A stretch of DNA of 41,801 nt from Lenisia limosa (lineage: Eukaryota; Protista; Breviatea): the NCBI GenBank assembly GCA_001655205.1, contig LPNZ01007350.1, positions 1 through 41,801 on the forward strand, in the 5' to 3' direction. Below are positions 1-41,801 of this stretch, one piece after another. The notes beneath the pieces are model-generated. The model ran no database searches, was not told where the DNA came from, and saw only the letters and a program-made list of their open reading frames with translations. The translations under genes were made by a program, and so were the position numbers. How positions within the stretch are numbered: position 1 is the first letter of the stretch; the number at the start of each line of letters is the position of its first letter.

Positions 1-1847
1 GGGGGGGGGGGGGAGTGAATTTTAAAATGTACTCTTTATTTGACGTAAACTATCCATTTGGAGTGTAAGACTGACGAAGCAACTACACAGTATGCCCCCC
101 CACCTTGTGTTCGCAAAGACAGGATCTTGAGCGGGTTTCTGCGAGGTGAGGAGGGGATGTGTAAGGTATCAAATCCAAGTCAGAATTGAAGCAAAGTCTG
201 CATACATGCATGTCTCATCCGACTCCCCCACCCCCACAAACCTTTGTATCAACAGGGGGTGTCAGCTCATGCTCGGGGTACATGACTTCCTTCGCCGATT
301 CACCTGAGCATTTATTAAAATGAAACTCCATGTACAAATAAACAATAGATCAATTAGGCAAAGTTTTTGAAAGGAACAAATTATTTTCTTGGAAACTCTA
401 AAATCACTTTTTGGGTCATTTTCACACATGATCATTTTGTGATCTGATACCTCATATCCACGTGTGATTAGTCATATGATCATCACTCGTGGATATGGCA
501 CAACAGGAGGTTACAGTAAATACACCAACAGGAACACTAAAACCACCAAACCGATCTGATTTTTGAGGCCAAACACCGTGTCATTTTGACGGAACTTGTC
601 AGGGACGCCTCCGCCCGGGGTGTAGCCCTTACCTACAACGGTGAGAAGCATTAGCAGCAAAACAAACACAATGGAAGAAATGTAAGGTGGATTGCCCTCG
701 AGCCTAACGTGCCATATATACCCATTCCTCCCTAGACTTACCGAGCCTCATGGTTTTGGCGATGGGATACCGGGACTCTGCCTGCTGGTCACTGACCTGG
801 AGAGGGGGGTAACAAAACAAAAACAAAAATGAACTCTACTGCTTAAGCATTTCACATGAGGTTCTCAATAAAAAAGCCTCATGAATTCCATTTTTAAGCA
901 CCGCATTCCATTTTTCAAATAAAAGATCTGCTTATTCTGGCGAAATCAAACAAAGCACCCCCCATACTGCCTCAACAAAGGAGCCGGACGCCTGACTCAG
1001 TGTGCTCACGACCTAATGGTGTGAAGCAATACACCACAAAATCATTTATTTGGAGTGACAGCGGCCATTTGGAACTGAGGCAAAACACATGAATGCAAAA
1101 CCCCAATGCTTCACTCCGCATCTCTAGCCACCCACAGATTCACCCATGGAGGTCTTCATGCCAAAGCCGCCGGCGGGAGCTGTCTTTTCCGCATCGTAGA
1201 AAGTGGCGGGCGTCTTCTCCCTCTGGCCAACATGGCCAAGCTTGGAGTACTGTTGGATCTTCTCGGGGGTGTCACTGTCTTTTACGTCGAAGCAGGACCC
1301 GACTGAGTAATTCGAAGTTCGTGTCTGTGAAATGAGATGGTTACGTATAAAATAACGTCTCAGATAATATCCCCATAGAAGGTGGTGTGGAGAGAACGGG
1401 GGGGGGGGTTGGAAAATAGGAAAGCCAATATAATAAAATAGTAAGGTAAAATAAAGGAAATAAAGAAGAGTCACAACGGTGACAAATAAGAGCAATGAAT
1501 TCAAAACTAGAATATAAAATGACAGCATATGCTGAGTAAATATCATTAACTACATAGTATATTAAGTTCACAATTAGGCACTTTCAGAGGTAGCGGGCGC
1601 CTTTCTCTGTGCACCAGATATTATTATGCTTTTTATTATATACACATATCATTAGGAAATGAATAGGATATAAGAAAAATAACGCCATAAAGCGAACAAC
1701 CGTTAACCGGAAGGGCGAGTGCGGGAGGAGACCACTTACATTGACACCAGCTGAGCGGACAGAGGGGTTGTTGTCTCTAACAGAAGCAACACCGCTGCGG
1801 GGACGGCCGAGACCTCCTTGGGTTTGGCCAAGATAAAGAGATTCCAT
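1..1847 (-). CDS. EFHB: EF-hand domain-containing family member B / CFAP21-like ciliary microtubule inner protein; 3' part runs off the left window edge
   Basis: Spliced exons (all GT-AG) give MESLYLGQTQGGLGRPRSGVASVRDNNPSVRSAGVN-RKAPATSEIGSCFDVKDSDTPEKIQQY...GESVVSTLSQASGSFVEAVSDQQAESRYPIAKTMRLGKGYTPGGGVPDKFRQNDTVFGLKNQIGESAKEVMYPEHELTPP. This follows the remembered EFHB N-terminal pattern (C..TP....Y ... ES.Y.....LGK....G.P....T.FG.....SAK.V..P). ATG at 1847. Confidence 0.72.
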
Positions 1848-2567
1848 CACGGTTGCTGGATGAACCAATATTTCCTGTTGATATCAAGATATGTGATTAT
1901 CTACTGTCCTTTTAGACTAGAAATGTTCGCATTTGCGCATTGGGCAATTTAGTTTTTATACTGTAGATCAAATGATCCCTTTTAATGGTTTTATTTTGGT
2001 GAAGCCTTCCTTTCTTCCAACTGTACTCTCTAATATTATTAATTTAATAGTTATATTAAAAAAACTGACAAAACGAAGAGGCACAGATAATTACACACAA
2101 GTCGCTGCTACCACCTTGATCACCCTTTCTCTCCGCAGCTCACACCATGGTAAGCGTATGGTGAGCAAAACAAATTTATATAAATCCAATATGTATTGGT
2201 TTTCATTTGCTGCTGCAGAAGTTTGTTGTACATCTTGTGATCTCGCATCTTGCAGCATTGTGCATGCGGACTGCATGATGTGAAAGACAGTCTTGCTATT
2301 CATTGGAGCCGTTCTGTGTTATTGAGTTTCCTGTGTATAGTGGTAAACTTCAAAGTGTTATTGGTGTTAGTATTGCTAGATGGTCTTGGAATTGTTGATA
2401 TCGGCTTCATTGACTTTGTAAATTGCGTTGGTAGTGGAGGTACTGGACCGCCGTCCTCTTTGTTTCAATATTGAGTTGTCTGCAGCTAATTCACTAATTT
2501 ACAGGGATTAAGAGTTCCTCTAATTAGTCAATTTTCCACTTTGTAATCTTATCAATGTTTCTATCTC

Positions 2568-2654
2568 GGATGCGGTGCTACAGAAGCGACTGGCTTGGGT
2601 TTTGTTTGTTTTGTTGTTATAACCCTGTGGTTTGTCAGCCACCAGAGTTGATTT
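2568..2654 (+). repeat. Interspersed ~90-bp repeat, family B, copy 1 (abuts an N gap)
   Basis: ggatgcggtgctacagaagcgactgg...ttttgtttgttttgttgtt...cagccaccagagttg aligns by eye with the reverse complements of 15925-16016 and 16066-16135. Confidence 0.75.
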
Positions 2655-3311
2655 NNNNNNNNNNNNNNNNNNNNNNNNNNNNNNNNNNNNNNNNNNNNNN
2701 NNNNNNNNNNNNNNNNNNNNNNNNNNNNNNNNNNNNNNNNNNNNNNNNNNNNNNNNNNNNNNNNNNCCATTGAGCTTGCATAGTTTAAATACCATGTATT
2801 CTGTTCACCCCCCAGGTTAATACAGTGCTGTGTTTTGTATGTTTGTAGGAAATAATGGTTGATTTTTACCTAGTTCGGTTCGTGTTCCATACCTTTGCAT
2901 TTCCTTCTTTTCACCCCCCCCCCCCNNNNNNNNNNNNNNNNNNNNNNNNNNNNNNNNNNNNNNNNNNNNNNNNNNNNNNNNNNNNNNNNNNNNNNNNNNN
3001 NNNNNNNNNNNNNNNNNNNNNNNNNNNNNNNNNNNNNNNNNNNNNNNNNNNNNNNNNNNNNNNNNNNNNNNNNNNNNNNNNNNNNNNNNNNNNNNNNNNA
3101 GTTGGTGTAGTTGTTGTGAATGGCGATAGCAGATACCTTGTAAGGGTTACTGTTAGGGATTACTGTTCCAAAAAAAGACCAAATTTCTCGATAAATCCTC
3201 GATAAATATTGATATATTACCGGTCTTTTTCGGACCGTTGGGAAGCCCCAGTTATAAGGTGTGTATTATTGTATTTGAAGCAAAAAAAAGAAGTTCCTCA
3301 ACAGAGTAAAA

Positions 3312-4875
3312 ATGAAGCAAGTTTCTCTTATTTACAAATTAAACCCTCCAGCTCCACGTACATAAGACGACGTCCGGTATCAACGACAACAACAGTGCGG
3401 ACGGCTCAGCCTTTGTGCAGATGGGCAACACGGCTGTTGTGGCCAACGTCCATGGTCCAATGGAGGTGCGTCGCTTGTGGATATCTGTATTTTTAAAAAC
3501 AAAAATAAGTGTTGCTCCTTGTCCGAAAAGATCTGCAATTCATATTTGTGTTCATGACGGTGGTTTATCCCATGTAGTCGGAGACCCGGACATTTGGTAA
3601 GTGCACTGTGGTCTGCAACTACTCTGCTGCCGCGTTTGCCGGGCTTGGCGCTCAGGCAAGTACCAGAATAGCCCATGAAATGTCTATGGTACTGGGGAGG
3701 CTGTTGTTATTTTTTTTTTGCTTTGTTTTAGTTTTCAATTGTCTTGCTTTACCATATTAACCTTCCCTAGCTCCTCAAGGACACCTTTTCAGACACGATT
3801 CTTGTGGACCTCTTCCCAAGATCACAGATCAAAATCAACGTCTCGGTTCTGCAGTCTGATGGCGGTGAGAGGGGGATATTGTTGTTATTCACAAAAAGTT
3901 TCCTTTTTTACAAGCGGAATATCTTTATTTACCCGCACCCAGGAGAACGCGCTGCTGCCATCAACGCAATTACCCTAGCCCTCATTGACGCCGGCATCCC
4001 AATGAAGGACCTCATTACGGCGGCGCAGTCCGCTTATGTGGACTTCGTCCCGGTTCTTGGTAGGTGGTGTTTATGGTAATTGAATCTTTGATTTTGGGCT
4101 GTATTGCTAAATTTTTATTCATTGTTCTTGACACCTTCTCATTGTGGATACCCCAGCGTATCACCTTCTTCCTATCACCAAATCACTTTCCAAATGATTG
4201 TCCCATGAACCTTGTGTCACCTCCAGATTCCAATCGAAGCGAACTTCAGGTCCAGCCTCCGGAGATGCTGTTGGCCGTCACCATTTCAGACAATAACGTT
4301 GTTATGATGCAGCATGACAGACGGGTAAGCTCACTTACCCTCTTTGAACATTATACGGGCTGTTTTGTTCTGACTGATGTGGATTAGATGAAGTGTTTAA
4401 TATTCTTGAAAGAAACAGACAGTGCAATCGAAGTCTGATCCAGTCTCACGTTTCAGATCAACATGACGTCACTACGACCTCTTTCTGAGCTGGCCTTGAA
4501 GGGGTGCCAATTGGCTGCCAAGGTATTGAGGGGAGGGGGGGTTCTGGCATCAGAGTTTCATTTTTTTCTTTGTTTGCCAACTGTATAGCTTGTTCTTCCT
4601 GCTTAGAACATACATTCGTTTTTGTGTTTTTGTCACGTGGTTTTTGTTCAGTTTTAGCGTTGGTTGCTCGTGTTTGGCGTTTCAAATTATTCAGTTCGTG
4701 ATGAGTAACTGTACACTAATGTTCTTAAATTTCCTTCATTTACCCCCCCCCCCCCNNNNNNNNNNNNNNNNNNNNNNNNNNNNNNNNNNNNNNNNNNNNN
4801 NNNNNNNNNNNNNNNNNGAGGCGCGGCGTGTCTTTTCAAACACAAATCGAACAGCCATCATTAGATTTGGAGTAG
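3312..4875 (+). CDS. RRP41: Exosome complex RNase PH-like subunit RRP41 (EXOSC4); first and last exons uncertain (gap at 4756-4817)
   Basis: Exons read ADGSAFVQMGNTAVVANVHGPME / ...CTVVCNYSAAAF...IAHEMSM / LLKDTFSDTILVDLFPRSQIKINVSVLQSDGG / ERAAAINAITLALIDAGIPMKDLITAAQSAYVDFVPVLD / ...LSELALKGCQ. FPRSQI and DAGIPMKD are Rrp41 hallmarks. Confidence 0.88.
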
Positions 4876-4962
4876 CCTACTCATTTATCCTCCTACTCCA
4901 TTCAACTCGTGTGAATTTGATAGCATTAAAATGATATCTCTTAAATAAGAGGTCTCGCCTTG

Positions 4963-5033
4963 TTCACGTACCCACCCCTCCTCTCTCATGTCCTATTTCA
5001 CGTACCTGCCCTCCCTCTCTCATGTCCTATTTC
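4963..5033. repeat. 34-bp tandem duplication (2 copies) between convergent 3' ends
   Basis: ttcacgtacccacccctcctctctcatgtcctat is followed by ttcacgtacctgccctccctctctcatgtcctat. Confidence 0.85.
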
Positions 5034-5127
5034 TTGAAGGTCATATTTCTACTTCTTTACCTCCATGAGTCAACACCTTTTCAAATAATAATAATCATAA
5101 ATCATAAAACCTAGATCAGACGTTGGA

Positions 5128-8100
5128 TCAGAAGAGGTTCACACGCTGAAAAGTAAGACTTTTTTTTACGGGCAGATGAAGCTTAACCACGTTGAACATA
5201 GATAGACACCCCTCCACCTTCTTCTCGTTCTGCTGCTTCCACTTGGCAAGCTTCTGGAATTCCTCTCTTGTCTTTCCGAAAACCTACACTCATTAGCCCA
5301 TACAGGGAAAAGCAAATGGGATATCAACAATCACCACCACCCTACGGTTTGGAATTCTGCATCAGATAAATAGGACTCCAAAGAAGTAACATCGCACCCG
5401 GCGGGCTTGCTGAGAAGCTGCTCGTAAGTGTAAGTAGTTTGGTTGGAGTCCTCCTTCTCTTCAACCTTTTCCTCAACCTTCTCTTCTTCCTTCTCTTCAA
5501 CCTTTTCTTCTTCCTTCTCCTCAACCTTCTCTTCTTCCTTCTCTTCAACCTTCTCTTCTTCCTTCTCCTCAACCTTCTCTTCAACCTTTTCTTCTTCCTT
5601 CTCCTCAACCTTTTCTTCTTCCTTCTCTTCAAACTTCTCTTCTTCCTTCTCCTCAACCTTTTCTTCTTCCTTCTCTTCTTCTTTCTCCTCTTCCTTCTCC
5701 TCAACCTTTTCTTCTTCCTTCTCTTCTTCTTTCTCCTCAACCTTTTCTTCTTCCTTCTCTTCAACCTTATCTTCTTCCTTCTCCTCAACCTTATCTTCAA
5801 CCTTTTCTTCCTCCTTCTTAACCTTCTCTTCTTCTGTTGTGCCTGAGGATTATGAGAAAATATTGTGTTGTCATGCAATAGAAAAAGTGCAAGCCAATTC
5901 ACAATCATAAGCCCCTCCCGCACCAGAGTTGAGAGTCCAGACTTTCACGGTTTCGACCAATTCGCTGCAGTGGTTCTGAGCAGCAGTGACCCAGGCGTCG
6001 GTAGCCTGGAAAAGTGACATCGACATTTCTGCTGACCCCTACGTACCAAAATAATTTTGGTGTAGATTATTAATATCTTGATCAAAGGTATTAATAGATA
6101 CAATTAATACCTCTCGCTCTCCCAGCCCACAGCAAGCTTCGGTAATTCAGGCATTTCCAGAGAAATCTCAACAAGGGCCTTGAAGGACTTATAACGGCCG
6201 TCGGCAAGGAAGGCAGTGATTTCACGGGTGCATTCATCGGGGCCTGTAGGGTGATGATTACAGCAGGTAAAGGAAGGGCCAACACAAACTGATGTCCTTT
6301 TCAAATGCAATAAAAGGGATGATCTTTCCAATCAACACACCACATCTTTACAGGGGAACACGCTGAGTATCATCATGAGTAGCCTACATTCTTCAAGCAG
6401 CACCTTGGCAGTGTCTCTCAGATGAAGAACACGGGTCTTTTCGTCCTTAATGACACCGTATTCGTCCTTGCTCACTGCCGCCCTGAGTACCTCGCGGAAG
6501 ACATGGGGGTGCTGGGGAGGGGATAAGGGAAGAAAGGACAACTTGAGATTCGCTTCAACAAAACACTAAGGCTAAATGGACAGGATTCATTGCGCATAGC
6601 ATACACACAAAGCATGCAGCAAATGCCCCCTACAATGGCACCAGCTCGGACAAGAAGCCTGGTGGAATCAGCGCAGCCTCTGAGAGCAGCGTAGAAGAGA
6701 GAGCTGCTACGTCCCTGAAGATGGTGAGTGCATGTTAAATGTTGTCAATAGAACCACCTTCGAGAGTTCACTCCCCCCCACCTCCAATTTGTCCATTTCC
6801 TCCGTCAAGGCCCCAGCATCAAGGAGAGCCTGTGTGGTCTCTTTTTGGTTATTGGCGGCAGCAGCCGTGAGAGGATGAACCTTCTGTAAGGGGTTAGGGC
6901 TAAGTGGACTGAAGGACCATGTTACCAATCAAGGCAGGGAAATACCCCCCACAGAGAAAGTGTCGAAATAGAGCTTGCCACCCTCGGCGATTCTCTCGTT
7001 AACTGCGGCAATTTCACCACGCATAGCGGCTCCGGCAAACTGCAAATCGTCCTAAGCCATATCAGTGACTGGGACTTAATATTCATGCATTGAAAATAAG
7101 AATGTTCTCATCAACACCGCCTCCCTCTTACGATAGAGGCGTAGACCTTCTCAATGATTTCCTTATGAATCTTGTTGAAGACAATGCGGTTCTAAGAAGT
7201 GACGGGAGAGGTACTCACTTGCCACCAAACATACAATACTGACTACTTCCAGTCCGTCAATAAATAAAATCGAAGTTAGCCCCTCTGTATGAGCTCACGT
7301 TTCTAGCGTCGTCGACACTTGCACCCGCCATGATAAGGGCCTCCATGATGATAGGGTGTCCGAGGATGGTTGCCGTGTGGAGAAGTGTCCGTTTCTGCTC
7401 AGTCATTGGATGGTGACCAATAATAAATCTCCGACAAATGAGCATGATTGCCCAGTAGAACTGCCATAACCCCCCCCCCCCACGGANNNNNNNNNNNNNN
7501 NNNNNNNNNNNNNNNNNNNNNNNNNNNNNNNNNNNNNNNNNNNNNNNNNNNNNNNNNNNNNNNNNNNNNCTCACAAGGAACGCATCGTAGTTATCAATGG
7601 CGTAGAACAGCGCAGCGCGACCCTTTAACATCAGCAAACTCGACATCGTCAAGCTCATGCGATGGAAAAAGGACAATGAAGGCATTCCAAATAAGGCAAG
7701 CGTACGTTTTTGTCTTTTGAGTTCACGTCCGCACCGGCAACAATGAGTTTCAACGCTGCCAAACGGTCTCCACTCATGACCGCGTGCAGGAGGGGGGTGT
7801 AGCCCTGGTGTCAGAAGATGCACGTTGAAATAAAAGCAACAATCTCTCAACAACCATGTCTAAGACTAGAAAAGCGACTGGAACAGCCTCCAAGCACACT
7901 CGCCCCAGCACACCTGGCTGTCTTGGATGTTGACATCTGCACCCGCATCAATGAGACGCATGACCACTTCGGCGCGGAAGTCGCCAAATTTCCTGTCTGC
8001 AGCTGCCTGACAAAGGGGTGTCTGAGCCTAGGTGTGTAATTGACGGCAAATATCTGACACCCTATGGATATGAACAACTATGGAGAGGCCCACCATCTTG

Positions 8101-11100
8101 CCTCGGCTATTGAGATCGGCTCCTCGAGCAATGAGCAAGTCAAGCGCCTCAAGTTTCTTGGACTGCACTGCGTAGTAGAGGGGAGTGCACTGGGGAGGAA
8201 TTGTCAGGAAATATTCAGTTTTGAGCCACGGGAATTTTGGCCATGAAAAAAGAGTTAACCAATGAAGAAATTTTGCAACCCACCCACGCCAGCGATCTTA
8301 TGATCAATATCGGCGCCAGCGTCAAGTAGAGCAGCAAGACGTTCAGCATCATTACGCAGGGCTGCCTTGGTCACCTAGTTCCCGTTAAATGAGAGTGGCG
8401 TGGTTTAAAAAGTAAGTTAAAGATGGGTCAAAACAAACTGCTTCTGTATGACACCAAACACAACATTGTATGTACGATGGAGAAATTGTGATATTGAGAA
8501 TAAACAATATTTTGACCATAGCAATCCTGAGGTTAGCGGCTTGAATGCCCACCCACCGGTCTGTGGATCACAGTCATCATCTCCTCATTATCCATCTTGC
8601 GAACAAAGGCGAACACTGTCTCACCCTACATTGACTTAGTGACAGTTTCATAACATGTCGGATAGTGAGATCAGAAGACGCACCCCCCCACGTCAATATT
8701 GACCTTGAGGATATCGGCACCGTTGTCGATGAGTTCGGAGAGGACTTCGGCCGCCTGGTTCCGGATACAGGCTTCAACAAGAGCCTGAAGGAACATGAAG
8801 CATGCAGGGATTCAAATATGACGTCGATAAATAGAACCCGTCGGTTTCAGTTACAGCGCTTTGGCTTACGTCCATATCATAGTCGGCAATATCAACATTG
8901 TTAAGGATATCCTTGACAATCTCAGCACGGTTGCTCTGGATGGCAAGTTCAAGGAAAGATACTCCCTGGATTATTAGAAAGAAGCTCTTGTTGTGAGCAT
9001 TACCCAATTAATTAGCCATATGACATAATTCCATCAACACTAAAGCCTCTGATATTATTACCCACGTCTTGTTTATGGGAGTAATCAAGGTCGCCTGAGC
9101 ACATGGTGTCATAGAGGTCATCATCTTCCTCTTCCTTACAATGCTCGAAGACCATCATCATTGGCACATTGCCCTAAAGTATCAAAATCTGACATTATAG
9201 CTGTACTCTCAACATCAACATCACATTATCTTCCGTATGGGTATCAGCCCCTCCACCACCAACATCATTATCAACAGTCCAGGGATTGGCTTCGTGGCGC
9301 ATCAGGATGCGGATAATCTGCTCCAAATTGGCAGTGATAGCCAAATGCAAGGCTGTGCGGCCCTAAAACTGTTACCCCATTCACATTGCTATGAACACCC
9401 ATCCTTCATCCATCACCCGTGTCCCCACATTGGCGTCAGTGGCGTGGGCATCAGCACCTTTTTCGAACAAACTATCAATGAGACACTCCATGTCCTTTTC
9501 AACTGCCATGTGCAGGGCTGGGGTCTATGGGGTGAAAGAACGACAATTTGATTATAAACATCTGTGGGTGAATCAAATAAAAAGCTCTGTTTCGTACCAC
9601 AATCTTGACTAAACCAAAAAAAAAAAAACACAAGCATGCTCCAGTGGGCCCACTTACTCCATCTTCGTTCTTGGCACTAACATCAGCATCCGCCTCGAGG
9701 GCTTCACTCACCATCGACTCACTGCCTTCAGTGAAACCCTTCCACATCTAGAGCAATAAGGTCACTGGCCTGGGCATATGACATTCAAAACATTACACAT
9801 GTACACATATCATAAGACTGCCATATTTGCTATTGACGGGGACAGTCATCACAATATCCGCTTCTAATCTAATAAATTTCTAACTTCACAAAATGCTAAC
9901 TACTCCAAACAATTTCGACACCAAAACTGATCAAGGGCACAAAATGACTTACACCAACCTGGGCTGTGGGGTCTTCCTTCTCAGGAACCGCCTCTTCTTT
10001 GTCGTCTTCTGCTCCCTTAAGAAGGTTAGTAGGATGGATTGAAACTTTCCCAAGAAACGAAGCCATCTCAGCAAAAATCCTCACAAGAAGTTCGAAAAGC
10101 TCAGAGTGTCCGAGTTCCTTAGCAATTTCAGCAGCTCTGCGGCCCTGAAAAGTCATTTGCGATGCTGGATAATGGATCTCCAATACTTTTTACTTTTTTA
10201 TGATATTTTTTTTTTGATGGAGTATTAATAATACTGAAAACTGATGCATCACCTGGTCATCCTTGCAGTCTAAGCTTGCCCCCTTGTCGAGAATGGTCTC
10301 AGTAATGTCCTTGGTTCCCTTTGTGACCGCAATGTGAAGAGCTGTGAGGCCCTGTAATGTTAGCTATTCAATGCCGTTACGGTGCTGATGATAGTCATAA
10401 GCCTAGAGAGAGAACTATAAGTGGGTTCCAAAAACAGCTGCATATTTATGAGTTGATCCAAAAAGAATGAGTTGCCAAAAAACTTCAATAGAGCGATTTC
10501 AAAACAAAAACCCTCCTCGACCAAAACTCTCCCACAATATTCAACTACATTGATAGATAATTAGACATTCAGCTCACTTTGTCGTTTGTGGCGTCCACGT
10601 CGCCTCCTGCGCGTAAGAGATGCGCGACAATGCCCTCCTCAGTCCCGGCGGCGGCAAGATGCAGTGCCAACTGCAACGATGTAAATGTAAAGGTGAGAAT
10701 GTATGAATATACCAATTATGAAGTTGAAGAAAAAGTGCACAATTGAAAAGCCATTATTCCATTCAACTCCATAATAATTTAGTTCTCGCAAACCCCGTGT
10801 TGAGAAATGGCAATAACCCAGCCCTCAAACCTCTCCGTCGCTGTTGGTGATGCTGGCATCAGCCCCGTTGGCCATCATCATGGGGATGAGGGAGGCGGCT
10901 CCGGCACGGGTGGCCAAATGGAGTGCGGTGTCTCCCTGGAGGTCAGAGGCATATTAGATTGTTAGCCAGAGTTGACTCCCTTCTAATGAATATTGTACCA
11001 AACCTGAGAGTTGACAGCATTGACATCGGAATGCTCGAAGAGCTGAGAGGCCACGGCAACATTAGCGTTTTGAGCAGCAAGGTGGAGAGGCGAGTTACCC

Positions 11101-13207
11101 TAGCGAGTTAAAGTCTTCCGATTACTATGATATGGATGTCTCTAGTTCAGTAAAATAATGAAGGTGTCACATTACTTCGACAAGAAATTTTTTTTATCTC
11201 ATTTCTGAGAATATGACCCACTTCATCATCAGCAGCAATTTCAATTTTGTTGTCCATCAAAAGAGACACCACCGCGATACAGTTGACAGAAATAGCAAGG
11301 TGAAGGAAGCCTTGGTTCTATAATTGTAAAAAACAGGAAGTAAGATTTTACAATTTGGAAAGAAATAAATGCCAAGAAGAACAAGACAAACTCTGAAAAA
11401 AACAATTTGTATTACGAAGTAAAATACCGAGTTGTCATTATGCAAGCACTTTATCTCTCACCTTGTTTTCCTTGTGCCTGAAGTTGATATTGAGTTGGGG
11501 GTTACTGATGAGTTGGTAACAAGACCCGATGTTACTGGCGGCAATGGCATCCCAGAACTGCAATGGGTAAGAATAAAAAGAGTCTCCAAACCGAAAGAAG
11601 CAGCCCCATAAAAGGGGAATCCGAACCGAAAGAAGCAGCCCCCCCCCACCCCCATTCCACCCAANNNNNNNNNNNNNNNNNNNNNNNNNNNNNNNNNNNN
11701 NNNNNNNNNNNNNNNNNNNNNNNNNNNNNNNNNNNNNNNNNNNNNNNNNNNNNNNNNNNNNAAGGTTGAAAGTGTCGTCTGCTTCAGCAGCTTCGCCACC
11801 ATTATCCTCCGCACCGGGGGGTTTGCATGTCTGTCAAGGTGAATCATGGTGGATGTGTTTTATGCGTTGTTGGAGACGAAGAAAAAACATAAGAGATGAA
11901 CAGTTTAAATAATAAAACGGGGTGGGGTAAAATGGGACTGCATCAAATACACAAAAAGGACAAATCTTAAATCAGAAGAAAACAGTGTATTCATCCAAAT
12001 ATCCATCCAAATCTCACCGTGTTACCCATGATTGTGACCAATGTGGGGTTGCCCATTTGTCCTCCTAAGACAAGGGGGGTTACTCCCTGGATTGTGAGTA
12101 ACACTAGGCTCCAACGTATACGTGTAGGCTTTTGCTATGACAGTACAAATATGTATGTAGTGATATCATACTATTTAGTCAAGGATATAATTCATATTAT
12201 ACTAGATAAATAGCTTGACATAAATCCCTCTAAATCCCTCTCAGGCAAATTGGGTATTGATGAGACTTACGGAATTGTCTGGAATGTAGGGGTTGGCTCC
12301 GGCAGTGATGAGAATATTGACAAGTGCAACGTTGGCTGCGGCAACACAATGGTGCAGCGCAGTTTTGCCCTAAAGCAGTCAGGATCAAGTTTCTGAGAGC
12401 TTTACTCAATTTTTATCCCAACTTTCATCATATTCATCGTAAATGATAGAATTTGTTCAACTAAGCCATCTATTATTCAACCGTTTTTACCCCCCCCCCC
12501 CNNNNNNNNNNNNNNNNNNNNNNNNNNNNNNNNNNNNNNNNNNNNNNNNNNNNNNNNNNNNNNNNNNNNNNNNNNNNNNNNNNNNCAGCATGTTGACTGC
12601 AGCCATATCGTTGGCGTTGACGGCCTTCATGAGGAGGGGGATGCCCTATTGATTGAGAATTAAAATAGTGTGTTGGTCCGTTATAGATTCCCCGTATTTC
12701 GAAAAACAACAGTAATTGAAGTTACCCCCCTCCCCAACATCATCAGCTGTCTTATTGGCGTCCAACTCAGGACGAGTGGAGAGGAACCCAATGACAGGAA
12801 CATGGCCGTTAGCAACAGCTACACCAAGAACAGTTTGGTTCTTGGAAGTTAGGGATATGCGATTGCAGATGTTTCAGAACGGGGAGATAGAACGGAGGGA
12901 TTTAGTTTTCTCTTCATGTAACAATTGATTCATTAGTATTAATCACGTATTAATATATTAATATAAGGGAAGGAAAGAGCACAAAAAGATAATGTTGGAA
13001 GAGCACACTGACCTCAGCTTCAGGGTTAGCGAAGTTGACATCGGCTCCTCCCATGACCAGTTGGCATACTGCTCCCATATCTCCAGAGCTAGCAGCATCC
13101 CAGAGCTTCTGTGAAGGGTAAGCCATTTAAACAGTCGCTGTTAGTGACTAATAGGCTGTTTATCCACACCTTATATAACCATTTACACTCACCTGTTCGT
13201 TACTCAT
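5128..13207 (-). CDS. Large ankyrin-repeat protein (over 20 repeats, ~37 exons) with a Glu/Lys-rich linker and a C-terminal villin headpiece domain
   Basis: Starts MSNEQ|KLWDAASSGD. Successive exons include GKTALHHCV, GNSPLHLAA, GDTALHLAT, GLTALHIAV, GRTALHLAI, CTPLYYAV and GYTPLLHAV. The C-terminus YTYEQLLSKPAGCDVTSLESYLSDAEFQT|VFGKTREEFQKLAKWKQQNEKK|RVNLF* (TGA at 5128-5130) is a textbook headpiece. Confidence 0.9.
5455..5835 (-). repeat. Coding low-complexity tandem repeat (VEEKEEEK-type units) inside the ankyrin-headpiece gene
   Basis: Plus-strand (CTT/CTC)-rich array. The in-frame minus reading after the cag acceptor near 5840 is TTEEEKVKKEEEKVEDKVEEKEEDKVEEKEEEK..., continuous into the headpiece exon. 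Confidence 0.9.
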
Positions 13208-13710
13208 GTTAATTGATCAAAAGTACCTGTTTCTTCGATCCCCGTTTTTTTAAAGTGGGCGTTGTGAGTCAAAAATATGGGTCCGCTCGGAGGAATAGCA
13301 GTAGCTGGATGGTGGGTCCCGGAAAATTTGTTGTGCGTCTTTCTTGCAGTTACGCGTGTATTGGATCGCTGTTATATTTCTGTTTTCAACTGTTATATCC
13401 AGTATATCGTTCCTCAGTTCCTCACCCTGTTATCCTGCTGTTACACTACAGACCTGTCACCTGTGACCCTTCCATCCTTCCATCTTCCCATCTCACACCT
13501 ATCAAAGTCAAATCAAAGTTTTGAACCATCCACCCATCCACCCATCCACCACTTTTTGACCAGTTGAATCGTTGAATACGAAAGTCCGGGAGTGGAAGCC
13601 TCCTGAAATCCATTTCATATTTACAAGCCGGCCAACAATGAGAATGAGTGGTTTTTGGTGCTTCACCTATTCACCTATAATACATATTGAAATTGAAAAC
13701 AACAATCCGA

Positions 13711-16684
13711 CTAACAGGCCTTCGCAGGCATTTCCTCACCCCTCATAGCGTTCAGGGCGTTTTTCATTGTCATGATAGCCATCTGCTCAGTGAGACCAAA
13801 CAAAAACACCACTGTAAAGTAGGATTGCCAATAAAGAGAGGGCAAGGATGTTACGAGACTCCCCCCCCCCCCAACTCTGTCTCTAGTCCTGGTCGTGGCC
13901 GAAGCAATGTGAGGAATTACAATGCAGTTATCAAGCTAAATTGTCAAATCTCAACGAAAGTTAACAACCTATCAAGGAACTTTGAGTTACCTACGAGAGG
14001 CATTCGTCTTTAAGTTCACAATTCCGGAAAACACTTTCCACTAGGGAGCCCCAGGTACCTTGAGTAATTCGGAGTCAGTGGGGAGGGGCTCAGGGTCACA
14101 TACGTCAAGAGCCGCACAAGCAATCTGGACCCATTAGGCCGTATCAGGTTCACATACGTAGATATCATATTATATTATTGGAATTTGGTACAGTTTTCCA
14201 CTTCACAAAAACAAATATGTTCTGTTCTGATATACCATTTTCGATGTGAGCAAGCGAATACAACAATATTACAAAAGAGAAAAGCAATCCAACACTCACA
14301 TCGTCATTTTTAAGTGCCTCAATGAGTTCGTTTTGCTTCACAACCTGACCACGAGAGGTGTTTATGCTGATATGTCAAATATGAACTGAATAGACACAGG
14401 GGGGCAGAGGGATATGTTCTTGTATCTCAAAAATGCCTGAAATTTCCGATAAATTCCTGTTTTTGTCAGTGCTTCGTGTCATTCTGACCCGGGGTGTTTG
14501 AATACTTACAAACCCCAGTAAGACCCTCCTACAATACGCAGGTTGACTTCATTTTTTTGAATTCCTCTTGGCCGAACAGCCCAGAAGTGGCGGGAACCAG
14601 AGGGCAGTGAACTGACAGGAAATCCGACCGGGCAAGGAGAGTATCAAAATCTGTTTGATCAGCGGAGGAGACTTATTCAGTCATTTTCAATGGTAAACTG
14701 CATTTTTAACAACGTAATTCATTCGATACTATCCTCTCATGGGATACTTTCAGGTAAAATTGTCATATGTTTTCCCATCATACCGACGTATTCAGCGTCA
14801 AGATTCTTCTCAACATGGGGTTTCCTTGATCCACCGCAGTAGATAATCTGACAATTAGAAAGCGAAAGTCAATAATAGCGTAATTTTAGGATTCATAATC
14901 AAAAATAATAACAATAATAATAATAATAATAATAATAAAACAATAATAGCATAGCACACAAGCAAAATTGTTGATATACCGAACCAAACCCGCTCCAACT
15001 TTTGAGCCGAATGCATGTGCCCTTTGTGCCACTGCCTCACCAATACGGCCCATGCCAAAAATGCCGACTGTCTGGGGGGGGGGGNNNNNNNNNNNNNNNN
15101 NNNNNNNNNNNNNNNNNNNNNNNNNNNNNNNNNNNNNNNNNNNNCTGAAATTACTTTTTCTTTTTTAAAAAACCCTTCTATTCAAAACTACGATTAAAAA
15201 GGTTCTCTTAGAAATATTACAGGGGCTTTGGCACTCACATTTTCATCAAGATCCTGTCCACAGAGCCAAGTGGGGTGCCAGGCCCCCCACTCTCCGTTTC
15301 GCACCTGAGCAGTCATGTGACAGTCTTGTATCATATTTAGGATAAAATGTACATGACTGATTGAAATATACTACTGATTGGCTTTGTGGAATCCTATTAT
15401 CAATCCACACCCACCGCTCTCTCGCCCTTAAAGAGGTGACGAGAGGCAGAGAGCATCAATCCAAGAGTGTGTTCCGCACAGCTATCTGTGTGTGTGAGTT
15501 TTGTCAACTCTCAACGAGCAGCAGGGCTCATTTATAGGTTAGTAGCAGGATAGTAGAATCTTAAGCCCCATCAATACCCAGATATAATAGAACTGCTCCC
15601 CCCCCCCTCCCACTGGTGAGAACATTTGGGGTGTAGCCGACCTTGACCTTTTTCTCCTTGCAGGCTTCAACATCAATATGGTTGAATCCAACTGAAAGAG
15701 TTGAGACAACCTACAGCATCAGATATGAAGTCAGGAGAACAAATTTAAGTGAATTCAAATACAGAAATAGACCAAAAAACAAGGCGAAAATCCATACCTT
15801 TAAGTCTTCTCCACAAGCGTCGATAACAGCCTTAGTGACAGGCTCAGTGAGTGACACAACCAGGCCTAGGGAGAGGGGGAGAGTAAACCTGGAAAAATTT
15901 TCAGTAAGAATGAAAATTTATATAACAACTCTGATGGCTAGCATTTGGGAAACACACAAGGGATAAAACAACAAAACAAACAAAGCCTGACTAGTCGCTT
16001 CTGCAACACCACATCCCATCACTGGTGGAGAGTAAAATGGGGAAATTGTTGAAACACAAAAAAAGCAAAATCAGCTCTGTTGCCAGCAACACACAAGAGT
16101 TGAAAACAACAAAACAAACAGACCAGTCGCTTTGACCCACTANNNNNNNNNNNNNNNNNNNNNNNNNNNNNNNNNNNNNNNNNNNNNNNNNNNNNNNNNN
16201 NNNNNNNNNNNNNNNNNNNNNNNNNNNNNNNNNNNNNNNNNNNNNNNNNNNNNNCATACTAAAGTATATGATATGTATATTATGTATACATACATGTATC
16301 AGCAAAGCAGAAAACGCAGCAAATATCAGTATGGAATTAAGAACAGGAGGGTGCTCCTGGATGCCACCCCCTAACCTTGAACAGGTCCGAACTCCTCTAA
16401 TGCTTCGATAATTCCAGACTCTCCAGGAGGGGTGTTGCCTTGACTGTGAGAGCTTTGACAGTAGACAACAAAGCAAATATCCAAAAATCCGAAGAGCTCA
16501 GTCATGAAAGAGTCTCCCGCCAACCAGGAATAACACGGATGTTAAACTCCTTGCTTGCCTTGGAGATCAAGTCATTAGCACCGGGAGGCAAGGCTCGAGC
16601 AATGAGGATGCGGGGAAGGTCGGATGTTGTTCCGGGCATGGTTGAAAACTGTCTGGCTATGTTGACAAGTCTCTGGGCAAACAT
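13711..16684 (-). CDS. GRHPR: D-isomer-specific 2-hydroxyacid dehydrogenase, glyoxylate/hydroxypyruvate reductase type, with a putative mitochondrial presequence
   Basis: MFAQRLVNIARQFSTM... / VVSTLSVGFNHIDVEAC..VGYTPNVLT / GEWGAWHPTWLCGQDL / TVGIFGMGRIGEAVAQRA (Rossmann GxGxxG) / SDFLSVHCPL / INTSRG / ALDVCDPEPLP / VIPHIASAT (catalytic R, E, H) / ...MPAKAC* (TAG 13711-13713). Confidence 0.92.
14905..14948. repeat. (AAT)n microsatellite in a GRHPR intron
   Basis: aataataacaataataataataataataataataataaaacaataat is read directly. Confidence 0.9.
15925..16135 (-). repeat. Interspersed repeat family B, two tandem copies in a GRHPR intron (abut an N gap)
   Basis: Reverse complement ggatgtggtgttgcagaagcgactag...tttgtttgttttgttgtt...tagccatcagagttg, plus a second copy aaagcgactggtctgtttgttttgttgtt...ctggcaacagagctgattt. 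Confidence 0.75.
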
Positions 16685-17042
16685 CAACAATATATATTTT
16701 TTAATATATGATGGATTGAAGGAAGAGTGTATTAGTATGGAAAGCAGCAAGTTTGCGCAAGAATTAGCGCACACGCGCAGGCTTTTGGTATCAACCATGG
16801 GTCCACTTTGTCCCCTCCCATTGCCCTCCAATCTCAATCCAAACTTCAATCAATCATATCATCGCCGAAATACATCATTGTGCAATCATTGTGGCATTGT
16901 TGTGGCAGACAAACCGAGATAGTCCTATGACTTATTCCAGTCTTCAGAAGTGAGAAACAGACTGAGTATTTGCCATTCACACGAATCCAAGGATAAAAGA
17001 TATAGCTGCACTCAATTAAACATGAAGATATATTGGTACGAA

Positions 17043-20000
17043 CTAAACATTACATAGAACAACAGGGTAGGAAGATTCACCTAAGCGGTGAAGGTGTGTA
17101 AGGTAGAAAAAATAGTCACACATCCATCTACAACTCACCTGCGAGGAGAATAAGAGGGAGGAAAGGGTGGGATGTAACACAAGTGACTCTTTGCACAGAA
17201 ATAGGAATATCTGCGATCTAAAGGGATGACAATCATGATATTTAAGCAAATACTGCATAACCACTTCAATTATTTGCAACACTACTGCAATTTCCACCAA
17301 CATGTTTGTTATTCCTGGGAGCAAGTGGAGGTAAGGGCCGAGCAATTGAAGGCTGCATTTCAACAGTTGCTGCCACTGTACAGTTTAAGTTAAATATGGT
17401 GTACCATAAAACTATAAGAATGAGATTTAGAAAAATAGACCACAGTACCCCTTTTGATTCGAAGTGAAGCAGGAAAAACTACAGACAATAGAAACCAAAA
17501 AGAGGAAGAGCGAGCAAAAATTAACCCTTTTGTCCCACCTGGAGGAGGCAGCACAGTAGGTCCTGTCACGACCCTGAGGGAGGCCTTCTTACGTCGGCCT
17601 AAACTGCAGAAATCTGGGCCGTCTGGAGTTGTCATTTCTCGTGACAAATTATAATTGACTGAGAGAGTGTAATAATTGGAAAGAAAAGAAATTGGGCGGG
17701 TGACATGCAATTCCAAAACACTATCTCAATGACAACCCTTCTTCCTCAGGCCCAACAGAGCACAGCCCCCACCATGGCGTAATGAGCTAACAAGCGTGAG
17801 GCCCAAGGCAGTCGGCTGCACTGAAGGAATAGCAGCTGCTTTCAGGAACGGAACAAACGCAGGTCGCACCATACTGACGGGTCTGACACGACTCACTATC
17901 AAGATCAAAAGATCAATGGTCCGATAATAGTTGGTTAAAGATGAGAGAGAAAAATAAATAAGAGGTGTGCTGCTCCTTGAATTCGAGACCTCTTTCACCT
18001 TTAGCAGCGGCTAGATCGGGATACATCACGGTCGCGTTCCCATCTACACTATTAGGGTTCCATCCATTGTTGTATAATAGACACTACAACTTTTCATAAA
18101 TGATTGTATTAACGAAACAGTACTATGTGGTGCTCTGAAAACACGACCAGGTGTGGTACTTTGAATAAACCACATGTGCATATGCATATCTAACATTGCT
18201 GTACTTTGTTTCAACAGGTCCCTGGAGGTTAATACTTTCTTCAAATAGAAAAACACAATTCAGAATTTCCTGACAGAGATGCCACCACCAACTTCGTAAT
18301 TCCTCCAGCGTCCCTTGCATGCAAAACCCTGCGGACCAACCCACAAGGAGTTCATGGTTCTGAAGGAGTCAAACCAAACTTTGAAAAATTGGAGGTTCCC
18401 TTGGTTGCACCCCCTTCAAATTAAAATAATGACTAGAAAGGGAGTGGAATGAGGGAGTTCTTTTTCGAACGAAGACAAGTAATATCCCTTAAAAATACCA
18501 AGCCAGTCTCTTTTTAGAATGACAACATCCAACACATACCATCATGTCAACAACATAGTCCAGAGGAGCCAAGGATGAAGGGTGAACCGCCAGATCCAAA
18601 TGGGCTTTTCGGACCAAGTGCTCTGCATTGATACTCCATAAGGGCCTTGAATAGTGCCGAAGGTCCACAGCGGTCATATAGCCTTTGGAGAATCAATCAG
18701 GAGAGTACGGAATCGTGAATAGAAAACAATAGTGTGTCGTATTTTCATCATGAGGTTTGTCACAGATTTGTATTACTGGGGAGGCACGCAGAAAGCTGTG
18801 TCCACAGAGTTGTAAGGCAAATGAACCCTCTCTCTTATGAGCGTGATGGTATGGACGGCTTCGGGCAGATACAAACTTGTATTATTTCTCATCTCTATAT
18901 ATTACAAATATTATCCTGTTACCATCTTTAGAAACAGAAATCAGCTCATTTTCATGGTAAGGTGAAGCCTAAAGTTTATAAGATTGTTTCAGAACACTTA
19001 GCCATGAGAACGTGTCACCAACATACTTTGACAAACCCATGCCCCCACCCACACTCAGTCCGGTAACAGGTCCACTATGATGTGTCACTATTACTGTCGG
19101 TTGTACGGGGGTTTTTCGAATGTCCCAAATAGGAATTGTTCCATCCCGACCTCCTGCAATGACACTGTCTGCTTTGTCAATCATGCCACCAAAGGATAAA
19201 TGTCATATACATACATATCATATAGTATGGGTATTACTGGTGGGCATGTAGCAAGTTCTCCTACTCACTCTCAACACACTGAAGCGATAAATGACCCTTG
19301 ATGCGCTTTTTGGGGTGTCCAAGTCGCATAACAGGTTCGCGAGACTTTCCTTCACCATCATATCTAAATAATTTAGTACACTTCCCTTCGCCATGATATC
19401 TCAATTGGTACATAAGAGATGATACCAAATGAGCCGCAAACATTGCCACCATTGAAGACGACGCGAAGGCCGTGGCAACCCATGTGTCTTTTGTGCCCAA
19501 AAACTTGCTACACTCAACATAGTCCGGCCTAGGAGTGGTCATCGTTAGAGATATAATACATATTATCCATGAAAATCAGGTATTCCTTTCGAAAAAATAT
19601 GAAATACGAGAGTGTATTCAATTTCATGGATAAGAACAGTGAGACGCTAAAATACTTGAAATAACCCACAAAGGACAGGACTTGAAATGCTTCGTGACAA
19701 TACCGGAATCTGAATTCATAAGGACCTTTTGTGTCTTCCATACTCCACAATATTGCAACCCACATTTCGGTTTAATCTGAGCAGGTACATTGGTTTTACC
19801 AAATGTTGGCCCGTTTTCCTTTTTGTCAGCTTCGTCTTCGTCGTTTCGTCTCTTCAGATCTATGAAGGTGAAAAAAAATCATGTGTTAAATGGCAATTAA
19901 ATGGATCTGATCCGGTGAGCGCGTCGGCCAAGCAATCTCGTGATGTGGAGATGCAGTTTTTCAGGTGAAAATAAACTAACCGTAGCTTCGCTGCGTGGTC

Positions 20001-20962
20001 ACCCTTGAAGAGTCTAGCTCGCTTTTGAAGGAGTGGGCTGCAAGGTTGCCTTGGAGGGACAGCGAGGAGTAGAACTGGGTTGAGTTATGTAGGTCTATTA
20101 GCCCATTTGGAAATCAATAATGTGCTGTTTTCACCTGTATAATACCCCTGGTTTACTTTGCCATACGAATATCCCGACCCACTCTCAGAGACTTGGCAGT
20201 GGAAGCTGTTGCGACTGAATGAGGTGAGCCAGCGCAGAAAGGGAAATCATTAATAAGGTTTAAATACTTTCCTTTCCCCATCCCAAGCGCACAGGTGTCC
20301 CCGGAATTGGAAAACGTTGCAGATGTCAGAGCAGTATTCGATCGGTCAAATGATTGTCGTGACTCCCCATACTGCATCATTAAAACAAGCAATAATACCT
20401 CAGAAATAACGGTAAAAAGACACCCTCTCACGATTTGATGTGTATTAGTGGCCAGATTAGAGGCTATACGGTACGACAGATACGGGCAAAGCTTGAAGTC
20501 CATTGTGCTTCGGATGAGCTGTTGGTAGGCTGGCATCGTGTCCCGTCTGGAGATTATATCAAAAAAACGAAGACTAAAAAAACCAAAAGTGTTGGGTTAT
20601 TTATCCATTTTTCATCACTAATCCCAATAAATTTTCAACTGTCAAAATGATAAACACAATAATTCGAAAAGAGGGAATAAACTTGAGCAAAGAAAAAATT
20701 CCAATAAAAGAACTATTCAAGAGGAAGGTATCGTTAGATTAGCTCACCTTGAGGTCCATAGTCCTGGCTGCCCGCTGGGGTGAAGAGATGGTGGAGGACT
20801 GTCAGTTATTTGATCGACCTTTTCAGGAGTGGTGGGAAGTGGCGCATCTGGAGCTTCTTTGATTGGTTGTTTAACCTTTTTTTTAACCTGAAGAGAGGCT
20901 GGCGGTGGGTTAGAGGCTGCCTGGGCGTGTGCAAAGTAATCTCCCAAAGTTCGTTGACCCAT
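17043..20962 (-). CDS. WD40-repeat protein with a WDxR (DWD) motif and an N-terminal PIP-box-like motif; family unresolved, some internal exon boundaries uncertain
   Basis: Starts MGQRTLGDYF. Exons include ALTSATFSNSGDTCALGMGKG, VECSKFLGTKDTWVATAF, SVIAGGRDGTIPIWDIRKTPVQPTVIVTHHSGPVTGLS, GYMTAVDLR and VTCVTSHPFLPLILLAG|ESSYPVVLCNV* (TAG 17043-17045). Confidence 0.75.
18770..18903 (-). mobile_element. Repeat family A copy (internally deleted) in a WD40-gene intron
   Basis: ggggaggcacgcagaaagctgtgtccacagagttgtaaggcaaatga...cttatgagcgtgatggtatggacggcttcgggcagatac...atttctcat matches the reverse complement of 39019-39188. Confidence 0.75.
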
Positions 20963-21238
20963 TGTCCTTTTAAACCTCCTCTTCTCCTTCTTCCCTTGTT
21001 ACCTGTTCTTCCCCTCTTCTTTGCCCTTGAGCAACCTTGATAAAAACGACAAGGTCACATAGCTTTTGTACGCCTATGTATTATTATATTTAGTGATATC
21101 CAAAGCTTGTGTGTGAGAAGAAAGCAACGACATTACGACATTGTAAAATATTTGTTTGAACACATATTGAGCTTAAAGTGAAGAGAAAAGAAGTTACGGT
21201 GCATCAAGTAACGTTTCTGCTCCCTCCTCGGTAACGCA

Positions 21239-23578
21239 ATGGTTTGTTTTGTACCTTCTGCGCACATCTTATCTATAGAATGACGCTGGAGCTGTTCACG
21301 ACCTCGTTGACATCTCTGAGCTGTAAGCTTCGTTTTCTCCCATATTGTTCTATCTATTTCTATTAGTCTTTTATCGAAGGACAGCTTGCCACTTTTGTTT
21401 TATGATAGCTCAGTGATAGCTTTCAAATAATTAATAACATTTTTGTAATCCCTCTATTTTAAGTTAAGCGATCTATGGCATGACTTTCGCCCAACCAGGT
21501 TTGATGACAAGAACAATGACTTCATTCGGCACGTTAATGCTGCCGAAGACGTAAGGGGGGTGGGGGCTAGGATTTAATCAACTTCTGTCTTACTTGTTTG
21601 AAAACTCAACGAAGATTTTAATAATAAAACCACTTCTTTCAATTCTACACTAGTGTTGTTTTGACAGATACTGAGATGCATTCGTATTTGTTCTTGGATA
21701 ATGCGTGTAGTTGAGCAGCCACCGTAAGGATAATGAAATCAGTGAGGCAGAGGAATGCCTCAAGAGTATGCGAAAACTTCAGAAAAGGTGTGGTCGAGTT
21801 GTGCCATTGACAGGGGGCGGGGGGTGAAGGAAAGTTCGATGAATATTTTGTGTGAGTAATCTTAGTAAATTAAGGTATATCTCTCTACCTTTATCGAATA
21901 TATGTACCTGACCCATATAACAAAGAATTGGGGTGCATTGGGCTTTCTTATTCTTGATAGCTGCTTTTTTGTATTATATTGTATGTATACTTAGACCAAA
22001 AAAACAATCACCAAAATGTTTTTGTTCTGCCATTTGATTTGCCCTACACTTATGTCGATTCATTGGGTTTTTCTGATGAAAGCACCAACTCTCCCACTTT
22101 TTTTTTACCATTCTTCAGATTTAAATTAGCCTTCCGAGACTTGCCATCTACACATGTGAAAAAGGTGTTTTTCGATCAGGTGAGCCATCCTTTTCTTGTT
22201 TCCGGTCTTTCTTCCTTCTTTATTTTTACTGTCTTCTGTTTTGTTTCTTCTTCCTCATAATTTTCACTTCCCTCACGGCTCTTAACATTGCACAGAGACA
22301 AAGAGAGCAGGAAAAGATCCTCAAGGNNNNNNNNNNNNNNNNNNNNNNNNNNNNNNNNNNNNNNNNNNNNNNNNNNNNNNNNNNNNNNNNNNNNNNNNNN
22401 NNNNNNNNNNNNNNNNNNNNNNNNNNNNNNNNNNNNNNNNNNNNNNNNNNNNNNNNNNNNNNNNNNNNNNNNNNNNNNNNNNNNNNNNNNNNNNNNNNNN
22501 NNNNNAGTAATACACAATTATGAGAGGTGAATAGCCCAGTTGAAATTTTGACAATATATTTAAACGACAATATCTTAGGATATGCGATGCGGTCCTTTTC
22601 TCACTCTATACCTGAGCTCACTGACCGCAGGGGCTGGCGTGGCTGACAACATGACCGAAATGGAACTTCTGAAACAGGCGGGACAGATCCAGGACGACTC
22701 CCTGTCGAGTCTTGCCAGGTCCAAGAAAATGATTGATNNNNNNNNNNNNNNNNNNNNNNNNNNNNNNNNNNNNNNNNNNNNNNNNNNNNNNNNNNNNNNN
22801 NNNNNNNNNNNNNNNNNNNNNNNNNNNNNNNNNNNNNNNNNNNNNNNGTGTGTTTGGCAATGTTGCAAGGGGAGTCTACTTCAGAGACGATTTTTCTTTT
22901 GTTCTTACGTTGCCTTTATTGTTTTTGTTTATTTAGTTCAACAAATTGAACATCACCCCTCCCTTTGGTTCCAAACAAAAAGACACTGATTTATCTATCA
23001 ATCCTCAATCAGTGATATTTCCCTCGTCTTTTTGAAGCGAAATGAAGCACCACTCACATCTAGACTGGCGCTCAAACTTCAGCGGAATTGAAGTCACAAA
23101 CAGAACAGCTTGAGAACATCCGAGACAATGTTCAAGACATGCAGTCTGATATCAGGAGTGCAAAGAAAGAATTGAGGTAAGGTTCACCCGGTCTCCTTCA
23201 TATTTCAATGATGATGTTATCCTCACATCCATGTGAGATATGACGCTGTTTTGGTTTGAGCAAAAAAAAACAACCTTGTAGTAGATATCTATTCAGAGCT
23301 GTTTCACGGATTGTCTTTTCCAACTTATGGTGACCCCTTTCATCACCCCCTAATTGACCTCCCCCGTGTTTCTTATTGTTTTTTTGTTTGGAGGAGTTTT
23401 AGATTATTCGGTTCGATGACCCCCTCTCAGAGCGTTTGTCCGCCGAATGGCCACTGATCGAATTATTATGTGCTTCCTTCTTCTCGTCATCATTGGTGTG
23501 ATTTTCATTGTGGCGTACAAGCAAATCAACCCTGATGCTGACGTCAACAGTCCGCCTGAATACCAGAAAGATGCTTAG
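21239..23578 (+). CDS. NPSN: NPSN (novel plant SNARE)-type Qb-SNARE; start exon tentative, two gaps inside
   Basis: MTEMELLKQAGQIQDDSLSSLARSKKMID / AELKSQTEQLENIRDNVQDMQSDIRSAKKELR / AFVRRMATDRIIMCFLLLVIIGVIFIVAYKQINPD...* The ATD-I-M-FL-L--IG transmembrane signature is typical of NPSN. Confidence 0.85.
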
Positions 23579-23927
23579 ATGTGGCTTTTTTCTTCGTTTT
23601 ATTTAACCCCCGCTCCTCCAAAAGTGGAATGATGTTCTTGCATATTCGATATACAAAACTCCAGTGCCAATAAGACCAGGAAAATATCGGTAGGATTGAA
23701 GATAGTAAAAATATCCATGTCCTTCTTTGGGAAATGAAGTGAAGTACTGATTCATGATATTATCTACTACCTTAAAACAGTATCCAGATACCTTGTGTTT
23801 TGCTTCTTTGCAGCTTCTTGGTACAAACACACACCAGTAAAACATAAATCAGAACACCATAGACCACAACATCACATGTGGATTTTAAAAAAAGAAACAA
23901 AAGACCATATCGCAGTCAGCACTGCAC

Positions 23928-26714
23928 TCATAAGAAAGCTTCGATCCGATCCTTGATCTCCCTCCTGCAACACGGGCACTTCTTGACCATTCTCGAACAT
24001 GGATAACAGGTACGAAGATGCCTGGAATTTTCAGATTCGGCATTCCAAATGCTTGATATCAAATCCGCAGACGACCTATTCTCCATCATAGGGTAATTCG
24101 AATACCAATAGCAATCACAACTCCCACCCACCTGCAGGGCAAGAATAGTGTGTTGGCAGGATCATCCATGCATATTACACAGGAAGCTGCAGGGGGCTCC
24201 TTGATTGGCTCTTGCTAAAGAGTCAGCTACTTTTCGAGGGGGAGGCTGGTTAACCTTCATTTGAGGCTGGTTAACTGTCATTCACTACAGCTTACCTCCT
24301 CTATTATAAGAGGCTTGGCAATGTGGTGTGAACAGCCGTATTCAAAACAGGTCAGCCCCTAAAGAATAATATTAAAAGTTCATTTTTTTGAACAATATGA
24401 GAGAAAATGTGAAAAATTCAACAAAACGACCACCAGAATATTAACCCCTTCTCACTTCCAAGTCAGTCTGCTGGGGGTCCGCACCCTCTTTGATGAGAAA
24501 CTTGACTGCATCATCATTACTGTAGGCACAAGCGTAATGTAGCAGGGTCCACCCCTTGAAGGTTAAAGGATCTAAAAACTATTTCAAAAGAGCAATAAAG
24601 TATCAGTTCATAGAACATAAAAAGTACTTCGATATTCGGAGGTACATACGAGATGAAGCATGTTCCTCATTATTATGAACCTTTATGCATCCCCCATCCC
24701 ACAGAGGTGAATAAAGAGTTAACAAACTCTTTGCAAAATGTACTCATAAAAGCAGCTAAATTTCCCTTACGCAGATACTGCAAGCAAGCAACCTAATAGG
24801 TCAAATCTGGTCAAAGAAATATCATTGTTAGTAGCAAATGATAGGGCAAATAAATAAATAAATTTAATAATATTACATCTATTAAGGATGGTGTGGACGG
24901 CTTCGGCCAGATATCTCTATATGGATATGATACTATATTATACCGCTTTCCGCGTACCAATGTACATAATATGTGATATAGCAACCCACCTGTGACTCTT
25001 GAGAGTAACAAGTAAGGTCATTAAAGAGGTCAAGTCTTTCAGTAGAAACTGGTACCTAAATGGTGACATAAATACTCCCAAAAAGTTCACACATAGGAAG
25101 AACCTAGACGAAGAAACCAAAGCCCATTGGCAAATTCAACCGTTTGTCTTACTTCAAGGTTGGCACCGAATTCCACCAGTAAATAAGGTAAAGAACCAAG
25201 AGCCCTCTCGGTATGATGTGACAGCATGTACTGGAGTGCTGTTTCACCCTAGATGCATGAGCACTTTTAATCTTCACCTCTGACCACCATCTGAACTGCA
25301 ATAGCACTGTCCCCTTAACAAAGGTATAATTATACCAATGAGAAATAAAAAACAAGGTTGTATCTGGCCAAAGCCGTCCAAACCATCACGCTTATAAGAG
25401 ATATGGAATTATAGTAAAATATTAATTCACCCAATCATTTGCCTTACAACTCTGCGCACAGCTTTCTGCGTGTCTCCCCAGCATACAGATAGTTATAATT
25501 CCACATCATTTGTACATATACCAAAATTTCACACAAATAAATGCGCTTGTCATTTATTTTGTTTTCTAGGTATGAAACACTCCACGTTACTTTTGCTTCA
25601 AACTCGATTTCAGCACCCTTCAAGAGGAGTGCACGGCATGTAGCTAGCTTTTCAACAGAGTCATGCTTACTAAACGCACTTGAGGCACAAGCAGAAAACA
25701 GTGCAGTCCACCCCGTCTAGAAGAATTATGTTTGCTCCCAGAAGGCCAAGGCAGCAGAAGGTGGAATTCAATCACATTCTTGAATTTCACTTTTGACTAA
25801 TGTTACAGACTTCAAAAACGATTGTCTAAGAGGATTTATCTAGAATATGGGAAACAAAGTAAAAAAGCACTGTGCAACACAATTGAGATGGGAAATAGAT
25901 AGCTGATAAACGGTACTCTTTTTGTAGCCGCAACTTGTGCGTAAAGCACGAGGGAAATGAGAAAAGGCGTGAATGGCTCGATATTTCACAGCTTAAGAAC
26001 ACCTTACTTTGTGCCCACATGGTCATTAATATCATCCACGTTGGCACCAAAGTGAATGAGCAGTTGGCAGTGGTGCACTCTTGATCGAAGGGATGCACAG
26101 ATCAGAGGGGTGCAGCCCTGTGAATATTATGCAGAGTTCAACATGGCTCGAACATGTTCGCTCTTTATGAACAAATCCACCACGGCTTCCAAAAGAATGA
26201 AGAGCCCCCTTAAAGCACCCATCTCACAATATCACAGGAGAAGCTTTCCCCTCGGCAATGTACGGCTGACGGATCCAACTCCAAAACCTCACGAAGACTT
26301 TCACAGGTACCGATGCTAGATGCTTTGATGATCACCTACGTTCTTAGAAAAGAAGAAAAAGATCACAGTGCAATGAATATTTGGAACACAAACGAGACAC
26401 CCAAGCCCTACATGAGGCGGAGTTGTCTGAGGCATTGTGTTTCTGGTGAACAACCTGGTCGTGTGACCAGACTACTGCATAACTACTCCCCGTGATTGGT
26501 CAGACTAGGTTGCGTACGGGGGGGGGGGGNNNNNNNNNNNNNNNNNNNNNNNNNNNNNNNNNNNNNNNNNNNNNNNNNNNNNNNNNNNNNNNNNNNNNNN
26601 NNNNNNNNNNNNNACGTTTGGGCAAACTGGTGGAGGATCCCAGCGACCATCGGAAGCTAGTAAGACGCAGGCGGGTTCAGAAGTGTTATGGTCGCTAAAA
26701 ACTTGGAAGTCCAT
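23928..26714 (-). CDS. Ankyrin-repeat plus C-terminal RING-HC (C3HC4, IAP/MGRN-like) E3 ubiquitin ligase; start codon tentative
   Basis: ANK exons GCTPLICASLR, TGWTALFSACA, GETALQYMLS and GGTLLHYACAY. RING: CVICMDDPANTLFLPCR|HLRTCYPCSRMVKKCPCCRREIKDRIEAFL* (TGA 23928-23930). Confidence 0.88.
24887..24922 (-). repeat. Repeat family A fragment (intronic)
   Basis: gatggtgtggacggcttcggccagatatctctatat is the family core. Confidence 0.65.
25331..25486 (+). mobile_element. Repeat family A near-full copy in an ankyrin-RING intron
   Basis: caatgagaaataaaaaacaaggttgtatctggccaaagccgtccaaaccatcacgcttataagagat...catttgccttacaactctgcgcacagctttctgcgtgtctccccagcatac is colinear with 39030-39188. Confidence 0.82.
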
Positions 26715-26994
26715 GCGGCCGTAATTTTGTGAAATAGACAACTAGAGGATCTCGGGAATATGTTTCATTGTTGCTCATTTACAAACCATATCGACAACGG
26801 CCGCGCATGGACTGCCCGATTCGTGTTTTTGACGGCCAGTGTTACAATTGTTGTAGTAATGTGATTAACGCAGTCCATGGTCCGTGTGGCTAGTACTTTT
26901 GGATTGTAAAAATGAGCAAATATTTGCAACACAACAAAACTTTCTTCTAAGTATTTTTGGAGGCAATCGGCAATCGGTCAGTCCATGCCGCCGT
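26708..26994. repeat. Cluster of four (C)AGTCCATG..CCGT motifs in mixed orientation, including a ~24-bp imperfect inverted-repeat pair
   Basis: Copies at 26708-26722 (+), 26797-26821 (-), 26871-26885 (+) and 26972-26994 (+). acggccgcgcatggactgcccgatt pairs with aatcggtcagtccatgccgccgt. Confidence 0.7.
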
Positions 26995-27185
26995 ACTTTA
27001 CACTAGAAAAAGGTGTGTGAATGTCCACCATACATTTACACATTTGAACCCCTTTGGAAGTCTCATGTCTTCTATTTTGGTGTTGGACTCTCCAGTTTGA
27101 AGGAAAAATGTACATATCAGATGAAAACACAAGCAAAATAGTATAAATAGAAAACAGGAAACGAAAACAAACATCTTATAACGCT

Positions 27186-30100
27186 CTACTCTTCAAGCAT
27201 GCCCTTTGCAGCCATCATAGAAGCGACATCCTTCTTGGCGTCTCCAACAGGACGCACGCCGAAGTCCTGAACAGTCAAACGAGTGGTGTGAAGGAATGAT
27301 ATCCGAAAAAAGGAAAGAAAAGAAAACAAAGAACAATTGCCAAAAACAGTAGTGCTTGACTTAAACAACATACCTTGACGAGGATGTTGAGCACTTCGGG
27401 GCCGACAAAAGCAGGGAGCTGGGGACCAATGCGGATGGGCTTGATACCGAGAGCAAGGAGCTTAAGAAGGACGGCAACAGCTGCAAAGGTCAAGGGGGCA
27501 GATGACACTTATAAAACTCCAAGCCGAGCACATCATAGCCTACCCTTCTGTTCGAACCAGGACAGGACAATGGAGAGGGGAAGGTCGGACACTTCGCAAC
27601 CGAGGGCGCCGGCAAGGGCAAGGGCAACCATGACGGCTCCATATGAGTCGTTGCTGGGGGGGGGGGGGGNNNNNNNNNNNNNNNNNNNNNNNNNNNNNNN
27701 NNNNNNNNNNNNNNNNNNNNNNNNNNNNNNNNNNNNNNNNNNNNNNNNNNNNNNNNNNNNNNNNNNNNNNNNNNNNNNNNNNNNNNNNNNNNNNNNNNNN
27801 NNNNNNNNNNNNNNNNNNNNNNNNNNNNNNNNNNNNNNNNNNNNNNNNNNNNNNNNNNNNNNNNNNNNNNNNNNNNNNNNNNNNNNNNNNNNNNNNNNNN
27901 NNNNGGGGCTCAAAGGAGTGAGAATGAATAAAGAGGACAGCCACGATGCCAACCATTGTCCCATATCGAGGCAGCGGGGGATGCCGGTGTCACCAATGGT
28001 GTCGTAGTCCAAGTGGTTGACTCGGAACTTGCCGCATCCGAGGGTGAGAATCACAGCCTTCTCGGGAAGCTCCTTAGCCAACTCTGTGTAGTAGGATCGT
28101 TCACCTGGGGGGATGGTGAAAAAATTGACAGGGAAATCTACTCTATTGGCAAACTGATACACTGTGGTTGGAAATTGTAAACAATTAACTCTTCCCAAGA
28201 ATTGCAAAAGCAGGGAGGGGGTAGCGTTGTACAAACCTTCGTAGCCGTCACAACCGCCAATTAGGAAGAAGCGGGTAATCTCACCAGCCTTGACTGCGTC
28301 AAGGATGGTGCCTGTTGTGTCAAAGGAGGATGGCAAATGGTCCTAGTATCTTCAAACCAAGTTAATGGTCTCAGTTTGCCCCTCACCAGCGTTGGCGATA
28401 ATGAACTCGTGGCCGAAACCGGTGGTCAGCTTGGTGGGGCAAGGGTAGACCCTATATCGTGAGAATGGTTAAAGAAAAGTCTGGTTTCAACCGAAAAGGT
28501 GAAAAAAGAGTCCTTTAACAAAGCCTCATACTCGTCCTTAGGGTAAGCGAAGACCTTGTCTTCCTCAGTGAAACCCTTGAGCTCCTGAGCCTTGGCAATG
28601 ACGGGAGAAAAGTCGTGGAGGTTGCCCAGCTTGCCGGTGCCGTGGATGTGCTTCACGTTAGGCCAGGCAACAGCGCCTATTGAGGTTATTCTCGTCATGG
28701 GAAAGGTACTGATATAACAGTATAAAAAAACCACAGGCAGTCAGCTCACCAGCAGTGTACATTCTGTCGGCGTAGGGAGTCAGGACGGGGGTGAGGCAGT
28801 TGGTGGACATGATGATGGAGCCGGGGAAGTGAGTGAACTCGATTGCCTGTCTCTGCCATGCGGCGCCGTAGTGGCCGGCAAGATGCGGGTGGTCGCGGAG
28901 CTGGGGGTAGCCGAAGGCTAGACTTGTGTGAGAAGAGGTCTTTGCCAAAAGAATGCATCATTTTAGCCCCACAATTAGAGCAAGGCATTTGGATGGCTTA
29001 CCAGGAAGCATTTCACCGTGGGTGTAGACGTAGACGTCAGTGCCCTCACACTGCTTGAGAAGCTCACTCAACATCCACAGATCGTGACCGGAGAAGACAA
29101 TGCACTTGCCAGGACGGGGAACAACGGGAACCTGAGGGGGTTATATGATGCTACAGGGGAGGGGGGGGGGTAATCAGTTGTGAACCTACGGAATGGGGNN
29201 NNNNNNNNNNNNNNNNNNNNNNNNNNNNNNNNNNNNNNNNNNNNNNNNNNNNNNNNNGGGTTTGCCGAGGGTGGCGTTGGCATTGTAGAGGAGCTCGCCA
29301 GCAGTGAGGGTGGTCTTTCCAATCATGAGGGCCTTGGCGAGGACCTGAAACGGTTACATGGCTTCATCAATAGAGGAGCTTTGGATATAAGGCAAGTGCT
29401 CACCTGTCCAAGGTCGTCAGCAGCAGGGGTAAGGAGGAAGTGGAGCGCCTCTTGCATATTTTTGTAGATTTCGGGGTTTTCGTGGCCGAAGAGCAGAGCA
29501 TGGTCACTGAAAGGAGTGAGTCAACTGGCTCAAGTATAACTGTGGTTTTATGAATTAAAGAGTTCACGGCCTACCTGTAAGCGGAGAGACCCTTGATGCC
29601 GTAGATGATGAGCTCCTGAGCACCGACAAGAGAGTCGTTGTAGAGCTCACGCATGCGCTCGAGGATGGACACTTCAGCTCCGAGTGCGGCAAGCTCCTCA
29701 ACCTACAATATCAGCAAGGACAATCGCAATAATCAGATTCACTGTAATTGAAAAGGCCTCCATCTGCTGACCTCATCGGAAGGAATGGAGAGCTCGTCAT
29801 GGCTGAGAGGGCACACGGGGACGTCAACGCCCTTGGCCTTGCAGACCTTAGTGAGACGCTCCTCAGCGGCCTTGGTGAACTTGTTGATGCGGCGCACGTA
29901 GTCTGGTGGAGGGGGGGGGGGGNNNNNNNNNNNNNNNNNNNNNNNNNNNNNNNNNNNNNNNNNNNNNNNNNNNNNNNNNNNNNNNNNNNNNNNNNNNNNN
30001 NNNNNNNNNNNNNNNNNNNNNNNNNACATCAAAAGCACGCACGCACCAATGATGCGGCCTTCGTCGAAGTTGACGTTGGTGAGGGTGGCGAAAGCGGCTT

Positions 30101-33100
30101 CCATAGTCAGGCGGTTGGCGTCAGCGTCTTCAGCAAGAGGGTCAGCAGGCTGCTAACGTGAGCAAAATGTTTAACATGCAATTTTAGACGAAAATACTAT
30201 ACCCCCTCACGTCGGCGATCTGTCTGATCTCGGTAGCGAACCATCCGAGGGCCTTGCAGTGGTGGATCAAGAGATCCTGGAGCTGGGCAACAGTGGGGGT
30301 CTTACCGCAAACACCGGTCTGGTATGTAAATACCATTTTTATTTGGTTTAGGATTCAATCAGAAGCATGAAAGAAGGCAATAATATAAAAAAAAAAATAA
30401 CGAAACGAGTACCCCCCCCCCCTAACAGTGACACAACCGGTTCCATTTTGGGTCTGCTCGCACTGGTAGCAAAGCATCTGGGCGTCGGGGTTGGCGTCAG
30501 CGAAAGTCTTGATGTTGGCACCTTCAGCCTTGGTACCGCGCTCTGTGTCGTCAAAATAGAGATAATATCTGGTCGAAACCGTCCATTTGAAAGGACAACA
30601 AAAGCAATTAACAATATAAGATGGCTCACTGGTCTTGCCGGTAACAAGAGCCTCTTCCTCAGCATCCTTGGAGTAGGCTTCAACAACCATGCGGCCGTTT
30701 TGGCGCATCTTGCGTAGCATGGCGCGAGCGCGAAGACGAGTCCATCCCTAACATGGTAAGCTCCCATGCTATTCACTTGAAGAGCTGTTTTACGCAAATC
30801 AATGGAGGAGTGATTCGATATACCTCAGACTCCTGGAGAGACTTACGGACGGTTTCCTCAACATGACGGGGAATGGCACCACCGAGTCCGCTGGAGAGTT
30901 AGCATTGATTCAAGAGAATACATGATATCATATAATATATATATATCATATACACTTTTGGGATTTATCAAGACTAACCAGTACACGTAGGCACCCTCGC
31001 CGCCGGCAACAGCAGCAGAAACCTTCTTGGGGTTGGCAGTGATGGCATCAGTGATCTATGATCGGTCATATTTGACAATTGAAAGAAGATAATGAGAGCA
31101 ATAGAACAGAAAGGATAAAGAGAGAAAAAAGCGCTCCGTACTCTGATCTTGTCCTCGTCACGAGAGGCAGCAACGGTAATGTCGACAAGGCCGTCCTTCT
31201 GGAACTGCTCAAGCTCATCAACGTAGAGGTAGGTGGAAGCCTTGCGCTTAATGCCGAAGAAAAGAGTCACGAGGGCGACCTTCTGGCCAGCAGCCTTGGC
31301 AGCCTGACGGTCCTGTGGAGTCAGACACTTCCACAAAACAATAAAAAAAAAACACAAAAGATGCTAACACGCCATTCAAAAGTGTAGACCCCCCTCTCGA
31401 ACCTGGATGATAGAGCGCATGACACCGATAGCGGAACCGATGGCAAGAGCACAGACGGGAACCTCAGGGGCAGGGAGAGTCACACCGGGCATAGCTCTGG
31501 CAATCATCTTCTCGCCGGCTGCGGGGGTGAGAAGCATGATGGGTTGCGAGTTTAGTTCATTTCATATAAAAATCTTCCGACTTCCGATAAATGTCCTCCT
31601 ACCCTTAAGGTTGGCAATGTAGTTGGAGCAGAGGCCGACACGCTTGCCGTCAGCGGATTTGTCAACAGAAACGCAGAGGTCAATGTTCTGAGAAACCTGG
31701 GAGAGGGGGTGAAATCGGAAGATTCTCAATGTGAAACTTTGAAACGTTGAAACCAGCCCAAACCTTAGGGGAAGAGGCAATGGAGTAGTAGCGAGGAACA
31801 ACGCGAGGAAGAACGGTCATGGCCTGAGCTAGGACGGGTAAGAATGCCAATAGCAACAAAGTAACCAAGCACGAACTAACCGATGGTAATGTTGATAGAA
31901 GGGTACTCCTCAAGGATGGTCATGATGGAGAAGTTGGAGCGCATGCGGAGAGCGTACTCCTAGTGGGTTAGTAAACATTTCTTAAACGCTACCTGTTCTT
32001 GGCAATTATTAAACAGACAAGTGACCTCCTGAGGAAATATCAATCCAAGCCTACACTTTCCTTGCCGGTGGTGGTGGAGAGCTTCATGAGAGCAGCAGCC
32101 TCCTTGGCATCAGAAGCGACAATAGAGAAGCCCTCAAGAAGAGAACGGCTAAGAGGTCGGTTAAAGCACAAAAGGGCACGTATAGAAGACTCACAAACAT
32201 ACAACCAATCCAAAACATGCAGTGAAGCTCACCTTGGAGCGGCGGAGACGTCAAGGATGTGTGTGAAAACGTCGCGAGCCTGGACATGAGCAGGGGTCTT
32301 GGGCGCATCGTCNNNNNNNNNNNNNNNNNNNNNNNNNNNNNNNNNNNNNNNNNNNNNNNNNNNNNNNNNNNNNNNNNNNNNNNNNNNNNNNNNNNNNNNN
32401 NNNNNNNNNNNNNNNNNNNNNNNNNNNNNNNNNNNNNNNNNNNNNNNNNNNNNNNNNNNNNNNNNNNNNNNNNNNNNNNNNNNNNNNNNNAGTGTCACTA
32501 GTATGGTGTTCAGCCAACCTGAGTGGCATCGACAGCAAAGCGCTTGCAGGCACGGTCAACAACCTCCTTGGGGACCTCAGGGAAGACCTCAACATAGCCG
32601 CCGAGGGCGTACTTGCTGGGGGGTGGGGGGTAAATGAAGCGCACAAATTCACACTCCATCAGGAAGACAAGTTAAGAACAGCCCATATCAGATTATCTGT
32701 TAACTCTTTCAGAAAGACATTGAAAGAGTAACTGACTGGTCACATACAGTCAATGTGCACAAGCCTACCCGTCAGCCTTGAGAGTGATGTTGACGGAAAC
32801 GTCTTCGAAGTCCTCAGTGGTCATGTTGGTGTTGGCAACAACCTCCATGAGGCCCTTCTCCACAGGCCCGTTGTAGGCCCTAGTATAGTTAGTTACACAT
32901 GAACATAAAAGGAAAAGAAAAACAAATGAATATTTTATAACAGCCATCTCTTCATGTCAAAGCAAGATTCCCCTTCAATTCCCCAAATTCAGACAAAACA
33001 GAAGAAGGCAAGAGAAGAGAAGGAGGAAAGAGGAGCCAACATACTTGGCACCATCTTTTTTCTTGAAGTTGAAGCTGCAGGGAAGAGATCCCTTGCCTTC

Positions 33101-34001
33101 AGAAGCGCCAAGAGCAGTCCAGAGCTCGTTGAGCCAGGGCTGGAGAGCAGCATCATGACTAAAACGTCAAAGAGACTGAACAAAAATAACTGAAGATTAA
33201 AGTTACAGGCAATCAATTCAGTCCAAAAATGCAGTCACTTAATTGACAGAAGGATGATCAGTTGGCAAAAATTTCAAGGCTTGGAGGGCCACCCACCCTC
33301 CATCAGCAAGCTCATCACCGAAGCCAGTAGGAACGAGAAGGTTAGCGCCCTTGGAGGTCATGTGATGCTGGAGGTCCTGGAAAGGTGAGTAAAGTCGGGA
33401 AATGGGAAGTCAGAACAAACCTTAGCAGCTTTGTTAAACTCAGGAGAGTTAGAAGCTCCAAGTCCAAAGATACCGCACTTGACATCCTTAAGCTCATCGT
33501 TGGTAAGAGCAGGGAAGGAGTGGAAGAAGTCCTAAGAAATTAGTCGGGCTATCTGCATAACTTCCGTTTCTTACGAATGCGTTGGCAGGAGGTTCACCAT
33601 TGCCGAAGGTAGAAGTCAACACGATGATGAGCTTCTCTGAGGAAAGGTCCTAAAGAGTGAACATTCTGGGAACTGGAAAACCAATCACCTATCGGACCAA
33701 ATCTCTTTCCCAACACATTGTATATGAACAGTTAATTCTCAAACCTTGGCACTAATATCTTTCAAGTCAATGCATCGGACGTCGAAGTTGCGGAGAGAAG
33801 CTGAGACTGCGACACCCTTAGCGAGAGCAGCAGCAGTTCCAGTTTGTGATCCGTAGCAGACAAGGAGAGGTGTAGACCTAAATAAGCTGTTAGAGAAGGA
33901 ATACAATAGAAATGGACCATGTCCGCGGTACAACTAAGGGTGATCCGTTAAATGTAAAGTACACAAAGAATTATTGAAGGATCCCACACAACAGCTTACA
34001 T
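27186..34001 (-). CDS. hcp: Fusion protein: diflavin reductase (flavodoxin + FAD-binding + NAD(P)H-binding, CPR/CysJ-like) followed by a class I hybrid cluster protein (prismane); ~34 exons
   Basis: Flavodoxin: [29 protein letters not shown] domain: [20 protein letters not shown] domain: [29 protein letters not shown]: [91 protein letters not shown]. Stop TAG 27186-27188. Confidence 0.95.
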
Positions 34002-34238
34002 AGTGCTGATGGTGGTGTTGTAATAAACAACTTTCGGTTGCTCCCAGCCAAAACCAAGCCAACTGGGTGACCTTAGTTCAGTTCAGTACGGATCTATTTA
34101 AATTCGTAATTTATCTCTGACTAACACACGCCTGTTATCACTCTCTTTCATTCTCTTTGCCTGATCTTAGCTTGTAATATGTTGTATTATCTTTAGTAGT
34201 GAGTGAGTAGTGAACTTTAGAGGAGCTTTCACTTCAAA

Positions 34239-36209
34239 ATGGTGATCCAAAGCTCTTCCTCGACTATATCCAGGTTCACCTTTGGAATTCTCAAACCCAA
34301 CCTTTTTAAGCCATCACCAACTATCTTGTGTGAGCCAAAGTTACTGCCCCAGCAGCTCAGAAGAACAAAATGCCTGAGTAAGGATGTGAAGCAAGATCAT
34401 GGCATTACTGAAGGGGGTCTTCTTCCTTCTGAAGTGCACTATTGCCCACCATCCCTTGATGATTATGAGGCAGCCTACCCAGCCTTATCAGCTGCGGCGC
34501 TTGATACTGTGCATAATCTTGGCTTCAGAGCAACAGCCTTCAGATGGGTATATGGTGGATAGTGCCTACAATTTATTATGTGTTAATAAAAATAATACTA
34601 TCTCCAATTCCATCTTTTCGTTTCTTACCTTCAGCTCTATCTTGATGTCGCCGAAGTGTTTCGGCTCTATGCCTCGCATGCGGGAAGATTCTACCAACCC
34701 AGATTGTCTGCTTTTATGTCAAGGTGGGTGATAACAGAAGGAGTATTAACGGGTACAATAAGGTACGTAATACTGTATATTATGGAGGACTCCCATTTTG
34801 TCATACAATGTTGGTTAATTGCTTGCTTATTTGTTTCCGCAATTACATTGATTTTGCCTGTTATTCTGTAAACTCTGAGGGGATTTTCGTTTCTGAGTCT
34901 GGATATTGATGTCACCTTATGGACCAAGAAAGATAACACTAAATAGGTCATGAGGAATAAGGATTTAGCTTTATAGTAGCTACGTATAGTCTTCACGCCT
35001 CTAGTGGTCCTCTTCTTAGCCTAGCATTACACCATGAGGGTCTTGGCAACATGACAAGCCAACAGTTACGACTGTTTGCCCGTTGTGTGTCGAATATTGA
35101 TCACACGAGTAACGTTGAAGGTTGGTTTAAAAGGTATCATATAAGAAAAATGAGAGCAAAGCAATGTAAAAAAAATTGATTATATTTTTGGACCACTGGC
35201 AAACCCTCTTGATTTCTTTGTTCTTTTCCTTCTAACATTTTTATGGACACTTACTCTTCACAACCCATTTTTATCCTTCAGCTGAGAGAATCCTCGCTCA
35301 ACAGGGGTTGACAGAAGACACGCCGACATGGGTCTTGTGGCGCAAAGTGCTGGGGCCAACCCAACGGGCAGGGTAGGAGGAAGTTTAATAAAGAATTGGA
35401 GCAGGATGGATCGTAGTCTGTTTTGGGGTAGCTGTTTGAACTATCTTTTCATGGACCTGATCGAAAATAGAGCACTCTATATTTCAAGAGGTGATACCAC
35501 TTTTCCCTTCTATTTGTGGGGAAAGGTTTAACAGTCATATGATATCAAACTATGTGGATCTAAATGGGGGAGCTCCTCAAAAATATTCATTATTTTTTGT
35601 CTTCACAGCTTGTAGATGTTTGAGAGACTTTCCCTTCTCTCTGCGTGCTTTATTTGGTTTCAGTGACATGCAAAATGCCTTTCATGGGAGTGGTAGGAAT
35701 TATTTCTTCATAATATTATAATATATATGAAATCTAACTGATATGATAGTATTGTGCCTAAATACCAATGTTTTCATTGGTTATTTTTTTAGATAGTTTA
35801 CTTGGGGTTGCTGATGAAATGGCTGAAGTATGCCCTCCTATTTTGAGGTGAGAGGCGTTTTAAAAATACAGTGCTAAAAACAGTTAACATTAGTTTTCTT
35901 CTGAATCTGATATTTTTTATATGTCCAAATTGACTCTATAGTGAGTTGGCTCCTTTCAGCGTTCAAGATATTCCCTTCTGTCTGAGGAGGGATCAATACC
36001 CGGGATATATCAAAGCCTGTAAAGAAGATATTTGCTTCGAATGGCCCCATTACACTCCTTCAGGTAGCTGGTGTGGGTTTTTGTCAGAGGTACAGGAAAG
36101 CCTTGCTAAAGTCTATTCTAAACCTTCAGAACCAATTAACACACTGGACTTCCTGAGTCAACTTGACCTTAATGATCTTGATAGAGCTGACGCTGCGTCA
36201 ACGTTTTAG
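34239..36209 (+). CDS. Divergent nucleoside-diphosphate-kinase (NDK)-fold protein with an unknown C-terminal extension
   Basis: RFTFGILKPN (cf. ERTFxxIKPD), ALDTVHNLGFR, LYASHAGRFYQPRLSAFMS|SGPLLSL (cf. Y.eH....F...L...M.SGP) and SNIDHTSN (cf. NxxHGSD). Last exon ends ...DAASTF* at 36209. Exon phases between 35300 and 35850 are uncertain. Confidence 0.68.
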
Positions 36210-36308
36210 GTTCTTAATTGAGGCAGTTGTAATACATTAGTGAACATCATATCACGTTTATAAATGAGTTTCCCCACAAAATACTATACTAACATTAATC
36301 ATTAAAAC

Positions 36309-36372
36309 TTATAAACGTGATGGTGTGGACGGCTTCGGCGATACTCTTATTTTTTCTCATTTCTACATATTA
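36309..36372 (-). repeat. Repeat family A fragment (intergenic, between convergent 3' ends)
   Basis: cttataaacgtgatggtgtggacggcttcggcgatactcttattttttctcat is the family core. Confidence 0.7.
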
Positions 36373-36472
36373 CTAACATTACATTACATAATCAAAAAAA
36401 ACCTAAAAATACTGAAGCATAGAATAACAGCGGGATGTTTTGGCACACCCTAGAGAGTACCGAAAACGATCA

Positions 36473-39400
36473 TTAGATCCATGCTGTTAAGGTTCCTTTT
36501 GCCACTGACACAACCCCATTTCCTGAAGGCGACCAAGAAACTCCGGCAATTGGGTCTTTAATACCACTAGGGGAGAGGGTAAGAGACACAAAAAGGTCAA
36601 CTCCAGGTTTTGAACGAGAAACGAAACCAACGAGGGGGGGGGCAATCGAAATAGAATATGTGCAAAAAAGGTAACAACTGCCGTAGGCCCAGCTAACCTA
36701 ACATTGTCGCAAATAGTTTCAACTTCGCCTGTTGCAACGTTCCAAACGAAAACATCACCTTCATGACCTCCTGCGGAAATGTACCGACCATCTAAACGGT
36801 GAGATACGACGTTTATCTGGAATCATAGAAATAAGAATAGTAATTTATGTTATGTAAACGGTTAACTCTAGAAGATTACTCCTCTCCGTCCATCCATTTT
36901 GCAGGCACCAAAAAGACCCAAAGGCACGCAAAACCCTGGGTTACCAGGAGAAAAGCACAGAGTTGACCAATTAAGACCGTTCTTAAAGCGCCGGTGACTA
37001 GGAGGGTTGGATCAGCATACACTCCATAGCACTTTTCAGTACCCATACAATAGGATTGACAAATTATGAAAAAGCCCAATTAGTCAAAATGCCATTCCAG
37101 GTGTGCCAAAAGACGTCAGAGTACCTATTATGCCAAACCTTAAAGTGTGAAGTACGGAATCCCCTTTTCGCAGATCCATGACAGTAACCTTGTTATCACG
37201 AGACATGATGGCGAGAAGTTGATCGTCGGGCGAGTAGTTCACACTCGTAATCTTGGGTGTAATTATTTATAACAAAGAACCACCCCTTGTACAACCAACC
37301 TTTGTTCTATGCCCAGGAAACGTGTTGACAAGTTCTAGTGAACCTGTATCAAAGACACTCACGCGCGCCTTCGCGTCACCTTTTGCGTTAATTACATTTG
37401 GGTTTTAGAAAGCAGAATCTGCGCGGATTGAATGTCTCAGTATATTTAAATTTGGTTAAAAAAATAATAATCAACCAATTGCCTGGATTAAGAGCCTGGT
37501 TATTTGACCTTACTTTAGCCATGCCCAGCTTACCGACGGCAAGCAGACCAGTGCCTGACACTGAACATGCGTTACAAGCGGATCCCACATTGATGGAACT
37601 CTCAATAAAGCCTTTTTTGAGATCAAAGATCTGAACATAATGAGGAAATACAAGATAGGGTTCTTAGACGCGAAAATAATGGCCAAGACACCAAGACAAT
37701 ATTGTTAGAAAATTGACCCAAAGAAGCAAACTTTGACTGTTTTGTCAGCAGAAGCAGTGGCAATTTTCCGAACTGATGGGAAGAAGGAAGTCGACAGGAT
37801 CTTGCCGCTGTGTCCAGAAAGAATATGCTGGAGGGTATAATAATTGGGTATTGGGGAAAATTGGTGTAGTAATATTATATCATATGAGGATATGATATGA
37901 AAATAAGACAGTATCATTTGGCTGCCATTCGAGGCACTACGGCTGAAAAGATTGGCATCCTACCCCATGTTTGTTTGATCCTGGATTAAACAGGTGGCAT
38001 TTAGCGTCGGCAACACCAACAGCTAGGATCTGGTCCGAATCACCGTATGCACAACATAAAGCTTCCTGCGGCACTGCAGCTGTCCAAATGGGACTTCCTG
38101 ATCCATAAAAGCCTGAAAACAGCTAATAGAATCCTTTTACATCCCTATCTTCTCACGTAAATATAAAATCTGAAAGAAATTATCAAAGCGTAAGTACTTG
38201 GAGCCCCTAGGACGCTCTCACTCACCACTCAGAATGTCCCAGACTTTGACTTTCTTGTCATTTCCCACTGTGCAGACATTTGTGGCGTTAGCCCTGAGGA
38301 TTTAGTGAAATATGTTGACTTTTCTAGTAAATCCCACAGGAGATGCCATGGAGTATTTGCAAGTTAGTGGCTGTAAAATAGGTTCACATGGGACATGGAT
38401 TTGGCTTTCTTTTAAGCTCACGCATAAGCCACATCAGTAGTATCACCAACATGAGCCGTAATGGTGAGACGTGACGCTGTTGGCACTTCTGCAATGACGG
38501 AATCTTGTCTAAAACGTCAAAATGCACCAGTCTACAAAAGAAGGCAAAAAATGTACAACTGCCTACTCCAATTCTGACAGGGGGCTGACTTGAGCGTTAA
38601 CATCATTGAAAACGTTTTTGACAAATTTGGTTGGCTAGATGCGGAGTAAAAGGCAGTGAAGCCCAATAAAATCACAACAGAGGTCAGATTTCAAGAGTAA
38701 AATTCTCCCAGTGTGCACCTTTCCGCTGAGACTTTCATTCATTTGGTCAGCCTTGGTCTCCACCAATTTCATGCATCGCGCTAATATCATGTTGTAGTCT
38801 TCCTCGAGTTTTACGTTGCGTGTGTGCACCGCGTCAACTTCGCCCTGTATGGGTAAAACATGGGGCTTCACAATGCTAAAATCACTAAAGCCCAAATGGA
38901 AGCGAAATAATACAAAACGGTGAACTGAAGAGTACAATATATTACACATCATATATTACTATATCATATGTATAGCAATGAAATAAAAATAAGGTTGTAT
39001 CATACATATGATATCATATCTACTATATATAGCAATGAGAAATAAAAAATAAGGTAGTATTATCTGGCTGAATCCGTCCACACCATCACGCTTATACGAG
39101 ATATTGGATTATAGTAAAATATTAATTCTCCCAATCATTTGCCTTACAACTCTGGGCACACAGCTTTCTGCGTGCCTCCCCAGCATACCTACAAGGATTA
39201 GATTAATGAATAAGGACAATAGCCCCTGCATAATAACCCAGGTAGGCCCTCCTAAATCCGTCTCATTTCACAGATTCAGGAGGTACCAGAGAGTTAGAAT
39301 TGCAGACATCAAAGGCTTTATAGAATAATATTGTCGTAAATATTGATAACGTCCTCCTATAAGTGGCTCAATAGTAGGACTAGGTCTCAGGTGGAGAGAT

Positions 39401-40760
39401 CCCCCAGTCTATGAGGCCGGCATATATCCTATGTATATACAGTGTATGTTTATCAGGACTTATTATAAATAAGCGGCGTCATACTCTGAGCATGGCAAGT
39501 TCCTTGTTAAGGGACTCCTTCTCTTGAACCATGGTGTCCTTATTGGCAGCAAGGGCCTTTCGATCTCTTTCAAGGTTTTCAATACTAAATCATGAGTATC
39601 ATCAATTATATACTGCCCGCTTATCATGACATGGTTCAATCTCTTTCAAAAGCAAACTAGAAGACCTCTCCACCAACGTTTCCGTCTGAGTGACATTTGT
39701 TCTTCCTAAAACATCATTTGCCTCCTGGAGGGAAAGTCGGGCCTTGTTGCAGTCACTGAGTTCCCTGAAGTGGTAAGCTGGAAAACAAACAGGATTGAGA
39801 TTTCAACATCGCCTCGTCTCAACCAAAAGTAGAGAAGGAAGACATAGAGAAAGCAATAAGAACAAAACCAAACAAGCAAAAGAGATATTTATAGCGTTAC
39901 TATTATGACGCACAATTGAAGCCAAGTCCTTCTCTGAACATGGAATTCAGGATGAATAAAAGGTGAAGGTAGCGTTCTCCTATTAAAAACCAATACGTAC
40001 TTGTAAAGGGTGACGTTCTCTGTTTTTAGTTCCTTGTTTGCAGACTCCAAGTTAATGATAGTCTCCTTTGACCCCTCAGCATCATGCCTATAATGTCAAT
40101 TCCATAACTCTGAACATAGAAGCCTCATGGTCCAGTCCAATTAAAGCTATTAATAATCTGAATAGTGCCTTAAAATATAATATTAATTAGGTAGTAATAA
40201 AAAAAAACTTCCAGAATCAAGTTTTGTATTTTTATAATTTTTTTTTTAAAATAACACTATTAATAGTGCCATCCTAAAAAAAAAGTCAACTATAATAATA
40301 ATTAATGACTTAGAGTGCTATTATTGGGATAGGGACTTCTTCCCCTCTCACGCCTCAGCTTTGAATTTGGCAATTACAATAGTCAAATGTTCAACCTGTG
40401 GTGTAAATTACGATTGTAGAATGATATGACAACTTGATGCAAGAAATAATTCCACTCATTAGAGGTAAGGTTGTACCAAGGCCCACCTGTTGTGTGAGTC
40501 GCGATACTTCTGCCTGACTTCTTATCTCAGCTACACGTGCCTTTTCCGATTTTTCAATGGCATCAGTATCTGAGAAATTAACTTGGAACCCTGGGAAAAC
40601 TTAAACATAGCAATACTGTTATAAATAAACATGTACCAATGAAAAACAACAACTGCATTGTCCAAGACATACATGTGCCAATGAAATCAGAAAATCCTTG
40701 TGTTTTCTGGTTTCTTTCCGCGATTCGACTTTCAATTATATCAACGAAAGTCACCTCCAT
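36473..40760 (-). CDS. ATG16L: Autophagy protein ATG16L (ATG5-binding helix, coiled coil, C-terminal WD40 propeller)
   Basis: MEVTFVDIIESRIAERNQKTQGFSDFIGT (ATG5-binding helix), EEDYNMILARCMKLVETKADQMNE (coiled-coil end), HILSGHSGKILS, GSACN, SRDNKVTVMDLR, FKNGLNWSTLCFSPDGRYISAGGHEGDVFVWNVATG, VSWSPSGNGVVSVAKGTLTAWI* (TAA 36473-36475). Confidence 0.9.
39019..39188 (+). mobile_element. Repeat family A most complete copy (putative non-autonomous element) in an ATG16L intron, with a partial 5' duplicate at 38969-39001
   Basis: Begins A|TCTACTATATATAGCAATGAGAAAT. Ends with hairpin GGCACACAG-CTTT-CTGCGTGCC (39155-39176), then tccccagcatac. Confidence 0.78.
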
Positions 40761-41185
40761 TGTAATGAAGGATACTCTGATATACCTCAACAATACGTGG
40801 TGAAAAACTGAGTTTGCGCTCCACCTCAGTATTGCTGAATAATAAAGAATACACTAAGAATACAGTAATTGGTAAATGGTGCCCAATGGGGCCTGAAACT
40901 GCAAGAAATGGCATGCAGTAGAATGGAAACAAAGGCTTCTTTTTCCTGGGGGTTCACGCTCACACTCACCTTTTATAAGCAAAAAATGCCAACCAGAGGG
41001 AAATGTTGTATTATGATCTGTTTGATAGTGTATATCAATTATTTTTAACCTGAATTTAAAGTAAAATACCAGTTTTGTCCTTTGGTTTTCTTGAATTCCC
41101 CTCCTTTGATCTGGAATCACCGCCTCCACTGCTTATGAAGCTTTGTTGACATTATATTGCGACTGTATTGCTCAGTTAGACAATA

Positions 41186-41801
41186 ATGGAGGAAATCTAC
41201 TTTCATGTCCGTAAGATCCACTTCCATGGACATCGTCGCAGAGTGCTTTGCCAGGCTGACAATGGACCGTATGTGGGAACATGGGACCATTAATTAAATC
41301 CAGTGATGCTCTGACCCATTGTTGCTTGTTTCTTCTTCAAGATGTGATTTCTGTTTTGTTTCCATTTTTGGAGGGAAAATGAACCCTCCCAATTGAGCAT
41401 TGGAATAAATGCATTTCCTTTGATAGCTTTGTGGATCTTCACCTTTCAGGTGCCCGCTTCTTGCTGTCAGTATGCTGGTCAAGAATCCAAAGACTTGATA
41501 TTTCAATGGGTGATCATTGAATTTTCAATCGGCTTCCGATTCAGATTGTACCGTAATTGCTTCTTCATTTTATTCTTCATCCCCTCCCTCGCAGTAAACT
41601 GCCATCTTCTTCGTTCTGAGCTTGAGACCAATTCGGACCAAGTGCCTCTCTCTGACGTGGTTGAGGTCATTTGGACAACTGCACATGACACTGCGAAGCA
41701 GGTATGTGGGCTGGTGGTTCTTGCTTTCTCTTAGACAAGGATTCTACACCCCCACCCCCAAGTTCATTTAACTGTCGCTCTCTCCCCACCCCCAAGTTTA
41801 T
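41186..41801 (+). CDS. MINDY: MINDY-1/2 (FAM63/DUF544) family deubiquitinase, 5' part; runs off the right edge
   Basis: Exons 41186-41268, 41450-41469 and 41595-41701 splice in phase to MEEIYFHVRKIHFHGHRRRVLCQADNGPCPLLAVINCHLLRSEL..., containing the Q..NGPCPLLA..N catalytic motif. Confidence 0.88.

Follow-up and report, generated by a model that had tools for sequence, protein, structure and literature searches.

An intron-rich gene of Lenisia limosa fuses a diflavin reductase to a hybrid cluster protein and probably encodes an NADPH-driven NO or hydroxylamine reductase

A 41,801-nt stretch of the Lenisia limosa genome (contig LPNZ01007350.1, positions 1 to 41,801; hereafter the window) was found to carry one intron-rich nuclear gene of a eukaryote in which two enzymes are joined. 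The N-terminal 560 residues of the product form a CPR/BM3-type diflavin reductase and the C-terminal 584 residues a complete hybrid cluster protein (HCP). Gene structure, reading frame, domain order, cofactor motifs, splicing at the junction and membership of a family of fused proteins were observed. The explanation that accounts best for the locus, and which we consider probable, is a single-chain reductase-HCP that would pass electrons from NADPH via FAD, FMN and a [4Fe-4S] cluster to the hybrid cluster and there reduce NO or hydroxylamine. The gene is an additional member of a fusion family that is already present in public databases and that, according to our literature search, is biochemically unstudied.

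Gene structure and domain order

The gene model was built by profile-guided spliced alignment followed by hand curation. The coding region occupies the minus strand from 34001 to 27186, comprises 34 exons encoding approximately 1181 residues and ends with the stop codon TAG at 27188-27186; the curated model contains no internal stop. GT..AG borders were found at 32 of the 32 introns with both ends visible, and for the 33rd the GT donor is visible and the 3' end lies inside an assembly gap. The introns are not copies of one another, which ruled out introner-like elements, and an Rfam search of the window gave no match. An alternative in-frame splice, exchanging 11 residues for 13, lost 5.6 bits against the family HMM, had weaker splice signals and was not adopted. 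Residues 5-1176 of the spliced model align with fused homologues at 40–43% identity.

The order of domains is FMN/flavodoxin, FAD, NADP(H), a 35-residue linker and a complete HCP. The FMN/flavodoxin domain spans exons 2–6 (33877-33045), as identified by Pfam Flavodoxin_1 and by alignment with CPR, CysJ and fused homologues. It is followed by the connecting and FAD-binding domain in exons 7–13 (32879-31603; Pfam FAD_binding_1 and alignment), which holds the assembly gap 32313-32490, and by the NADP(H)-binding domain in exons 14–18 (31518-30670), aligned with plant CPRs and CysJ. The linker (30669-30478) is interrupted by intron 30629-30543 in the curated model, and the 584-residue HCP half occupies exons 19–34 (30477-27189) on the evidence of Pfam Prismane and of matches to HCPs in the PDB. 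On stop-free pieces of the minus strand Pfam matched Flavodoxin_1 at 33742-33933 and 33497-33649 and FAD_binding_1 at 31683-31919. Prismane was matched by five collinear pieces, including 30187-30354, 28661-28957 (49.1 bits), 27905-28342 (66.2 bits) and 27278-27508; three of the five exceed the 27-bit cut-off singly, at 49.1, 66.2 and 29.8 bits. The original prediction of some 34 GT-AG exons running in one frame through a reductase, a linker of about 35 residues and then an HCP thus agrees with the exon count, the Pfam order and the curated model.

For translation initiation we propose a start codon split by an intron, as read from the sequence, with AT at 34001-34000, the intron at 33999-33878 (GTAAGC...CTAAC...TAG) and G at 33877 on the minus strand. 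No in-frame ATG was found upstream within exon 2. Counted from the split start, the N-terminus has neither a presequence nor a membrane anchor, and the product is probably a soluble protein of the cytosol.

Cofactor sites of the reductase half

The FMN- and FAD-binding motifs of a diflavin reductase were found in the N-terminal half, together with several of those for NADP(H). The FMN domain contains YGSQTGT (33855-33835), a 10-residue motif at 33616-33587, FGLGASN (33468-33448) and one further 10-residue motif; both FMN loops, of the types T/S-x-T-G-T and aromatic-Gly-x-G-E/D-P, are present according to Pfam and alignment. The connecting domain is present, with approximately 14 of its residues hidden in a gap. 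FAD binding is represented by PRYYSIASS (RYYSIASS at 31793-31770) and GLCSNY (31636-31619), which are of the R-x-Y-S and G-x-x-S/T types. In the NADP(H) domain AASRDE contains the Ser-Arg pair of the 2'-phosphate site of CPR, VYCGLGG is present, and the C-terminal FAD-stacking aromatic is found in VVEAYS (30687-30670). The NADP loop reads AIGSAIGV in the window protein, GSGIGV in its relatives and GTGLAP in CPR. Pfam NAD_binding_1 gave no match on the piece from the window and a weak match in homologues. This half is very divergent, with 36% identity at best. In the alignment its FMN, FAD and NADPH motifs, including the Ser-Arg pair and the C-terminal aromatic residue, are conserved with the family.

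Clusters and class of the HCP half

All seven ligands of the hybrid cluster and the four cysteines of the cubane were found in the C-terminal half. The cubane motif, C-x2-C-x8-C-x5-C, lies at 30471-30307 in the model and is split by intron 30426-30319. The seven ligand motifs (29092-27545, minus strand) were mapped residue by residue to the HCP of Desulfovibrio vulgaris (1E2U). SGHDL (29092-29078) supplies the GHD motif corresponding to His244, HGEML (29020-29006) the GEM motif of Glu268, STNCL (28807-28793) the TNC motif of Cys312, GGCDG (28258-28244) the GCD motif of Cys406 and LGCGK (28042-28028) the GCG motif of Cys434. MGQ-C-ND (27964-27647) holds the GQC motif of Cys459 and WFEQK (27559-27545) the EQK motif of Glu494. 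These are the cubane spacing and the motifs that had been predicted, with one correction. The codon of Cys459 is split as TG|C over an intron that contains the assembly gap 27670-27904, and its assignment depends on that splice.

Comparison with the family models for HCP (PF03063, TIGR01703 and NF003658) supports the identification, as fused homologues reach 549–652 bits against cut-offs of 361–367 for hydroxylamine reductase (NCBIfam equivalog). An insertion in the Cys motif of class II HCPs has been proposed as the docking site for Hcr. This insertion (C-x2-C-x11-C-x6-C) was not found in the window protein, where the spacings are x8 and x5, and the 3+1 extra residues in the cubane motif of E. 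coli HCP (7DE4) are absent from the fused family, as seen with a close homologue aligned. The predicted assignment to class I therefore stands for the spacing of the cysteines and the lack of the insertion. It is less clear for overall likeness. When the closest relative is taken, its HCP half gives a slightly higher score with the class II HCP of E. coli (7DE4, 471 bits) than with the class I HCP of D. vulgaris (422 bits).

Proposed electron relay

Bacterial HCPs have been reported to reduce NO to N2O and hydroxylamine to ammonia. Cofactor motifs are present along the protein, and its natural reading is a putative chain from NADPH through FAD, FMN and the [4Fe-4S] cluster to the hybrid cluster. 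NADPH would deliver a hydride to FAD, from which single electrons would pass to FMN. The FMN domain, being mobile, would then swing over to the [4Fe-4S] cubane at the N-terminus of the HCP half, and the cubane would hand the electrons on to the [4Fe-2S-2O] hybrid cluster, where NO would be reduced to N2O and/or hydroxylamine to ammonia. Judged from the sequence, the electron path, the preference for NADPH, the substrate and the cellular location are likely to be as described.

A real fusion could also serve a chemistry other than detoxification of NO or hydroxylamine, such as NADPH-driven signalling by protein S-nitrosylation/denitrosylation, reduction of peroxide, nitrogen assimilation or anaerobic redox balance. 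What HCP does in the cell is a matter of debate, several activities having been put forward (PMC10210160, PMC8003979, PMC13632651), and no particular substrate is indicated by the window. However, the active site has exactly the ligands of enzymes for which hydroxylamine and NO reductase activity has been measured, and the protein has no extra domain hinting at another substrate. We therefore regard a different chemistry as unlikely and retain reduction of NO or hydroxylamine as the preferred function.

Splicing across the junction

The join between the two halves was examined in the genomic sequence and in RNA. Exon 30747-30630 ends with ...GRMVVEAYS followed by the linker, and exon 30542-30427 encodes the remainder of the linker and the start of the HCP. 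The intervening intron, 30629-30543, is 87 nt long, in frame and free of stop codons, and no stop codon separates the two halves whether the sequence is read spliced or unspliced. The region from 30026 to 32312 contains no assembly gap, as had been noted. A 382-nt contig from a polyA library (depth 2.8) covers 31191-30473 on the minus strand in five pieces, approximately 31191-31142, 31055-30979, 30890-30823, 30746-30630 and 30542-30473. Its four joints, CT..AC on the plus strand, remove introns 31141-31056, 30978-30891, 30823-30748 and 30629-30543. In this contig the final exon of the reductase is thus continuous with the exon in which the HCP starts. The contig reaches 5 nt into the HCP coding part, and the remainder of the HCP half lies outside its cover. 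In the weakly conserved linker two introns predicted by the profile alone, 30823-30709 and 30645-30541, were replaced by the RNA-supported 30823-30748 and 30629-30543. The predicted in-frame, stop-free intron at the junction was thus confirmed both by reading of the exons and by an RNA from which it had been spliced. Together with the contiguity of the sequence and the end-to-end collinearity with about 75 fused homologues, this establishes a genuine in-frame fusion.

The same data bear on whether the diflavin reductase and the HCP are made at this locus as two separate proteins, in place of the fused product or in addition to it. Such proteins could arise from an internal promoter, from alternative polyadenylation or from translation that starts internally at the conserved Met of MLCYQC. 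All fused homologues share this Met, which precedes the first Cys of the cubane, as if an ancestral start had been kept, the RNA contig stops 5 nt into the HCP part, and variants without the reductase occur inside the fused clade (P0218 and P0220). Against two products stand the lack of a stop codon between the halves in either form of the RNA, the splicing of the 87-nt intron to the exon that starts the HCP, the recovery of full-length fused reading frames from the transcriptomes of other species and the conservation of the linker start across the family (EAYS[KR]D..E[ND]AL). Separate products are, on balance, quite improbable, and a single fused chain is the reading followed below.

Assembly gaps

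Four N gaps lie within the gene; two are within introns, one is truly 3 nt in frame and one hides approximately 14 residues. Three of the four were bridged by a contig of the DNA run, which is probably the assembly's own data and hence not independent of it. The gap at 29199-29257, inside exon 25, is truly 3 nt (AGT on the plus strand) and in frame (...GKPTPHS|). That at 29923-30025 is truly 47 nt and lies inside intron 30046-29903 (GTGCGT donor, CAG acceptor), across which a codon split as G|AC restores the conserved Asp that was expected. The gap at 32313-32490 is truly 85 nt and, from the contig and its flanks, comprises the 3' part of an intron and some 14 codons of the connecting domain. 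Its flanks align to family positions approximately 14 residues apart, and the frame inside is unreadable. The unbridged gap, 27670-27904, lies inside intron 27953-27654 (GTTGGC donor; poly-C then a CAG acceptor), the flanks of which rebuild the TG|C codon of Cys459.

A chimera of two unrelated genes, made during assembly or whole-genome amplification, is close to refuted: the assembly is fragmented (15 N gaps in 41.8 kb, with a poly-G run before each on the plus strand where checked), the runs are small (47–71 million letters) and bacterial contigs are also present in the genome set, but the junction lies in gap-free sequence, its two sides agree in strand and frame, it coincides exactly with the domain ends, it is crossed by splicing in independent RNA, the same join recurs in about 75 homologues of other organisms, and both halves place the protein in the same family.

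A family of fused proteins in eukaryotes

The domain-architecture search called for by the original prediction returned approximately 75 full-length public proteins, and seven clusters at 50% identity, with the same order, Flavodoxin_1+FAD_binding_1(+NAD_binding_1)+Prismane. The suspected novelty of the architecture, for which the existence of database entries had been allowed, was therefore not upheld, as entries with the same fusion, named 'hydroxylamine reductase' or 'hybrid cluster protein', are widely spread through public protein sets. The proteins derive from Basidiobolus, chytrids, ichthyosporeans, Saprolegniales, Chromera, a pelagophyte, a Cyanophora-type entry, a likely diplonemid and many transcriptomes. 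Several are complete reading frames from transcriptome assemblies (MMETSP and TRINITY names), and P0001 is a single 3606-nt ORF on a 4880-nt contig. The literature search for a characterised fusion found no biochemical study and a single mention, of the fusion in Cyanophora, in a table footnote of one review.

Uncharacterised entries of approximately 1160–1280 residues share with the window protein the domain order, the position and length of the linker, end-to-end alignment and the same clades for both halves. Examples are those of Basidiobolus meristosporus, Sphaeroforma arctica (SARC_07729), Saprolegnia parasitica (SPRG_00616), Chromera velia (A0A0G4IEB6), Gonapodya prolifera and Chrysophaeum taylorii, and the Cyanophora-type tig00000882_g5263. 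Model residues 5-1176 align to residues 8-1192 of the 1197-residue Basidiobolus protein, and more than 20 further proteins gave a similar alignment. The window protein differs from some marine members, which carry an N-terminal presequence; its gene has 33 introns. Identity to fused homologues is 40–43% overall, 55% in the HCP half and 36% in the reductase half.

Separate trees grouped each half with the fused family. The HCP halves, including that of the window protein, form one clade (SH-aLRT 97; FastTree 96–99). A branch with a support of 100 separates the reductase halves from CPR, NDOR1 and CysJ, and that of the window protein lies on the fused side as a long branch (1.12). Single clades in both halves fit one origin of the fusion. 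Judged by these alignments and trees, the window protein is a deep, divergent branch of the family and the most divergent member seen in the analysis.

Comparison with known systems

In E. coli Hcp-Hcr, as proposed here, a reductase driven by a pyridine nucleotide supplies electrons to the cubane of the HCP and from there to the hybrid cluster, and the HCPs are homologous (7DE4). Hcr, however, is a separate NADH oxidoreductase with FAD and [2Fe-2S] and not a diflavin reductase (PMC10210160), whereas the window protein lacks the class II insertion and its donor is probably NADPH. The class I HCPs of Desulfovibrio vulgaris and Methanothermococcus (1E2U, 8CNR) have the same cubane spacing and the same seven ligands but stand alone, whereas the window protein carries a covalently attached donor module.

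A CPR-type FMN/FAD/NADPH module feeding a fused metallo-catalytic domain is also found in P450 BM3 (CYP102A1) and nitric oxide synthase, and among PDB entries the reductase half of the closest relative is matched best by the reductase of BM3. Those two enzymes have the catalytic domain on the N-terminal side, next to the FMN domain, with the reductase at residues 468-1031 and 861-1453 (8DME, 9Q05). The order differs in the window protein, where the catalytic domain follows the NADP(H) domain (FMN-FAD-NADP-HCP), and the acceptor is an Fe-S cluster instead of haem.

CysJ/CysI provides a further parallel, in that a diflavin reductase supplies an Fe-S-containing multi-electron reductase of a small inorganic substrate of the N/S-oxyanion type. 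The likeness to CysJ accounts for the automatic annotation of the N-terminal half as 'sulfite reductase'. CysJ and CysI are, however, separate chains, CysJ is separate from the fused proteins in the tree, and fused homologues score 164–199 bits against the cysJ equivalog TIGR01931, far below its cut-off of 668.

The electron donor of class I HCPs has been stated to be unknown (PMC10210160), and a natural covalent fusion is a "Rosetta stone" for it. The fusion suggests that HCP is driven by NADPH via the FMN domain in many aerobic or facultative eukaryotes, and as no partner protein is needed such enzymes are expected to be simpler to assay than HCPs that stand alone. Members occur in fungi, ichthyosporeans, oomycetes (among them pathogens of fish and of crops), chromerids and marine algae, a range that bears on how eukaryotes detoxify NO and produce N2O. 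The value rests in the family, to which the window contributes a single divergent and intron-rich member whose junction is supported by RNA.

Tentatively, the family might across eukaryotes be a self-sufficient NADPH:NO (or hydroxylamine) reductase that arose once and in which the FMN domain is the direct donor to a class-I-type cubane. If so, flavodoxin would be indicated as the donor that has long been sought for class I HCPs that stand alone. One natural variant, the flavodoxin-HCP protein P0002, is nested in the fused clade and retains of the reductase the FMN domain alone, which fits FMN as direct donor to the HCP; under the same premise it would be an intermediate drawing on a separate reductase.

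Gene model and domain order

A homologue profile built from 70 full-length proteins was used in our own protein-to-DNA spliced alignment, followed by curation by eye. This placed on the minus strand (34001 to 27186) a diflavin reductase-hybrid cluster protein (HCP) fusion gene of 34 exons and 33 introns. GT..AG ends were found at 32 of the 32 introns with both ends visible, and the remaining intron shows a GT donor with its 3' end inside an assembly gap. Intron length had a median of 84 nt (range 43–165 nt; 30 gap-free introns), most donors read GTNNG, a TNAY branch-like motif lies ~10–20 nt upstream of the AG, and GC content is 56% in exons versus 40% in introns. The product of ~1181 aa (241 aa, ~14 unread residues and 926 aa) ends at a TAG stop codon at 27188-27186. 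We infer that the start codon is split, with AT at 34001-34000, an intron at 33999-33878 and then G. The 15 N-terminal residues read from this putative start therefore suggest that the protein has no presequence and no membrane anchor. At the split start (AT/gtaagc...tag/G, 33999-34001) a TAA comes directly after ATG if splicing does not take place. Intron 7 (32616-32768) holds an in-frame 14-residue segment continuous with the following exon that, via a donor and acceptor at ~32801 and 32654, could substitute for an 11-residue segment of near-equal length. Both segments have a strand-like pattern, and the alternative scores 5.6 bits below the adopted model with the family HMM.

Pfam matches were taken on stop-free minus-strand pieces and ordered from high to low coordinate, giving Flavodoxin_1 (33742-33933 and 33497-33649), FAD_binding_1 (31683-31919) and five pieces of Prismane, the HCP family (30187-30354, 28661-28957, 28429-28740, 27905-28342 and 27278-27508). 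The last reductase exon (30747-30630) carries a 13-residue sequence with the aromatic motif that stacks on FAD at the C-terminus of diflavin reductases, followed by the first part of a 35-residue linker. The remaining linker and a further 17 residues lie on the exon at 30542-30427, and the fourth cubane Cys on that at 30318-30211. As the intervening 87-nt intron (30629-30543) is in frame and stop-free, both halves share one frame whether it is removed or kept, and the stretch from 30026 to 32312 is gap-free judging by the N runs of the window. The original prediction of about 34 GT-AG exons in one frame, a flavodoxin, FAD, NADP, ~35-aa linker and HCP order and a stop-free, gap-free junction is thus borne out by the ordered matches (flavodoxin, FAD and HCP) and the curated model, and the reading as a single-gene fusion is well supported.

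Transcript evidence and assembly gaps

One 382-nt RNA contig (depth 2.8), from a polyA run labelled "metatranscriptomic" in the same study as the DNA run, maps to 31191-31142, 31055-30979, 30890-30823, 30746-30630 and 30542-30473, each of its four joints having GT..AG ends. It shows transcription and splicing of the locus and connects the last reductase exon with the one where the HCP starts. The contig covers the junction but only the first 5 nt of HCP coding sequence, and so by itself it does not show a single mRNA across the whole HCP half, and separate reductase and HCP products may be made beside the fused protein.

A public DNA run, which contains every sampled word of the window and is probably the assembly's own data, yielded an 8299-nt contig spanning three of the four gaps in the gene. 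It is very unlikely that the fusion is an assembly chimera. Gap sizes were found to be strongly overstated (59 versus 3, 103 versus 47 and 178 versus 85 nt, stated versus real). The gap at 29199-29257 is AGT, across which the frame continues from NATLGKPTPHS into 10 further residues in agreement with the family consensus. That at 29923-30025 is intronic (donor GTGCGT, acceptor CAG), and the split codon G/AC leads into a 16-residue continuation. The gap at 32313-32490 comprises the 3' end of an intron plus ~14 connecting-domain codons, letters unread, and its flanks align to family positions ~14 residues apart. The fourth gap (27670-27904) is unbridged and has a GTTGGC donor following DMGQ-TG on one side and a poly-C/CAG acceptor preceding C-AAC-GAC on the other; splicing across it restores the conserved GQ-C-ND (Cys459). 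The window holds 15 N runs. A poly-G run lies immediately before each of the gaps inspected on the plus strand (26530-26613, 27670-27904, 29923-30025 and 32313-32490), which looks like a sequencing or assembly fault at homopolymers. A separate G11 run lies within the intron at 30426-30319, minus strand. Elsewhere, 5342-5923 is a low-complexity repeat whose minus strand reads as a long K/R run (KKRLRRRKK...) and whose plus strand gives FSSS/TFSS repeats.

A widespread family of fused proteins

Used as query against 1.84 billion representative proteins, an HCP piece returned, among the best matches, seven clusters of 1186–1235 aa in which the match was always C-terminal and which all carried Flavodoxin_1, FAD_binding_1 (plus NAD_binding_1) and Prismane. 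The best cluster, P0001, a single 3606-nt ORF on a 4880-nt contig, in turn retrieved ~75 full-length proteins of identical domain order, several of them complete ORFs in transcriptome assemblies. Judged by source names, where they are called "hydroxylamine reductase" or "hybrid cluster protein", these come from fungi (Basidiobolus, Polychytrium, Podochytrium, a Siphonaria-labelled entry, Gonapodya and Hyaloraphidium), ichthyosporeans (Sphaeroforma and an entry with a Creolimax-type id), Saprolegniales oomycetes (Aphanomyces, Saprolegnia, Achlya and Thraustotheca), Chromera velia, the pelagophyte Chrysophaeum, an entry with a Cyanophora-type id, a likely Hemistasia transcript and many MMETSP and metagenome-derived sequences. 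In the searchable literature such a fusion was mentioned once, in a review's table footnote, and no biochemical work on it was found. The architecture is accordingly not new, and the window adds a new, divergent, intron-rich member to a widespread uncharacterised family. Other HCP fusions among the database matches (P0222, P0227, P0229 and P0244) combine the HCP with an HD domain (PF01966) in ~704–727 aa or, in one protein of 909 aa, with hemerythrin-like domains (PF01814, PF04282 and PF13596).

Residues 5 to 1176 of the curated protein align with the fused proteins at 40–43% identity, the best values by half being 55% (HCP) and 36% (reductase). The representative-protein search returned nothing closer, and the lineage therefore seems unrepresented there. 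Separate phylogenies of the halves each placed the protein on the fused side. In the HCP tree a single branch (SH-aLRT 97, IQ-TREE LG+C20 quick search; 96–99, FastTree) holds every fused protein together with the window's model and four variants that have lost modules, and the next branch outside is the unfused HCP of the alveolate Alphamonas edax. In the reductase tree (FastTree) free CPR, NDOR1 and CysJ split from all fused proteins with support of 100; the window's half falls with the latter, on a long branch. Free reductase relatives were below ~30% identity, except one Aphanomyces fragment. These trees fit a single fusion that then spread among eukaryotes. The solved structures most like the P0001 reductase half are BM3 reductase and CPR and it falls far under the cysJ equivalog cut-off; a "sulfite reductase" label is therefore an annotation artefact.

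Variants were seen within the fused clade. P0002 (756 aa) consists of a presequence, FMN domain, linker and HCP, without the FAD/NADP module. Its intronless ORF recurs in tandem, in 2833-nt units present at least three times at 97–99% identity (L001/L002/L003, ENA ERZ21831265 ctg65710l; for example L002:49-7984). P0218 and P0220 keep the ~78-aa presequence and linker of their 1240-aa fused relatives and lack the whole reductase, suggestive of secondary module loss or an isoform. Some marine fused members have a targeting-peptide-like N-terminal extension of ~80 aa that is absent from the window's protein.

Cofactor sites and proposed electron path

The reductase half was aligned with plant CPRs, one CysJ and five fused homologues. 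Kept in the window's protein are the FMN loops (24 residues) and FAD motifs (15 residues). The NADP(H) domain has Ser-Arg (AASRDE) at the CPR 2'-phosphate site, VYCGLGG, a somewhat atypical GSAIGV loop and a terminal aromatic (EAY, versus DVW in CPR). The predicted cubane spacing C-x2-C-x8-C-x5-C was read in the HCP half, which lacks the cubane-region insertion of E. coli class II HCP, and the hybrid-cluster ligands His244, Glu268, Cys312, Cys406, Cys434, Cys459 and Glu494 were all placed by piece-wise alignments to the D. vulgaris HCP 1E2U.

CPR, BM3, NOS and SiR provide an established model of electron transfer. By analogy, with each step inferred from sequence, NADPH would reduce FAD, FAD would reduce FMN, and the FMN domain would swing on its hinge to reduce the HCP cubane, from which electrons would go on to the hybrid cluster, the presumed site of NO or NH2OH reduction. 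The 35-residue linker would tether the acceptor cubane, near the N-terminus of the HCP half, to the point where the NADP(H) domain ends. Domain order is opposite in BM3 and NOS, whereas here the acceptor is C-terminal. That FMN is the direct partner of the HCP is supported by the existence of the flavodoxin-HCP variant P0002. The electron donor of class I HCPs was stated as unknown in a 2023 paper (PMC10210160), and the importance of the family lies in its bearing on this donor.
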